Of a DNA stretch of 64,000 bases, positions 1 to 64,000 are shown piece by piece. Position 1 is the first letter of the stretch. Every line of letters begins with the position of its first letter. The notes under the pieces were generated by a model. The model made no database searches. It had not been told where the DNA came from and worked only from the letters and a program-made list of their open reading frames with translations. The stretch is from contig OZ245842.1 in the NCBI GenBank assembly GCA_965228895.1, forward strand, positions 1,568,001-1,632,000, written 5' to 3'. Source of the stretch: Alphaproteobacteria bacterium (GTDB taxonomy: Bacteria > Pseudomonadota > Alphaproteobacteria > SP197). The translations under genes were made by a program, and so were the position numbers.

Positions 1-585
1 GCGGATCTCGACGAGGCGCGCGCCGATTACCTTTCGGCAATCGAGAACAACCTCATGGCGTTCCGTGTTCTGGCATCGAGCCTGGGCACCGCGCACCCTG
101 AGGTGCAGCGCCTGCAGGTCAACCTTGGCAGGCGGTTGTCCCTGGCCGGCGACTTCGCGCGCGCGGAGGAGACGCTTGATCAAGCCGAGGCCGGCATCAT
201 CGCGGATCGCGGTGCCGACCACGTGGACATGATTGCCGTCTATTCGGCCAGGGGTCAGCTCGAACGCCTGCGCGGCGATAACCTGGATGCGCTCAAGAGT
301 TACGAGAAGGCGCTGGCCATCGTCGAGGCTGCAGGTGGCGATACGACCATGGAGACGGCCGTCCTGATGTCGAACCAGGCGACGATCCTGGTCACGCTGC
401 GCCGCGACGAGGAGGCCGTCGCGCTCCTCCAACAAAGCCTCGCCATTCGTGAGACGGCCTATGGCAGCGATAGCCCGAACCTGGTTGAGACGCTCAACGA
501 CTACGCGTTTGCGTTGCGCCGCCTGCGACGGTTTGACGAGGCCGAAGCCGTCGAAGCACGCGCGGCAGCGCTGGCCACGCCTTAA
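1..585 (+). CDS. TPR-repeat protein, C-terminal part (5' end lies outside the window)
   Basis: Frame 1 is open from base 1; kinesin-light-chain-like TPR repeats (e.g. ALKSYEKALAI, LLQQSLAIRETAYGSDSP). Confidence 0.8.
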   Translation, partial: ADLDEARADYLSAIENNLMAFRVLASSLGTAHPEVQRLQVNLGRRLSLAGDFARAEETLDQAEAGIIADRGADHVDMIAVYSARGQLERLRGDNLDALKSYEKALAIVEAAGGDTTMETAVLMSNQATILVTLRRDEEAVALLQQSLAIRETAYGSDSPNLVETLNDYAFALRRLRRFDEAEAVEARAAALATP

Positions 586-588
586 GTG

Positions 589-620
589 AAAGAAAGGACG
601 GACGCCGAAGCGCCCGCCCT
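589..620 (-). terminator. Rho-independent terminator of the polyamine-type binding protein gene
   Basis: Minus strand: 11-bp stem (2 G-U pairs), TTCG loop, followed by TTCTTT; lies between convergent genes. Confidence 0.7.
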
Positions 621-647
621 CTTGCGAGTTGGATCTGCGGTTGTTGT

Positions 648-1823
648 CTACATACCGGCCAGGATGTTTTCGTAGAGCGACACGATCTCGCCGTAGCGGT
701 TCTGGTAGGACGAGAACACGCCGCTGGCCAGGAACGCCTCGATATCGCGGGTCAGGCCGACGGAGGCCAGATACTCGTCGGTCACCTCCGGCATCTCGTA
801 GACCTTCTTGTTGACGACACCGTAACCCCAGTTCAAGAGCTCATAGACCTGTGATTCCGGATCGACATAGGCATCGATCAGGTCGTGGGCCTGCTCATAG
901 AGACCCCGCTCTTTGGCGCCGGGATTAAGGGCCAGGCCACAGACCCAGGTCAGCGCGCCTTCCTTCGGGTTCATCCAGATGTACTTGCCTTCGGTACCGC
1001 TGGCGGCCATTTCTTCACTCGCCGTCAGCATCATGCCGTTCCACGCTGCCGAGGCCACAACCTCGCCCGAGAACAACGCCTGGGTCATGGTCGTCACATC
1101 ACTGGTCAACAGCCGCAGGAGCGGTATGCCCTCGCGAACCTTGTTGGCCACCAGTTCGATTTGCTCATCGTTCATGTCGAGGAAATCGATGCCCAGGTAG
1201 ATGGCGATCAGGTTGAAGTGGTCTTCGACCGCGTCGAACATGGCCAGACGACCAGCCAATTCCTCATCGTAGAAGATGCCCCAGGAATGAGTGGCGGGAT
1301 CCTTGTACTTCGGTGCCAATTCGGTGTTCACGATGATGGCCGTCTGACCCCAGTCCTCAGGCACCCACAGCGGCGTGCCGTCTTCGAGTGACGCGCCGGG
1401 CACGTGTTTCATGGGTTCGGCGATGTCGTCCCAGTGGCTGATCAGGCTGACGTCGATCGGCTCGACAACACCGGCGTCGTACCACAGCTTGATCTTCGAC
1501 GAACACGGGAAGGTGACGTCGCACTCAAAGCCAGCGCGCATCTTAGAGAGCGCTTCGGCTTGGTCGGAGAAGAACGAATACTGCGGCGGCGAGCCATACT
1601 TCTCGGTATAGGCCATCGCGAAGTTTTCGTCTTCATAGCCGCCCCAGGTGAACATCATGAGATCGCTGCCCTCAGCGGCATGGGCGGGGCCGGTGAGCGG
1701 CGCTGCCATCGACATAACGCCTGCCGAGGCCAGAACCTTGTGTGCCTGTCTGCGGGTCAGTTTACCCTCGCAGATCTTGTCCTTGAACTCGTTGGCACAC
1801 ATGAGGGGTTTTAGTTTATCCAT
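648..1823 (-). CDS. PotD/PotF-like ABC transporter substrate-binding protein with probable Tat signal
   Basis: TRRQ..LA Tat-like motif; FTWGGY, VPEDWGQT, PKEGALTWV motifs; ATG at 1823 preceded by GGGAG. Confidence 0.85.
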   Translation of the reverse strand: MDKLKPLMCANEFKDKICEGKLTRRQAHKVLASAGVMSMAAPLTGPAHAAEGSDLMMFTWGGYEDENFAMAYTEKYGSPPQYSFFSDQAEALSKMRAGFECDVTFPCSSKIKLWYDAGVVEPIDVSLISHWDDIAEPMKHVPGASLEDGTPLWVPEDWGQTAIIVNTELAPKYKDPATHSWGIFYDEELAGRLAMFDAVEDHFNLIAIYLGIDFLDMNDEQIELVANKVREGIPLLRLLTSDVTTMTQALFSGEVVASAAWNGMMLTASEEMAASGTEGKYIWMNPKEGALTWVCGLALNPGAKERGLYEQAHDLIDAYVDPESQVYELLNWGYGVVNKKVYEMPEVTDEYLASVGLTRDIEAFLASGVFSSYQNRYGEIVSLYENILAGM

Positions 1824-2054
1824 TCGCAAAGCTCCCTTGGATTGCGGCTTAAGGCCTGTCTTACAAGTTGAACTTTTCCAGGTTAGCCCAGACGTTTGCT
1901 GGGTGGGAGTCTGTAGTCCACAAAACGCGGTCTCACAGCAGTTGCGCGCAACTGGTGACCGTTTGTGCCTGATTTATCTCGTTATTGGCGAGTGATGGGC
2001 GATTACTTCACGTCTACTGACGTGGCCGCGGCTCAAGCGTGCCTAAGCGTCGGC

Positions 2055-2978
2055 CTAGCGTTCACTCTGCTCGGCCAGCAGGTCGGGCAGGTGGGCGCGG
2101 CAGACATCGGCAAAGGCCAGTGCCATGCGCGTGGGGCGTGATGTGGCGAGCCGGGCAAGGCCCATGCGCATCTCGCGGCGCGGTTCGCGAAGCGGCACGG
2201 ACGCTAGGCTCGATCCGTCGAGCGCGCGGTGATGGGGTGCGCGCGAGTGCAGGAGACTGTAGCCGTAGCCGTTGGCGACCAGGCCGCGCACCATCTCGAA
2301 CGATGTGGTCTCGTAAGCGATGTTGGGTTCGATGCCGGCTTCGGCGAATACCGACAGGAAGTGGCTGCGGCTCTCGGGCAGACCGAGCAGCACCAGGGGC
2401 TCGCCTTCCAATTCCGTCAGCTTGACGGTCTTCTTGTCGGCGATGCGGTGCTCGGCGGGCACGATGACATGGATGGGAACCGTGACCAGCGGTTCGAAGT
2501 CGATGTCCTGGGGCATGTTGAGATCGTAGGTGACGGCGAACTCATAGCGTCCGCGCCTGAGGCCCTCGGGCAGGGCGCGCAGGTCTTCCTCGTGGGGGCG
2601 AACGCGGATCGCCGGGTGTTCGCGGGCGAAGACGCGCAGCACGCCGGGCAGCACGAAGGGCGCGAAGGTCACGAAACAGCCGATATCGAGATCGCCCTCC
2701 AGCGCCTCGCCCAGACCGGCGGCATCCTGGGTCAGCTCTTCCGCATGGGCCAGAAGCTCGCGCGCGGAGGCAAACAGGCGCCGTCCGGCCGGCGTCAGCG
2801 ACAGGCCCTGGGCGTGGTGTCGTATGAAAAGCTGCAGCCCGAACACGTCTTCCAGATGGCTGATCGCCGCCGAAACGGAGGGCTGCGACACATGGGTCGC
2901 TTCGGCCGCACGCGTGATGCTGCCGGCCTCGGCGGCCGCCACGAAGTAACGAAGTTGCTTCAGGGTATAGAGGATCAC
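2055..2978 (-). CDS. LysR-family transcriptional regulator
   Basis: N-terminal HTH (LKQLRYFVAAAEAGSITRAA..HVSQPSVS), LTPAG linker, C-terminal effector domain; divergent from the monooxygenase gene. Confidence 0.95.
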   Translation of the reverse strand: MILYTLKQLRYFVAAAEAGSITRAAEATHVSQPSVSAAISHLEDVFGLQLFIRHHAQGLSLTPAGRRLFASARELLAHAEELTQDAAGLGEALEGDLDIGCFVTFAPFVLPGVLRVFAREHPAIRVRPHEEDLRALPEGLRRGRYEFAVTYDLNMPQDIDFEPLVTVPIHVIVPAEHRIADKKTVKLTELEGEPLVLLGLPESRSHFLSVFAEAGIEPNIAYETTSFEMVRGLVANGYGYSLLHSRAPHHRALDGSSLASVPLREPRREMRMGLARLATSRPTRMALAFADVCRAHLPDLLAEQSER

Positions 2979-3015
2979 GAAAATCTATCCTATACGTCGC
3001 ATAAATATCTTTTGC
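2974..3015 (+). promoter_or_regulatory. Putative LysR-type binding region (T-N11-A) upstream of monooxygenase 1
   Basis: ATCACGAAAATCTAT followed by CCTATACGTCGCATAAATATCTTT; a similar motif lies at 21711-21752. Confidence 0.6.
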
Positions 3016-3073
3016 CATAGAATGGCGCCGAGACAAACTGCGCCACTTTTTTGCCAGGAGAGGACCTGAGCCC

Positions 3074-4525
3074 ATGCTGATGACCGGCGACCAGTACCGT
3101 GAGTCTCTAAAAGACGGCCGCGAGGTCTATATCGACGGCGAGCGCGTCACGAACGTGCCGGAACATCAGGCCTTCAAGCCGATCGTCGATGTGCGCGCGC
3201 GCATCTACGATATGGCGGGCGAAAACGCATTCCGCTCCACCATGGCGTTTTCCAAGGACGGCGAGGACTACGCCGTCGCCTGGCAGCCGCCCTATACCCA
3301 GGACGACTGGTGGGCCAAGCGCGATTGGGTCGACACGGTCATGAAGGAGATCGGCGGTGTCGTAACCCGCATCGGCGACGAGACGGTCGGTGAGATGTGG
3401 TCGCTGGCCGACGGCAAGGACATCTTGAATCAGGTCGATGACTCCTGGTCGAAGAACATCGATCACCACATCGACAATGTGCTGAAGAACGACATCTTCC
3501 ACGTCTCCGCCAACACCGATCCCAAGGGCGACCGCTCAAAGGCGCCGCAGGATCAGGACCCCGACATGCTGCTGCATGTGGTGAAGGAGACCGATGCCGG
3601 CATCGTGGTGCGCGGCGCCAAGTACGAAACCGCGGCCGCCTACGCCCATCAGGCCTTCGTCAAGCCGACCATCGCCAACTGGGGCGATGCCAAGCTCTCC
3701 GACTACGCGCTCGGTTTCATCTGCCCGATGAACGCGGAAGGTCTCAAGCACATCTGCCGCAATGGTTTTGCCGGGGTCAAACCAAAGGCCGACTATCCGC
3801 TCTCCAACGGTTTCGACGAGGTCGACACGCTGCTTGTCTTCGACAACGTGCTGGTGCCTTGGGAGAACGTGTTGTTCTACCGGCACACGGCGGCGGCCAG
3901 TTTCATTCGCGGCACGCTGCATCGCTACAGCGCCTACATGTTCGTCTTGCGCATCATGTACATCGCCGACCTCATGATCGGAACGGCGCTCTTTAATGTG
4001 CGTCAGACCGGCCTCGACAAACAGCAGGCGGTGCAGGAGAAGCTGGCGCAGCTGGCCTGTTACCGCGAAGGCATCAACGCGCATTTATCCGGCGCCATCG
4101 CCTTGGCCGAGAAGAGCCCCGGCGGCTTCCTGATGCCCAACCAGTCGCTGCTCTATACCGGCCGTGTGCTCGCCTGTTCACAATTGCCGGCGATGATGCA
4201 TCTGGCGCGCGAATTGTGCGGCGGTCAGATCTGTGTCACGCCGGACAGCCCATCCTTCTTGTCGGACGACACGAAGGCGTGGATGGAAAAATTCTACAAC
4301 GTCAACGACGATTGGCAGGCTGACGACCGGCGCAAGCTTCTGGCGTTCGGGCGCGACTTGCTGAATTCCGACTATGCCGGCCATAAGGTGACGTTCCAGT
4401 TGTTCGCCCAGTCGCCGCCATTCGCGCATCTGGGCGCCGTCTACCGCAACTTCGACTTCGATCAGTCGCTGGGCTTCGTCAAAACCGCGGCTGGTCTGTC
4501 GGACCGGGTGATGGCCAAGAAGTAG
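3074..4525 (+). CDS. 4-hydroxyphenylacetate 3-hydroxylase (HpaB/PvcC) family flavin-dependent monooxygenase, paralogue 1
   Basis: TGDQYRESLKDGREVYIDGE start; TDPKGDRS; VVKETDAGIVVRGAK; DYPLS..FDEVD.L.VFDNVLVPWE. Confidence 0.9.
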   Translation: MLMTGDQYRESLKDGREVYIDGERVTNVPEHQAFKPIVDVRARIYDMAGENAFRSTMAFSKDGEDYAVAWQPPYTQDDWWAKRDWVDTVMKEIGGVVTRIGDETVGEMWSLADGKDILNQVDDSWSKNIDHHIDNVLKNDIFHVSANTDPKGDRSKAPQDQDPDMLLHVVKETDAGIVVRGAKYETAAAYAHQAFVKPTIANWGDAKLSDYALGFICPMNAEGLKHICRNGFAGVKPKADYPLSNGFDEVDTLLVFDNVLVPWENVLFYRHTAAASFIRGTLHRYSAYMFVLRIMYIADLMIGTALFNVRQTGLDKQQAVQEKLAQLACYREGINAHLSGAIALAEKSPGGFLMPNQSLLYTGRVLACSQLPAMMHLARELCGGQICVTPDSPSFLSDDTKAWMEKFYNVNDDWQADDRRKLLAFGRDLLNSDYAGHKVTFQLFAQSPPFAHLGAVYRNFDFDQSLGFVKTAAGLSDRVMAKK

Positions 4526-4562
4526 TTCAAAGACACTCGTTCCAGGGGAAGGAAAGACAACG

Positions 4563-4979
4563 ATGGCGCATCAGCGTTTCCGCAAGTTCAACACCAAGGC
4601 CATGTATCCCGAGCAGTCGCTTGACAACGATCTGTGCATGGTCGTACGCGCCGGCAACATGGTCTTCATGCGCGGCCAGACCGGTTTCGATCTGGACGGA
4701 AATTTTCATGGCGTCGGCGATGGCGCGGCCCAGGCCGAGCAGGCCATGAAGTGCGTCAAGCAGCTTCTTGAGGAGGCCGGCGCCAAGCTGGAGCATATCT
4801 GCAAGGTCACGATCTATCTGACCGACCCGCGTTACCGCGAACCCGTCTACAACGTCATCGGCAAGTGGCTGAAGGGCGTCTATCCGGTATCGACAGGTCT
4901 TGTCGTCCAGGCACTGGCCAAACCGGAAATGGTGATGGAAATCGACGTCGACGCGGTGATCCCGGACGGCGAAGGTTGA
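4563..4979 (+). CDS. RidA/YjgF family protein
   Basis: VRAGNMVFMRGQ, LEEAGAKLEHICKVTIYL, YPVST, EIDVDA. Confidence 0.9.
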   Translation: MAHQRFRKFNTKAMYPEQSLDNDLCMVVRAGNMVFMRGQTGFDLDGNFHGVGDGAAQAEQAMKCVKQLLEEAGAKLEHICKVTIYLTDPRYREPVYNVIGKWLKGVYPVSTGLVVQALAKPEMVMEIDVDAVIPDGEG

Positions 4980-4983
4980 CGTC

Positions 4984-5658
4984 ATGACCTTCTCGCTGAC
5001 CGCCCGCTGCGCCCAAACGGGCATGTTCGGTATCGTCGTGACGTCGTCCAGCATTTGCGTCGCGACGCGCTGCGCCTGGGTCAAAGGCCAAGTTGGCGCG
5101 GTCGCCAGCCAGAACATCACCGATCCCGGTCTGGGTCTTATGGGATTGGACTTGTTGGAACAGGGCTATGGCGCGGCGGCGGCCATGGAGATCCTGATCA
5201 AGGCCAGACCGTTCAGTGACTACCGCCAACTCGCCCTGATCGACCGTCTGGGCCACACGGCTCACCACTCGGGATCCGGCGTGCTGGGGACGAACAACAT
5301 CGTGGAGGGGCGGGACTGTATCGCGGCCGGCAACCTGCTGAGCACGCCCGACGTGCCCAATCACATGGTCAAGGCGTTCGAGAGCTCGGTCGGCGAACAT
5401 CTCGCTGAGCGTCTGCTGCAGGGCGTTGAAGCCGGCTTGGCGGCCGGTGGCGAGGAAGGCGACGTCAAATCCGTCGGCATCAAGGTGTGCCACGACCATG
5501 CGTGGCCGATCTGCGAGATGCGCGTCGACTGGCACGACGAGCCGATCGCCGAGCTGCGCCGTGTCTGGCAGGCCTATGAACCGCAGATGGCCGATTACAT
5601 ACAGCGCGCGCTCGACCCCACCGACGCGCCGTCTTACGGCGTACCCGGCGATCCTTGA
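4984..5658 (+). CDS. DUF1028 family (Ntn-hydrolase-like) protein
   Basis: MTFSLTARC..TGMFG N-terminus with Thr2; GAVASQ, RQLA, AAGNLL, RVDWHDEPIAEL. Confidence 0.9.
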   Translation: MTFSLTARCAQTGMFGIVVTSSSICVATRCAWVKGQVGAVASQNITDPGLGLMGLDLLEQGYGAAAAMEILIKARPFSDYRQLALIDRLGHTAHHSGSGVLGTNNIVEGRDCIAAGNLLSTPDVPNHMVKAFESSVGEHLAERLLQGVEAGLAAGGEEGDVKSVGIKVCHDHAWPICEMRVDWHDEPIAELRRVWQAYEPQMADYIQRALDPTDAPSYGVPGDP

Positions 5659-5715
5659 GCTGATTTGCCCGATTTGGTGGCGTCGCAACGCAGTTCCATC
5701 AATACGGTATCTGCT

Positions 5716-6702
5716 CTAAGTGTCGCTGACGACGACGATAGCGAAGAGCGGTCGGTGATCGGAACCGATATCCGAACCGCGCTCGATCGTTTGAAGATCC
5801 AGGCTGCGTGACAGCAGAATATGGTCGATCGCCAAGCCGGCGACGCCGAGCGCGGCCGGCCATGTCGGCATGATGTTGGGGCCTTTCAACCCGGTCCGGT
5901 CGAGGAAACGCCGGAACGTCGGCGACCATGGTGTCGCATTTAGATCGCCAATGGCAATCACGGGTCGTGCTTCGTTTGCGATCATCTGCGCCATAGCGTC
6001 CAGCTGCGCGTTGCGGATGGAATAGAACGACGCGACGAGAGGCGGGTAGGGGTGCAAGCCGACAATGGCGACCGGTCCGGCATCGGTTTCGACCTCGGCG
6101 ATGATCATGACCGGTGGTTCGGTCTGCCAGTCGGACGGAGTAGGCAGCGCGACGACTTGCTGGCTCTCGTCACCGGTCAGCGGTAGTCGGCTGAGCAACA
6201 TCATGCCGAACGCGTGTTCGCGCGGCGCCGTAATCATGTAGGGGTAAAGCGGAGAGAGCTTGGCAAGCGCGTCAGACCACGCCTGCGTCGCCTCGGCCAC
6301 GACCACGATATCGGGATCCACGCGCGCGATTTCGGCGATCAAGGCGCGATGGTCGGCGTTGTCGTGTTTGGCATTGCTGTACATGACCTTGACCGTCACG
6401 TTGTCGTCGTCGGTCACGCCCGTGGCGGTCGCCTGAGCAGAGGCGACCGCGGTGCCGGCGACGTCGCCCAGATTGACCAGAGCGACTAGTGCAAGGCAGG
6501 CGGCCAACCAACGATAGCGACGGATCACCGCCAAGAGTGCGATGAGCACCAGAAGCACCAGAATTTGCAGGCGGAAACTGACAATGAGCTCAAGCGGCCA
6601 AGCTTCAAGGCCGGTCAGGGGAATTGCCGCCACGAGGCCGGCCAGGCCGACCAACATGTAGAAACTCACCTCAAGAACAGATCGGCGTCGTGGCCGGACC
6701 AT
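5716..6702 (-). CDS. Membrane-anchored endonuclease/exonuclease/phosphatase (EEP) family protein
   Basis: Three N-terminal TM segments; GDLNATPWS, IDHIL, GSDHRP motifs. Confidence 0.85.
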   Translation of the reverse strand: MVRPRRRSVLEVSFYMLVGLAGLVAAIPLTGLEAWPLELIVSFRLQILVLLVLIALLAVIRRYRWLAACLALVALVNLGDVAGTAVASAQATATGVTDDDNVTVKVMYSNAKHDNADHRALIAEIARVDPDIVVVAEATQAWSDALAKLSPLYPYMITAPREHAFGMMLLSRLPLTGDESQQVVALPTPSDWQTEPPVMIIAEVETDAGPVAIVGLHPYPPLVASFYSIRNAQLDAMAQMIANEARPVIAIGDLNATPWSPTFRRFLDRTGLKGPNIMPTWPAALGVAGLAIDHILLSRSLDLQTIERGSDIGSDHRPLFAIVVVSDT

Positions 6703-7129
6703 GCCTCAAAGCCCGAAACGGCTGCTGCGCAAGCACATGGGGCCGTTCAACAGCACAATTGCGGTGATGTCATGACATTTCTTGCCATGACGCATCGCTG
6801 TACTTCATGGCCCCAAGCCCTGAAAGGGGATCCAGAAGGCCGAACCCGACCGCCGGCCATCGACCAACCGGACCACAAGATAGGGGTGGGGTTTGGCCTT
6901 ATCCTTACCCAATTCGATCTATGTCAGGCTCGATGGTAGTACTGACGATGCACCAAAGGCTTACCTAAAAGATAGCGGTCATTTGGCGCAATTCAGCCCC
7001 ATTCTGGCATTTCAAATGACGGTGGCCAGGCTCGACGCCGTCGCGCAACGACGTGACACCTTCTCCAGCGCGTCAGATGCCTGCACCGATGTGCGTGTAA
7101 GGGACCAACAAGACATGGAGAGTGTATCT

Positions 7130-7405
7130 ATGGCAGCAACCAGCATTGCCTACGTCGTTGGGCAGGATCAGGGTCCGCGTAAAAAACTTCGTCAGGCGTT
7201 CGATGAACCCGGGCGGTGTGTCGGCAGACAAGCGACCAGCCTCAGGTCACTGTTGTCGTTGCGTGACGATGATCCCAAGCCCGATGTTGTGTTGATTGAT
7301 ATGACCCACTGGGGGCCGGACGCAGCGCATGATTTCGATCAGCTGCGTGAGACATACCCCGACGCCGAGTTCTTGGTCACCTATCCAAGGGATTGGTATC
7401 ACTAA
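7130..7405 (+). CDS. Small protein resembling a truncated receiver (REC) domain
   Basis: ATG at 7130 with GGAG upstream; PDVVLID beta3-like motif and LRETYPDAEFLV; ends before beta5. Confidence 0.5.
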   Translation: MAATSIAYVVGQDQGPRKKLRQAFDEPGRCVGRQATSLRSLLSLRDDDPKPDVVLIDMTHWGPDAAHDFDQLRETYPDAEFLVTYPRDWYH

Positions 7406-7412
7406 GCCGGTT

Positions 7413-7439
7413 CGCCCCACACCCGGCGGGTGAGGGGCG
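7413..7439. terminator. GC-rich hairpin between convergent genes
   Basis: CGCCCCACACCC-GGC-GGGTGAGGGGCG. Confidence 0.45.
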
Positions 7440-7537
7440 CCAACTTTTCTGCGGCTTCACGTCTGTTGGCGACACCACGACAACCGCCCTGGACATCGAT
7501 TGTCCGGGGCGGTTCAGCGATCTCGGCTAACCAGCTT

Positions 7538-8134
7538 CTAAGAAGCATTTTCTGTTGAGTCTTTCCCGGCGTCCTTGGCCGCCTTGCGCATGGCGGCGGC
7601 CAGCATCACGGCGGTCCAGCCGGTGAACAGCAGGCTGATGCCAACCAACAGGCCAATGACCCACATATAGTCTTCGGGCAAGGCGACCCAAAGAACGACG
7701 CCCAGAACCAGATCCAGAACACCGGCAAACAGGATCCACCCCCAGCCGGGCTCGGACTTGTGCTGGAAGGCTGCGATGATCTTCGTGATGCCCTCAACGA
7801 TAAACAGCGCGATGATTATCGCCGTCAGCGCCAAGGCACCGCCGAAGGGATCAAAGAGGATTAGCGCACCGGCAACAATGGCGACCACCGAGGCCACCAA
7901 GTTCCAGGTCAAGCTGCGTCGCGAATGTTCCTTGAAGGCGGTGTAGCCACGGACAATGCCGCCGATCAACAAAAGGATGCCGATCAGAAGTGTGATCGCG
8001 ACGGTGAAGAGAAACGGCAACAAAATCGCCAGGCAGCCTAGCACGATCAACGCCGCACCCTCAAGCATCAAGGTCGACGTGCTTGTTTTCGCGGCGGCCT
8101 GGCTCACCAGGTCCGCAAAGTTCTTATCGGACAT
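7538..8134 (-). CDS. HdeD/DUF308 family membrane protein
   Basis: Six hydrophobic helices in duplicated 3-TM repeats; GWGWILFAG, GLLVGISLLFTG. Confidence 0.85.
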   Translation of the reverse strand: MSDKNFADLVSQAAAKTSTSTLMLEGAALIVLGCLAILLPFLFTVAITLLIGILLLIGGIVRGYTAFKEHSRRSLTWNLVASVVAIVAGALILFDPFGGALALTAIIIALFIVEGITKIIAAFQHKSEPGWGWILFAGVLDLVLGVVLWVALPEDYMWVIGLLVGISLLFTGWTAVMLAAAMRKAAKDAGKDSTENAS

Positions 8135-8177
8135 TCAAATCCCTCCTTCGCGGATCCCCATACGCGTGTGGGTCGTG

Positions 8178-8924
8178 TTATATCAAATGTTGACCACCGG
8201 TAATCATAATCTCCGAACCCGTCACGTAACGGGAGTCGTTGCCGCACAGGTAATAGATGGTGCCGGCGACGTCCTCGGGCGTACCCATCTGGCCGAGCGG
8301 AATGCGGGGCACAAGGTCGTCGTACTCCGGTGACAGCATGGCGGTCTCGATTTCGCCCGGCGCCACCGCGTTGACGCGAACGCCCAAGTGGGCGAACTCG
8401 ACCGCCATTTCCCGCGTCAAGGCCGACAAGGCTGCTTTGGAACAGGCGTAGGCGCTGCCGGCAAACGGATGGACGCGATGGCCGACGATCGACGTCACGT
8501 TGACGATGGCGCCCTGTCCGCGATGCAGCGGCGCGGCCAGACCGCGCGCCAAGACGAGAGGCGCAAAGAAGTTGAGCTCGAACACACCGCGCCAATGATC
8601 GAGATCGCCGTTCAGCGTGCCCAGGCGTTCCTTGAAATCGGTCTTGGGCGACATGCCTGCGTTGTTGACCAGCGCATGGACCGGACCATCGCCGATGATC
8701 GCGTTGGCTTCCTCGATAAATGCTGCGATGTCGTCTTGGTCGGAGAGGTCCGTCGGAATATGACGGTGCGGTGAATCCTCCACCTTGCGGCCAAACGGAA
8801 TGTCGTCGCGCGAACAACTGATCACGCGCCAGCCTTCTTTGACGAACCGGATGACGGTCACATGGCCGATGCCGCGGCTGGCGCCGGTGACGACCACGGT
8901 TTTCATGGCGTCGGCGTCAGCCAT
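8178..8924 (-). CDS. FixR-like short-chain dehydrogenase/reductase
   Basis: TGASRGIG, NNAG.SPK, RVHPFAGSAYACSKAAL, VAPGEI, GGQHL; I recognise these as FixR-type; start could be 8906, 8924 or 8939. Confidence 0.85.
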   Translation of the reverse strand: MADADAMKTVVVTGASRGIGHVTVIRFVKEGWRVISCSRDDIPFGRKVEDSPHRHIPTDLSDQDDIAAFIEEANAIIGDGPVHALVNNAGMSPKTDFKERLGTLNGDLDHWRGVFELNFFAPLVLARGLAAPLHRGQGAIVNVTSIVGHRVHPFAGSAYACSKAALSALTREMAVEFAHLGVRVNAVAPGEIETAMLSPEYDDLVPRIPLGQMGTPEDVAGTIYYLCGNDSRYVTGSEIMITGGQHLI

Positions 8925-9399
8925 GCCCGGGCCAGACATAGGTCACGTCGGGTTCGCCTTCGGCCTCGCTGATGCCGTAGCCGATCGGCCGAAAGCCGCG
9001 CTTTTCGTAAAACGCACGGGCTGGGCTGTTGGCCTGAAAGGTGTGCAGCGACAAGCCCTTGGGACAGCGGTTTTTGGCATCGTCCAGCAGTCGACTGCCG
9101 ATCCCCTGCCTTTGGTGACGGGGGGCGACAAACAGTTGGTCGATCAACGTGCCCTCGAGACACAGGAAACCGACAAGCGTTCCCTCGCTGTCTTCAGCCA
9201 CCCTTGCGGTGTCCCATCGGGCCATGGCTTCGTCAACGAAGGCGTCGAAGCTGCGGTCGGTATGGGGCCAAGCCATGAATTGGTAGGCCGCCCGCGTCGC
9301 GTCACGCAGGATTGCGGCAATCGCGGTCTTGTCAGCATCGACCGCATCGCGCAACCGACTTCCGGCGGGTGGCGCGTCAGACTGCGCGTTGTGGGCCAT
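8917..9399 (-). CDS. GNAT acetyltransferase
   Basis: LFVAPRHQRQGIGSRLL motif A; N..ARAFYEKRGF. Confidence 0.9.
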   Translation of the reverse strand: MAHNAQSDAPPAGSRLRDAVDADKTAIAAILRDATRAAYQFMAWPHTDRSFDAFVDEAMARWDTARVAEDSEGTLVGFLCLEGTLIDQLFVAPRHQRQGIGSRLLDDAKNRCPKGLSLHTFQANSPARAFYEKRGFRPIGYGISEAEGEPDVTYVWPGHG

Positions 9400-9408
9400 G
9401 GGCCGTCC

Positions 9409-10272
9409 TCAATGGGTGAACAGTACCGGTACGTCGGCCTTGTTCAGCATGAAACGCGTGGCGCCGCCCAGAATAAGCTGGCGCAGCTTACCCTGACTGA
9501 ACGCACCCATGACGATGAATGACGCGTTTTCTTCATGTGCGGTGCTCAACAGCGCTTCGCCGATATGGGTCCAATCGCCGGGCAGACGGTGGCTATGGCA
9601 CGTGATGCCATGGAGCGCGAGATAGGCGGTCAGCGCCTCGGCGCTTGGCCCGCGCATGGAGCTTTCCTCTGGGCACATGATGGCGACCGAATCGGCGCCC
9701 AGCAGTAACGGCATGGCGCGATGGACCGCACGTGCCGCTTCAGCGCTGCCGTTCCAGGCAATCGCCGCCGGCCCGTTCAGGTCGCCAGCCTTTCCCGGCG
9801 GCACCAGGAGCAAACCGCTGCCCGATTCCATCAAGACGGATTCCGCGACGACCTCTTCTTTGGCGTCGCCGGCCGCGCCGGGACGCGCCGCGATAACCAG
9901 ATCCGAGAGACGGCCGCGCTCGGCGATGACTTCGTCCTCACGTCCATCCTCGATATGAAAACTTGCCGAGACCTTGCCGGCGACCGGTTCGGTTGTCTGA
10001 TCAATTCCCAGGTCCTTGCACAAGGCCTGAAAGTCCTGTTGTGCGTGGTGCGACCGGTTGTCGATATCCTGTTCGGCGGTCGAGATGATTTCTTCAATCA
10101 CCGCGCCGGTCATGCCTTCGGTCATGAACGCCACCGCGTCGCGAGGATTGCGGCGAACGTTAATGACTTCGATGTGCGCATCATAGCGTTGGCCTAGGCG
10201 AAAGGCGGTTTCCATGGCCGCCCGCGCTTCAGGATCTCCGGACGCCGCCGCCAGGATCTTTGCGATTTTCAT
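9409..10272 (-). CDS. Tandem universal stress protein (UspA family)
   Basis: AIAWNGSAEAARA; IVMGAFSQGKLRQLILGGATR; VPVLFTH. Confidence 0.9.
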   Translation of the reverse strand: MKIAKILAAASGDPEARAAMETAFRLGQRYDAHIEVINVRRNPRDAVAFMTEGMTGAVIEEIISTAEQDIDNRSHHAQQDFQALCKDLGIDQTTEPVAGKVSASFHIEDGREDEVIAERGRLSDLVIAARPGAAGDAKEEVVAESVLMESGSGLLLVPPGKAGDLNGPAAIAWNGSAEAARAVHRAMPLLLGADSVAIMCPEESSMRGPSAEALTAYLALHGITCHSHRLPGDWTHIGEALLSTAHEENASFIVMGAFSQGKLRQLILGGATRFMLNKADVPVLFTH

Positions 10273-10314
10273 GAGCTGTCGCTCCGCACTGTCTCGTCTG
10301 CCCCACCCGCAATC

Positions 10315-11889
10315 CTAAGGCTCTTGGTCTTGCGTTACCACCTTCGGGTTGCCGCGAAGAACAGCTTTGGCGCGTGTCAGCGTTTCGGCAGGCGAACCGC
10401 CGGCATCGATGCGATGCCAATCAACCGTGCCGACATCATGCTTCGCTTGATGTGCGACAACGGCGGCATCGGCGTCGGAAGCATCGCCGTGGCGCAGGTC
10501 GATCCTTTCGCGCATGGCAGGCAACGGCGCCTCGAGCCAAAGGCCCGCGAACGCGACGGCGTGCTCACGGGCGACACGTTCGATGGCATTGCGTTCGTGG
10601 GCCTTGGCATAGACCGCGTCCGCGATCACCGGCCAACCCGCGGTCAGCAGGTCACCGGCAAACTTCAAGACCCGGTCATAGACCTTGCGTGTGATCTCGC
10701 TTTTGTAGGCCGCTTCGTCCAGCGGCATATCGAACGGCTGATCGAACACCATTTTCCGCAACACGTCGGACCGCAGGACGACGGCTCCGGGAACCGAGCC
10801 TGTTGATGGCGCCAGGCCGACAGCAAGGGTTGATTTGCCTGTGCCAGAGAGACCGCCGACCGCAAGAAGTTGGGGTGGGTCTGATGCCAGCAGTTCGGTC
10901 GCCAAGTGAAGGTAGCGCTGGGCGCGTCGAGCGACGTCCTGTCGTCCGGCCTCGTCGTGTTGCGCGTCGATACTCAGCGCCGACGTCTTGGCCCTGACGG
11001 CGGCGCGGCACGACAGGAAGAGTCTGAAAGCCGGCATGCCCGACCAGTCGCCGGTACGCCACAGATAGCGGTTAAGTGTCCGGTTCGCGTAATTCGGCAG
11101 ATCGCGTGCGATCAGGTCCATGACCAGGAAAGCGAGATCATACAGCACGTCGCAGCACGCGATACGGTCATCAAACTCAATGGCATCGAACAGTGTGGGT
11201 CGATCGTCGCTGAGGCAGATGTTCCGCAAGTGGAGATCGCCGTGGCAGTGCCGTACCTGGCCGCTGCGGCGTCGCGCCTCAATCAAGTCGCGTTGCGCGC
11301 CATATGCGGTCCGCGTCATGGTCGCCAGGCGCTCGACGTCGGCCTCAGAAAAGACATCGGGCGCGAACGAGGCGGTATCGGTTAGATTGCCGTCGATAAT
11401 CCAATCCATGCCCTCAGCGCCGCCCTGATCGGGACGCGGCTGGGCGACCGCATGGAGGCGTGCCACCGCGTCGGCGGCGCCGTCGATCAGGCCGTCTGTC
11501 AGGCGGCCGGTTTCGGCCATGCGATCGAACAGGCTGTCTTGATCGAAACGCCTCATCACGACGACGTAGTCCACCGGCTCGCCGTCGCCATCCATGGCCA
11601 GTCGGCCCGAAGCGTCGCGGGTGATTGCCTGAACGCCGAGATAGAGTTCCGGGGCCGTGCGCCGGTTGATTTCGATCTCTGCTTCGCAGGCTGCTTTGCG
11701 CTTTTCGCGTGTACCGTAGTCAAGGAAGGTAAACGTAACCGCGCGCTTCAGTTTGAGGGCGCGCTCTCCGCACAACGTGACGACGGCGCCATGCGTATCG
11801 ATGCGTTCGACCGCTGTCGAAGGCGGGGCGCCGAACGCCGCCGGCGATGCGATGAAGTCGATGACGTCGGACTGTCTATCCGCTGTTAT
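10315..11889 (-). CDS. Bifunctional aminoglycoside-phosphotransferase-like / P-loop (AAA_33) kinase; start codon apparently non-canonical
   Basis: CHGDLHLRNI, FDAIEF, GGLSGTGKST, RSDVLRK; family-like N-terminus (QSDVIDFI..ERIDTH) continues in frame 38 codons upstream of the TTG at 11775. Confidence 0.85.
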   Translation of the reverse strand: MTADRQSDVIDFIASPAAFGAPPSTAVERIDTHGAVVTLCGERALKLKRAVTFTFLDYGTREKRKAACEAEIEINRRTAPELYLGVQAITRDASGRLAMDGDGEPVDYVVVMRRFDQDSLFDRMAETGRLTDGLIDGAADAVARLHAVAQPRPDQGGAEGMDWIIDGNLTDTASFAPDVFSEADVERLATMTRTAYGAQRDLIEARRRSGQVRHCHGDLHLRNICLSDDRPTLFDAIEFDDRIACCDVLYDLAFLVMDLIARDLPNYANRTLNRYLWRTGDWSGMPAFRLFLSCRAAVRAKTSALSIDAQHDEAGRQDVARRAQRYLHLATELLASDPPQLLAVGGLSGTGKSTLAVGLAPSTGSVPGAVVLRSDVLRKMVFDQPFDMPLDEAAYKSEITRKVYDRVLKFAGDLLTAGWPVIADAVYAKAHERNAIERVAREHAVAFAGLWLEAPLPAMRERIDLRHGDASDADAAVVAHQAKHDVGTVDWHRIDAGGSPAETLTRAKAVLRGNPKVVTQDQEP

Positions 11890-11899
11890 GACGGCACCC

Positions 11900-12853
11900 T
11901 CAGTGGCTGGACGCGACGGGGCTATGGGGTTCTTCGTAACCCTCGGGGTCCTGGTGGATGATCACTTCGGCGCCCTTAAAGGCGTCGACGACCATGGCTT
12001 CGACTTCGTCGGAAAGCTCGTGGGCACGCACCAGCGATAGATGCGGATCCAGTTGCAGGTGAAACTGGATGAACGGTTGAATGCCCGAGCTGCGTGTTCT
12101 GAGGTCGTGTAGACCGCGCACTTCCGGGTGGCTCATGACGATGTCACGGATTTTTTGGCGGTCTTCGTCGGGAAACTCTCGATCCATCAGTAGGTCCAAC
12201 GAACGACGCGCCACCTTCCAAGAGCTCACCGCTATATAGATCGCAATCGCGATGGCGATCGCGGAATCGAGCCAGCGGATCCCCAACTCGCTGGCCGCGA
12301 CGAGCGCGACGATGACGCTGATGTTGATCATGATGTCCATGCGATAGTGCAGGGCATCGGCGGTGATGGCGGTCGATTGTGTGCGCTTGACAACGAAGCT
12401 CTGGAACAACACCAGGCCAATGGTCAGCACAATTGAGAAGACCATGACGGCAATGCCGATTTCGGTGTTTTCGATTGGCCGTCCGTTGCCCAACCGATGG
12501 ACCGCCTCGATGATGATGAAGACGCCGGAGCCGGCGATGAACGCGGCCTGAACCAGGCCGGCCAGGGGCTCTGCCTTGCCATGACCGAACCGATGTTCCT
12601 TGTCGGCCGGCTGCAGGGCGTGGCGAACGGCAAACAGATTGACCAGGGATGTGAACGCATCGAGCAGGGAATCGACGAGCGATGAGAGCAGGCTGACCGA
12701 GCCGGTCATGAACGCGGCGGCCAGTTTGGCGACAATCAAAACGGTCGCAACGGAGACCGAGGCGAACGTGGCCAGGCGCATTAACCGCGCCCCAGCGGCA
12801 TCGATGCGGCCTACGCCAACCGATGGTTTCTTGTCACCCGTTGCGTCCGTCAT
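11900..12853 (-). CDS. fieF: Cation diffusion facilitator transporter (FieF/YiiP-like)
   Basis: LVDSLLD, PADKEHRFGHGKAE, ADALHY, HDLRTR, IIHQDP. Confidence 0.85.
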   Translation of the reverse strand: MTDATGDKKPSVGVGRIDAAGARLMRLATFASVSVATVLIVAKLAAAFMTGSVSLLSSLVDSLLDAFTSLVNLFAVRHALQPADKEHRFGHGKAEPLAGLVQAAFIAGSGVFIIIEAVHRLGNGRPIENTEIGIAVMVFSIVLTIGLVLFQSFVVKRTQSTAITADALHYRMDIMINISVIVALVAASELGIRWLDSAIAIAIAIYIAVSSWKVARRSLDLLMDREFPDEDRQKIRDIVMSHPEVRGLHDLRTRSSGIQPFIQFHLQLDPHLSLVRAHELSDEVEAMVVDAFKGAEVIIHQDPEGYEEPHSPVASSH

Positions 12854-12866
12854 CGCGCTTTGTCCG

Positions 12867-13463
12867 CTATGGAAACAGCCGCGACGTCGTCCAGGGCCCG
12901 TCGTCGCCATCACGTTCAAACACAATGCGCTCATGCAGTCGAAACGGTTTTTCCGACCAGAACTCGATCAATCCGGGAACGATTCTAAACCCCGACCAAT
13001 AGGGTGGTCGCGGGATTTCACCGATGGCAAACTTTGCCGCGTACTTGGCGACGTTCTTCTCCAGGTCGTAGCGGCTTGCCATCGCCCGTGACTGTTGCGA
13101 TGCCCAGGCGCCGATTCGACTGTCGCGATGACGGGACTGGTAATAGGTGTCGGCCTCGGCCTCGGTGACGGCCTCAACACGTCCTTGGACGCGAACCTGG
13201 CGGCCCAGCGGCATCCAATAGAAGCACAGGGCCGCCTGTGGGTTTTCCTGGAGTTCACGACCCTTGCGGCTCTCGAGGTTGGTGAAAAAGACGAATCCGT
13301 CCGGGCCGTAGCCCTTTAACAGAACCATTCTAAGTGACGGCGCTCCGTTCTTGTCGGCGCTCGCCAACGCCATCGCGGTTGGTTCCTTCAGGCCGCAATC
13401 TTTGGCTTCGGCGAACCAATCGCCGAACACTTCGATGGGATCGCGCTCCTCAATAGATGGCAT
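12867..13463 (-). CDS. pdxH: Pyridoxamine 5'-phosphate oxidase
   Basis: RMVLLKG, FFTNLESRKG, SRIGAWASQQS, PRPPYWSG, RLHER, RLFP. Confidence 0.95.
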   Translation of the reverse strand: MPSIEERDPIEVFGDWFAEAKDCGLKEPTAMALASADKNGAPSLRMVLLKGYGPDGFVFFTNLESRKGRELQENPQAALCFYWMPLGRQVRVQGRVEAVTEAEADTYYQSRHRDSRIGAWASQQSRAMASRYDLEKNVAKYAAKFAIGEIPRPPYWSGFRIVPGLIEFWSEKPFRLHERIVFERDGDDGPWTTSRLFP

Positions 13464-13679
13464 GCTGAACTCTCCGCCGCCGCACCACGTGATAACCACA
13501 AGAAAACGTAGGATTTCTTGTGGTCAAACGTGATAGATACCGTCGTCGCCGTAGGTGCCTACGGTACGCCCGTGTTATGGTAATGCCTTGTTATGGCCGG
13601 ATTTCATCCGTAAGTCCAAAACGACCTTAGCCATGGGCGCATCGCCACTTCGGCGGAAATCTGAAGCGAGGGATTGGTT

Positions 13680-14147
13680 ATGATGAAATTAAAGCTGGCA
13701 GCGGTTCTGGTGGCGTTTTCGCTGGTCACCGCGTGCGAGGGTGCGGGCGGTAAAGAAACCGCTGGTACGCTTCTGGGTGGCGCCGGCGGCGCCCTTTTGG
13801 GCGCGCAGGTTGGCAGCGGCTCAGGACAGATTCTCGCTGCCGTGGCCGGTGGCCTGGCCGGCGCGTTCCTGGGCAACCAGATCGGCCAGTCGCTGGACCG
13901 GGCCGACAAGGCGTATGCGGAACAGGCGACCCAGCAGGCGCACAACGCGCCTATCGGTCAGACGATCGCATGGAACAACCCGGACTCGGGCAATTCCGGC
14001 ACCTACACGCCGGTTCGCGACGGTTATGACAGCGGTGGCGCCTATTGCCGGGAGTATCAGACCACGGTCACGGTCGGCGGCAAGGTCGAAGAAGCCTATG
14101 GCACGGCCTGCCAGCAGCCAGACGGTTCGTGGAAAGTGGTGAACTAA
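13680..14147 (+). CDS. 17-kDa surface antigen-like lipoprotein (glycine zipper, RT0821/Lpp0805 type)
   Basis: Lipobox VTAC; Gly-zipper; WNNPDSGNSG, YCREYQ, GTACQQPDGSW. Confidence 0.9.
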   Translation: MMKLKLAAVLVAFSLVTACEGAGGKETAGTLLGGAGGALLGAQVGSGSGQILAAVAGGLAGAFLGNQIGQSLDRADKAYAEQATQQAHNAPIGQTIAWNNPDSGNSGTYTPVRDGYDSGGAYCREYQTTVTVGGKVEEAYGTACQQPDGSWKVVN

Positions 14148-14167
14148 GCCATCTAACTTCCTACATT

Positions 14168-14207
14168 AGGGGCGGCGTCGGAACCTTCGGCGCCGCCCTT
14201 TCTGTTT
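14168..14207 (+). terminator. Rho-independent terminator
   Basis: GGGGCGGCGTCGGA-ACC-TTCGGCGCCGCCCT followed by TTCTGTTT. Confidence 0.75.
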
Positions 14208-14220
14208 GAGGAACCCCACC

Positions 14221-15180
14221 GTGCGTGATCCCTATGAGGTCCTGGGCGTCGACCGCAAGGCGAGCCAGGACGACATCAAAAAGGCCTATCGCAAGCTGGC
14301 GAAAAGCTCCCATCCCGACCTTCACCCCAACGACAAGGAGGTGGAAAGCCGGTTCAAGGACATTTCGGCGGCTTACGATCTGTTGTCGGACCCCGACAAG
14401 CGCGCGCGTTTCGACCGCGGCGAGATCGACGCCAGCGGTGCCGAGACGCCCCAGGGTTTTTACCGCTCCCAGGCCGGCGGCGATGATTGGAAGTACCGCG
14501 AGCGCTATGCCGGACCGTCTGGCTATGGCGACTTTGACGGCATGAGCCAAGACGAGGTCAACGACATCCTGAACGATCTGTTCGGCGGGCGGGCCCAGGG
14601 CGGTCGTGCACAGTCGGGTGGCGCGCCGCTTAAGATGCGCGGCGCCGACGTGAACTACAGTCTGAGAGTGAGTTTCCTGGAGGCCGCGCGCGGTGGCGCC
14701 AAACGCATCACGATGCCGGAAGGGCGCACCCTGGATGTCACCATTCCCGCCGGCATGGAGGACGGCAAGACCCTGCGTCTGGCGGGGCAGGGTGGTGAGG
14801 GTTTCGGCGGCGGCCCGTCAGGCGACGCCTATGTCACCATCCACATCGATCCCCATGGTTTTTTCGAGCGCAAGGACAACAACATTCATGTCGAACTGCC
14901 GGTGACGCTGCAGGAAGCCATTTTGGGCGCCAAAATCATGGTGCCGACCGTCGATGGTGAGGTGCAGATGACCGTGCCTAAGGCGTCCAACACCGGCAAG
15001 ACGATGCGGCTCAAAGGACGCGGTGTGATTGACCGTCGGTCGGGTCAGCGCGGCGATCAATACGTGAAGCTCAAGGTGGTTTTGCCCGATGAACCGGATG
15101 ATGCCTTGACCTCGTTTATCGACGTCTGGGCGCCCGACCACCCCTACGATCCACGCCAGCACATGGGGGTGAGCTCATGA
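14221..15180 (+). CDS. cbpA: DnaJ-class co-chaperone lacking the zinc finger (CbpA-like)
   Basis: J-domain with HPD, DnaJ C-terminal domain, no CxxCxGxG; GTG start after GAGG; followed by cbpM. Confidence 0.85.
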   Translation: MRDPYEVLGVDRKASQDDIKKAYRKLAKSSHPDLHPNDKEVESRFKDISAAYDLLSDPDKRARFDRGEIDASGAETPQGFYRSQAGGDDWKYRERYAGPSGYGDFDGMSQDEVNDILNDLFGGRAQGGRAQSGGAPLKMRGADVNYSLRVSFLEAARGGAKRITMPEGRTLDVTIPAGMEDGKTLRLAGQGGEGFGGGPSGDAYVTIHIDPHGFFERKDNNIHVELPVTLQEAILGAKIMVPTVDGEVQMTVPKASNTGKTMRLKGRGVIDRRSGQRGDQYVKLKVVLPDEPDDALTSFIDVWAPDHPYDPRQHMGVSS

Positions 15181-15503
15181 TGACGTTGGATGAACTGGTG
15201 ATCTCCGTGCGCGTCGAGCGACGCCATGTCACGAGCTGGGTCCAGGCCGGTTGGCTGTTGCCGGAAAGTGTCGAAGGCGACTGGACCTTCACCGATGTAG
15301 ACGTGGCCCGCGCGCGCCTGATCCGCGACCTCATCGACGCGTTCGAGGTGAACGACGCCGCGGTGCCGGTGATCCTGGATCTGATCGATCAGCGCCAGGC
15401 GCTGGAAGGTCGTATGCGCGATTTGTTTGCTGCGCTGGGCGAGGAGCCGGCGGCCGTCAGACGCGGTGTGCTGACCCGCTGTCTTATGCGTCGCGACGGG
15501 TGA
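15177..15503 (+). CDS. cbpM: Chaperone modulator CbpM (MerR-like)
   Basis: WVQAGWL.P, DVARARLIRDL, VILDLIDQ; ATGA overlap with cbpA. Confidence 0.85.
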   Translation: MMTLDELVISVRVERRHVTSWVQAGWLLPESVEGDWTFTDVDVARARLIRDLIDAFEVNDAAVPVILDLIDQRQALEGRMRDLFAALGEEPAAVRRGVLTRCLMRRDG

Positions 15504-15615
15504 CGGCGGCGGCACGCTGCTTTGCCGCTATCGGTGTTTCGTGTAGGATCGCCGCGGCAAAGGGGGGCAGCCGCAAGCCGGCGCTACCGTATCTGTAACT
15601 GAAGACGATGAGGGT

Positions 15616-16431
15616 TTGATGACCGAGCCACGCCCACTCATGGCGGGCAAACGCGGGTTGATCATGGGCGTGGCAAACGACCGCTCGATCGCCTGGGGCA
15701 TCGCGTCGGCGCTGGCTGACCATGGTGCCGAGCTTGCCTTTACCTATCAGGGCGAGGCCCTGGGAAAGCGCGTCATTCCGCTGGCCGAACGGGTGGGCAG
15801 CGATCTGGTCATCGAATGCGATGTCACCGATATGGCCAGTGTCGATGCGACGTTTGCCAAGTTGGAAAAGGCCTGGGACAGCTTGGACTTCGTTGTCCAC
15901 GCGATCGCGTTTTCGGACAAGGAAGAGCTCAAGGGCCGTTATGTCGACACGTCGCGCGACAACTTCCTCAGGACCATGGAAATCTCCTGCTACTCGTTCA
16001 CCGCTGTCGCACAACGCGCCGAAGCGATGATGAACGAGGGCGGCAGCCTGATCACGCTGACCTATTACGGTGCTGAGCGAGTCATGCCCCATTACAACGT
16101 CATGGGCGTGGCCAAGGCGGCGCTTGAGGCAAGCGTGCGATATCTGGCCGCCGATCTCGGCGAAAAGGCAATCCGCGTCAACGCGATCTCGGCCGGACCG
16201 ATCAAGACGCTGGCTGCGTCCGGCATCGGCGACTTCCGCTACATCCTGAAATGGAATCAGTACAACTCGCCGCTGGTTCGTAACGTCACGATCGATGAAG
16301 TCGGCGGCGCGGCGCTCTATCTGGCCTCCGATCTGTCGACGGCGGTGACCGGCGAGGTCCATCACGTCGACTGCGGCTACCATGTAGTCGGCATGAAGAA
16401 CCCGAAGGCGCCGGACATCACGGTCGTCTGA
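15616..16431 (+). CDS. fabI: Enoyl-ACP reductase FabI
   Basis: GVANDRSIAWGIA, YNVMGVAKAALE, ISAGPIKTLA. Confidence 0.97.
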   Translation: MMTEPRPLMAGKRGLIMGVANDRSIAWGIASALADHGAELAFTYQGEALGKRVIPLAERVGSDLVIECDVTDMASVDATFAKLEKAWDSLDFVVHAIAFSDKEELKGRYVDTSRDNFLRTMEISCYSFTAVAQRAEAMMNEGGSLITLTYYGAERVMPHYNVMGVAKAALEASVRYLAADLGEKAIRVNAISAGPIKTLAASGIGDFRYILKWNQYNSPLVRNVTIDEVGGAALYLASDLSTAVTGEVHHVDCGYHVVGMKNPKAPDITVV

Positions 16432-16461
16432 TGCTATCTCACTCACGTGGAACCTGCGCCG

Positions 16462-16524
16462 GCCCGCTCCCCCACCCGGCCACCCCGAGGATGCTGCCAT
16501 GGGTGGCCGGGTGGGGGAGCGGGC
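16462..16524 (+). repeat. Palindromic REP/MITE-like element, copy 1
   Basis: Perfect 24-bp inverted repeat around the loop CGAGGATGCTGCCAT (16486-16500). Confidence 0.9.
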
Positions 16525-16559
16525 TGATGATGCCAGCGAAGCGGGCGAGTACCTAAACC

Positions 16560-17630
16560 ATGGCTGGCAATAGCTTTGGTCATCTGTTCCGGTTCACGAC
16601 CTGGGGCGAAAGCCATGGGCCGGAGATCGGCGTTGTGATTGATGGCGTGCCGCCGCGCATTCCGTTGAATGAAGCTGACGTGCAGGCGTGGATGGATCGG
16701 CGCAAGCCCGGCCAGTCGCGTTTCACCACGCAGCGGCGTGAACCCGACGAGGTCAAGATCGTCTCCGGCGTGTTCGAAGGCGTTACGACCGGTACGCCGC
16801 TCGCCATGATCGTCGAGAACATGGACCAACGGTCCAAAGACTACGGTGACATCAAGGACAAATGGCGGCCCGGTCATGCCGACTTCACCTATGACGCCAA
16901 GTACGGCGTGCGCGACTATCGCGGCGGCGGGCGGTCAAGCGCCCGCGAGACCGCCATGCGCGTCGCCGCCGGCGCGGTCGCGCGCAAGGTGTTGGGCGAC
17001 GGCGTCACGATCAAGGGCGCCGTCGTGCAGATCGGCCCCTACAAGATCAACAGGGACCGCTGGGATTGGTCGGCGGTCGAAAAGAACCCGTTCTGGTCGC
17101 CGGATGCCCAGATGGCTGGCGAGTGGGAAGGTTTTCTGGACGGCGTCAGGAAACAAGGTTCATCCGCGGGCGCGGTGATCGAGGTTGTAGCCTCTGGCGT
17201 GCCGGTCGGCCTGGGCAGTCCGGTCTACGACAAGGTGGATGCCGATCTCGCCAAGGCCATGCTCAGCATCAACGCAGTCAAGGGCGTGGAGATCGGAGAC
17301 GGTTTTAAGCTCGCCGCCGAGCCGGGCGAGACCGCTGCTGATGAAATGCGCGTGGAAGGTGACACGCCGGTCTTTCTCTCCAACCACAACGGCGGTGTGC
17401 TCGGCGGCATCTCGACCGGTCAGGATGTCGTCGCGCGGTTCGCGGTCAAGCCGACCAGCTCGATCATGCATGAACGCCAGACAGTCGACCGCAACGGCAA
17501 CGAGACGACGGTGCAGGTCAAGGGCCGCCATGACCCCTGTGTCGGCATCCGTGCCGTACCGGTTGGCGAGGCGATGATGGCCTGCGTGCTCGCCGACCAT
17601 CTGTTGCGCCACAAGGCGCAGTGCGGCTAG
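16560..17630 (+). CDS. aroC: Chorismate synthase
   Basis: [31 protein letters not shown]. Confidence 0.98.
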
Positions 17631-17654
17631 AGATTCTCGCTCGCGCGCATTCGG

Positions 17655-17725
17655 CACCGGCCCGCTCCCCTCCCGGCCACCCATGGCAGCATCCTCGGGG
17701 TGGCCGGGAGGGGAGTGGGCCGGTG
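17655..17725 (-). repeat. Palindromic REP/MITE-like element, copy 2 (loop reverse-complemented)
   Basis: 28-bp arms (one G-T pair) around ATGGCAGCATCCTCG (17683-17697). Confidence 0.9.
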
Positions 17726-17752
17726 ATGCGACTGAGCACGAAGTGCTACTAG

Positions 17753-18688
17753 TCAGAGGTTCCTAGGCGTCGCTTGCGCCATCTGACGCCGGCGTTCGCG
17801 CTCGCCGGTCAGTGTATCGCCGACCACGGCCGCCAGGACGAGGCCGCCACCGATCAGGGTGAACGGTCCGGTCGTCTCGCTGAAAGCGAACCACACCCAC
17901 AGTGGCCCCAGCACCACCTCTACGAGATTGAGCAGCGCGACCTCGGCGGCCGGCACGTAACGGGCGCCTACGGTGATGAAGTAACAGGCCAAGCCAAGCT
18001 GGAAGACGCCCAAGGCGACAGTCAGGCCAAGGTCATGCGCGGATAACGACAAGCCAACGCCGGTCACAACAAAACACATGAAAAGCGCCGCGATCGTGCC
18101 CAGCAGACCGCCAAAGGCGGCAACTGGCAGCATCTCGATGTTTGGTTTGGATCGCAACGCAACCAGAAAGACGGCCAGTCCCAGAGCAGCGGCGGCCGCC
18201 GCGACGTTACCCCACAGATGGCCGAACGAGATATTCTCAGCCACCATCACGGCCACGCCCACCAGCGACACGACAATCGCCAGCCACGTCGCCAGTCTGA
18301 CATGTTCGCCCAAGAACAGACGTCCCAGGATCGCGGCCATGAAGGGTGCGGCCGCCAGCAGGAACATGGCGTTGGCGACCGTTGTCGACTCAATGGCGAT
18401 GATGATGCCGCAGAATGCAACGGCGATGCTGACACCGCCGACAATCGTCGCACCGGCTGCCTGGCGAAACGTATTGAGGATCTGGCCGGGGTTGCGCCAT
18501 GCTATGATGATCAGCAAGAACACCATCATGGAAAAGGAGCGCAGGGCCAGAATCTGCCAGGCCGTCGCGTCCTCCATCATGCGGACGCCTAAACCCATCC
18601 AGGACGACGCCAACGCGCCCAAAAGGACGAGAACGATTCCTCGGCGATAGCCGCCGGAACGGGCCGGTTGGACCGCAACGACACTCAT
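17753..18688 (-). CDS. DMT/EamA family transporter
   Basis: About 10 TM helices; LGE, LEVVLGPLWVW-like EamA motifs. Confidence 0.9.
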   Translation of the reverse strand: MSVVAVQPARSGGYRRGIVLVLLGALASSWMGLGVRMMEDATAWQILALRSFSMMVFLLIIIAWRNPGQILNTFRQAAGATIVGGVSIAVAFCGIIIAIESTTVANAMFLLAAAPFMAAILGRLFLGEHVRLATWLAIVVSLVGVAVMVAENISFGHLWGNVAAAAAALGLAVFLVALRSKPNIEMLPVAAFGGLLGTIAALFMCFVVTGVGLSLSAHDLGLTVALGVFQLGLACYFITVGARYVPAAEVALLNLVEVVLGPLWVWFAFSETTGPFTLIGGGLVLAAVVGDTLTGERERRRQMAQATPRNL

Positions 18689-18779
18689 GCCGGCATCCTT
18701 TCGGAAAGCTGGGCTGGAACGCGCCCAAATGAGCGAGCGCAGGCTAGCCGCGCTCCGTCAGTCTGTCATGAGTTTCGGT

Positions 18780-19949
18780 TCAGGCGGAAGCCCTGAAAAA
18801 GGCCCGGCACGCATCGGCAAAGGCCGTGGCGATGGAGGAAAGTTCGGTACCTGCCTTGCGCGCCAGGACGATTTTGCTGGCCGCGGCGTTGTCGGCGAGG
18901 GGACGTGCGACCAAAGCACGGCCGTCATAGGTCATGTTCGACGCCGGCTTGGTCGCGAGCAATGCGTAGCCAAGGCCATGACCGACCATGCCGCGGACCA
19001 TTTCGAGAGATCGTGAGCGAAAGCGGATGACCGGATCGTGGCCGCTCTGTTCGAACAGCGACAGAAAGTAGTCCGCGCTGGGTGGCGCATCGAGAAGGAT
19101 CATCGGTTCGCCTGCCAATTGTTCGAGCGACACGCTGGACCGGCCGGCCAGCGGATGGCCCTCGGCGAGCAAGACGTACGGCTTCAGGGCGTCGAGCGCC
19201 TCTTTCTCCAGGTCATCGCCGAGGTCGAGGTCGTAGAGAAGGGCGATTTCGGTCTCGCCCGACTTCAGGCCCTCGACGACCTGGCGCTGGTCGCCGTCGT
19301 GGAGTTGCAGTTGCGCTGCCGGGTGTTCGTCGACGAGGCGCGACAACAGCGCAGGCACGAGGTAGGGGCCGAACGTGTGAAAGCAGCCCAGGCGCAGCGG
19401 TTCCATTACGTTATCGGTCGCGTCGCCGCGCAGGCTGTGGATGCGCGTGGGCGTGCCGTAGGCGCGGTTGGCATAGATCAACGGCGAGCCGTGCGGCGCG
19501 ACGAAGATATCCTCGACCGCGCCCAGAAACACATGATGGGTACCGATACGTTCGCCGCTGACCATGCGGCAGTCGAACGCGACGAGGGGATCGACAACGC
19601 GCGGTGCCCCCGTGGTCTGGACCGTCCAATCGGCGCAAGAAAACTTGTCACCGTCATCGGTCTCGATCCGTCCGGCGAACGTATCGGAAATGAAAGACTG
19701 ATCGTCACGCAGCACGTTGACGCAGAAGACACCGTTTTCCAGGATTGCCGCAGCCGACGCGCTCTTGTGGTGCACACACACCAGCAGTGTCGGCTGCGGC
19801 GTATCCGCCGACACCGATGACATCGCCGAGACCGTTACCCCAGTCCGGCCGGCTGCACCATCGGTGGTCACCACGTTGACGGTGCAGGCGGCATGGCTCA
19901 TGCCGTTGAAGAACTGCTGCTTCAGATCGGCGTCGGTCAGGTCGTTCAT
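18780..19949 (-). CDS. Flavin reductase (HpaC-like) fused to a C-terminal LysR substrate-binding domain
   Basis: N-half: VNVVTTDG, GVTVSAMSSVS, PTLLVCV, FCVNVL, GTHHVFLG, PLIY..R.Y; C-half: LRLGCFHTFGP...SLEMVRGMVGHGLGYALL; no HTH. Confidence 0.9.
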   Translation of the reverse strand: MNDLTDADLKQQFFNGMSHAACTVNVVTTDGAAGRTGVTVSAMSSVSADTPQPTLLVCVHHKSASAAAILENGVFCVNVLRDDQSFISDTFAGRIETDDGDKFSCADWTVQTTGAPRVVDPLVAFDCRMVSGERIGTHHVFLGAVEDIFVAPHGSPLIYANRAYGTPTRIHSLRGDATDNVMEPLRLGCFHTFGPYLVPALLSRLVDEHPAAQLQLHDGDQRQVVEGLKSGETEIALLYDLDLGDDLEKEALDALKPYVLLAEGHPLAGRSSVSLEQLAGEPMILLDAPPSADYFLSLFEQSGHDPVIRFRSRSLEMVRGMVGHGLGYALLATKPASNMTYDGRALVARPLADNAAASKIVLARKAGTELSSIATAFADACRAFFRASA

Positions 19950-19991
19950 CGTTATCGATCCCTAGTTTGTTTCCGCTCATGCGGAACCGTT

Positions 19992-20062
19992 GCCAGCCCA
20001 CTCCCCCGCCCGGCCACCCCGAGGATGCTGCCATGGGTGGTCGGGCGGGGGAGTGGGCTGGC
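19992..20062 (+). repeat. Palindromic REP/MITE-like element, copy 3
   Basis: 28-bp arms (one G-T pair) around CGAGGATGCTGCCAT (20020-20034). Confidence 0.9.
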
Positions 20063-20081
20063 CATGGCCACTAAAGTAACG

Positions 20082-21617
20082 CTACGCCACGTCGTCCAGG
20101 TTCTGAGGCAGCATCGGCGAATGCTCGGCGAACCAGTGGGCGATCGTGCTGTCGCTGGTGCCTGGCGCCTTGTTCTCCAAGGTCTGATCAGACAAGTCTG
20201 CGACTTTGTGCATGAAGCGCATCGGACCGTCCCAATAGAAGTTGCGATAGACCGCGGCCAGATGCGCGAACGGCGGCGATTGCGCGAACAACTGGAAGGT
20301 CAGCCGGTGCCCGGCATAGTCCGAGTTGAAGAGATCGCGGGCGACGGCCAGCAGCTTGCGCCTGTCGTCGGCGGCCCAGTTGTCGTTGATGGTATAGAAC
20401 TTCTGCAGCCACGCGCTGGACTCGCCGTCGCTGAACGAGGCGGCGTCGGGCGTGACGCAGATCTGTCCGCCGCACAGCTCGCGTGCGATATGGACCATCG
20501 CCGGCAGGTTGGAACAGGCGTGCACGCGGCCCGTATAGAGCATCGACTGGTTCGGCATCATGAGGCCGCCCGGGCTCTTCTCGGCCAGCGAAATGGCGGC
20601 GGTCAGATGGGCGTTGATGCCTTCGCGGTAGACCGCGAGCTGAGCCAGTTTCTCCTGCACGGCCTGCTGTTTGTCGAGGCCGGTCTGGCGCACGTTGAAC
20701 ATGGCCGCGCCGATCATCATGTCGGCGAACTTCAGGTTGCGCTGCACGAAGGCGAACGCCGAGTACCGGTGCAGGGTCGCGCGGATGAAGGTCGCCGCCT
20801 TGGTGTGGCGATAGAACAGCACGTCTTCCCAGGGAATCAGCACATTGTCGAAGACGACCAGGGAGTCGACCTCGTCGAATTGGTTGGAGAGCGGGTAGTC
20901 TTCCTTCGGCGCGCGTCCGGCAAAACCGGTGCGGCACAGCATCTTGATGCCGGGCGTGCCGAGATCGCAGATAAAGCCGACGGCGTAGTCCGACAGCGCG
21001 TCCGAACCCCAGTTGGCGATGGTCGGTTTGGTGAACGCCTGGTTGGCGTAGGCTGCCGCGGTTTCATACTTGGCACCGCGCACGACGATGCCGGCGTCGG
21101 TCTCCTTGACCACGTGCAGCAGCATGTCCGGGTCCTGCTCCTGGGGCGGCTTGGAACGGTCGCCCTTGGGATCGGTGTTGGCGGAGACGTGGAACGGGTC
21201 ACCCTTCACCACCTTGTCGATGTGCCGGCGGATGTTCTCGGAGAACTGCGGGTCGACCTCGTTCAAGACGTCTTGACCGTCGAACAGGGACCACATTTCG
21301 CCGACCGTCTCGTCGCCGACGCGGGTGACGACGCCGTTGATGTCTTCGAACACCGCGTCCGTCGAGCGGCGTTTTTCCCACCAGTCCTTCTCGGTCCGCG
21401 GCGGCTTCAGGCCAACGGCGAACTTTTCGCCGTCCTCCTCATAGGTCATGACATCGGCGGTGGCGGGGTCGTGCGCCATGTCATAGATGCGCGCCCGGAT
21501 ATCGACCAGGGGTTTGAACATGGGATGCGACGGCACGTCCTTGACCTTCTCGCCGTTGACGTAGACCTGCCGGTCGTCGCGAATGGAATCGATGTACTCC
21601 TGGCCCGTCCTGATCAT
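20082..21617 (-). CDS. HpaB/PvcC family flavin-dependent monooxygenase, paralogue 2
   Basis: Colinear with the 3074..4525 product, with long identical blocks (QDPDMLLHVVKETDAGIVVRGAKYETAAAYA); extra C-terminal tail. Confidence 0.9.
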   Translation of the reverse strand: MIRTGQEYIDSIRDDRQVYVNGEKVKDVPSHPMFKPLVDIRARIYDMAHDPATADVMTYEEDGEKFAVGLKPPRTEKDWWEKRRSTDAVFEDINGVVTRVGDETVGEMWSLFDGQDVLNEVDPQFSENIRRHIDKVVKGDPFHVSANTDPKGDRSKPPQEQDPDMLLHVVKETDAGIVVRGAKYETAAAYANQAFTKPTIANWGSDALSDYAVGFICDLGTPGIKMLCRTGFAGRAPKEDYPLSNQFDEVDSLVVFDNVLIPWEDVLFYRHTKAATFIRATLHRYSAFAFVQRNLKFADMMIGAAMFNVRQTGLDKQQAVQEKLAQLAVYREGINAHLTAAISLAEKSPGGLMMPNQSMLYTGRVHACSNLPAMVHIARELCGGQICVTPDAASFSDGESSAWLQKFYTINDNWAADDRRKLLAVARDLFNSDYAGHRLTFQLFAQSPPFAHLAAVYRNFYWDGPMRFMHKVADLSDQTLENKAPGTSDSTIAHWFAEHSPMLPQNLDDVA

Positions 21618-21710
21618 CGCCTGCTCCTCGTTTCGGGAATAGATCGGGGAGGGCGGTCCGGCCGGCCCTCACGCTTCGATGCGGGGAACGTGGACGATCA
21701 CGCTGGTTCC

Positions 21711-21752
21711 GTAAAATATAACTTTCCCAAGCGTAGGATAGTTTTTTCTAAT
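21711..21752 (-). promoter_or_regulatory. Putative LysR-type binding region upstream of monooxygenase 2
   Basis: Minus strand ATTAGAAAAAACTAT-CCTACGCTTGGGAAAGTTATATTTT aligns without gaps to 2974-3015. Confidence 0.6.
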
Positions 21753-21837
21753 GATTTGACATGATGCCGTTCAATGTACGCAGTGGCAGGTCGCGTGACT
21801 GTGCGTATCATGCGGTTGGTTGTGGGGCGCGGTGCTG

Positions 21838-22539
21838 ATGACGGACCTTCTGGTCGTTCTGACTCCGATTGGACTGCTGGACAGTACGTCCATCATCCCC
21901 TTGTGCATTGTCTTGCTCGTCATGCTGCTGGCAGGGCCCAATCCACTGGTCAGGTCATGCGCGCTGATCCTGGGAATTTTCGTCGCCTACCTCGCGTTCG
22001 GCCTCCTCGTTCTCTTCGGTTTGCAGACGATCATTGACGAGGTCGAGGTTTACATCGACCGACTGTGGACCAATCCAAATCTCGAAGAACTGATCCTTCA
22101 GATCATCATCGGGATGGTGCTATGCGTGGTGGCATGGCGCATGATCGCAAAGGACAAGAAAAGAGCCGACAAACCCGCACCGTCTTCCTTGACGGCCGTC
22201 CAGGCCTTCACGTCAGGCGCGGTCTTGACCATTGTCGGGTTGCCGGGCGCCGTGCCGTATTTCGCCGCGATCGAGCTGACGTTGCGTGCGGAACTGGCGA
22301 TGGCGGAAGAGATCATCGCGCTGGTCTTCTACAATGTCGTCTTCGTTCTGCCGATCGCGGCGATCGTCGTCCTGCGCGCTATCCTCGGAGACCGCAGCCA
22401 ACGCCTGTTCGACAGGATCAAGGTGTTTTTCGACACGTGGGGTCAGCGGGTGATCGTCGCCTTGCTGATCGTGCTCGGCGTGATCCTCATACTTGACGGT
22501 ATCGGCTGGCTCGTCGGCTATCCGTTGATCCCGGTCTAG
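21838..22539 (+). CDS. GAP/Sap family (LysE superfamily) membrane protein
   Basis: Six TM helices; GLLDSTS.IP, LPGAVPYFAAI, YNVVFVLP. Confidence 0.7.
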   Translation: MTDLLVVLTPIGLLDSTSIIPLCIVLLVMLLAGPNPLVRSCALILGIFVAYLAFGLLVLFGLQTIIDEVEVYIDRLWTNPNLEELILQIIIGMVLCVVAWRMIAKDKKRADKPAPSSLTAVQAFTSGAVLTIVGLPGAVPYFAAIELTLRAELAMAEEIIALVFYNVVFVLPIAAIVVLRAILGDRSQRLFDRIKVFFDTWGQRVIVALLIVLGVILILDGIGWLVGYPLIPV

Positions 22540-22557
22540 ATCCGGCGACAGATCGGC

Positions 22558-23298
22558 CTAAGCCGCCCTCTTTAAAGCGCCATCGAAGTCACTGCGCCAG
22601 GCGGCGAAGCCAACGACGTAGTTGTAGCCGCAAACGGTCTTGAGATCGCGACCGTCGACAATGTCGACGATTCGGTCGGCGCATTCCCGCGTGGCGTCCT
22701 TCGGCCCGTGGGGGTTGAGACGCATCTTCGCGCCGGGCGGAAAGGCGTAGTCGCAGGCGAACAGCACGTCACCCAGAATGTACATCGTCCAGCCAGGTGA
22801 ATGGCCGCCGATATGAAAGGCTTCGAGGTCGCCGTGTTTGAAGTCGCCAGTGAACTTGTCGTCGACAGGGAAAGCCGCGACCAGCGGATTGGCGGCGTCC
22901 GCCTCATGCAGGTGGACCTTGCAGTCCCATAGCGCGCGGTACTGGTTCGACGCGCCCAGGAAGTCCTTGTGGGTGAAGAAGATGTGGTCGACCGGCTGAA
23001 GATTTCGGTTGAAGGCGGACGGACAGTCGATCCATAAGGCGCCATTCTTGCCTTCGATACGATAGGCCGCGTGTTCGATGCCCAGGCGCGGCTGGGACAT
23101 CAATTGGGTCACCCGGTCTGTCACCGGCTTGGGCGTCACCGTATAGCCCTGCTCGGTCTCATCCCACGTTTTGAACTTGTCATGGCGTGCGCCGCAGAAC
23201 GGGCAGACATCCGGCATCTCGCCGATCATGTTGTAACCGCAGGTCAGGCACACCCATTGCTGGGTGGGAAAGTTCATGGGTAAGGGTCTGTCGAGCAT
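22558..23298 (-). CDS. Rubredoxin-like domain fused to a metallo-beta-lactamase-fold domain
   Basis: WVCLTCGY...CPFCGA; FFTHKD, GGHSPG, LFACD. Confidence 0.75.
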   Translation of the reverse strand: MLDRPLPMNFPTQQWVCLTCGYNMIGEMPDVCPFCGARHDKFKTWDETEQGYTVTPKPVTDRVTQLMSQPRLGIEHAAYRIEGKNGALWIDCPSAFNRNLQPVDHIFFTHKDFLGASNQYRALWDCKVHLHEADAANPLVAAFPVDDKFTGDFKHGDLEAFHIGGHSPGWTMYILGDVLFACDYAFPPGAKMRLNPHGPKDATRECADRIVDIVDGRDLKTVCGYNYVVGFAAWRSDFDGALKRAA

Positions 23299-23327
23299 GG
23301 TGTGCTCCCCATATCTGTCAGAGCAGG

Positions 23328-24848
23328 TCAGCGGTCGAAGCGCAGGACGTCGCGCGCTTCGGCTTCGTGCCAGTTGCCACGATAATAACGCACGGCGGCG
23401 TCGTCGAACGGCTGGAAATCGACGGGCGTGCGCTTGCCGGTCATCAAAGCCTTGTTGACCAAGGCGTTGCGGCGCTGCTTGGTCAGGATGCGTTCAGTCA
23501 GCGCCTTGAGCGGCCAGCGCTGGCGCACCTCCGACTCGAAGCCCTCGACCTCCGCCTTACAGTCTAGATCGTGCACCAAATTGTCCCGTTCATCGGGGTC
23601 GTCGGCGAGGTCGAAGAGAGAGCAGGGGCCGCCCTCCCAATGCACGAACTTCCTGGTGCCCCGCCGGATCATGACGCCAGGCGCCCTTACGCCTTCGAAA
23701 AAGATCTCCGATGCCGTTTCGTCCCGCCAGGCCGCGCCGTCGCCGGTGATCAGCGGCATCAGGCTGCGCCCTTCGACCGGCTCGACCAACGCGTCGGTGC
23801 CGCCGTCGAGTGCCATGTCGAGCAGGGTCGGCATCAGATCGATCAGCGATGTTGCCTGGGCAACACGGCGCGTACCCGTCATGCCGGGGATGTGCACCAT
23901 CAGCGGCACGCGCGCTGAGCGTTCGTAGAAGCTCATCTTGTACCAGCAGCCGCGCTCGCCCAGCATGTCGCCGTGATCGGCGGTGAAGATGATGATCGTG
24001 TTGTCGTTCAGACGCGCGGCTTGCAGCGCGTCCAGCACCCGGCCAATCAGATCGTCGACCAGGGCAATCGAGCCGTAGTAGCCGTGGCGCGCGGTGCGGA
24101 TGTGCTCGTCTGTCACGTCAAATTCGCCGCGATCATAGTGGCGGTAGAGCCACTGACCGTGGGCGTCGCGTGCTTCCGGCGCGATAAACGGCACGGTGGG
24201 CATGTCGATATCATCGGCGCGGTAGCGATCCCAATAGGCGGGCGGCGTGACGTAGGGATCGTGAGGGTGGGTGAACGACACCTTCAGGCAGAACGGCCGC
24301 TCGTCGCCGCTTCGGGCGTAGTCATAGATCCAGCGCACAGCAAGGTGCGCGGTATCGTCGTCGTGATCGAGTTGTGTGCCGCGTTCGACGATACCCGCCT
24401 CGACGACATTCTTGAGGTCGTGGAACCAGGGCAGAATGCGGTCGGGCTCGTCCCAGATACCATACCAGTGATTGTCGGCCGGACAGATGTCGGTGGTCAG
24501 CCGCGTCTCCAACCCGTGCAACTGGTCGGGGCCGATGTAATGCGCCTTGCCGCTCAACACCGTCGCATAGCCGCCGGCGCGCAGATAGTGCGCGAAGGTC
24601 GGCGTCGACCACGGGTAATCGCAGCCGCTGTCGAAGACGTCGACCGCGGACGGCAGACGCCCGGTCATCAACCCCGCCCGCGCAGGCACACAGAGCGGCG
24701 CGTTCGAGTAGTGCGCATCGAAGATGACACTGTCGGCGGCGATAGCGTCCAGCCGCGGTGTCTTCACAATCTTGTGCCCATAGGCCGGCAGGAAGTGCGG
24801 CGCGAGCTGGTCGGCCATCAAGAACAGGATGTTGGGCTGGGTCGTCAT
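23328..24848 (-). CDS. betC: Choline-sulfatase-like sulfatase
   Basis: PNILFLMADQL, LCVPARAGLMTG (CxPxR), GPDQLHG, RLTTDI, SFTHPHDPY, DHGDMLGERG.WYKM. Confidence 0.8.
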   Translation of the reverse strand: MTTQPNILFLMADQLAPHFLPAYGHKIVKTPRLDAIAADSVIFDAHYSNAPLCVPARAGLMTGRLPSAVDVFDSGCDYPWSTPTFAHYLRAGGYATVLSGKAHYIGPDQLHGLETRLTTDICPADNHWYGIWDEPDRILPWFHDLKNVVEAGIVERGTQLDHDDDTAHLAVRWIYDYARSGDERPFCLKVSFTHPHDPYVTPPAYWDRYRADDIDMPTVPFIAPEARDAHGQWLYRHYDRGEFDVTDEHIRTARHGYYGSIALVDDLIGRVLDALQAARLNDNTIIIFTADHGDMLGERGCWYKMSFYERSARVPLMVHIPGMTGTRRVAQATSLIDLMPTLLDMALDGGTDALVEPVEGRSLMPLITGDGAAWRDETASEIFFEGVRAPGVMIRRGTRKFVHWEGGPCSLFDLADDPDERDNLVHDLDCKAEVEGFESEVRQRWPLKALTERILTKQRRNALVNKALMTGKRTPVDFQPFDDAAVRYYRGNWHEAEARDVLRFDR

Positions 24849-24879
24849 AGCGGCGTCTCCCGAGATCCGGTCGATGCTA

Positions 24880-25620
24880 TCAGCCGTCCTTTCGGGCTGC
24901 GATCAGGAACTCCTTGTTGCCGTCGGCGCCGGTGACCGGGCTGTCGGTAATGCCGAGCACCTGCCAACCCGGCTGATCGGCGAGCCACGTTTCGATGTCG
25001 CGACAGACGGCGTCGTGTACGGCGGGGTCGGTGACGATACCGCCTTTGCCGACCTCGCTGCGGCCGGCTTCGAATTGCGGTTTGATCAGCGCGACGAGTG
25101 CAGCACCCGGTGCTGCCAGGGCAAGGGCTGCGGGCAGGGCGGTTTTCAGGCTGATGAAACTGAGGTCGGCGGTGATGATGTCGACGGGCTGGGGGATCAG
25201 CGTCTTGTCGAGATCGCGGACATTGGTCTTTTCCAGCACGGTGACGCGGGTGTCCTCGCGCAGTTTCCAGGCAAGCTGGCCGTGGCCGACGTCGACGGCA
25301 TAGACGCTGGACGCGCCTCTGACGAGCAGCACGTCGGTGAAGCCGCCGGTTGAGGCGCCCAGATCGAGCGCCGTCTTGCCCGCGACATCCAGACCGAAAT
25401 GGGTGAGCGCGTGATCGAGCTTCAGGCCACCGCGGCCGACCCAGGGGTGGTCCTTGCCGCGCAGTTCCAAATCCGTGTCGTCGGCAAGCTGGTGGCCGGG
25501 TTTATCGAGGCGTTTGTCGGCGGAAAACACCAAGCCGGCCATGATCAGGGCCTGGGCGCGGGTGCGGTTTTCGGCGAGGCCCCGTTCGACCAGAAGTTGG
25601 TCGAGGCGCCGCTTGGTCAC
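24880..25620 (-). CDS. tlyA: TlyA family rRNA 2'-O-methyltransferase
   Basis: KRRLDQLLVERGL S4 domain; DLGASTGGFTD, DLSFISL, LIKPQFE, GNKEFL; GTG start at 25620. Confidence 0.93.
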   Translation of the reverse strand: MTKRRLDQLLVERGLAENRTRAQALIMAGLVFSADKRLDKPGHQLADDTDLELRGKDHPWVGRGGLKLDHALTHFGLDVAGKTALDLGASTGGFTDVLLVRGASSVYAVDVGHGQLAWKLREDTRVTVLEKTNVRDLDKTLIPQPVDIITADLSFISLKTALPAALALAAPGAALVALIKPQFEAGRSEVGKGGIVTDPAVHDAVCRDIETWLADQPGWQVLGITDSPVTGADGNKEFLIAARKDG

Positions 25621-26093
25621 CGGTAGAAGATGTGCGGGCCGATCTGAACGGTGCGCTCCAGCTTCGACGCCCAGGACGGCTCGACCTGGGTGTTGTGGAA
25701 ATAGAGCGCACCGTCGGTCGGGTCGGGGTCGTCGCCGGCCATGACAAGCTGGGCGACCTCGACCGCCTCGTCCCATTTTGTACTGTTTGTCGGTTCGTCG
25801 CTCTTGCCGTCGCACCACCAGTGGAACTGGCAGCCATAGAGCGCCCCTTCAGGCCCCTGATGCACGACGTCACAGACGGTGTCTGGAAACTGGGGGTTGG
25901 CCATGCGGTTCATGGTGACGTGACCGACGGCCCGCTGACCTTCGGTATCGCCGGCGGGCGCTTCAAAATAGATGTTGAGCGCCATGCACTCCAGCGAGTG
26001 GTACTCGGTGGGGCTGGCGACCGTGTCATCGCTTGGGGCGCAAGCAAGCAGCACCAGCCCGGCCATCATCACGACAAATGCAAAACGCTTCAT
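25617..26093 (-). CDS. SleB/CwlJ-type cell wall hydrolase (Hydrolase_2), probable lipoprotein
   Basis: LLAC lipobox; CMALNIYFEA, NR, FPDTVCDVV.Q, CQF.W.CDG, DPTDGALYFH, IGPHIFY. Confidence 0.9.
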   Translation of the reverse strand: MKRFAFVVMMAGLVLLACAPSDDTVASPTEYHSLECMALNIYFEAPAGDTEGQRAVGHVTMNRMANPQFPDTVCDVVHQGPEGALYGCQFHWWCDGKSDEPTNSTKWDEAVEVAQLVMAGDDPDPTDGALYFHNTQVEPSWASKLERTVQIGPHIFYR

Positions 26094-26111
26094 GACTAAC
26101 AGGCCGCCGCG

Positions 26112-28034
26112 TCAGGCGCGGACGGGCGCCTCGCTGGCATCCTGACCCAGAGCCGTCAGGACGGTGGCCACGATATCGGACGCGTTAAGGCCGGCCTCGT
26201 CGTACATTTCGACCGGCTTGGCCTGGTCGATGAACTTGGGCGGCAGCATCATCGGGCGAACCTTGAGCCCCGAATCCAACAAGCCGTCATGAGCCATGAA
26301 GTTGAAGACGTGAGCGGCAAAACCGCCAACCGAGCCTTCTTCGATCGTGACCAGCACCTCGTGCTCGCGCGCCAGCCGCCGCACGAGATCCTCATCCAGT
26401 GGCGTGCAGAAGCGCGCATCGGCGACCGTGGTCGACAGGCCCCGGGCGGCAAGAACATCGGCGGCCTTGTTGCATTCGGCCAGGCGCGCGCCGAATGACA
26501 GCAGGGCGACGGCACTGCCTTCGCGCATGATCCGGCCCTTGCCCAGGTCCAGCACCGTGCCGCGGTCGGGCAGGTCGACGCCGATGCCTTCGCCGCGCGG
26601 ATAGCGGAACGCCGATGGCCGGTCGTCGATCGCCGCGGCGGTCGCGACCATGTGCATGAGGTCCGCCTCGTCGGCGGCCGCCATCACAACGAATCCCGGC
26701 AGAGTAGCGAGATAGGCGACATCGAAGGCGCCGGCATGGGTCGGGCCGTCGGCACCGACGAGGCCAGCGCGGTCGATCGCGAAACGCACGGGCAGGCTCT
26801 GAATCGCAACGTCATGCACAACCTGGTCATAGGCGCGTTGCAGGAATGTCGAATAGATCGTCGCGAACGGTTTGAACCCTTCGCACGCCAAGCCGGCGGC
26901 AAAGGTGACGCCATGCTGTTCGGCGATGCCGACATCAAACGAGCGGTCGGGGAAACGTTCGGCGAACTTGTCGATGCCGGTGCCCGACGGCATCGCAGCG
27001 GTAATCGCGCAAATCCGGTCGTCGGCTTCGGCCTCGGCGATCAATCCCTTGGCGAACACGGACGTGTAGCTCGGCGCCTTCGGTTTGGCCTTCGCCTGGG
27101 CTCCGGTGATGACATCGAACTGGGAGACGCCGTGGTAGCGATCGGCGGATTTCTCCGCGGGTTCGTAACCTTTGCCCTTGTGCGTGACACAGTGGACGAG
27201 CACCGGCCCGTTCTCACGTGTATCGCGCAGGTTTTTCAGGATCGGCAACAGGTGATCGAGGTTATGGCCGTCGATCGGGCCGATGTAATAGAAGCCGAGT
27301 TCTTCGAACAACGTGCCGCCAGTGGCGATACCGCGGGCGTACTCCTCGAAGCGTTTGGCCGCGACTTCCAGAGAGCGCGGAAAACGTGCGGCCAAGCCCT
27401 TGGCCATGCTGCGCGCCGAGCGGTAGGTGCCCGAGGAGAGCGCGCGCGCCAGATAGGCGCTCATGGCGCCGACGGGCGGCGCGATCGACATATCGTTGTC
27501 GTTCAAGATGACGATCAGGCGGGTGTCGCGGGCGCCGGCATTGTTCATGGCCTCATAAGCCATGCCCGCCGACATCGCGCCGTCGCCGATGACGCAGATG
27601 ACGTCGCGCTCCTCGCCCTTCAGTTCGCTGGCGACCGCCATGCCCAGGCCGGACGAAATCGACGTCGAGCTGTGCGCGGCGCCAAACGGGTCGTATTCGC
27701 TTTCGGCCCGTTTGGTGAAACCCGACAGCCCATCCTTTTGACGCAACGTACGGATTCGGTCGCGCCGGCCAGTCAGGATCTTGTGGGGATAACACTGATG
27801 GCCGACATCCCAGATCAGGCGATCATCGGGCGTGTTGAAAATGTGATGGATGGCCACCGTCAGTTCGACGACGCCCAGGCCGGCACCCAGATGTCCGCCT
27901 GTCTCGGCGACGGCGTTGATCATGTCGTGGCGTACTTCGTCGGCCAGCTGGCGCAATTCCTGCGGTGTCATATCGCGGATGTCGACTGGCCAAGTGACGC
28001 CGTCGAGGAGGGGAGTCTCGTTGGAGATCGTCAA
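26112..28034 (-). CDS. dxs: 1-deoxy-D-xylulose-5-phosphate synthase
   Basis: [49 protein letters not shown]. Confidence 0.98.
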
Positions 28035-28078
28035 TCCACCATCCCTATGTCTGTCGCTGTGCTGCCATGCTGCGGTCT

Positions 28079-28990
28079 TCAGGTGCGACGGTTCACGACA
28101 AAGCGGGCGACGTCGCGCAGCGTTTCGGCAGGTTGACCGAATCCGTCAAGACTTTCAATGGCCCGCAGGGCAAGTTGTTCAGCGCGTTTTCGCGCGGATT
28201 CCGGTCCTGCCACAGCCACCATGGTCGCCTTGCCGGCGGCCGCATCCTTGCCAACCGTCTTGCCCATTTCCGCCTGGTCGCCTTCTGCATCCAGCAGATC
28301 GTCGATGATCTGAAACGCAAAACCCACATCTCTGCCATAGGCCTTGATCGCGGTGCGCTCCCTGTCGCTTGCCTCGCCGAGAATAGCGCCGCTTTCGGCC
28401 GAAAATGTGATCAATGCGCCTGTTTTGAGGGCCTGAAGGTGCTCAATTGTGGCGACGTCGACGTTTCTGTGCTCGACCGCCAGGTCGATCATTTGGCCCG
28501 CCACCATGCCGTGCGCGCCCGCGGCACCGGACAGACCGCGCACCAGGTCAATGCGCACGGCGGGGCTGTCATGGGTCGCGGGGTCGGCCAGAACGTCGAA
28601 CGCCAGGGTCAGCAGGGCGTCACCTGCCAGGATTGCCGTGGCCTCGTCGAACGCCACATGACAGGTCGGCTGGCCGCGCCTCAAGTCGTCATCATCCATA
28701 GCCGGCAGATCATCGTGGACCAGGGAGTAACAGTGCAGCATTTCGACCGCGCCGGCGACGCGCAGCGCCCGTTCCTCGGCCGCGCCGAACAGATCGCTTA
28801 CCGCGAGCGACAGATAGGGACGCAGACGTTTCCCACCATTCAACGTCGCGTAGCGCATCGCGTCGAAAAGCGGTTTGTCCAGGCCGCGGCTGCTCGGCAA
28901 CAGCTCGTCAAGAACTGATTCAACCCGATGTGCCGTCGCGGCTAGGTTTGCCACCAGACTTTCGGGAGCTTGTGCAGGTGCTACGCTCAT
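28079..28990 (-). CDS. ispA: Farnesyl diphosphate synthase
   Basis: [40 protein letters not shown]. Confidence 0.95.
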
Positions 28991-29238
28991 GCGATCTCGG
29001 TCGCCTCGGCGCTCACGCTGCCGTCGGCCGCCAGCTTGATCTTTTCGACCTTGTCCTGCGCCTCGCGCAGCTTGGTTTCGCAATGCAGCTTCAAGGCCGC
29101 GCCTCGCTCGTAAGACGTGATGGCGTCGTCGAGCTTGCTGTCGCCGCTCTCCAACCCTTCGACGATCGTTTCCAGTTCGGCCAGAGCCTGTTCGAAGCTC
29201 ATGGCTTTGATGTCGTCATTCGTCTCTTTTTTCGCCAT
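28987..29238 (-). CDS. xseB: Exodeoxyribonuclease VII small subunit
   Basis: SFEQALAELETIV..LE.G...LDDAI..YERG. Confidence 0.95.
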   Translation of the reverse strand: MAKKETNDDIKAMSFEQALAELETIVEGLESGDSKLDDAITSYERGAALKLHCETKLREAQDKVEKIKLAADGSVSAEATEIA

Positions 29239-29249
29239 TTCCCCGTTCC

Positions 29250-30182
29250 TTACGTCGCGGCCATCAATCGGATCACATGTGTCGCGACGCTGGCGGCAAG
29301 TGCATCCAGGTCATAGCCGCCTTCCAGCGATGATACCAACCGTCCATGGGCGTGCAGGTCGGCCATCGCGATCAGTTGGTCGGTCGCCCAGGCGAAGTCT
29401 TCTTCTACCAGATTGAGGTTGGCAAGCGGATCGCGCTGATGGGCGTCGAAGCCGGCGGATATCAAAATGATCTCCGGCTTGAAAGCGTCTAGCGCCGGCA
29501 GAATGCGGTTTTCCATAGCGGCGCGGAACGCTTCCCCGCCTGTGCCGGCGGCCAGCGGTGCGTTGACGATGTTGTTGTAGGCGCCCGTCTCATCGGCTGC
29601 GCCGGTACCAGGATAGTGCGGATACTGATGGGTCGATCCATAAAACAGGCCCTCGCGGCCCCAAAACAGCGCCTGGGTGCCGTTGCCGTGATGGACGTCA
29701 AAGTCGATGACGGCGGCGCGCGCCAGGCCGTGGGCCTGACGTGCGTGCTCCGCCGCGATCGCGACCGAGTTGAACAGGCAGAAACCCATGGCCTGGCCGG
29801 CTTCGGCGTGGTGCCCAGGTGGGCGAACAGCGCAGAACGCATTCTTTGCCTTGCCGTCGATCACCGCGTCGACGGCGGCGCACACGGCACCGGTCGCACG
29901 CAGAGCAGCCTCACCGGAACCCGGTGACATCACGGTGTCGGGGTCCAGATGGATCAAGCCCTGATTGGGTTCCGATGACAAGACACGGTCAACCTGCGCA
30001 CGTGGATGCATCAACATCACCAACGCGTCGTCGGCCCGGGGCGCATCGATCCGTATCAGATCGTCGAAAAGGTTCTGGGCCAGCGCGTGCTGGATAGCCT
30101 CCAGCCGTTGCGGGCATTCAGGGTGATGTGGCCCGGTCTTGTGATCCAGAAAAGATGGATGGACGTAAAGCTGTGTTGTCAT
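29250..30182 (-). CDS. Histone deacetylase family amidohydrolase
   Basis: HPECPQRL, RPPGHHA, GFCLFN, DFDVHHGNGTQ, SAGFDAH, LEGGY. Confidence 0.95.
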   Translation of the reverse strand: MTTQLYVHPSFLDHKTGPHHPECPQRLEAIQHALAQNLFDDLIRIDAPRADDALVMLMHPRAQVDRVLSSEPNQGLIHLDPDTVMSPGSGEAALRATGAVCAAVDAVIDGKAKNAFCAVRPPGHHAEAGQAMGFCLFNSVAIAAEHARQAHGLARAAVIDFDVHHGNGTQALFWGREGLFYGSTHQYPHYPGTGAADETGAYNNIVNAPLAAGTGGEAFRAAMENRILPALDAFKPEIILISAGFDAHQRDPLANLNLVEEDFAWATDQLIAMADLHAHGRLVSSLEGGYDLDALAASVATHVIRLMAAT

Positions 30183-30310
30183 TGATTTTTTCGCCTATAT
30201 GGCGTACCAGATCCGCGCGTTGCCCTTCACCCAGGCGTGATCACAATGCGCCGACCTCGTTGCTTGCCGAACGTGACCCCTATGAACCCGGATAGTACAC
30301 TCCCGCTCCC

Positions 30311-31402
30311 ATGATTCCACGGATTCTCTTAGGCCTTGTCGCCGTGCTCGGCATCGGTTCGTCCGCCTTGGCGCAGGACGACGCCGTGCTTGTGGGTGTC
30401 GACGAAGTCATCGTGGAGCAGGTGAACGAGACGGCCAATGTTATCGGCCGGTTTGTGTCGCGCCAGTCCGGTTCCGTTGCGACCGAGGTCGAGGGATCGG
30501 TCGAGAGCGTCTTCGTCGAGGTTGGCGACCGCGTTGTCGCCGGTGATAAACTCGTGCAGATCAGTTCGGATCGCATGGAACTGCGCCGCGATCTCCTGGC
30601 GGCCGAAGTCGAGCAGGCGCGCGCGCAATTGGCCGCGGCAGAAGCCGATCTCTCCCTTCAGCGTCAGGCATTGGCGCGGTTTGAGGATCTCTCTGAGTCC
30701 GCCGCCTATTCACAAGCCCGCCATGACGACCAGATACAGGAAGTCGCCATGACCTTGGCTCAGGTCTCGGTCGCCAACGCGTCGCTGATCCGTGCCGAGG
30801 CAAACCTGGCATTGGCGCAGGATGAAGTCGACAATGCGGTGATTCGCGCTCCGTATGACGGTGTCATCGTACTGCGCCATACCGAGGTCGGGTCCTATGT
30901 CGATGTTGGCAGTGCCATCGTTGACATGGTGAATGACGGCACGATCGAGATCGAAGCCGACGTACCCTATGACGCAATTGGCGGCCTGATACCGGGTGTC
31001 ACCGTCAGCGTCGACTATGTCGGTGACAGCGGTGAACCGCAACAGGCCCAGGTGCGCGCCGTTGGTGTTGCCGAAAATGCCCAGGCGCGAACCCGGCCGG
31101 TCCGCTTCTCGCCAAGCTGGCAGGTGCTGCCGGGCACGGTTGCCGACGGTCAGACCGTCCTGGTCGAGATCCCGGTCGGTGAGTTGCGTGATGCCGTCAC
31201 CGTGCACAAGGATGCGATCAACCGGAGCGCGGCCGGCGCGACGGTCTTTGTCGTCGTTGATGGCGCAGCTCAGCCCCGCCCGGTGTTTTTGGGCTCGGCG
31301 GTCGGTGTGCGTTTCATCGTGCTGAGTGGCCTTGAACCCGGCGAACTCGTCGTCGTGCGCGGTAACGAGAGACTGTTTCCCGGACAGGCGGTAGCCTTTT
31401 AG
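30311..31402 (+). CDS. RND efflux periplasmic adaptor (membrane fusion protein)
   Basis: Signal peptide; VEVGDRV..GD.L, IRAPYDG, GLEPGELVVVRG. Confidence 0.92.
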   Translation: MIPRILLGLVAVLGIGSSALAQDDAVLVGVDEVIVEQVNETANVIGRFVSRQSGSVATEVEGSVESVFVEVGDRVVAGDKLVQISSDRMELRRDLLAAEVEQARAQLAAAEADLSLQRQALARFEDLSESAAYSQARHDDQIQEVAMTLAQVSVANASLIRAEANLALAQDEVDNAVIRAPYDGVIVLRHTEVGSYVDVGSAIVDMVNDGTIEIEADVPYDAIGGLIPGVTVSVDYVGDSGEPQQAQVRAVGVAENAQARTRPVRFSPSWQVLPGTVADGQTVLVEIPVGELRDAVTVHKDAINRSAAGATVFVVVDGAAQPRPVFLGSAVGVRFIVLSGLEPGELVVVRGNERLFPGQAVAF

Positions 31403-31404
31403 CC

Positions 31405-34400
31405 ATGAATCTGATTCGTCTGGCCATCGAACGACCCATCGCCGTTGTGGCGGCGGTCTTGATGGTCATCATGTTCGGTCTGCTGGCGCTGCAGACGATC
31501 CCGATTCAGCTGACGCCGGATGTCCGCCGGCCGGTGATCACGATCACGACCTATTGGGCCGGTGCTGCGCCGGCCGAGGTCGAACGTGAAATCATCATCC
31601 GCCAGGAGGAAGTGCTGACCGGCATTACCGGTCTGGAAGAAATGCTGTCGCAAGCCCAGTTTGGTCAGGGCGAGATCACGATGGAATTCGCCATCGGCCA
31701 GAACATGGACCGAGCGCTGCTCCTGGTCTCGAACCGTCTCAACCGGGTCGAAGGCTACCCCGAAGAAGCCGACGAGCCGACCTTGGATACGGCGAGTGCC
31801 GAGGACAAGGCGATCGCCTGGTTCACCATCGTCCGCACGCCCGACAATGAACGGGACATGCACGAATACGGCGACTTCTTTGAGGATGTCGTCAAGGAAC
31901 GCATGGAACGGGTCGCCGGCGTCTCGCGCGTCAATATGTATGGCGGCAGTGAGCGCGAGATCCGCGTCACCATCGTGCCGGAGAATCTGGCGCGCTACCG
32001 GCTGACCGTGCCGGAAGTCATGCTGGCGTTGCAGAATGCCAATTCGTCGGCATCCGCCGGGTATGTCGACGAGGGTAAACGCCGCTACACCGTGCGTTCC
32101 GAGGGCGACTTCGCCGCACTCGACGATATCCGCGGCGTCGTCGTCCGCAGTCTCCAGGACATCGTCTCCGACCGCCTGGCGCGGGTCACGGTCGACGACC
32201 TGGCGGATGTCACGTTTGACTACAAGGAACCGGCGTCGCGCATTCGCTTCAACGGCCAGCCTGCGCTGGTGTTCAACGCGGTCCGCGAAGCCGGCGCCAA
32301 TGTCATCGAGACCATGAAGGGCATCCGCGAGGCGGTCGACGAACTCAATGCCGGCGCCATGCCGGCCGCCGGTTTGGAGTTGATCCAGGTCTATGACGAG
32401 ACGGTTTACATCAACTCGGCAATCGATCTGGTTCAGCAGAACATCTGGATCGGCGGTGTCCTTGCGGCGTTCGTGCTGTTGCTATTTTTGCGGTCCTGGC
32501 GCGCCACACTGATCGTTTCGATTGCCATCCCTGTCTCCGTCATCGGCAGTTTTGTCGCGATGGCGGCGTTGGGACGCTCCATTAACGTCGTGTCGCTGGC
32601 CGGCCTTGCCTTTGCCGTCGGCATGGTGGTCGACGCGGCAATTGTTGTGCTGGAGAACATCTACCGCCTGCGCCAGCAGGGCATGCCGACCGCGCGCGCA
32701 GCCTACGAGGGCGCGCGCCAGGTGTGGGGTGCCATCCTGGTCTCCGCGCTGACGACCGTGATGGTGTTTATCCCGATCCTGGTCATGGAGTTGGAGGCGG
32801 GTCAGGTCTTCCGTGATATCGCCGTCGCCATTTCGGTTTCGGTGCTGTTGTCTCTTGTCGTCGCGGTGACCCTGATACCGGCGCTTTCGGCTCGGCTCCT
32901 GACACGCGCCGAAGGCACGGCCGGATTCAGTCTGCCGTTTATCGATGCGCCCGCCCGCGGTTTCAACAAGGGCATGGGATGGTTCGCACGTACGGTGGTG
33001 AAAAGCCGCCTTGTGGCCTTTTCCGTCGTTGGCGCGATCGTCGTCGTTGCGGTCGTCGTCGCGGACGTCTTGTTGCCGAAGCTCGAGTATCTGCCGGAGG
33101 GCAACCAGAACTTCGTCTTCGGTTCAATCCTGCCGCCGCCGGGCTACAACCTGGATACCATGGCGGAGATCGCCGAGCGGGTTGAAGCCGAGACAAGGCC
33201 TTACTGGGAAGTTGAAACCGGACCGGAGGAGGCCGAGGACGGCAATCCTAAGTTCCAGCGTTTCTATTTTGTCGCCAGCACCCGCTGGACCTTCGTCGGC
33301 GGTGCGGCCAGCGACCCGGACCGGGTCAAGGATCTGATTCCCCTGATGCGCGACCCGGTGTTCCAGGAGCCCGGAACCTTCGGCTTCTTCAGCCAGCCCT
33401 CCTTGTTTGGGCGTGGCGTTGGTGGTGGGCGCAACATCGACCTGAATATCTCCGGTCCCGAGTTGGAGCCGATCTATCAGACAGCGCTGCAGGCTTTCGG
33501 GCTGGTCTCGGCCGCTTTGCCGCAGGAAGCGGGCAACCAAATCCGGCCGCGACCGGGGCTGGAGAACGGCGCGCCTGAAGTGCGTGTGTTCCCGAACCGC
33601 ATCAAACTTGCGGACAACAACGTGACGGCGCGCGAACTCTCCATGGGCATCGACGCCTTCAACTCCGGTTTGCGTGTCGATGAGATCACCGTCGACGGCC
33701 GCGAGATCGATCTGATGTTGACCGGCCCCGATGACCATGTCGGCGAGACGCAGGGTATCGGCGAGTTGCCGATTGTGACGCGCAGCGGTGTTATTCTGCC
33801 GGTCAGCTCGCTCGCCGACATCGAGGTCACGAGCGGGCCGACGCAGATCCGCCGGCTTGAACGCGAGCGCACGGTCACCCTGCAGATCGGCTTGGCCGAT
33901 GACATCCCACTGGAAACCGGCATTCAGCTTGTCATGGACCAGGTGATCGCACCGCTCGAGGAGGCGGGATTGCCGCCTGGCGTGACACTGAGTTTCTCAG
34001 GCACCGCTGACAAGTTGTCGACGACGTGGGACGCCATGGTGATCAACCTGATGGTCGCGCTCATCATCGTCTACCTGGTGATGGCGGTTCTGTTCGAGAG
34101 TTTCATCTATCCGCTCATCGTCATGGTGTCGGTCCCGGTTGCCGCAGCGGGCGGCGTGTTGGGTCTCGCCATCGTCGGCCTGCCGCTCGACATGCTGACC
34201 ATGCTCGGGTTCGTTATCTTGATCGGCATTGTCGTCAACAACGCGATTCTGCTCGTCCACCAGACGCTGCATCACATCCGCGAAGACGCCATGGAACCGG
34301 GTGACGCGGTCGAGGAGGCCGTGCGCAACCGTGTGCGCCCGATCTTCATGTCGACGCTGACGAGTGTCTTCGGCATGCTGCCGCTGGTCGTGTTTCCTGG

Positions 34401-34581
34401 TGCCGGATCGGAACTCTACCGCGGCCTCGGCTCGGTTGTGGTCGGCGGCCTGTCACTTTCGGCGGTCCTTACCCTGGCGTTGGTGCCGCCGCTGCTCGGC
34501 CTCTTCCTCAGGGTCACCAAACCGAAAGCGCATGTGCAGGCCGTCCCTGCGGTAGAACCCACGCGGGAGCCGGCGGAGTAG
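31405..34581 (+). CDS. RND efflux permease (AcrB/AcrD/AcrF family)
   Basis: 1058 aa; IERPIA, GMVVDAAIVVLEN, GIVVNNAIL, RVRPIFMSTLT. Confidence 0.95.
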   Translation: MNLIRLAIERPIAVVAAVLMVIMFGLLALQTIPIQLTPDVRRPVITITTYWAGAAPAEVEREIIIRQEEVLTGITGLEEMLSQAQFGQGEITMEFAIGQNMDRALLLVSNRLNRVEGYPEEADEPTLDTASAEDKAIAWFTIVRTPDNERDMHEYGDFFEDVVKERMERVAGVSRVNMYGGSEREIRVTIVPENLARYRLTVPEVMLALQNANSSASAGYVDEGKRRYTVRSEGDFAALDDIRGVVVRSLQDIVSDRLARVTVDDLADVTFDYKEPASRIRFNGQPALVFNAVREAGANVIETMKGIREAVDELNAGAMPAAGLELIQVYDETVYINSAIDLVQQNIWIGGVLAAFVLLLFLRSWRATLIVSIAIPVSVIGSFVAMAALGRSINVVSLAGLAFAVGMVVDAAIVVLENIYRLRQQGMPTARAAYEGARQVWGAILVSALTTVMVFIPILVMELEAGQVFRDIAVAISVSVLLSLVVAVTLIPALSARLLTRAEGTAGFSLPFIDAPARGFNKGMGWFARTVVKSRLVAFSVVGAIVVVAVVVADVLLPKLEYLPEGNQNFVFGSILPPPGYNLDTMAEIAERVEAETRPYWEVETGPEEAEDGNPKFQRFYFVASTRWTFVGGAASDPDRVKDLIPLMRDPVFQEPGTFGFFSQPSLFGRGVGGGRNIDLNISGPELEPIYQTALQAFGLVSAALPQEAGNQIRPRPGLENGAPEVRVFPNRIKLADNNVTARELSMGIDAFNSGLRVDEITVDGREIDLMLTGPDDHVGETQGIGELPIVTRSGVILPVSSLADIEVTSGPTQIRRLERERTVTLQIGLADDIPLETGIQLVMDQVIAPLEEAGLPPGVTLSFSGTADKLSTTWDAMVINLMVALIIVYLVMAVLFESFIYPLIVMVSVPVAAAGGVLGLAIVGLPLDMLTMLGFVILIGIVVNNAILLVHQTLHHIREDAMEPGDAVEEAVRNRVRPIFMSTLTSVFGMLPLVVFPGAGSELYRGLGSVVVGGLSLSAVLTLALVPPLLGLFLRVTKPKAHVQAVPAVEPTREPAE

Positions 34582-34585
34582 GCCC

Positions 34586-35728
34586 TTGAACGAGACCGAC
34601 GTTATCATCATCGGTGCAGGCGCGGTCGGTGCGGCGCTCGCCCATCGGTTGGCGCCGCAACGTCGCGTGATCATGTTGGAGCGCGAAGACCAGCCGGGCT
34701 ATCACAGCACTGGCCGCTCGGCAGCGCATTACACGGACGTAATTGGCGGGACCGTCGTGCAGGCGCTGTCGGAGGAGACGCGCCGGTTCATCGATGCGCC
34801 GCCGGAAAGGTTCACCGAATATCCATTGCTACGCGAGCGACCGGTCTTGTTGCTGGTCGGACATGACACCGACGACGCCCATTTCAGCGAGGAGTCGCTG
34901 TCCAACCTCATGGGTTCGATTCTGTTTCGTTTGGATCTCGATGGTTGTCTGGAAAAGTGCCCGGTCTTGAAGCCTGAGAAGGTGGCCTACGGCCTCTATG
35001 AGCCGACCGCCGGCGACATCGACGTCGGCGCAATCCATGGCGGTTACCTGAAGGCCGCGCGTCAGGCCGGCGCCGAGCTGGTTTGCGATGCCGATGTCAC
35101 GGCGCTCGACCGTCGCGATGGCGTCTGGCATGTGGAGACCAGAGCGGGCACGTTCACCGCGCCGGTTGTCGCCAACTGCACGGGCGCATGGGGGGATGCC
35201 CTAGCGCAGATCGCCGGTGTTCATCCTGTCGGCCTTGTGCCATGCCGCCGCACGGCGTTCACATTCAAAGGCCCGGATGGTGTCGACTGCACCGAATGGC
35301 CCCTGGTCGCCGACGATGGCGAGTCCTTCTATTTCAAACCGGAAGCCGGGCTGATGATGGGGTCGCTGGCCGACGAGACGCCAAGCGATCCTTGTGACGC
35401 CCAACCGGAGGAACTCGATCTCGCCCAAGCCGCGGAAAACATCATGGCATGGACGACGCTGGAGATCCGCCGTTTCGAGAAACGCTGGGCGGGCCTCAGA
35501 AGCTTTGTCGACGATCGCCTACCCGTGACCGGGTGGGACACCAAGGCGGAAGGCTTCTTCTGGAACGTCGGCCAGGGTGGCGCGGGTATTCAGACGTCGG
35601 CGGCGCTGTCGGCTTACGCCGCAGCAATCCTGCTCGATCAGGACGTACCGGACGCGCTGGCGGCGGCGGGATTGACGCGTGAGACCCTGTCGCCGGCGCG
35701 TTGCCAACATCTGACCAAGGTGTCCTGA
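34586..35728 (+). CDS. FAD-dependent oxidoreductase (DAO/DadA family)
   Basis: IIGAGAVG, HSTGRSAA, WAGLRSF, GQGGAGIQTS. Confidence 0.9.
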   Translation: MNETDVIIIGAGAVGAALAHRLAPQRRVIMLEREDQPGYHSTGRSAAHYTDVIGGTVVQALSEETRRFIDAPPERFTEYPLLRERPVLLLVGHDTDDAHFSEESLSNLMGSILFRLDLDGCLEKCPVLKPEKVAYGLYEPTAGDIDVGAIHGGYLKAARQAGAELVCDADVTALDRRDGVWHVETRAGTFTAPVVANCTGAWGDALAQIAGVHPVGLVPCRRTAFTFKGPDGVDCTEWPLVADDGESFYFKPEAGLMMGSLADETPSDPCDAQPEELDLAQAAENIMAWTTLEIRRFEKRWAGLRSFVDDRLPVTGWDTKAEGFFWNVGQGGAGIQTSAALSAYAAAILLDQDVPDALAAAGLTRETLSPARCQHLTKVS

Positions 35729-35783
35729 CGTATAGGGACAAAAGTTAGACCACGCGAGTTTGCAGTTGAGGCATTGGAAAAAG

Positions 35784-38048
35784 ATGGTGCGGGCGGTTGC
35801 CGGAGGTCTATCTGCGGTTCTTCTTGCCGGATGCTCCGTGTTCACGCCTCTCCCCGAGGAGTCGTCGTTGGAAACGCGGCTTGCCGCGATCCCGACTGAT
35901 GGTGCGCCGGTCTCCGGACCGGTTCGTATCTATTGGGACAGCCATCAGGTTCCGTTCATCGAGGCGGCCCATGACCGCGACGCGGCCTTTGCGATGGGTC
36001 TGGTCCACGCCCATTTGAGACTCGGTCAGATGGAGCTGTTTCGCAGGGTGTCCCAGGGCCGGGTGTCGGAGATGGGCGGTCCGCTTGCCACCGAGATCGA
36101 CCATGGCCTGCGCATCCTCAACTTCGAACGGACGGCCGAGGCGATTGAGGCCGACTTGCCGCCGGCGACCCGCGAATGGCTCGAGGGGTTTGTCGCCGGC
36201 ATCAATTTCTATGTCGACAACACAGAAGAACTGCCGGTCGAGTTCAAAGTGCTCAACCTGCAACGCGAACCCTGGACGGTGAAGGACATCCTGACCATGG
36301 GCCGCCTGGCGGCGACGGACATCACGTGGCTCGTCTGGTTCAGCCTGCTACCGCTGCGCGATCGCGATGATTGGCCCGTGTTGTGGGCTCGTCTGGTCGG
36401 TAACGGCTCCGTGCCGATCCTGGAGGCTGGAGAAGGTCCCGACATGGTCAGCTTCAACGACCTCTTCGGCTACACCTCACGATCCGGCAGCAACAGCGTC
36501 GCGGTCGCACCATCGCTGACGACGAACGGCAGCGCCATCATGGCGAACGATCCGCACCTCGGGATCTTCGTGCCCAACATCTGGCTGGTCGCCGGTCTTA
36601 AGTCGCCGTCTTATCACGTCGTCGGCTTGATGGGCGCCGGCCTGCCGGTCTTTGCGATCGGCCGCAATCCGGACATCTCTTGGGGCGGCACCAATTTGCG
36701 GGCCGCATCCAGCGATCTCGTCGACATCTCGATGTTGCCGGCCGATCAGATATCGACCCGGCAGGAAGACGTCGGCGTTCGGTGGTGGTTCGATGCCACG
36801 TTGACGATCCGGGAAGCCCCGTCTGGGCCGATCGTCTCCGACGCACCACAGTTTGATGGTCTGGCCGATGGCCCGCTTGCGCTCAGCTGGGTCGGCCACC
36901 AGCCCAGCGACGAAGTCACGACGTTCTTGAAGGTCAGTCAGGCCACTGACTTCGAGCAGTTTGTCGATGCCTTCGAGACCTTTGCCGTGCCCGCCCAGAA
37001 CATGCTCTATGCCGACGTCAACGGCAACATCGGCAAGATCATGGCCGCGCGCCTGCCCCAGCGCGGTGCGCAAGCGCCGGAAGACGTCATCATTGCCATC
37101 GAAGAACATGCGGGGACATGGGACCAGTCGGTCGCGACGGCCGATCTGCCGGCATCCTTTAATCCTGCGGCCGGTTATCTGACATCGGCCAACAACAGGC
37201 CGGCGGCAAGTCCGGTTCCCGTTGGCTACTTCTTTTCGCCCGATGACCGCGTCGATCGCATGGCCGAGCTTATTGAGTCGTCGCAAGGCGTCGATGTCGA
37301 TCTGCTCGCCGCCCTGCAACAGGATGTCTACATGGCGTCGGCTGTCGATCTGCGGGATGCCATCGAACGCCAGGCAGAACGGCTGGATGCGGCGTCACAG
37401 TTGGCGCCGGATGAAGCCGAGGCCTGGCAGGCGATCACGGCATGGGATGGTCACTACAGGTTGGAGTCTCGCGGCGCCGTTGCTTTCGAGGCCTATCGCG
37501 CCGCGTTCCTCGCCAAGTTCTATCAAGAGATTGTGGGCGGTGAAGATTGGGAAGCCTTCGCCGGAATCGACCGGACTCAAGAGATCACCCTGAAAGATAT
37601 CGACGGCGCTGATCCCGATATCGTGCGCGCCGCGCTCGGCGAGGGATTCGAAGCAGCGGCAGGCGCCTATGTCAGCGGCGATACGTGGGGCGACCGCCAC
37701 CGGCTGATTATCCAGCATCCGCTTGCCAACATCCCGATCGTTGGCAGCCGCTACAGGTTTCTCGATCTGCCGTCCGGCGGCAGTTCGGAATCCCTCATGA
37801 AGACGGCTCACGGCCCGGCCGGTGAACGCCACACCGTACGCTATGGTTCGCAGGCACGGCACATCTCCGACATGGCCGATCCCGATGCCAACTACTTCGT
37901 CCTGCTCGGCGGCCAGGACGGCTGGTTCAACAGCTCGACGTTCCTCGACCAGGTCGATTTGTGGCAGAGCGGCGACTACGTTCAGGTGCCGCTGACCGTT
38001 GCAACCGTCCGTGAGCGGGCCGTTCAAACGACCGTCCTGTCACCTTAG
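35784..38048 (+). CDS. Penicillin acylase / AHL acylase family Ntn-hydrolase, probable lipoprotein
   Basis: LLAGC lipobox; VPFIEA; GSNSVAV (beta-subunit Ser), ANDPHL, QNMLYAD, SANN. Confidence 0.9.
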   Translation: MVRAVAGGLSAVLLAGCSVFTPLPEESSLETRLAAIPTDGAPVSGPVRIYWDSHQVPFIEAAHDRDAAFAMGLVHAHLRLGQMELFRRVSQGRVSEMGGPLATEIDHGLRILNFERTAEAIEADLPPATREWLEGFVAGINFYVDNTEELPVEFKVLNLQREPWTVKDILTMGRLAATDITWLVWFSLLPLRDRDDWPVLWARLVGNGSVPILEAGEGPDMVSFNDLFGYTSRSGSNSVAVAPSLTTNGSAIMANDPHLGIFVPNIWLVAGLKSPSYHVVGLMGAGLPVFAIGRNPDISWGGTNLRAASSDLVDISMLPADQISTRQEDVGVRWWFDATLTIREAPSGPIVSDAPQFDGLADGPLALSWVGHQPSDEVTTFLKVSQATDFEQFVDAFETFAVPAQNMLYADVNGNIGKIMAARLPQRGAQAPEDVIIAIEEHAGTWDQSVATADLPASFNPAAGYLTSANNRPAASPVPVGYFFSPDDRVDRMAELIESSQGVDVDLLAALQQDVYMASAVDLRDAIERQAERLDAASQLAPDEAEAWQAITAWDGHYRLESRGAVAFEAYRAAFLAKFYQEIVGGEDWEAFAGIDRTQEITLKDIDGADPDIVRAALGEGFEAAAGAYVSGDTWGDRHRLIIQHPLANIPIVGSRYRFLDLPSGGSSESLMKTAHGPAGERHTVRYGSQARHISDMADPDANYFVLLGGQDGWFNSSTFLDQVDLWQSGDYVQVPLTVATVRERAVQTTVLSP

Positions 38049-38065
38049 GCGCCGCCATCAGCACC

Positions 38066-39601
38066 ATGTTTGATGCAACGCCGCCTCTCAGACTCTATGC
38101 CGGCTGGCGTTCACGGCAGCTCGACCGCGAAGATCCGATCAAGGCTCAGGTTCGCGAGCTCCTGAAGCTCGTAACCAAGGCGCGCGATACGCGCTTTGGC
38201 CGGGACCACGGCTTCGATGGCATCGGCGATGTCGGGACCTATCAAGAACGTGTGCCCCTGCGACGCTTCGAAGACTTTTGGGAGGACTACTGGTCGTCGG
38301 ACTTTCCGGTTCTGACCGACTGTACCTGGCCCGGCACCGTGCCGTTCTTTGCCGAGACCTCAGGCACGACAACCGGCAAAACGAAGTACATCCCCTGTAC
38401 ACACGAAATGAACCGGTCGAACACCTTCGCCGGCGCTGACATCCTGGTTCACCATCTGCGCAACACGCCCGGCAGCAGACTGCTGGCCGGCTTGAACTTC
38501 GTGCTAGGCGGCAGCACGGGGCTGCGGGAACTGGCGCCCGGCGTTCGCTCCGGCGATCTCAGCGGCATTGCCGCATCGGTCATGCCGCGCTGGGCGCGCT
38601 GGCGCTACTTTCCGCCACGCGACCTCGAAGCGATAACCGACTGGGAAGAGCGGCTTGATGCCTTGGCGCATGCCGCCATCGGCCAGGACATCCGTTCGAT
38701 CAGCGGCACGCCGAGCTGGCTTTTGATCTTCTTTGACAGGCTGGCGGCCTTGCAACCCAACGCCGATGCGCGGCTCTCATCGTTCTTTCCCAACCTCGAG
38801 ATGATCGTGCACGGCGCCGTTCATTTCGCGCCCTACCGCGCGTCGTTTGATGAATGGCTGGCGGGAAGCCAGGCGCAGACCCGCGAGGTCTATGCCGCCA
38901 GCGAAGGTTTCATCGGCATTGCCGATCGCGGCGACGGGGAGGGCATGCGCCTGATCGCCGACGGCGGCCTGTTCTACGAGTTCGTTCCCGTCGACGAACT
39001 GGGCGCGGCCAACCCAACGCGTCACTGGCTGGCGACGATCGAAACCGGCGTCGACTATGCCATTATCCTGACGACGTGCGCTGGAGCCTGGAGTTACGTG
39101 CTCGGCGACACCGTCGCCTTCGTCGATCGCACACCGCCCCGCCTTGTCGTGACCGGTCGGACGTCCTTTACGCTCTCGGCCTTCGGCGAACACCTGATAG
39201 CCTCCGAAATTGACGACGTCGTCACGCATGCGGCGGACACGATAGACGCACGGGTGGTCGAGTTTGCCGTCGGCCCGGTCTATCCGACCGCCGCTGAAGC
39301 CAGAGGTGGCCATGTCTATATCGTTGAGTTCGACCACCCGGAACCTGAACCCAATGAGCGCGCGCGCTTCATGCAGCTCGTCGATGATAACCTGGCGGCG
39401 CGCAACGACGACTATCGGTCTCACCGCGCCGGCATGCTGCCGATGGAACTGCATACGGTCGAGCCCGGGACGTTCTATGCCTGGATGAAAAAGCGTGGCC
39501 AACTGGGCGGCCAGCATAAGGTACCGCGCGTGATCAACGACAGCGATCTGCTACGTGATCTGCTTGACTTCGCGGACAAAAAAGAGCCGCCGGAACCCTG
39601 A
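38066..39601 (+). CDS. GH3 (auxin-responsive) family acyl-acid amido synthetase-like protein
   Basis: TSGTTTGKTKYIP, YAASEG, YEFVP, YVLGD, GRT, GGQHKVPR. Confidence 0.88.
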   Translation: MFDATPPLRLYAGWRSRQLDREDPIKAQVRELLKLVTKARDTRFGRDHGFDGIGDVGTYQERVPLRRFEDFWEDYWSSDFPVLTDCTWPGTVPFFAETSGTTTGKTKYIPCTHEMNRSNTFAGADILVHHLRNTPGSRLLAGLNFVLGGSTGLRELAPGVRSGDLSGIAASVMPRWARWRYFPPRDLEAITDWEERLDALAHAAIGQDIRSISGTPSWLLIFFDRLAALQPNADARLSSFFPNLEMIVHGAVHFAPYRASFDEWLAGSQAQTREVYAASEGFIGIADRGDGEGMRLIADGGLFYEFVPVDELGAANPTRHWLATIETGVDYAIILTTCAGAWSYVLGDTVAFVDRTPPRLVVTGRTSFTLSAFGEHLIASEIDDVVTHAADTIDARVVEFAVGPVYPTAAEARGGHVYIVEFDHPEPEPNERARFMQLVDDNLAARNDDYRSHRAGMLPMELHTVEPGTFYAWMKKRGQLGGQHKVPRVINDSDLLRDLLDFADKKEPPEP

Positions 39602-39616
39602 GGTTCCGACGGCTCT
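39578..39616 (-). terminator. Rho-independent terminator of the aminotransferase gene (overlaps the GH3 stop codon)
   Basis: AGAGCCGCCGGAACC-CTGA-GGTTCCGACGGCTCT with an A-tract on its left (U-tract on the minus strand). Confidence 0.75.
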
Positions 39617-39637
39617 CGCTAGTCGCGTGACGGCTGC

Positions 39638-41026
39638 CTATTCGGCCGCCATCAGATTTTCCGACTGAACGTAAGCAAGCGTGTCGTCGAGCGCCTTTTC
39701 CCAGCGATCGAAGAGCTGGTTTATCTCGTCTTCGGTGATGATCAACGGCGGGCAGAAGGCGACCGAGTTGCCGGCGGCCGCGCGCAGGATCAGACCGTGC
39801 TCAAGGCAGGCCTCGCCGCAGTAAGCGGCGACTTCGGGGCCAAAGTTCTCCTTGGTCTCCTTGTCCTTGACCAGCTCAACGGCGCCGATCAGGCCGGTGC
39901 CTCGTGCTTCGCCGACGATCGGGTGGTCGCCGAGCTTGGCGAGCCGTTCCATCGCGACGGGCGACACCTTCTTCACGTGGCTGGCGATATCCATCTCTTC
40001 GTAGATCTTGAGCGTCTCGACCGCGACCGCCGCCGGCACCGGATGGCCGGAATAGGTGAAGCCGGTTGCCAGCACGCCGTTCTCGCCCGAGAAATCGCGG
40101 ATGGGCTTATAGACCTTTTCGTTGATGATGGTGGCCGAGATCGGCAGGTAGGCCGAGCTCAACTGCTTGGCGACAACCATGATGTCCGGTTGGATGTCAT
40201 AGGTGTTGCAACCGAACAGATTGCCCGTGCGGTGGAAACCGCAGATGACCTCGTCGGCGACCATCAGCACGTCATGCTTCTTCAAGACCGCCTGGATCTT
40301 CTCAAAATAGGTCTTGGGCGGCAGGATGACGCCGCCGGCGCCCATGATCGGCTCGGCCACAAAGGCCGCGACCGTCTCCGGCCCTTCGTCCTGGATCATC
40401 TGATCCAGTTCGTTGGCGCGACGGGTGGCGAAATCCTCTTCGGACTCACCGTCTTCGCCAAAGCGATAATAGTGCGGCGAACCCGTGTGCATGATGTTGT
40501 GGATCGGCAGATCAAAGCCCGCATGCATCAGCGGCATGCCGGTCAGCGAGCCCGACGACACGGCGATGCCGTGGTAACCGCCGATGCGCGCGATGATCTT
40601 CTTCTTTTCCGGCCGGCCCAGCGCGTTGTTGTAGTACCAGACGAACTTGACCATGTGGTCGTTGGCTTCGGAGCCGGAATTGGCGAACCACACCTTCGAC
40701 ATTGGCGCCGGCGCCATATCGATGAGCATTTCGGCCAGATCGATCGCCGGCATGCTCGAGCGATGGAAGAACGCGTGGTAGTAGGGCAGCTTGCGCATCT
40801 GGTTGGCGGCCGCCTCAACCAGACGCTCGTTGTTGAAGCCGAGCGACGTGCACCACAGGCCGGCCAGACCCTCGATATAGCTCTTGCCCTCGGTGTCCTT
40901 GACGTAGATGCCGTCGCCTTCATCCAGGATCAGCGGACCCTTTTCCTCGTGCTTCACGAGGTTGGAATAGGGATGCAGCACGTTCTTGATGTCGCGAGCA
41001 TGGGGGGAATTGGGCAGTACGGTCAT
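39638..41026 (-). CDS. Class III (omega-amino acid/polyamine) aminotransferase
   Basis: GLAGLWC, NSGSEAND, AEPIMGAGG, ADEVICGF.RTG, AKQLSSAY.P, GFTYSGHP. Confidence 0.93.
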   Translation of the reverse strand: MTVLPNSPHARDIKNVLHPYSNLVKHEEKGPLILDEGDGIYVKDTEGKSYIEGLAGLWCTSLGFNNERLVEAAANQMRKLPYYHAFFHRSSMPAIDLAEMLIDMAPAPMSKVWFANSGSEANDHMVKFVWYYNNALGRPEKKKIIARIGGYHGIAVSSGSLTGMPLMHAGFDLPIHNIMHTGSPHYYRFGEDGESEEDFATRRANELDQMIQDEGPETVAAFVAEPIMGAGGVILPPKTYFEKIQAVLKKHDVLMVADEVICGFHRTGNLFGCNTYDIQPDIMVVAKQLSSAYLPISATIINEKVYKPIRDFSGENGVLATGFTYSGHPVPAAVAVETLKIYEEMDIASHVKKVSPVAMERLAKLGDHPIVGEARGTGLIGAVELVKDKETKENFGPEVAAYCGEACLEHGLILRAAAGNSVAFCPPLIITEDEINQLFDRWEKALDDTLAYVQSENLMAAE

Positions 41027-41149
41027 GGCTTGGCACCTCGTCGTCCGGCCTGAGATTGAGAATCGATGTCATGCGGCGGCGTCGCGCCCACACCTTGGGG
41101 ACGCCGAATCGCTGCATTTAAGGGGGGAAACCGGGGAAATGCAACCAGC

Positions 41150-41806
41150 TTAAGCGCGCCGGCCAATCCAGATCACACGGCCCAAAAGATCGATTTCCGC
41201 GGGCGCCAGGGGCGCAAGAGAGGCATAGGCGGGATTGTCGCTGCTCATAACCACCTGCTGGCGCACGGGATCGGCGGTCAGCCGCTTAACCAAAAGGTTG
41301 TCGCCCTGGCGTACCACGTAGATGCCGTCGTTGCCGGGCGACCACTGGGTCAAATCGACCAGAAGTTGATCGCCGTCACCGACGGTCGGCGCCATGCTGT
41401 CGCCGGCCATGGTCACCATGGCGAGTTGGTTGGCCGGGGTTCGCGTCAGTTCGGCCAGCCATTCGGCCCGGAAGGCGGCATCGGCGAAGTTTCTGTCGTG
41501 ACCGGTCAGCGTTTCGCGCCCGGCATCCTTGCGTGGGTCGTAGCGCGCGATCAGGACGTAACCCTCGCCGTCGCTGTTGGCCTTGACCACCGGGCCTGCC
41601 TTGTCGTCCAGCAGTTCGGCGGCGCTGCAGCCCAGCGCCTCGGCGAGTTTCTCGATGGTGTCGTGGCGCGGATGGCGCGAACGCCCGGAGACGATGTCGC
41701 GCACCGCCGTGTCGTTGAGCCCGGCCAGCTGGGCAAGCCCCTTTTGCGACAAGGAGAGCGCCGCCATACGGCGTTTCAGTTCCTTCGCAAGGTGTCGTTC
41801 GGCCAT
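41150..41806 (-). CDS. XRE/CI-like HTH regulator with an S24 peptidase domain
   Basis: N-terminal HTH (LSQKGLAQLAGL); GDSMAP (Ser) and VKRL (Lys); GRVIW. Confidence 0.9.
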   Translation of the reverse strand: MAERHLAKELKRRMAALSLSQKGLAQLAGLNDTAVRDIVSGRSRHPRHDTIEKLAEALGCSAAELLDDKAGPVVKANSDGEGYVLIARYDPRKDAGRETLTGHDRNFADAAFRAEWLAELTRTPANQLAMVTMAGDSMAPTVGDGDQLLVDLTQWSPGNDGIYVVRQGDNLLVKRLTADPVRQQVVMSSDNPAYASLAPLAPAEIDLLGRVIWIGRRA

Positions 41807-41826
41807 AGTCTATGGTGCGATGGCGT

Positions 41827-42072
41827 TCAGCCCATGCCAATAGCCATCTTGTAGGATTCGATCAGCGCTTCCTGCTCCTGGCGGTCGTCCGGCTCCATCT
41901 TTCTGAGCTTGATCAACTGGCGCACGATCTTGGTATCGAACCCCATGCCCTTGGCCTCGCGATAGACGTCGGTGATGTCCGACGCCAAGTTGGCCTTTTC
42001 CTCCTCCAGCCGCTCGATGCGTTGGATATAGTTCAGGAGCTGTTCGCCGGCGATGCCGTCCACGTTGGCCAT
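41827..42072 (-). CDS. gapR: GapR-like nucleoid-associated protein (DUF2312)
   Basis: QL..YIQRIERLEEEK..LA.DI.DVY.EAKGMGFDTKIVRQLIKLRK. Confidence 0.9.
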   Translation of the reverse strand: MANVDGIAGEQLLNYIQRIERLEEEKANLASDITDVYREAKGMGFDTKIVRQLIKLRKMEPDDRQEQEALIESYKMAIGMG

Positions 42073-42286
42073 CCGTCCTCTCTCGCTAGAGCCACTCGGG
42101 AAGCCGGGCTTCTAGCACAGGCCACGACGATTGCCACCGATCGCCGGCCGATCTGTACACAGCGTGCTCGGGATAAGATGTGGAGCGGCGAAAAAGGCGC
42201 AACATCGGCGGAAACACGCGCGATTTGACTTGGCTGGGCGGACCATGCGGTCGAGGTTACAAACGAAAGCGAGGAGGACGGGCATC

Positions 42287-42955
42287 ATGAAAGCCGAGGA
42301 CGTCGTTGCGCGAACCCGCGAGCAGTTGAGCGCCGTTGAGGCGGCCATCCGCAACCATCCCTATTTGACGGCATTGCGCGCCGGCGAGGTGCCCCTCGAC
42401 GCGATCAAGGCGTTGCCCGGCCACCAGCATCATATGGCGATCTCCGACATGCGCTCGATCGCGACGCTGGTGGCGCGCTTCGGCGACACGCCTCATGCCG
42501 ACTTCTTTAACGGTATTCTCCAGGGCCAACATGGCGAGCGCGAGAAGATCCTGGTCCTCGCCAAGAAGCTCGGCATGTCCAAGGAAGACCTGGACCGCTA
42601 CGAGGTCGAGCCGGAAGGTTATGCCTATGCGGCCTATCTGGCATGGCTGACCCAACGAGGCTCCGCGGCCGAGGTTGTGTGCGGCTTGTTCGTCAACTTC
42701 CAGGCCTGGGGCGCGAACTGCGCCGATGTCGGCGCGGCACTACGGGATGCCTATGGTTTTTCCAGTGACGACACGGTTTTCCTGGACTCGTTTGTTAGGA
42801 TGCCGTCGATCGAGGCGACCGCGTTGGCTATTATTCAGGACGGCCTCGACCATGGCGTTGGCGATGTCAGAATCATGCGCGCGGCGCGTCTGATCCAGGG
42901 GTACGAACGTTTGTTCTGGGACACCATGATGCGCCTGGCTGATCAACATAGCTAA
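42287..42955 (+). CDS. TenA/THI-4-like (haem-oxygenase-like fold) protein
   Basis: IRNHPYL..L..G, AYAAYLAWL, NFQAWG, YERLFWD; GGAGG RBS. Confidence 0.7.
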   Translation: MKAEDVVARTREQLSAVEAAIRNHPYLTALRAGEVPLDAIKALPGHQHHMAISDMRSIATLVARFGDTPHADFFNGILQGQHGEREKILVLAKKLGMSKEDLDRYEVEPEGYAYAAYLAWLTQRGSAAEVVCGLFVNFQAWGANCADVGAALRDAYGFSSDDTVFLDSFVRMPSIEATALAIIQDGLDHGVGDVRIMRAARLIQGYERLFWDTMMRLADQHS

Positions 42956-42973
42956 GAACATCCGGAGGAAGCG

Positions 42974-43390
42974 ATGGTCGACAGTCATGAAGGAGGATGC
43001 GTGTGCGGACGGGTCCGCTACAAGACGAAGGGCGTGCCGCAGCGGGTCAGCCTGTGCAGCTGCACGTGGTGCCAGAAGCGCACGGGCAGCGCGCTTGGCG
43101 TCTCCGTCTACTTCTTGAAAGAAGATGTCGAGATCGACGAGAGCTTGCTTGGCACCTACCGCATGACGTCCGATGCCGGACGCTGGATCGAGCAGGGGTT
43201 CTGTACCACATGCGGTACCGCGCTGACCTGGACGCTGGAGTTCCGGCCGAACGATCGGGGATTTGCCGGCGGTACGTTTGACCAGCCAACCTTCTGGTAC
43301 AAGCCGGAGCGTTTCGTTTTCGCCCGATCCAAGCCGGATTGGCTCGCTGTTCCGGACGGTATCGAAACCTTCGAGGCGATGCCGAAGTAG
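42974..43390 (+). CDS. GFA/CENP-V family zinc protein
   Basis: GGCVCGRVRY, CSCTWCQKRTGS, FCTTCGT. Confidence 0.92.
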   Translation: MVDSHEGGCVCGRVRYKTKGVPQRVSLCSCTWCQKRTGSALGVSVYFLKEDVEIDESLLGTYRMTSDAGRWIEQGFCTTCGTALTWTLEFRPNDRGFAGGTFDQPTFWYKPERFVFARSKPDWLAVPDGIETFEAMPK

Positions 43391-43395
43391 GTGGG

Positions 43396-44286
43396 CTAAC
43401 GGATCCGTTTTGGTTTGGCGATCGGTCCCACCAGCACGACAGCAAGCGCGCCGATAACACAGATCAAGGCGACGATCTCGCGCCAAGTGATGGGCTCGCT
43501 GAGTATCAGGGCGCCGCTGACGACGCCGATGACCGGGATCAGCAGGCTGCTGATCGCTGCGACGCCGGCCGGCAACAGGGTCACGATTTTGGCCCAGGCA
43601 TAGTTGCCGATCAGCGCGCCGGCGAAGATCTGATAGGCGATCGTGAACCAGGACCACGTCGTGTAGTTGAAGTCCGGCGCTTCGGTCAGGAACGCGATGG
43701 CGGTGATCGGGATGGCGACAACAATGAACTGCCAGCCGACGATCACGGGGACGGGTATGCGCCACGGCGCGCGTTTGAAGAGCACGGTGCCAAGGCCCCA
43801 GGTGAGCGCGCCGCATAGCATGTAGAAGATGCCAAGCGGCGATTCGCCGATCGCCGGCAGGTCGCCGCCGATCAGGATCGCCATGCCGGCAAGCCCGAGA
43901 CCGAGCCCCAGCATGCGCCGCCACGTGATGGGTTCATCGAGCAGAAAGCGTGCGAAGATGACCGCCCAAAGCGGCATGGTGTAGGCGGCAATCGCGGCGC
44001 GGCCGGACGCCATGTGTTCAAGACCCAAGGCGGAGAACACCATCCATCCACCGATCGAGACCGGCGCGATCATGACGATCAGCTTCAGCTGATCGCGCGG
44101 CACGCGGATGCGCTGGCCGCCAATGACGGCGACGCTCAGAAGTGCGATGCCGCCGAAGACGGTTGTGAACGCGCGGAACGTCCAGGGTTCGACGCCCAAC
44201 ACACCGACACGCATGATCGGCCAGTTGAGCCCCCAGACGACAGTCAGGACGGCCAACAGCGTGAAAGCAAGGCGTCGGTCGTCCAT
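43396..44286 (-). CDS. DMT/EamA family transporter
   Basis: WGLNWP, YTMPLW, LIPVIGV..G.LIL.E. Confidence 0.9.
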   Translation of the reverse strand: MDDRRLAFTLLAVLTVVWGLNWPIMRVGVLGVEPWTFRAFTTVFGGIALLSVAVIGGQRIRVPRDQLKLIVMIAPVSIGGWMVFSALGLEHMASGRAAIAAYTMPLWAVIFARFLLDEPITWRRMLGLGLGLAGMAILIGGDLPAIGESPLGIFYMLCGALTWGLGTVLFKRAPWRIPVPVIVGWQFIVVAIPITAIAFLTEAPDFNYTTWSWFTIAYQIFAGALIGNYAWAKIVTLLPAGVAAISSLLIPVIGVVSGALILSEPITWREIVALICVIGALAVVLVGPIAKPKRIR

Positions 44287-44290
44287 CAGC

Positions 44291-45466
44291 TCAGACGGCG
44301 GCCAGCGCGTTCTCCAATTCGCGGATCAGGTCGTCGCCGTCCTCGACGCCGACCGAGAGCCGGACCAGGCTGTCGGAGATGCCAATCTCGTCCCGGATCT
44401 CCTTGGGGATCGAGGCGTGGGTCATGATCGCCGGGTGTTCGATCAGACTTTCGACGCCACCCAGGCTTTCGGCGAGCGCGAAGAGGTCGCAGCGTTCCAG
44501 GAAGCGCCGCGTGCCGTCGAGGTCGGCGTCCAGCACCGCCGTCACCATGCCGCCATAGCCATGCATCTGACGGCTGGCGAGTTCGTGCTGCGGATGATTG
44601 GCGAGGCCGGGATAATAGACACGCGCGACTTTCGGATGGTTGTCGAGCCAGGTCGCGATGGCCGCGGCGTTCTCGCAGTGGCGTTCCATGCGCAGCGCCA
44701 GGGTCTTCAATCCCCGCATCGCCAGGAAGCTGTCGAACGGTCCGGCGACGCCGCCGACCGCGTTCTGCAGATAAGCCATGCGTTCGGCGAGATCGGCATC
44801 GTCGCCGACCACCACCATGCCGCCAACCATGTCGGAGTGGCCGTTCAGATACTTCGTGACCGAGTGGACCACCAGATGGAAACCGAACTCCAGCGGCCGC
44901 TGCACCCATGGTGTGGCGAACGTGTTGTCGGCAACGGCAAGCAGGTTGTGACGTCGCGCGACCCGCGAAATCATGTCGAGGTCGATCACGGTCAGCAGCG
45001 GGTTGGTCGGCGTCTCAACCCAGACCATCCGGGTCTCCGGCCGGATCTTCGCTTCGATCGCCGCTTCGTCAGTCATGTCCAGGAAGTCAAAATCCAGGTT
45101 GGCGCTTTTCTTGCGCACGTTCTCGAACAGACGATAGGTGCCGCCATAAAGGTCGTTGCCGGCCAGCACATGGCTGCCGCTTTCCATCAGCTCCAGCACT
45201 GTCGCCGAGCCGGCGAGGCCGGAGGCGAAGGCAAATCCCTTGCTGCCGCTTTCCAGGTCGGCGACGCAGTCCTCGAATGCCATGCGCGTCGGATTTTGCG
45301 ACCGCGAGTACTCGTAGCCCTTGTGGACGCCGGGGCTCTCCTGCACATAGGTCGAGGTCGCGTAGATCGGCGTCATGATGGCGCCGGTCGTCGGGTCGGG
45401 CTGCTGGCCGGCGTGGATCGCCCGGGTCGAAAAACCGGGCCGGTTGGATTGTTGACGGTCGGTCAT
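44291..45466 (-). CDS. Cystathionine gamma-lyase/synthase
   Basis: TRAIHAGQ, YEYSRSQNPTR, ETPTNP, DNTFATP, HSVTKYLNGHSD, LAESLGGVESL. Confidence 0.93.
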   Translation of the reverse strand: MTDRQQSNRPGFSTRAIHAGQQPDPTTGAIMTPIYATSTYVQESPGVHKGYEYSRSQNPTRMAFEDCVADLESGSKGFAFASGLAGSATVLELMESGSHVLAGNDLYGGTYRLFENVRKKSANLDFDFLDMTDEAAIEAKIRPETRMVWVETPTNPLLTVIDLDMISRVARRHNLLAVADNTFATPWVQRPLEFGFHLVVHSVTKYLNGHSDMVGGMVVVGDDADLAERMAYLQNAVGGVAGPFDSFLAMRGLKTLALRMERHCENAAAIATWLDNHPKVARVYYPGLANHPQHELASRQMHGYGGMVTAVLDADLDGTRRFLERCDLFALAESLGGVESLIEHPAIMTHASIPKEIRDEIGISDSLVRLSVGVEDGDDLIRELENALAAV

Positions 45467-45580
45467 GACGGGATCACTCCTCTCGTGCGAGGCTGTGGCA
45501 TGATGGTGCGGTGAAGGCAAAGGTGAGCGCGAGGTACCAGGAATCGCGCCCAGCATACAAGCGTCGAGGGGGCTACGACC

Positions 45581-47011
45581 ATGACCGATGACGACCTCTG
45601 CTATCTGACGGCGAACGAAGCAGTTGGCCTGTTCAAGGCCAGGAAACTGTCGCCTGTCGAGCTGCTTGACGCTGTCATAGGCCGGGGCGAGGCGATACGG
45701 GAGAGCATCAATCCCTTTGCCGACACCTATTTCGACGAGGCGCGGGCGAGGGCGCGCAAGGCAGAAGAAAAGTACGCCAAGACCGATGGGCGGCCGCGCC
45801 GGTTGGAAGGGGTGCCGCTGGCCGTCAAAGACACATCCGACATTCGCGGCAAACGCGCGACCAAAGGCTCGATGATCTATAAGGATGCGGTTGCCGAGAG
45901 GACGGATCCGGACATCGAGCGGTTGATACGCGCTGGGGCCAATATCTTCACGCGTACGACCTGTCCAGAGTTCGGCTGGCTCTATACGACGCAGTCGCGC
46001 CTATGGGGCATTACGCGCAATCCTTGGCGTCCGGACGCTTCGCCAGGCGGTTCGTCGGGTGGTTCGGCGGCGGCGCTCGCAGCGGGCGCGACGATCCTGG
46101 CGACCGGCGGCGACAGTACCGGTTCGATCCGTCAGCCGGCCAGCCAGTGCGGTGTGGTCGGATATCAGGCGCCGTTCGGCCGCATCCCGATGGTCGGTGA
46201 GGCCAGCTTCGCCAGCTACCTGCATCATGGACCGATGACACGCTCTGTCGCGGACGCCGCGCTGATGGCAAACGTGATGTCGGGCCCCCACCCGCTCGAT
46301 CACAACAGCCTGCAACGCAAGGTGACGATCCCCGCCAACCTCAAGGGGATCGAGGGCATGAAGATCGCGTACTCGATCGATCTCGGCCACTACGAGGTCG
46401 TCGATGACGTCAGGCAAGCGACGCTGGAGTCGCTCGATGCCTTGCGTAGTGCGGGCGCTGAGGTCACCGAGATTCCGGTCGACTGGGCAAGCGAGGTGAT
46501 CCGCCTGGGGCACGGGTCCCAGGAGTTCCTGTTCGCGCCGGGCATCAGTTCGGCGGTAAGGGATCACGGCGACATCGTCAGCGATTATGTGCCGCAGTTG
46601 GAGGAAACCGCGCTCAGCTTCGATGCGGACGACTACAGGCGCTCGCTCACCCTTGCTGCGCAAGTCTGGGACGAACATCTAGGTCCTATGTTCCGCGACC
46701 ACGACGCCTTCATCACGCCAACGGTGTCGTGTCCGGATGTGCCGGCCGATGGCTGGCAAAAAGACACGATCACGGTTAACGGCAAGGCGCTGACCGACAC
46801 GGATACGGCGATGACCGTGCTGTGGAACATGTTCGGACGCTGCCCGGTCCTTGCCGTGCCGTCGGGCATGACAGGGACCGGCTTGCCGGCCGGGCTGCAG
46901 GTCATCGGCCGGGTCGAAGACGATGTCACGGTATTCCGTGTCGCCGCCGTGTTGGAACAGCGTCGTCCTTGGCTCGACCGGCCTGATCGCCGACCGGTTC
47001 TCAATCTCTAG
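45581..47011 (+). CDS. Amidase-signature family amidase
   Basis: GVPLAVKD (Lys), PGGSSGGSAAALAAG, GSIRQPA. Confidence 0.92.
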   Translation: MTDDDLCYLTANEAVGLFKARKLSPVELLDAVIGRGEAIRESINPFADTYFDEARARARKAEEKYAKTDGRPRRLEGVPLAVKDTSDIRGKRATKGSMIYKDAVAERTDPDIERLIRAGANIFTRTTCPEFGWLYTTQSRLWGITRNPWRPDASPGGSSGGSAAALAAGATILATGGDSTGSIRQPASQCGVVGYQAPFGRIPMVGEASFASYLHHGPMTRSVADAALMANVMSGPHPLDHNSLQRKVTIPANLKGIEGMKIAYSIDLGHYEVVDDVRQATLESLDALRSAGAEVTEIPVDWASEVIRLGHGSQEFLFAPGISSAVRDHGDIVSDYVPQLEETALSFDADDYRRSLTLAAQVWDEHLGPMFRDHDAFITPTVSCPDVPADGWQKDTITVNGKALTDTDTAMTVLWNMFGRCPVLAVPSGMTGTGLPAGLQVIGRVEDDVTVFRVAAVLEQRRPWLDRPDRRPVLNL

Positions 47012-47877
47012 ACCGGCCTGACCAGCGGAAAGGTCTCGCAGGTGATCGGACCGCCGTCGACCAGGTTCTCGCCGCGATAGGACGGATCGGATTCCTGGGG
47101 CATGTCGTAATAGGTGACGTCGTCGCCGGCCCAGTTCGTCGATAACGCCGCGCGCCGGCGATCAAGCGTGTTGCCGGGCGCGCTGTGGAACATGCGGGAA
47201 TTCCAGACCAGGGTATCGCCGGGTTCGAGCGCGCAGGTAATGATGTCGGCGTCGGGGTCGTTGTCGAGGTCCGGCGGCAGCGGTCGTTCGGTCATGGCGC
47301 CGGCGTACTCCTGATCCGGCGCAAAGTGCACGGACCGGTAGACCGTGTCCCAAAGGTGCGATCCCCGGACAAACCGCAAGGCGGTCTCGACCGGGATCGT
47401 GTCCAGTGACGTCCAGCAGTTGATGATCTTGGTGCCGTTCAACGGATAATAGGAATGGTCCTGGTGCCAGGGTGTGACGGCGCTGGCGCAACCCGGCGAC
47501 TTCAGCAGCAGGAAGTCGTAGTAGAAGTTGAGCGTGCTGGTTTCCAGCAGCCGCCAGAAGAGATCCGGCGCGTGCGAGTCGAAGATGAACCGCCGGAAGG
47601 CCTCGACTCGTTTCCACATCAGGCTGTCGTAATAGAAGAAACCCGGCTCGTCATCGTGCGTGACTGTCGCAGAGCTGGCACTGTGCTCCTTCATTGCTTC
47701 GTCGATGGCGGATTCGATGAGGTCCAACCAGTCTTTGCCGAACGCGCTGCGCAGACAGATAACACCGTCACGCTTGTAGGCTTCGATCGCGTCATCGCCC
47801 GGGTTATCCAAGGCGACCGGCGTGAAGCATGCGACATCGCCTAACACTTGCCTTGGTTTCGCTAGCACCTCTGACAT
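47008..47877 (-). CDS. PhyH family Fe(II)/2-oxoglutarate dioxygenase
   Basis: TPWHQD, W..LD, L.FVRGSHLW, LEPGD, FHSA..N, RRA. Confidence 0.9.
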   Translation of the reverse strand: MSEVLAKPRQVLGDVACFTPVALDNPGDDAIEAYKRDGVICLRSAFGKDWLDLIESAIDEAMKEHSASSATVTHDDEPGFFYYDSLMWKRVEAFRRFIFDSHAPDLFWRLLETSTLNFYYDFLLLKSPGCASAVTPWHQDHSYYPLNGTKIINCWTSLDTIPVETALRFVRGSHLWDTVYRSVHFAPDQEYAGAMTERPLPPDLDNDPDADIITCALEPGDTLVWNSRMFHSAPGNTLDRRRAALSTNWAGDDVTYYDMPQESDPSYRGENLVDGGPITCETFPLVRPV

Positions 47878-47904
47878 GGTCGCCTCCATCAAACGCTTCG
47901 TGAC

Positions 47905-49281
47905 CTACGCCGTCGTCAGTCCGCGTCTCAAGTGATTCAGCAAATCGATGCGCGTTATAACGCCCAGGAACGCATCGTTGTCATCGACCACGATCGCCGT
48001 GAGGTCGCGGCGGAAGATCGGCATCAAACTCTTGATTCCCGCCTTAACCGAAATGGTCTCGATCTCCGCAGTCATGGCCGACGCGACGGTGTCGGTAAAC
48101 GTCTCGTGGTCGTGATGCACGGCCCACAGAATGTCGGACTCATCGATGATGCCGACCGGCGTGTCACCTTCCAGCACTGGTACTTGGCTGATGTCATAAA
48201 GCTTCATGCGTGCCAGTGCGGTTGCCAGCGTGTCGTCCGGTTTGACCGTGATGGCGGCGCGTTCGGAATAGAGCCGGGCGATGACATCGCGCAAATCGCC
48301 AAAGGTCTCACGTTCGATGAAACCCTGATCGATCATCCAATAGTCGTTATAGACCTTGGAGAGATACTTGTTGCCGCTGTCGCACACGAAACTCACCACG
48401 TTCTTCGGCGTTTTCTGGGCGCGGCAGTAGGCAAGCGCGCCGGCGATCAAGGTGCCGGATGAGGAGCCGGCCAGCAGCCCTTCGTTCTTCAGCAACTCGC
48501 GCGCGGTCAAGAACGCGTCCTTGTCGGAGACGGTCACGGCGGTGGTCGCGAGCGACAGGTCGCTGACCGGCGGAATAAAATCCTCGCCGATGCCTTCGAC
48601 CAGCCAGGAGCCCAGTTCGCCCATCTCGCCGGTGTTGACGTAGTCGGCGAGCACCGACCCTTCGGGATCGGCCAGCACCATTTCCAGATGCGGCGCGACG
48701 CGCTTAAAGAAACGCCCGAGGCCGGTGATCGTCCCGCCCGAACCGACGCCGCACACGACCGCGTCGACCTGGTGGTTCATCTGCGCCCAGATCTCCGGGC
48801 CGGTGCTCGACTCGTGCGCCAGAGGATTGGCGGGGTTGCCGAACTGATTGACGAAAAAACTGTTGTCGATCTCCTTGGCAAGCCGTTCGGCCGTGTCCTG
48901 GTAGTATTCGGGATGGCCCTTGCCGACGTCGGAACGAGTCAGACGTACCTCCGCGCCCATGGCCTGCAGGTTGAAGATCTTCTCCTGGCTCATCTTGTCG
49001 GGGATGACCAGGATCAGCTTGTAGCCCTTCTGCCGCGCGACCAGCGCCAGTCCCAGCCCGGTATTGCCGGCGGTCGCCTCGATCAGCGTGCCGCCCGGCT
49101 TTATGCTGCCGTCGTTTTCGGCGGCCTCGATCATCGAGAGCCCGATGCGGTCCTTGATCGACCCTCCGGGATTCTGGTTCTCAAGCTTCAGGAACAGCCG
49201 GCATTTGCCGGTATCGAATTTGGTGACCTCGATCATCGGCGTGTTGCCGATCATATCGAGCACATTGCTGTTGACGACCAT
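47905..49281 (-). CDS. Cystathionine beta-synthase with C-terminal CBS domains
   Basis: IGNTP, NPGGSIKDR, EATAGNTG, GVGSGGT, EGIGEDF; C-terminal CBS pair. Confidence 0.93.
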   Translation of the reverse strand: MVVNSNVLDMIGNTPMIEVTKFDTGKCRLFLKLENQNPGGSIKDRIGLSMIEAAENDGSIKPGGTLIEATAGNTGLGLALVARQKGYKLILVIPDKMSQEKIFNLQAMGAEVRLTRSDVGKGHPEYYQDTAERLAKEIDNSFFVNQFGNPANPLAHESSTGPEIWAQMNHQVDAVVCGVGSGGTITGLGRFFKRVAPHLEMVLADPEGSVLADYVNTGEMGELGSWLVEGIGEDFIPPVSDLSLATTAVTVSDKDAFLTARELLKNEGLLAGSSSGTLIAGALAYCRAQKTPKNVVSFVCDSGNKYLSKVYNDYWMIDQGFIERETFGDLRDVIARLYSERAAITVKPDDTLATALARMKLYDISQVPVLEGDTPVGIIDESDILWAVHHDHETFTDTVASAMTAEIETISVKAGIKSLMPIFRRDLTAIVVDDNDAFLGVITRIDLLNHLRRGLTTA

Positions 49282-49367
49282 CGTCACTCCCGGCGGCGAA
49301 GTTGTGGCGAAGAAGGATCTAGAATAAGTGATCGCAAGGCATTGAAAACCATGAAGGTGCCGAAGGC

Positions 49368-49781
49368 ATGGCAAATCCGGAAAATTTCCGGGCCTACGGC
49401 GTGCTGCTGCGCGATGCCAAGGTCTTGATTGCCGCCGAATTCATCGGCGATGCCTTCGCCTGGAAGTTTCCTGGCGGTGGTGTTCTGCACCATGAAGATG
49501 CCGAGCAGGCCCTGAAGCGCGAATTCGTCGAGGAGACGGGGCTCGACGTTACGGTCGAGCGCGAACTTCACGATCCCGGCACACTTATCAGTCCTTTGAT
49601 CAAGCGGCCGTATTCCCCGGTCTACTTTCTGGTGTCGGCAAGCGGGGATCCGCTCGTACCGAGCCACGAGACTGTCGAGATATCGTTTATGGACCCGGCC
49701 GCTGTCCTTGCCAGCAACCTCGTGCCGTCGCCGGAAAAGGTTGCGCTGAGCCTCGCGCTGTCGTTGAAGGCCGAGACCTAG
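49368..49781 (+). CDS. NUDIX hydrolase
   Basis: FPGGG....EDAEQALKREFVEETG Nudix box. Confidence 0.9.
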   Translation: MANPENFRAYGVLLRDAKVLIAAEFIGDAFAWKFPGGGVLHHEDAEQALKREFVEETGLDVTVERELHDPGTLISPLIKRPYSPVYFLVSASGDPLVPSHETVEISFMDPAAVLASNLVPSPEKVALSLALSLKAET

Positions 49782-50848
49782 TCGACGGGATCCGGCGCGT
49801 CCCAGTCCAGCTCCGGATTGGGCACCGTGCCGCGTTGGGCGACGCGGTATTCATAGACGTCGGTGATCATCTTTTCCGTCCACCAGCCCGACCGGGTCGG
49901 CGGGTACTTCGGCGGATTGTCGGGACCCTGGAACTGGGGCAGGCAGCGCACGACCGTCCGGTGGTTGGCGGCGAAAAAGAGCGGGAACGACATGCGCTCC
50001 TTGCCTGACGTGTTGATCACCCGGTGTGGCGTCGAGACAAACTCGTCATTGGTCCAGCGCATCAACATGTCGCCGACATTGACGATGATGGTGCCAGGGA
50101 TGGGCGTCGCCTCGATCCAGTCGCCGTCGCGGTTGCCGACCTGGAGTCCGCCGCTGTCGTCCTGCAGGAGCAGCGTAAAACACTCGTAGTCCGTGTGGGC
50201 GCCGATACCGATCCGGTCGGGATCGATCTCACCTTCCTGGGGTGGGTAATAGAGCAGCCGGAGCTGGCTCATGGACTTGTCGACGTGGGGATCGAACCAA
50301 CCCGGGGGCAAACCGAGTGTCATTTCGAAGGCGTTGAAGAGCTTGAAGCCAAGGTCCATGACGGCCTCGAAGTAGCCGTAAACGCCGTCTTGAAAACCGG
50401 GCAGGTTGTCGGGCCAGACATTGGGTCCATACATGATGCTGCCCGCCAGATAGTCCGGATCGTCGGCCGGCAGCTCCGTGGAAAGCTCAAAACCCTCCTG
50501 TACGTCCGGCTTAGCGTTGGGGCCGGCGTAGAGGTCGCCGAAGGGGATGAAACCACGGTGACGCCCGATCTTCTTGGCGTCTAATTCCATTTTTTTATCA
50601 AAAGGTTGTCGGAAAAACCTCTTAGTTTGATTTAGGAGTTCGTCAGTGACGTGCTGAGGGATCCCGTGGCCCTTGATGTAGAAAAATCCGATCTGCCGGC
50701 AGGCCTCGCCGATCTGCTCGGCGACCTCTTGTTTCTGCTCGTCGGTACCGTTGAGAAACAGGCTGAAATCGATCACCGGGATCGCATCGAAGTCGAGGCG
50801 CTTCGCGGCGATGGTGTCAATCTTCGTCATTGCGGACGTGGCGGCCAT
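49778..50848 (-). CDS. Isopenicillin N synthase-like 2OG-Fe(II) oxygenase
   Basis: IPVIDF, GFFYIKGHG, LRLLYYP, GAHTDY, NVGDML.RWTN, STPHRV, RMS. Confidence 0.92.
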   Translation of the reverse strand: MAATSAMTKIDTIAAKRLDFDAIPVIDFSLFLNGTDEQKQEVAEQIGEACRQIGFFYIKGHGIPQHVTDELLNQTKRFFRQPFDKKMELDAKKIGRHRGFIPFGDLYAGPNAKPDVQEGFELSTELPADDPDYLAGSIMYGPNVWPDNLPGFQDGVYGYFEAVMDLGFKLFNAFEMTLGLPPGWFDPHVDKSMSQLRLLYYPPQEGEIDPDRIGIGAHTDYECFTLLLQDDSGGLQVGNRDGDWIEATPIPGTIIVNVGDMLMRWTNDEFVSTPHRVINTSGKERMSFPLFFAANHRTVVRCLPQFQGPDNPPKYPPTRSGWWTEKMITDVYEYRVAQRGTVPNPELDWDAPDPVD

Positions 50849-50923
50849 AAATGCGGTCTCCTGAACAGCCGTTCAATAATGCCAAACTTCAGCGGTTGTC
50901 AGCAAGACACGCACCGGCTGTGC

Positions 50924-51661
50924 TCACAGCATCAGCAGACCACCACTGGCGATGACCGTCTCGCCGACCACGTAACGGTTGCGCGGTGAGGCCAGGAACA
51001 GGACGACCTCGCCGATATCCGCTGGCTCGGCGGCGTAACCGACGGGAATTTCGGGCAGGCGCTTGGCGAGCCAATCCTGGCTCTTGGCCCGTTCGGTCGC
51101 GACCGCGCCGGGACTGACACCGTTGACCAGCACGCCGTCGGGCGCGAAGTCCTTGGCGAAGGTCTTGACCAGGCTGGCCGCTGCCGCCTTTGAGGCGGCA
51201 TAATGGGGCAGGGTCGGCTTGGCCGTATAGGCATCGACGGTCACGATGCAGACGACCCGGCCATAACCCGCCTGGCGCATCGGCTTGCCGAAGGCGCGCG
51301 TCATCAGGAAGACGCTCTTGGCGTTCACGTCAAACACGCGGTCCCACGACTCGACCGTCATCTCGTCGAAGGTTTCCTGCGGGTAGATGCCAGCGTTGTT
51401 GATCAGGATGTCGACACGCCGGCAGTCGTTGAGCACCGCGTCCCGGGCCGCGTTGACGGCAGTTTCGTCCGTGACATCCGCCGCGATGGCGAGCGCGCCG
51501 TTGCCGATGTCCCTGGCTTCCGCTTCGGCGGCGTCGTGGTCGATATCGACCAAGCAGACCCTGGCGCCGCGTTCACCGAGCAGCCGGGCGATCGCGTTCC
51601 CGATGCCCGCGGCCGCACCCGTTACCACCGCGACCTGACCGTCAAACTCGTTTGTCGTCAT
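50924..51661 (-). CDS. Short-chain dehydrogenase/reductase
   Basis: TGAAAGIG, NNAG, YAASK, VNGVSPG. Confidence 0.92.
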   Translation of the reverse strand: MTTNEFDGQVAVVTGAAAGIGNAIARLLGERGARVCLVDIDHDAAEAEARDIGNGALAIAADVTDETAVNAARDAVLNDCRRVDILINNAGIYPQETFDEMTVESWDRVFDVNAKSVFLMTRAFGKPMRQAGYGRVVCIVTVDAYTAKPTLPHYAASKAAAASLVKTFAKDFAPDGVLVNGVSPGAVATERAKSQDWLAKRLPEIPVGYAAEPADIGEVVLFLASPRNRYVVGETVIASGGLLML

Positions 51662-51670
51662 GGCGTCCCC

Positions 51671-52408
51671 CTAAGTTGCCGATCGAGCCTGATCGATGCC
51701 GAGGTATTCCGCAATCTCCGGCGTCGGGGGATGGTCGAGGATATCGGCGGTCGGACCGGCCGCGACGACATGCCCGTCGTCGACGAAGGCCGTGGTCCCG
51801 GCAATGCGTCGGGCGTCCTCGGGGTCGTGGCTCACCATCAGGACCGTGGTTTTGGTCTCGTGCCGCAACGCGTCGACCAGATCCAGCATGGCGCGGCGCA
51901 TGGCCGGGCCCAGGGCAGCGAACGGCTCGTCGAGCAACAGCAGGGGCCGGCGCATGACCAGGCTGCGCGCCAGCGCGACCCGTTGGCGCTCACCGCCGGA
52001 GAGCTGGCGCGGCAGGCGTGCACCCAACTCGCCGATGCCGACCCGCGCCAGCGCTGCCTTGATCGCCGTGTGATCGTCCGGCGAGAGCTTCAGGCCCGGA
52101 TCGATGCCCAGCCCGACATTCTGTGCCGCCGTCAAATGGGGGAAGAGGTTGTGTTCCTGGAACAGCATGGTGACCGGGCGCCGGTCCGGCGGCAGAGCGG
52201 TGATGTCGGTGCCGTCGACCATGATCGTGCCGCCGGTCGCCTGATCGAAGCCGGCGATCAGCGATAGCAACGTCGTTTTGCCCGCGCCGCTGGTGCCGAT
52301 GATAGCCATGATGCCGGCGCGTTCGAGACTGAGGTCGAAGCGCATGGATTGGCCATCATAGGCGAAGGTGAGATCGCGAATATCAAGCAGAGGCGCGGCC
52401 ACCGACAA
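51671..52408 (-). CDS. thiQ: Thiamine ABC transporter ATP-binding subunit
   Basis: GTSGAGKT, MLFQEHNLFPHL, LSGGERQR, LLDEPFAALGP. Confidence 0.92.
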   Translation of the reverse strand: MSVAAPLLDIRDLTFAYDGQSMRFDLSLERAGIMAIIGTSGAGKTTLLSLIAGFDQATGGTIMVDGTDITALPPDRRPVTMLFQEHNLFPHLTAAQNVGLGIDPGLKLSPDDHTAIKAALARVGIGELGARLPRQLSGGERQRVALARSLVMRRPLLLLDEPFAALGPAMRRAMLDLVDALRHETKTTVLMVSHDPEDARRIAGTTAFVDDGHVVAAGPTADILDHPPTPEIAEYLGIDQARSAT

Positions 52409-53984
52409 TCCTTTCGATCAGGAGAAAAACGCCGAGACAGACGATCGCGAGCAGGAGTGCGATCACCGCCGCCTGGTCCATGCGATACGCCGCCATGCTG
52501 CGGTAAAGCATCAGCGACAGCGTCTCGGTGTCGCGCGAACCGAACAGTGCGATGGCAGTGAGGTCGCCCAACGACAGCGCACCGGCAATCGCCAAACCCA
52601 GCGCGGCGGGACGGCGAATGGCCGGCCATTCGACCAGGCGCAAACGATTGGCGCCTTTGATGCCGAGGCTGGCGCACAGGCGGTCGTGGTCCTCCGACAC
52701 GCGATAGAAACGCGGTCCCACGGTCCGCAGTACATAGGGCACGAAGATCACACCATTGACGATGATGACGAGCCAGAGCGCCAGACCGAGAACGTCGGTA
52801 AACGGCAACAGCAGGACAAACAACCCGGCCCCCAGCACGGTGGGCGAAACCACCAGGTTGAGCGAACCCAGGAGCTCAAGTCGGGCGGCCAGTCGGGGGC
52901 GCCAGCGCCGGTACTTAAGATCACGTGTGGTGACCAGCAGCGCGGTGCCGAGCAGCAGCGCCAGCAGGCCGCCGCCAAGACCGACGAACAGGCTGCGTGC
53001 CGTTGCGCGCCATATCGATGCCGATTGCAGGACGTCCGTCACGGGCCCTGTCAGTCCTGCGACGACGACGGCAATAAGTGGCGCCACAACGAAAATCGCC
53101 GCCAAGGCGAGCAGAACGATATCGATGGCGCGAGCGCCGAGGTGATGCCGGTCAGGCCGTGCGACATCTCGGGCGAGTGTGGCGCCACCTTCGGCCGTGC
53201 GTGCGAGTGTCAGAAGCGCGGTCGCCAGAAAGGCGCACAACACGACCTGCAGGATGGCCAGAACGACGGCGCGTGGGATGTCAAAATCCAGACGCAAGGA
53301 CTGGTAGATCGCAACTTCCAAGGTTGCGTTTTGCGGACCGCCGCCAAGGGTCAGCACGACGGCGAAGCTGGTGAAGCACAGCAGGAAGACTAGGACGGCG
53401 ACACCCGGCAAGACTTCGCGCAGGCGCGGCCATTCGATCAGGCGAAAGATCTGCCAGCCCGACATGCCGAACTGGCTCGCCAGGCGCCAGGATTCGCCGG
53501 GGATGGCTTGCCACGCGAGCAGCAGCAGACGCACCGATAGCGGCAGATTGAAGAAGACATGGGCGATCAGAATTCCACCCAGGCCGTAGAGGATCTGCTG
53601 GCGCGGCAGGCCGGTCCACGCGACCGCGTCGTTGACGACACCGTTTTGCCCATAGATTGCGGCCAAGCCGAACACCGCGACGATGACCGGCATGACAAGC
53701 GGCAGGCCGAACAAGCCGAGCAGCACCTGGCGACCGGGAAAGTGTGGCCGCCGCGCCATGGCGCGCGCGACCGGGATCGCCAGGCCGACCGACAGCAATG
53801 TCGACAAGGTCGCTTGCAACAACGTAAAGCGCAAAACCCGCCAGACGTAACTGTCGATGCCGGTCGACATGCCGCTGCCCGACGGTGCGGCATGCAGCAG
53901 CGCCGCGAGTGCAACCACCGCCAAACCCAGGCTGGCGCAAAGCGCCAGTGCGCCCGGCCACAGGTTGGCGCGCAGAAGGGTCAT
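52383..53984 (-). CDS. thiP: Thiamine ABC transporter permease
   Basis: FTLLQATLST, AHVFFNLP, LCFTSFAVVLTLGGGP, TLEVAIYQ. Confidence 0.93.
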   Translation of the reverse strand: MTLLRANLWPGALALCASLGLAVVALAALLHAAPSGSGMSTGIDSYVWRVLRFTLLQATLSTLLSVGLAIPVARAMARRPHFPGRQVLLGLFGLPLVMPVIVAVFGLAAIYGQNGVVNDAVAWTGLPRQQILYGLGGILIAHVFFNLPLSVRLLLLAWQAIPGESWRLASQFGMSGWQIFRLIEWPRLREVLPGVAVLVFLLCFTSFAVVLTLGGGPQNATLEVAIYQSLRLDFDIPRAVVLAILQVVLCAFLATALLTLARTAEGGATLARDVARPDRHHLGARAIDIVLLALAAIFVVAPLIAVVVAGLTGPVTDVLQSASIWRATARSLFVGLGGGLLALLLGTALLVTTRDLKYRRWRPRLAARLELLGSLNLVVSPTVLGAGLFVLLLPFTDVLGLALWLVIIVNGVIFVPYVLRTVGPRFYRVSEDHDRLCASLGIKGANRLRLVEWPAIRRPAALGLAIAGALSLGDLTAIALFGSRDTETLSLMLYRSMAAYRMDQAAVIALLLAIVCLGVFLLIERIVGGRASA

Positions 53985-53988
53985 GGCA

Positions 53989-54999
53989 TCATTGCGCGAT
54001 GGCGTTGAGCCATTCGTCGATCCAGGCTGTCCGATTCGCCGCGACCTCGTCAGGGTCGACCAGCAACACCGTGTCGGGAGGGGGCAGTTCATCAAACTCC
54101 GGCGGCAGGGCGCCACCCAGATCGGTGACCGGATACATCCAGTTGCCGGTCGGGATCACAGTCTGAAATCCGTCGGTCGTGATGAAGTTAAGGAACTGTC
54201 TGGCGAGCTCTTCGTCATCCGTGTTCGCGGTCATGGCGGCGACCTCGACCTGGATGTAGTGACCTTCCGGGAACATCGCCGCGCCGTAGCGCTCTGTCTC
54301 CTCGACGATCTGGTGGTAGGCGGGCGAGGTCGAATAGCTCAGCACCATCGGCGCTTCGCCTTCCAGGAACAGGTTGTAGGCTTCGCCCCAACCCTTGGTG
54401 ACCGTCAGGATGCGCCCGGAAAGCGACTCCCACGCGCCCGGCGCGTCATCGCCATAGACCGTCTTGACCCACAGCAGCAGGCCCAGACCAGGTGTGCTGG
54501 TGCGCGGATCCTGGATGATGATCTTGGGGCCATCGGGATTGTCGACCAGATCAGCCAGGCTCGACGGCGGTTCGGGCAAGACGTCGCTGTCGTAGACAAA
54601 GGCGAAATAGCCGTAGTCGAAGGGCACGAAGGTGGCGTCGTCCCAGGCCAACGGCAGGTCCAGACGCGACAGGTCGGCGCCGTGCGGCGCAAGCCATCCC
54701 GTTGCTTGCGCCTCGGCCATCAGGTTGGTGTCGAGGCCGAGAATGATATCGGCGTTCGTCGCGTCGCCTTCCAGGCGTAACCGGCTCAACAACAGGCCGG
54801 CATCGTCGACGCCGACCCAGTCGATGGTGCAGGCGCATTCGGCCTCGAACGCCTCGGTGATGCCGGGCCCCGGACCCCACTCGCTGATAAACGAGTCATA
54901 GGTGTAGATCGTCAGGGTTCGGTCTTGCGCGTGCGCGCTGAGCGCACCCGCCATAAAGATCGACCCGGCCGTCAGCAAAAGCCTGAATAAAAAACGCAT
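53989..54999 (-). CDS. thiB: Thiamine ABC transporter substrate-binding protein
   Basis: YTYDSFISEWGPGP, DPRTSTPG, LSYSTSPAYH, TGNWMYP. Confidence 0.95.
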   Translation of the reverse strand: MRFLFRLLLTAGSIFMAGALSAHAQDRTLTIYTYDSFISEWGPGPGITEAFEAECACTIDWVGVDDAGLLLSRLRLEGDATNADIILGLDTNLMAEAQATGWLAPHGADLSRLDLPLAWDDATFVPFDYGYFAFVYDSDVLPEPPSSLADLVDNPDGPKIIIQDPRTSTPGLGLLLWVKTVYGDDAPGAWESLSGRILTVTKGWGEAYNLFLEGEAPMVLSYSTSPAYHQIVEETERYGAAMFPEGHYIQVEVAAMTANTDDEELARQFLNFITTDGFQTVIPTGNWMYPVTDLGGALPPEFDELPPPDTVLLVDPDEVAANRTAWIDEWLNAIAQ

Positions 55000-55003
55000 C
55001 GCA

Positions 55004-55031
55004 ACCCTTCCTTCATCTGGTTTCGGAAGGG
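55004..55031 (-). promoter_or_regulatory. RBS-sequestering hairpin (riboswitch expression platform)
   Basis: Minus strand CCCTTCC...GGAAGGG covers the thiB Shine-Dalgarno sequence. Confidence 0.65.
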
Positions 55032-55057
55032 GCTCACGATTGACCGGTCTTGGATGT

Positions 55058-55152
55058 CATCGCCTCATTCCCTCCGCCGGCATAACCCGGATCAGGTTCA
55101 ACGGGTCGGTGCGACGGCACCTCTCAGCCCAAAAGGGCTCCCCGTGAGTGAT
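55058..55152 (-). ncRNA. TPP riboswitch
   Basis: Minus strand GGGGAGCC..GGCTGAGA..GACCCGTTGAACCTGATCCGGGTTATGCCGGCGGAGGGA, directly upstream of thiB. Confidence 0.97.
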
Positions 55153-55196
55153 GCGTTATGAGGTAGGCGCAGACGGACGCCTTGGCAAGTAGATTC

Positions 55197-55421
55197 TCAG
55201 GCCTTGTGGCGCAGGCGGAAGGAGTAGACGCCGTCTTCTTCCGACCAATCGATCAAGGTGTGTCCTGTCAGCTCGCAGAACGCACGAAAGTCCTCGACCG
55301 CGCTGGGATCGGTTGCCAGAACCTCGAGTTCGTCGCCGGGCTCAAGGGACTTCAGTTTCTTTTTCGCCTTCAAGACCGGCAGCGGGCAGGCGAGTCCTTT
55401 GACATCAAGAACGTGGCTCAT
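55197..55421 (-). CDS. tusA: TusA/SirA family sulfur carrier
   Basis: LDVKGLACPLPVLK, LATDP, DFRAFC. Confidence 0.9.
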   Translation of the reverse strand: MSHVLDVKGLACPLPVLKAKKKLKSLEPGDELEVLATDPSAVEDFRAFCELTGHTLIDWSEEDGVYSFRLRHKA

Positions 55422-55427
55422 GGGCGT

Positions 55428-55838
55428 CTACTTCGGCGCGCCAGGGCCGAGTGGCTGGCCATAGCTGAACTCGACCAGCGCGCCGTCGGGGTCGCGTACC
55501 CCGCAAAAGTAACCGACGGGGTAAGGTTCCTCGGTTGGCGCCCAAAAGAGGTTGCCCATGGCTTCGGCGTTCTTGGCGATGCGGTCGACCTCCTCGCGGC
55601 TGGCGCAGGCAAAACCCAGATGACTGAAATCCCGTTCGGCCTGATCGCTGGGTTCACCACCTGACATCATGACAAACACGAACTCTTTCTCGCGCCCCGC
55701 CTCGGCCATCCAGATCACGCGCTGACCATCATCGTTGCGCTCGTGCACGACCGACATGCCGCATAGGTTCTCGTAGAACGCTTGCATCGCATCGATGTCG
55801 CGGACGTGCAGGGCAATATGGGTTAAAACCGGTTTCAT
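55428..55838 (-). CDS. VOC/glyoxalase family protein
   Basis: THIALHVRD, HLGFA, RDPDG..VEFSYGQ; GGAGG RBS. Confidence 0.9.
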   Translation of the reverse strand: MKPVLTHIALHVRDIDAMQAFYENLCGMSVVHERNDDGQRVIWMAEAGREKEFVFVMMSGGEPSDQAERDFSHLGFACASREEVDRIAKNAEAMGNLFWAPTEEPYPVGYFCGVRDPDGALVEFSYGQPLGPGAPK

Positions 55839-56514
55839 GGCGAACCTCCGAGGCTTCATCTTGGCATGTTCTCTGGCGACGGCAACCGTCGCGGCGTATG
55901 CAGACGACGCTTGCGGTGAGGAAGGCTGTTACCGGGTCGCCTGGTTCGATTACGCCGGCACGATTTCGACAACGTCGGATGTCGCCGACTTGACGACAGC
56001 CAGCGAACTCTCCGCCGTTGAGGTCGAGGTCATTGCAACGTTGGTAGGGCGTCGGCAAAGTCTTCGTATTCGTGGTCTGGAGTTGCGCTATCTCGTCGGT
56101 AAGACGGCGACCTCGGAAGGGGAGGGATCGACCAAGATTGACGCAATCCGACACCAGATTGAGTCGATCGAAGAAGAGATCTGTTACATCGACGGTGATC
56201 TTGCTGAGCGGCTCGACGCTTACGGCCGGCGATCCGGTCCGTGGTTGGTCATGTTGGCCGGTGAGTCATGCATGAATGTCTGGTTCGTGCCGCTGCCTCC
56301 GTGTGACGCTCCGAAAGAAGCATCCCTTCAGTCAGACGATGGTCACGGGTGGCTGGGCGCAGGATCTGTAAACGCGACGCCGATTCCGGGCTTCGAACCA
56401 CCCGGTGTCTGCGCGCCGCTCCTGCTGGACTTCCACTGTGCTCGTCCTGTGGTTAACGACAGCGTGACCATCAACCTTGATGGTCAGGTCATGCCGTTCA
56501 CGTTCGGACAGTAA
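55837..56514 (+). CDS. Hypothetical exported protein
   Basis: 225-aa ORF with a signal-peptide-like N-terminus and several Cys; no RBS seen and no family recognised. Confidence 0.45.
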   Translation: MANLRGFILACSLATATVAAYADDACGEEGCYRVAWFDYAGTISTTSDVADLTTASELSAVEVEVIATLVGRRQSLRIRGLELRYLVGKTATSEGEGSTKIDAIRHQIESIEEEICYIDGDLAERLDAYGRRSGPWLVMLAGESCMNVWFVPLPPCDAPKEASLQSDDGHGWLGAGSVNATPIPGFEPPGVCAPLLLDFHCARPVVNDSVTINLDGQVMPFTFGQ

Positions 56515-56601
56515 GAACCGAACTGCTCGGACACATGCCCTGCCAAAGATCGATCGCACAGCCAACCGTTTCGCGCCGGCGTTCAAATCAAAGATAGGCG
56601 G

Positions 56602-56862
56602 TCAGTCGTGGCGCGAGCGGAAGGCAAGCCAGATGACCAGCAGGAACAGGCACCCCGCCGCCGCGACGGCGAGGTCACCGCTCGACGGATGGGACTCCGT
56701 GACGGCGAATGGCCCTGCCGACGAACCCGTCGCGCCCCCCAGCAGCAACGTGTCGGCCGACAGGGCCAAGAGGACGATGGCGGCGGTCAAAGCCACCATC
56801 AAAACGAGCGCTTTGGGCAGTCGTTTAACCGGCTGTGGTCGGCTCAGGTCCTGAAGTGCCAT
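56602..56862 (-). CDS. Small hypothetical protein with two TM segments
   Basis: Two hydrophobic segments; GAGA upstream of the ATG; follows the 56879..57139 gene. Confidence 0.55.
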   Translation of the reverse strand: MALQDLSRPQPVKRLPKALVLMVALTAAIVLLALSADTLLLGGATGSSAGPFAVTESHPSSGDLAVAAAGCLFLLVIWLAFRSRHD

Positions 56863-56878
56863 GGCCGGTGATGTCTCG

Positions 56879-57139
56879 TTAGGACAACTGGCGGAGAATG
56901 TGGAGATTAACCAGGAAGGAGTCGGAGGAAACACCGACATTGATGAACCGGTTCTCCACCCGTTTGATGTTCGGTTCGATCAGAAGGCCTGCCTTGATGG
57001 CCTCGTCCATGGCTTCCTGCAGGTTCTTCATCGCCTTGACGGCGGCCTGCGCGAGTTCCTGGTCCGACCGCTTTGTTGCGCGTGACCCGTCAAACTCCAG
57101 GACCTGGGACGAGGCGGGGTGGTGCTGTGTGTCCATCAT
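56879..57139 (-). CDS. Small hypothetical helical protein
   Basis: AAGGGG RBS; GC3-biased codons; amphipathic helix. Confidence 0.65.
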   Translation of the reverse strand: MMDTQHHPASSQVLEFDGSRATKRSDQELAQAAVKAMKNLQEAMDEAIKAGLLIEPNIKRVENRFINVGVSSDSFLVNLHILRQLS

Positions 57140-57474
57140 GAGTTCCCCTTATTGTTGGTCGCCAACACACCCAATCAGGCAGGTGAGAGCGGCCTTAACG
57201 CGCACATTCATCTGATGGGTCTATTCTACCTATTTCGACAGGACTCGCCCACGCGGAGGGACGCTTATTCTGGATATGATTCGTGTAATGCGGAGTAATT
57301 TGTACTACTTTAGTGGTATTCGTTAACGAGTAGTGAGGCGGCGCGCACCGGTTATCTCGTCGTTGTCACGCTGCGCACGAATCATGATCCGGGCCGGGTA
57401 GGGCGCCACTTGACGATGACTCATTGGCGATGAAAAAGCCTGGGTCGCGATTTCTGTTGGGGATGTAGGGTTCT

Positions 57475-58806
57475 TTGCCGATGCCGGACAACGACGATCG
57501 GACAGTGGCGCGTAGGTCTTCCGACTCCCTGGGAGCGGCCAACGAGCACGAAGGCTGGAACTTCAAGGTCCTCGTTCTGCAAGGGACGGCAACGGACCTC
57601 AGCCGCGTCTTCGCGAGCCCGAAGCTTGTCTTGCCCTATCTCTACATCGCGCTGGGCGCGCCGGTCGTGTTTGCCGGCCTGCTAATCCCTATCGTGCAAG
57701 TCGCGCGCATGCTGACACAGCTTGTTACGGCACCGCGCATCTCATCGGCAACGGCGCGTAAGTGGTTCATGGTGTTCGGCACGATGATCGCGATTGCCGC
57801 GCTCATCGTCATTGCGATCGCGGCACGGCAACAGCAGACGCTTTCTTTGGCTCTTCTCTTCTTGCTGGTCGCCGGTGTGCTGGGTGTGGGGCAGGGATTA
57901 AACACCTTGGCGCTACAGACGATGCTGCGCCACATCATGACCAGAGACCGTCAGAACAGGCTGCTGTTGGTCCAACAGATCATCGGCGGCGTGCTTGCCA
58001 TCGCGATCGCGGCGGGTTCCGTCTTCTGGTTCGATTTCGGTGATCCTCTGACAAGCCACATATCGCTTCTTTGGATCGGTATTGGCGCCGCGCTCATCGC
58101 GACGATCGTGACCATGGCCGTGCGCGAGTACCACGGCGCTCGCGACACGCCCGTTGCGCCAGCCGAACCTGCGGACCGAATGCCAGCGCCCAGTCTCCTG
58201 CACGGGTTCGGTCTTTTGCGGCGGCTGCGGTGGTTTCGCCAGTTCTGCATCCTCAGATGCCTGTTGCTGTCGGTCGAACTGGCGATGCCGTTCTATGCCA
58301 TCCATGCCGCGTTGCCTCACGGCAACAAGACGGGGACGCTGCACTCCTTCGTCATCGCATCAAGTCTGGGCATGGTGGTGTCCGGAATCATTTGGCGCAA
58401 TCAGACGCGCTGGCCGTTGCGTTACTCGATCTTCGCATCGGCGCTGATCGCAGGCTCCGCAGCCGTTGCCGCCATCGTGATCGAAATCGTCTCGGGGGAC
58501 TCGATCCACTACCTCTGGCACATGACCGTATTTTTCCTGATTGCCTTGGCGGCAAAGGGTACGGGCGTGGCGCGACAAGTCTATCTGTTGTCGGCATCAT
58601 CGAAAGCTGATGCCGCCTATCATGTCTCCGTCAGCAATGCGATTACCGGCGTCGTCGCAATCGCGTTCGCCTTCATCCTTGGCGTCCTCGCTCACGTTGG
58701 CCATGCAATCTGGCCAATTCTCATCTTGCTGGCGCTCAATCTAACTACGGCGGCGTACGCGCTTAGCCTGCCGACCGAACATCGTGCTGCTGCGGAGACG
58801 TCATAG
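57475..58806 (+). CDS. MFS-type transporter
   Basis: About 12 TM helices; LVLP, GLLIP, LAMPFY motifs. Confidence 0.75.
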   Translation: MPMPDNDDRTVARRSSDSLGAANEHEGWNFKVLVLQGTATDLSRVFASPKLVLPYLYIALGAPVVFAGLLIPIVQVARMLTQLVTAPRISSATARKWFMVFGTMIAIAALIVIAIAARQQQTLSLALLFLLVAGVLGVGQGLNTLALQTMLRHIMTRDRQNRLLLVQQIIGGVLAIAIAAGSVFWFDFGDPLTSHISLLWIGIGAALIATIVTMAVREYHGARDTPVAPAEPADRMPAPSLLHGFGLLRRLRWFRQFCILRCLLLSVELAMPFYAIHAALPHGNKTGTLHSFVIASSLGMVVSGIIWRNQTRWPLRYSIFASALIAGSAAVAAIVIEIVSGDSIHYLWHMTVFFLIALAAKGTGVARQVYLLSASSKADAAYHVSVSNAITGVVAIAFAFILGVLAHVGHAIWPILILLALNLTTAAYALSLPTEHRAAAETS

Positions 58807-58828
58807 CGCGACCTAACCTCGATTTGCT

Positions 58829-59209
58829 CTATGGGCACGGCCAGCGGTGCTGGATGGCGTTGAACAAAGACGAGATCGCGTAGTTCTCCATCTGCTCGGG
58901 AAAGGCGCGCAGATAGTTCGTCCACGCCAGCACGATCTCCAGCGTCGCCGCGCTTTGCGGCAGACAGAACGGCGTCAGGCCCAGGCCCTGGTGAATGATG
59001 ATGGTGTCGCCGACGCCGCGCACATAAGACGAGCAGGCGACCATCTCCGTCCACATGTCCGGCGTGATATCGCTGGTGTCTTCGGTGATCACATAGTCGG
59101 CGAAGTCGACGCAGCCCTGATAGAAGTAGGACGCCGTCTGGCCTTCCTCCTGCGCGGCCGCGCTGAGCGGGAGCGACAGAAAGAGGAATATCAGGACTGC
59201 TCTGACCAT
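58829..59209 (-). CDS. Rap1a/Tai family immunity-like exported protein
   Basis: Signal peptide; C..C.SYVRGV.D, FCLP, YLRAFPE, terminal WPC pattern; AGGAG RBS. Confidence 0.7.
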   Translation of the reverse strand: MVRAVLIFLFLSLPLSAAAQEEGQTASYFYQGCVDFADYVITEDTSDITPDMWTEMVACSSYVRGVGDTIIIHQGLGLTPFCLPQSAATLEIVLAWTNYLRAFPEQMENYAISSLFNAIQHRWPCP

Positions 59210-59339
59210 GCGTTCCGTCTCCTGGGTCCAAAGCCATTGCCAAAGCATAAGGTGAGCAAGACCATAGGACCATTCTCACGAACAACCCACGCGCGGCCAT
59301 GGCTGGTGTTCCGGTTGTTCCCAGCTTAGGAGGCCAGAT

Positions 59340-59699
59340 ATGACGGATTGCCGCTTATGCCGTGCCGAAGCGCTGGAGCAGGACCCCAAGGGCCTGGCGA
59401 AGCTGATCGCGTTTCCCACCCCGGTCTTCGAGGGCCACCAGGTCGTCATGACCGCCGCCCACCACGAGCGCGCCGAGGACGTCAGCCCCGAGGAATGGCA
59501 TGCGGTCGGTAGCCTGGTCGGCGCCATGAACGCGCGTCTACGGCAGGAGCCCGGCTTCGAGCGCTGCTACCTTTTGGCCATCGGCGACGCCGATGGCCAC
59601 CAGCTCCATATGCACGTGGTCCCGAGGTTCGAGGGCGACCCGCCGCTCGGCCCGCACATCTTCGGCCCGGACGGCTGGATCGCCGGCCGCTCGTCGTAG
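59340..59699 (+). CDS. HIT-like family protein
   Basis: DCRLC, GHQVV, HH, QLHMHVVPRF.GD; AGGAGG RBS. Confidence 0.8.
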   Translation: MTDCRLCRAEALEQDPKGLAKLIAFPTPVFEGHQVVMTAAHHERAEDVSPEEWHAVGSLVGAMNARLRQEPGFERCYLLAIGDADGHQLHMHVVPRFEGDPPLGPHIFGPDGWIAGRSS

Positions 59700-59941
59700 G
59701 CGAACGACCGGGCGCCTCGTCAGCCTCGGGCTTGCCGAGATCCTGTTATCCGAGGGGCCTACTAAGCTCGCAGGCCAAAGCCCCGTTCGCTGTGTGCTGG
59801 CGCTGAACTGACTCTAATGTCAGTGCGATCCGGCGCTTAAGAAGCACGGCATCAGCTGAAGAATGAAGACCGCACTTTCGTGACAACGTCAGTTCGTTCG
59901 CTAGAATGCATCATCAACGTGAACCCGTTGGGAGGAATGAG

Positions 59942-60415
59942 ATGATGATGTCGCGTGCTTCGATGGTTCGTTGTCTTGCCAGTGTTGCCTTCGTTGTTGC
60001 TGCGCTGTCTGGGCAGGTCATGGCACAGGATCGGGCGACGGCCGAAGAGGCTCAGGCCATGGTAGCCGACGCCATTGCCTATTATGACGCCAACGGTGAC
60101 ATGGCGACCTTCGAAATGATCAACGCCGACAACCCGCGATTTCATCGAAACGATCTCTATGTCTTTGTCATCGCCGACAGCGGGATGGCCCATGCCCACC
60201 CGGTCAAAAATGAACTGGTCGGCAAAGATTTGACGACACTTGAAGATGCCAATGGAAAGCGCTTCATCGAAGAGTTTATCGAAGTCGCGGGGGCCGATGG
60301 CGCGTGGGTAGATTATGTATGGGAAGATCCGACCAGCGGCGAAATTGAAGACAAATCAAGCTGGGTCGTGTTGCATGACGGCTACATCTTCGGCGCCGGC
60401 ATCTACAAACCTTAA
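59942..60415 (+). CDS. Stand-alone single Cache domain periplasmic protein
   Basis: Signal peptide; ATAEEAQAMV, DLYVFV, AHP, DANGK, WVDYVW, K.SWV, GAGIY. Confidence 0.85.
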   Translation: MMMSRASMVRCLASVAFVVAALSGQVMAQDRATAEEAQAMVADAIAYYDANGDMATFEMINADNPRFHRNDLYVFVIADSGMAHAHPVKNELVGKDLTTLEDANGKRFIEEFIEVAGADGAWVDYVWEDPTSGEIEDKSSWVVLHDGYIFGAGIYKP

Positions 60416-60556
60416 CCGGCTAAAATTGATAAGCCTCTACCGGTTAGCAATGACGGGCGGGTTTGGAAAAACGCCATAGCGAGCCGGCTGAGTTGCACGT
60501 TCCCGCGCTGTTCTGCGCTGAAACTGCAACTCATCACGTTTGGCGATGTTGGAGAA

Positions 60557-60572
60557 CCGCAGGTTTCTGCGG
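60557..60572 (-). terminator. Short hairpin immediately downstream of tRNA-Thr
   Basis: CCGCAG-GTTT-CTGCGG, 6 nt from the CCA end. Confidence 0.4.
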
Positions 60573-60578
60573 AAGAAA

Positions 60579-60653
60579 TGGTGCCGCCGCTCAGGATTGA
60601 ACTGAGGACCTCACCCTTACCAAGGGTGCGCTCTACCACTGAGCTACGGCGGC
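60579..60653 (-). tRNA. tRNA-Thr(GGT)
   Basis: GCCGCCG acceptor stem, AGCTCAGTGGTAGAGC D-arm, CACCC-TTGGTAA-GGGTG anticodon arm, TTCAA T-loop, encoded CCA. Confidence 0.98.
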
Positions 60654-60720
60654 ATTGTGAGGCGGCGGGGAACCTGCCACAGTGCCCCGAACGACGCAAT
60701 TACAACATCCAAGGGCTGTG

Positions 60721-60894
60721 ATGGCCGACAAAAAGCCGGCGGAGAGCGCCGGGAAGGGTACCGCTGACGATCGCGAGGCGCGGTTGGCCGCGGCCTTGCG
60801 CGAGAACTTGCGCCGTCGCAAGAGCCAAACCCGGGAACGCGAACCAGGTTCTGAAGCCGCCGAGAGCCCCGGGCGACCGCCTGCAAGGTCCTAG
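60721..60894 (+). CDS. Small basic hypothetical protein upstream of murA
   Basis: REARLAAALRENLRRRK motif, which I recall from small alphaproteobacterial proteins at this locus; AAGGG RBS. Confidence 0.7.
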   Translation: MADKKPAESAGKGTADDREARLAAALRENLRRRKSQTREREPGSEAAESPGRPPARS

Positions 60895-61066
60895 ACTCTA
60901 GCTATCGTGCGGCTTTCCAGGATTTGTGGACGTGTGACGGCCGGCAATTGCGGTCGGCGCCCGCATCGCTTACAACCCCGGCCATGGTTCCGCCCCAACC
61001 GCCCACGATCGTGGGCGGTCTCACGGAACGGGCCGCCGGCAGGTGGGCGGCGGATTGGGGAGTTGG

Positions 61067-62332
61067 ATGCTGGATAAGATCAGGATTTCAGGCGGCGCGC
61101 GCCTGAAGGGGGAAATCGTGGTGGCGGGTGCCAAAAACGCGGCACTCAAGCTGATGGTCGCCTCGCTTCTGACCGATAAGCCGCTGGTGCTCGAGAACGT
61201 GCCTTATCTGGCCGATGTCGACGCGCTGGAGCAAGTCCTGGACGAACTCGGCGTCCAGACAGCACGCGACGGCGATGGCGCCATGACGCTCTCGGCGGCG
61301 GCCATCCGCTCGACCACCGCGTCCTATGATCTCGTGCGCAAGATGCGTGCTTCGGTCCTGGTTTTCGGTCCGCTTCTGGCGCGCTGCGGCAAAGCCCGGG
61401 TGTCGCTGCCCGGCGGCTGTGCCATCGGCACCCGACCCGTCGACCTGCACATCAGGGGTTTCGAGGCGATGGGCGCCAGGATCGACCTGGATGACGGCTA
61501 TATGGTCGGCGCCGCGCCTGACGGTTTGAAAGGCGCGACGATTGCTTTCCCCTATGTCTCGGTTGGCGCCACCGAACACCTGATGATGGCGGCGACCCTG
61601 GCCGACGGTGAGACCGTGCTGGAGAACGCCGCGCGCGAACCGGAGATCGCCGACCTCGCCCAATGCCTCAATGCCATGGGCGCCCACGTGAGCGGCGCCG
61701 GCAGTCCGACCATACGGATAGAGGGCGTCGAGCGGCTCGACGGCACGCGCCACCGCGTGCTGCCCGACCGTATCGAGACCGGTACTTATGCGATGGCCGC
61801 GGCCCTGACCGATGGCGAACTGCATCTGGTCGGCGGCCAGGGCGGTGAGCTCGCCGCCGTTGTCGACACGCTGACCGCCTGCGGCGCGGATATTGCCGTC
61901 AGCAACCGCGGCATGACGGTGAAGCGCGCCAACGGTGAGCTGAAGGCTGGCGACATCACGACCGAACCTTATCCGGGTTTCCCGACCGATTTGCAGGCCC
62001 AGTTCATGGCGTTGATGGCGACGGCCGACGGCACGTCCCACATTGCCGAAACGATTTTCGAGAACCGCTTCATGCATGTGCCCGAACTCGCGCGTATGGG
62101 CGCTGACATCACTGTCAACGGTGGCACGGCGATGGTGCGTGGTGTCGAGACGCTGACCGGTGCCCCGGTCATGGCGACCGACCTGCGCGCTTCGGTCTCG
62201 CTGGTTCTGGCCGGTTTGGCGGCCGAGGGCGAGACCACCATCAACCGGGTCTATCACCTCGACCGCGGCTATGAATGCCTGGTCGAGAAACTCGCCGCAT
62301 GCGGCGCGCGCATTGATAGGGTAGCGACGTGA
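61067..62332 (+). CDS. murA: UDP-N-acetylglucosamine 1-carboxyvinyltransferase
   Basis: [55 protein letters not shown]. Confidence 0.98.
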
Positions 62333-62784
62333 TGAAAGAAGACGTTCTGAAGATCAAGGCGGACGATGACGAGGACCTGGAGGTCTTCGCCACCATGCTG
62401 CAGGACGCGCCGATGCCGCTGGCCGAGGTGACGTATCTCGACGACGAAAAGCGTTTCGCCGCCTTGTTTCATCGCTACTGCTACGAGCACGAGCATGACC
62501 CGACCTGGAAGGATGGCATATGCCAGGTCGACTGCGCGCTGATCTTCGAGAACGTCGAAAACGCCCAGGCGTGGGATATCGGCGGGCTGGGCGGCGAAGG
62601 CACCGTCGAGTTGATGACCATCGTTTCAGACGCTGAAGAGGGCGGCGGCATCATCATTACGCTGGTGTTTCACGGCGGCGGCCACATCCGTCTGGAGGCC
62701 GGAGCAATCGAAGGCCGGCTTCACGACATCGGCACGCCGCAGCACACCAAGCGCATGCCGCGCCACACGCCGGTGATCGGCTAA
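62332..62784 (+). CDS. DUF2948 family protein
   Basis: LKIKADD.EDLEV.A.MLQDA, L.FHGGG.IRLE, L.DIG.P; coupled to the murA stop. Confidence 0.8.
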   Translation: MKEDVLKIKADDDEDLEVFATMLQDAPMPLAEVTYLDDEKRFAALFHRYCYEHEHDPTWKDGICQVDCALIFENVENAQAWDIGGLGGEGTVELMTIVSDAEEGGGIIITLVFHGGGHIRLEAGAIEGRLHDIGTPQHTKRMPRHTPVIG

Positions 62785-62802
62785 GAACAGCCGCGATCGC
62801 CC

Positions 62803-63294
62803 ATGACGGTGTCTGACGAGGCGGCCCGCTACCACATCACCGATATCAAGCTCGAAGACCGGCTGGTCGTGCGCCGAAGTCCGGAGATCGAGCACGAGAT
62901 GGGTGTGGCGATCTATGACCTCTTAGAGCAGAACTATTTTGCTCCCGTCGGCGACATGAGCGGGCCTTACCATGTCGAGCTCTCGATCCGCGATGCCCGC
63001 ACCCTGGTCTTTGCCATCATGACCGAGGCCGACGAACCGCTGGGCGAGGTCATGCTGACGCTGACCCCGTTCCGCCGCATCGTCAAAGACTACTTCACGG
63101 TCTGCGAGAGCTATTTTGACGCGATCAAGGATGCGCCGGCATCGCGCATCGAGGCGCTTGATATGGGCCGACGCGGGTTGCACAACGATGGCGCGGACCT
63201 TCTGCGCGAAAATCTGAAGGGCAAGATCGACATCGACGAGGAAACCGCCCGGCGGCTGTTCACGCTGGTCTGTGTCCTGCACATCCGGGCCTAG
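62803..63294 (+). CDS. UPF0262 family protein
   Basis: EHE..VAIYDLLEQN.F, VKDYF..CESY, IEALDMGRRGLHN, TARRLFTL. Confidence 0.9.
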   Translation: MTVSDEAARYHITDIKLEDRLVVRRSPEIEHEMGVAIYDLLEQNYFAPVGDMSGPYHVELSIRDARTLVFAIMTEADEPLGEVMLTLTPFRRIVKDYFTVCESYFDAIKDAPASRIEALDMGRRGLHNDGADLLRENLKGKIDIDEETARRLFTLVCVLHIRA

Positions 63295-63297
63295 CGC

Positions 63298-63750
63298 ATG
63301 ATCGAACTGCCCGGCGCGGTGTTGTTTGTCTGCAACTACAACGCCATTCGCTCCCCGATGGCCGAAGGACTGTTGAAGTCACGGCTGGGGCACCGGGTGT
63401 TTGTCGATTCCGTCGGTGTCCGCCATAGCGACGAAGCCGATCCGTTCATGGTCGCGGCGATGGATGAAATCGGCATCGACATGAGCCGGCACCGGCCCAA
63501 GACGTTCGAGGACCTGGAAGACGAGAGTGAGGCTTTTGATCTTGTCGTGACCTTGTCGCCGGCGGCCCAGCACCGCGCGCTGGAACTGACCCGTTATGCC
63601 TCGCTCGACGTTGAGTACTGGACGACGTTCGATCCCTCGACCGTCGAAGGCAGCCGCGAGGTGCGTTTGGATGCCTATCGCAGCATGCGTGATCTGCTCG
63701 ACAAACGTATCCACGAACGCTTCCCGGTCGAGACGGCGCCCCATGTCTGA
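63298..63750 (+). CDS. Low-molecular-weight phosphatase/arsenate reductase family protein
   Basis: VLFVCNYNAIRSPMAE (CX5R), W...DP. Confidence 0.9.
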   Translation: MIELPGAVLFVCNYNAIRSPMAEGLLKSRLGHRVFVDSVGVRHSDEADPFMVAAMDEIGIDMSRHRPKTFEDLEDESEAFDLVVTLSPAAQHRALELTRYASLDVEYWTTFDPSTVEGSREVRLDAYRSMRDLLDKRIHERFPVETAPHV

Positions 63751-63844
63751 CGTCGCCGCGCGCGAGACAAAGAACAGAATTGCCTTGATTTCGCGGCATG
63801 TGGGACCCATGTTCGCCGCGGTTTTTTCTCAATGACGAGGGCTT

Positions 63845-64000
63845 ATGGGTAAGGAAGACGTAATCGAGATGACGGGCACGGTCACCGAACTGCTGCCCAA
63901 CGCCATGTTTCGCGTCAAGCTGGACAACGATCATGAGATCCTGGCGCATACATCAGGCAAGATGCGCAAGAACCGCATCCGCGTTCTGTCGGGCGACAAG
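63845..64000 (+). CDS. infA: Translation initiation factor IF-1 (3' end lies outside the window)
   Basis: Own translation: [52 protein letters not shown]; GAGG RBS; absent from the ORF track. Confidence 0.97.

Follow-up and report, generated by a model that had tools for sequence, protein, structure and literature searches.

A flavin reductase joined to a HinK-type LysR effector-binding domain: a possible substrate-gated partner of HpaB-family oxygenases

Introduction

When reduced flavin is left free, NAD(P)H is wasted and H2O2 is produced; because of this cost, the avoidance of idle reduction by two-component monooxygenases is a live question. One reductase with a built-in sensor is C1 of Acinetobacter baumannii, in which the reductase occupies residues 1-168 and a flexible loop connects it to a MarR/NadR-like domain at the C-terminus (191-315); binding of the oxygenase's substrate to this last domain stimulates flavin reduction, and three two-component systems with substrate-stimulated flavin reduction are named in the same paper (PMC11618861).

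The locus described here lies in a stretch of 64,000 nucleotides of alphaproteobacterial DNA (the window) and carries a gene in which a flavin reductase is continuous with the effector-binding domain (EBD) of a LysR-type regulator (Table 1). What does such a domain do on an enzyme? LysR effector-binding domains have the periplasmic-binding-protein type 2 fold. No description of a reductase-LysR EBD fusion was found in the literature searched.

Table 1. Features of the fusion gene and its surroundings, in window coordinates
Feature	Position	Strand	Description
Fusion gene	18780..19949	minus	389 aa: flavin reductase + linker + HTH-less LysR EBD
Flavin_Reduct domain	19452..19901	minus	residues 17-166; PF01613
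Inter-domain linker	19401..19451	minus	residues 167-183
LysR EBD, HinK type	18798..19400	minus	residues 184-384; PF03466
HpaB_A	20082..21617	minus	oxygenase component of the HpaB family, 511 aa; immediately upstream of fusion; HpaB_N + HpaB (Pfam)
HpaB_B	3074..4525	plus	second HpaB-family oxygenase (Pfam); 69% identical to HpaB_A
HinK-like LysR-type regulator	2055..2978	minus	full length; HTH_1 + LysR_substrate
RidA-family (Ribonuc_L-PSP) protein, HinL-like	4563..4979	plus	Pfam E 1.3e-20
DUF1028 protein	4984..5658	plus	Pfam E 3.5e-60
EamA-family transporter	17753..18688	minus	downstream of fusion; Pfam
Operator-like 29-nt element, upstream of HpaB_A	21713..21741	minus	CDATBCW-N18-TTTT
Operator-like 29-nt element, LysR/HpaB_B divergent intergenic region	2985..3013	plus	CDATBCW-N18-TTTT
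71-nt perfect palindrome, between HpaB_A and fusion	19992..20062	.	REP-like genomic repeat

Architecture of the fusion

The original prediction, made from the letters of the window, described an N-terminal reductase followed by a LysR substrate-binding remainder without a helix-turn-helix (HTH), and a Pfam scan upheld this anatomy. Flavin_Reduct (PF01613) matches with an E-value of 2.3e-32 and 112.7 bits against a cut-off of 27, covering profile positions 1-151 of 153, and LysR_substrate (PF03466) with 9.9e-41 and 139.9 bits against a cut-off of 28, covering positions 7-207 of 209. HTH_1 (PF00126) was not found in the fusion at E-values up to 0.01. The linker helix of LysR-type regulators (LTTRs) is absent as well, the alignment to OxyR beginning only at OxyR residue 84. 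Since HTH_1 is found neither in the fusion nor in its 120 listed homologues, the protein, judged by its domain content, is not an LTTR.

In an AlphaFold2 model (pTM 0.55) residues 161-178 have no secondary structure and a pLDDT below 50, and the two domains show no defined packing, so that no autoinhibitory interface is predicted. A predicted complex of the reductase dimer (residues 1-168, two copies) with the EBD (180-389), run without controls, gave ipSAE values of 0.00 and 0.00, which weigh neither for nor against contact between them.

Occurrence and conservation

The original prediction had allowed that the fusion might be unique to this assembly or unsupported by reads, and that its EBD might evolve neutrally; the evidence runs the other way on each count. 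The open reading frame is a single frame without stops and is unbroken in Logan contigs from two studies, one of which (X1) may be the source sample: X1 record 1 spans 18700-20022 with 0 differences and no indels, and X2 record 9 spans 18700-20011 with 21 substitutions and no indels. One X1 contig joint, from 19829 to 21321, was left aside because the 21 letters on one side make it too weak. For 18700-21800 no RNA data set was listed. Both domains are present in 120/120 of the listed homologues, at lengths of about 390 aa, and three ESM Atlas clusters (70, 125 and 50 members) have the same architecture. Given a stop-free frame, indel-free contigs and such uniform homologues, the probability that an assembly or gene-calling artefact has united two separate genes is next to nil. 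The reductase-EBD fusion is a real, widespread bacterial protein family.

Of 401 genomes sampled from the class, 3 hold the fusion, and about 25 of the best 150 representatives at 50% identity belong to its family. Representatives of 245-290 aa (P0159, P0160, P0164, P0170 and others), in which only the reductase half is recognized and the remainder matches no family or a mismatched one, were excluded as frame or calling artefacts.

Both domains are retained in homologues down to 35% identity. In distant relatives the linker is 19-35% identical, as against 55-80% for the domains, and all 24 invariant columns of a 53-sequence alignment fall within the Flavin_Reduct domain. The EBD does not evolve neutrally: between the window and the related locus L007, dN/dS is 0.078 for the EBD (22.5 non-synonymous and 69.5 synonymous differences) and 0.076 for the reductase.

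The effector domain

Both by sequence (169 bits) and by fold, the top solved relatives of the EBD are 3fzv and 6m5f, structures of HinK (PA0218) of Pseudomonas aeruginosa; against 6m5f, which is titled HinK, identity is 42% and the rmsd 1.7 A over 206 columns. Among solved structures, OxyR follows as the next functionally characterized regulator, at 64 bits. By these comparisons the EBD of the fusion is of HinK type. Unlike HinK, the fusion lacks the HTH and linker helix and is joined to an enzyme, and cannot be a DNA-binding regulator. HinK itself answers to imidazole-4-acetic acid (review PMC8231116).

When fusion EBDs (n=48) were compared with the domains of HinK-like regulators (n=59), 20 columns were conserved at 80% or above with the same residue in both sets, and 0 columns had switched between them. 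Each of Y239, D240, H265, S291, Y294, S314, E316, R319 and D342 is present in 34-44 of the 48 fusions. Arg292 is found in 50/59 HinK-like regulators and in 21/48 fusions, and is replaced by Ala292 in the window's fusion, so that the fusion's ligand site may differ from that of HinK.

The short motifs that the original prediction had paired between the fusion and the window's own LysR-type regulator reflect genuine homology, the two EBDs being 39% identical over 199 aa (E 8e-48). That the EBD is a recent copy of this local regulator is contradicted by the EBD tree, in which fusion EBDs group apart from the neighbouring regulators; the grouping is an unrooted split only, the root being one long outgroup row and unreliable.

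The reductase domain

The best solved relative of the reductase half is CobR (3cb0, 40% identity). Scores against the HpaC equivalog (TIGR02296, 113.9) and the RutF equivalog (TIGR03615, 133.7) lie below the respective cut-offs of 205.95 and 254.75, which places the reductase in the broad Flavin_Reduct family and, by these profiles, outside the HpaC and RutF orthologue groups. With stand-alone reductases (HpaC, RutF, CobR 3cb0, TftC 3k86, PheA2 1rz0) it shares a full-length Flavin_Reduct domain, and as hpaC follows hpaB, the fusion gene directly follows a gene for an HpaB-family oxygenase; it differs from stand-alone short-chain flavin reductases in its 220 extra C-terminal residues.

The fusion had been taken for the only recognizable flavin reductase of the window, and it is indeed the only PF01613 match there; five others lie elsewhere in the genome, in which no second reductase of this subfamily was found. 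In 5 other genomes stand-alone reductases, 49-65% identical, take the fusion's position beside HpaB. Fused and solo rows are interspersed in a reductase-domain tree (80 rows, quick IQ-TREE, 5 starred branches), in which some 'solo' rows may be contig-end fragments; the tree is too poorly resolved to judge whether the fused reductases form a single clade. A different fusion, Flavin_Reduct+RidA, is encoded in genome G039 (L027:1498-2460). Its reductase is of the same subfamily (65% identity) and it has the same operon position, after HpaB and before DUF1028, but the partner is the next pathway enzyme, RidA, rather than a sensor domain. Neighbouring genes of the operon can thus fuse without sensory logic.

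The closest parallel in layout is C1 (the p-hydroxyphenylacetate 3-hydroxylase reductase; PDB 5zc2; NF045919), in which a reductase is likewise followed by a flexible loop and a transcription-factor-derived C-terminal domain. The two proteins have homologous reductase domains (5zc2_B, E 3.1e-8), and each is partnered by a separate oxygenase. The C-terminal domains differ, that of C1 being helical and MarR/NadR-like and that of the fusion a LysR EBD. The oxygenase partner of C1 belongs to a different family from HpaB. NF045919 aligns to the reductase part only (residues 13-173 to profile positions 10-164 of 309) with 51.4 bits against a cut-off of 340; the fusion, on this profile evidence, is not a member and at most works like one. 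By analogy it may quite possibly be a convergent counterpart of C1 in which the sensor is a LysR rather than a MarR domain, an idea we hold tentatively.

Genomic neighbourhood

The oxygenase gene HpaB_A, whose product scores under the HpaB equivalog cut-offs, is separated from the fusion gene by about 132-133 nt. The association is recurrent: HpaB lies directly upstream of the fusion in 3/3 sampled fusion-holding genomes and in 6/11 loci of another set, and adjoins it in 8 of the 13 fusion loci besides the window's own. In a 93%-identical relative the adjacent HpaB gene has been deleted and the fusion kept. A divergent fusion (L019, 43% identity) stands beside a luciferase-like monooxygenase, not HpaB, and the window's genome holds a third HpaB+RidA pair in a cluster that looks unrelated.

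The LysR-type regulator noted in the original prediction exists, and belongs on the minus strand, its plus-strand reading having stops. Its best PDB match is again 3fzv/6m5f (254 bits over residues 2-300), followed by CysB (97 bits). Full-length HinK-like regulators are found in the flanks of 6/13 other fusion loci; in L009 and G064 the regulator gene is directly downstream of the fusion on the same strand.

Other partners in fusion clusters are RidA, DUF1028 (6/11 fusion loci of one locus set), M20 peptidase (in L008 and L013), class-III aminotransferase, aldehyde dehydrogenase and trimethylamine/histamine-dehydrogenase-like enzymes; an EamA transporter follows the fusion in L007 too. These partner classes match the functional classes of HinL, HinH, HinG, HinC and HinD in PMC6467879 (section 15 and Table 3). 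The recurrent cluster (HpaB, RidA, DUF1028, M20, HinK-like regulator) resembles, by analogy of gene content, the hinFLHG histamine/imidazole-acetate pathway, and like HinK the fusion is tied to a catabolic cluster with these gene classes. A HinK-type regulator is present in the window; HinL, HinH and HinG are matched by functional class only.

Operator-like element

A degenerate 29-nt pattern, CDATBCW-N18-TTTT, has only 2 matches in the window, one at each HpaB promoter, and the element occurs upstream of HpaB in other genomes too. The pattern was written after both window sites had been seen, and genome-wide it has 19 matches against 8 for a reversed control, a difference that is weak on its own. 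It superseded the exact 8-mer CTATCCTA, which is common to the two short intergenic regions and not significant alone, and which was rejected as the shared element since other genomes do not conserve it. Also dropped was a third AT-rich match in the genome (G000:C1:3769748), before an FMO-like gene with no visible pathway link.

Function of the effector domain

Observed directly are the architecture of the fusion, its conservation, its link to HpaB and its kinship with HinK. In the reading that we prefer, with somewhat less than even confidence, the fusion would be a substrate-gated reductase, one of the two components of a flavin-dependent monooxygenase system. With NAD(P)H as electron donor, its reductase half would provide HpaB_A, and probably HpaB_B as well, with free flavin in reduced form. 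The EBD, on a flexible 17-residue linker, would keep flavin reduction low until the pathway substrate, most likely imidazole-4-acetate or a close analogue, is bound, and reduced flavin, hence H2O2, would form only when the oxygenase can use the reduced flavin. Ligand binding, the identity of the ligand and allosteric control are what we infer here, and the substrate assignment is left tentative in view of the third HpaB+RidA pair and of L019, which has no HpaB. One fusion may serve both oxygenases, as the original prediction had supposed. This idea is indirectly favoured by three observations: no second member of its reductase subfamily was found in the genome, the operator-like element is common to both HpaB promoters, and a close relative kept the fusion despite loss of the adjacent HpaB.

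The EBD could instead be passive, an oligomerization scaffold, a stoichiometry tether, or a buffer that binds substrate or product, in a fixed join of neighbours with no switching. Fusion of operon genes does happen, as in G039, the AlphaFold2 model offers no inter-domain interface, and stand-alone reductases serve the same HpaB subfamily elsewhere, which argues that the EBD is dispensable for catalysis. Conservation of HinK-type polar residues in the fusions is, however, unexpected for a merely structural domain, as is a dN/dS as low as that of the catalytic domain; moreover, the HTH alone was lost, at the hinge, which looks like selection for the sensor part. We therefore regard a passive role as unlikely, if far from negligible. 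A role in transcription is a little less probable still: the EBD would assemble with the HinK-like regulator into mixed dimers or tetramers, or the two would compete for ligand, so that enzyme level or redox state feeds back on the HpaB operons, with the EBD as anti-activator or co-regulator. LysR effector domains dimerise, and EBD and regulator are both of the HinK subfamily; the proximity of HinK-like regulators in the 6/13 loci, including the directly downstream genes of L009 and G064, and the element shared by both HpaB promoters are consistent with such a role. Against it, identity between the domains of fusions and those of neighbouring regulators is only 33-39%, and the two kinds separate in the tree, a large divergence for a heterodimer interface, and in the window's genome the regulator lies 15.8 kb from the fusion.

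Gating and transcription might be combined, imidazole-4-acetate on the EBD switching on flavin reduction while the EBD also swaps subunits with the HinK-like regulator, a combination that we consider improbable. Were it true, one ligand-binding module would set both reduced-flavin supply and transcription of the oxygenase operons; a transcription-factor sensor domain would gate a flavin reductase in a second, independent case, and for the first time a LysR effector domain carried by an enzyme would be shown to signal. Finally, the EBD might sense oxidant, with Cys189 reacting with H2O2 from uncoupled flavin turnover and throttling the reductase. OxyR is indeed the best NCBIfam regulator match of the EBD (62.8 bits) and Cys189 is present in 33/48 fusions, but that match is far under the cut-off of 329, HinK is a much closer relative, Cys189 also occurs in 45/59 HinK-like regulators and so is not fusion-specific, and it is the one conserved cysteine seen; we hold oxidant sensing to be highly improbable.

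Implications

If substrate gating of the fusion is true, a different sensor fold sits on the same reductase type as in C1, and the solution has evolved at least twice; ligand-controlled redox enzymes and biosensors could also draw on such a protein as a naturally occurring modular design. The fusion points to LysR effector domains as reusable outside transcription, and the cluster provides a testable lead on HpaB-family oxygenases in bacterial histamine/imidazole-acetate catabolism.

Intergenic repeat

The intergenic region between HpaB_A and the fusion holds the palindrome of Table 1. The 132-nt RNA holding it folds at -85.8 kcal/mol (z -8.8), and contig breaks and a depth spike occur at this site. 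With up to 3 mismatches allowed, the palindrome arm has 90 genomic matches, against 1 for a control.

Structure of the fusion gene

The fusion gene joins a flavin reductase domain to a LysR-type effector domain in a single ORF. Its ends were predicted exactly, and the two-domain anatomy held as well, a Pfam scan of the whole 389-residue protein having recovered both domains and no HTH_1. The nearest NCBIfam models of the N-terminal half are RutF and HpaC, both under the equivalog cut-off, and the C-terminal half aligns with regulators only from about residue 84 of theirs onward, so that the protein lacks the helix-turn-helix of a LysR regulator and almost the entire linker helix. In Logan contigs from two studies the ORF is complete and free of indels (X1 record 1 with 0 differences, X2 record 9 with 21 substitutions), which removes the concern that reads would not support the fusion; X1 may be the window's sample of origin.

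The AlphaFold2 model, from a 53-sequence alignment, consists of two confident domains (mean pLDDT 87.9, 260 residues at or above 90) joined by a stretch, residues 161-178, with pLDDT below 50; given this stretch and a pTM of 0.55, no fixed domain arrangement is predicted. The top Foldseek match in the PDB is 6m5f, by its title a crystal structure of the Pseudomonas aeruginosa LysR family transcriptional regulator HinK (E 5e-25; 42% identity and rmsd 1.7 A over 206 columns). Next come 3fzv, the effector domain 2ql3 and, matching the reductase half at 40% identity, CobR 3cb0, a ranking with which the PDB sequence search agrees. Among the Foldseek matches listed, whose alignments reach at most about 220 columns, none covers both domains.

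Features of the fusion gene and of the two HpaB gene sets in the window
Feature	Position	Strand	Remarks
Fusion gene	18780..19949	-	single ORF, 389 aa, ATG start
Flavin_Reduct (PF01613) domain of fusion	residues 17-166	-	Pfam, E 2.3e-32
LysR_substrate (PF03466) domain of fusion	residues 184-384	-	Pfam, E 9.9e-41
HpaB_A (HpaB_N+HpaB)	20082..21617	-	Pfam; fusion follows on same strand
EamA transporter	downstream of fusion		Pfam
HinK-like LysR regulator	2055..2978	-	real gene; PDB 3fzv/6m5f best match
HpaB_B	3074..4525		divergent from regulator; Pfam
RidA-family gene	4563..4979		Pfam
DUF1028 gene	4984..5658		Pfam
Operator-like element	2985-3013		upstream of HpaB_B
Operator-like element	21713-21741		upstream of HpaB_A

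Distribution of the architecture

The fusion is not unique to this assembly. A homologue search of 5.8 billion proteins, in which 8000 candidates were scored and 1792 had E of at most 1e-3, returned both Pfam domains in 120/120 best homologues (59-92% identity, 375-473 aa) and HTH_1 in none of them. At 50% clustering, 25 of the top 150 representatives align over both domains, with 36-59% identity; of five divergent representatives tested, P0141, P0145, P0162 and P0165 keep both Pfam domains and P0215 has LysR_substrate only. The ESM Atlas holds three clusters with the architecture (70, 125 and 50 members). Within the class the fusion is sparse: a match over both domains occurs in 3/401 evenly sampled genomes (the source genome, G064 and G102), and in the three genomes sampled from the family to which the window belongs the match is of the regulator type only. 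One copy, in an Amaricoccus MAG (L014:1353-2474), carries an in-frame stop after residue 149 and may be a pseudogene or a sequencing error. Database names for the family are generic ('LysR substrate-binding domain-containing protein', 'FMN reductase (NADH) RutF family'), and no description of the domain pair was found in the literature searched for both domains.

Partnership with HpaB oxygenases

About 14 kb from the fusion lies a second gene set, comprising a HinK-like regulator, the divergent HpaB_B, RidA and DUF1028. Similar genes recur around the fusion in other genomes, at the 11 loci from a genome-contig scan (the copy with the in-frame stop included): an HpaB 72-86% identical to HpaB_A at six, a full-length HinK-like regulator at five, RidA at four and DUF1028 at six. 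M20 peptidase, HutD, class-III aminotransferase, aldehyde dehydrogenase, ABC transporters and trimethylamine/histamine-dehydrogenase-like enzymes also turn up repeatedly at these loci. The two added fusion loci, in G064 and G102, have HpaB directly upstream, and G064 has a regulator directly downstream.

The HpaB subfamily (at least 62% identity) is present in 28/401 class genomes. In five of these (G039, G089, G136, G167, G292) HpaB has, within 1.5 kb, a reductase that shares 49-65% identity with that of the fusion and is stand-alone except in G039, where it is fused to RidA instead. Since HpaB-adjacent reductases of the same kind occur in other genomes, this HpaB subfamily normally has the reductase half as its partner. 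The source genome has five further Flavin_Reduct genes, which are at most 33% identical to the fusion's or undetected by tblastn. The G039 protein (L027:1498-2460, 320 aa, Flavin_Reduct plus Ribonuc_L-PSP) lies after HpaB and before DUF1028. A divergent fusion (43% identity) in a Parasphingorhabdus MAG (L019:5983-7143) has no HpaB alongside; its neighbours are luciferase-like monooxygenase, P450, Rieske oxygenase, CoA-transferase and thiolase-like genes, and the architecture may also work with flavin-dependent oxygenases of other kinds. Outside the window, the source genome encodes a third HpaB (L079:8243-10104; G000:C1:1834242-1836103; 484 aa, 64% identical to HpaB_A). This paralogue has a RidA gene of its own and a divergent MarR regulator beside it; the surrounding genes are of the MTTB-family methyltransferase, Rieske oxygenase and OYE/TMADH-like types, and no reductase is near.

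Role of the effector domain

The closest worked-out system is C1, the reductase of the A. baumannii p-hydroxyphenylacetate hydroxylase, in which a reductase domain (1-168) and a flexible loop precede a MarR/NadR-like domain (191-315); when the oxygenase's substrate binds to this last domain, NADH affinity, hydride transfer and reduced FMN release all rise (PMC11618861). The fusion has an equal three-part layout, but its sensor fold is LysR-type, and the nearest characterised relative of that fold, HinK, senses a small heteroaryl-acetate. Layout and sensor kinship together favour, tentatively and by analogy, a reading in which substrate bound at the effector domain would gate flavin reduction. 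On this reading the fusion would be a variant within the effector-controlled reductases of two-component monooxygenases, a type already known.

Between the fusion and its 93% identical relative at L007, a locus in another genome, dN/dS is 0.076 for the reductase domain and 0.078 for the effector domain (22.5 non-synonymous and 69.5 synonymous differences). In the 53-sequence alignment all 24 invariant columns fall in the reductase domain, and the effector domain has 15 columns at least 90% conserved; neutral evolution of the latter, which the original prediction named as a ground for its refutation, is thus contradicted. The linker is least conserved in more distant pairs (19-35% identity). 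A passive scaffold or buffer is an unlikely role for the effector domain. Its predicted likeness to the window's regulator is borne out (39% identity over 199 residues, E 8e-48), that regulator itself matching 3fzv/6m5f with 254 bits over residues 2-300 in the PDB sequence search, against 97 bits for CysB. Cross-talk between the effector domain and the regulator would be one use of this likeness, and is judged somewhat less probable again. A quick maximum-likelihood tree was built from 108 domains (48 fusion, 59 regulator, 1 outgroup). In it no fusion effector domain is sister to that of its own neighbouring regulator; the 'fusion' label needs two changes, of which starred branches force only one, and the tree is compatible with a single ancient fusion event. 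The fusion and regulator domains share 20 columns at least 80% conserved with an identical residue, and none conserved with different residues; Arg292 occurs in 50/59 regulators and 21/48 fusions (Ala in the window's), and His191, Arg222 and Leu326 are typical of fusions only. Sensing of an oxidant by the effector domain is very improbable. Synonymous divergence from L007 is unequal (dS 0.23 reductase, 0.65 effector domain), which might reflect within-gene recombination or differing codon constraints.

A candidate pathway

For HinK, imidazole-4-acetic acid is the reported signal, and hinDAC and hinFLHG are the reported targets (PMC8231116; PMC10912698). Table 3 of PMC6467879 gives HinF as an FAD-monooxygenase (EC 1.14.13.5), HinL as an enamine deaminase, HinH and HinG as amidases (HinG EC 3.5.1.8) and HinD as an aldehyde dehydrogenase, and its text names HinC as an aminotransferase. 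At L013, in another genome, the order HpaB, fusion, RidA, DUF1028, M20 parallels F-L-H-G by functional class, from which we infer that the cluster would degrade imidazole-4-acetate or a close analogue. We keep this substrate as a candidate because the third HpaB-RidA pair sits in a different cluster (MarR, MTTB-family, Rieske) and because the divergent L019 fusion accompanies a luciferase-like monooxygenase. At two loci (L010:3843-5882, L012:7374-9446) Oxidored_FMN plus Pyr_redox_2 proteins of about 680-690 aa adjoin the fusion; theirs is the trimethylamine-dehydrogenase architecture, which histamine dehydrogenase shares, and they fit a histamine-to-imidazole-acetate route.

Promoter element and repeats

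A fixed-length element, CDATBCW-N18-TTTT, precedes HpaB genes in other genomes: in gene orientation and within 200 nt upstream it occurs in 9/25 of the HpaB upstream regions listed, plus L075, L013 and L007. The window has exactly two matches, against 0.22 expected; two matches are reached in 1/100 shuffles, and the pattern was written after both sites were seen. Because the pattern is post hoc and genome-wide matches number 19 versus 8 for the reversed control, the sharing of this element by both HpaB promoters is suggestive, not proof.

The L007 locus (L007:5820-6003) lacks a counterpart of window 19975..21598, the HpaB_A gene and REP element having been cleanly lost; what remains ahead of the fusion is the promoter, the operator-like element and 19 nt from the start of the HpaB ORF, followed by 13 unrelated bases and then by sequence 25 nt upstream of the fusion ATG. 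This relative has therefore deleted HpaB, while its fusion, still intact and under constraint, has stayed behind that promoter, which argues that the fusion also works with an oxygenase encoded elsewhere, in agreement with the original suggestion that it may serve both oxygenases.

Between HpaB_A and the fusion, a 71-nt perfect palindrome (19992-20062), at which short-read contigs break, belongs to a genome-wide REP-like repeat, its arm having 90 matches (at most 3 mismatches) in the 5.5-Mb genome versus 1 for the control; as RNA, the 132-nt intergenic stretch containing it has a folding energy of -85.8 kcal/mol. Just past the cluster lie a protein with a rubredoxin-like domain (22558-23298) and a choline-sulfatase equivalog (23328-24848; TIGR03417, 608 bits), and both genes flank the fusion in L007 as well.
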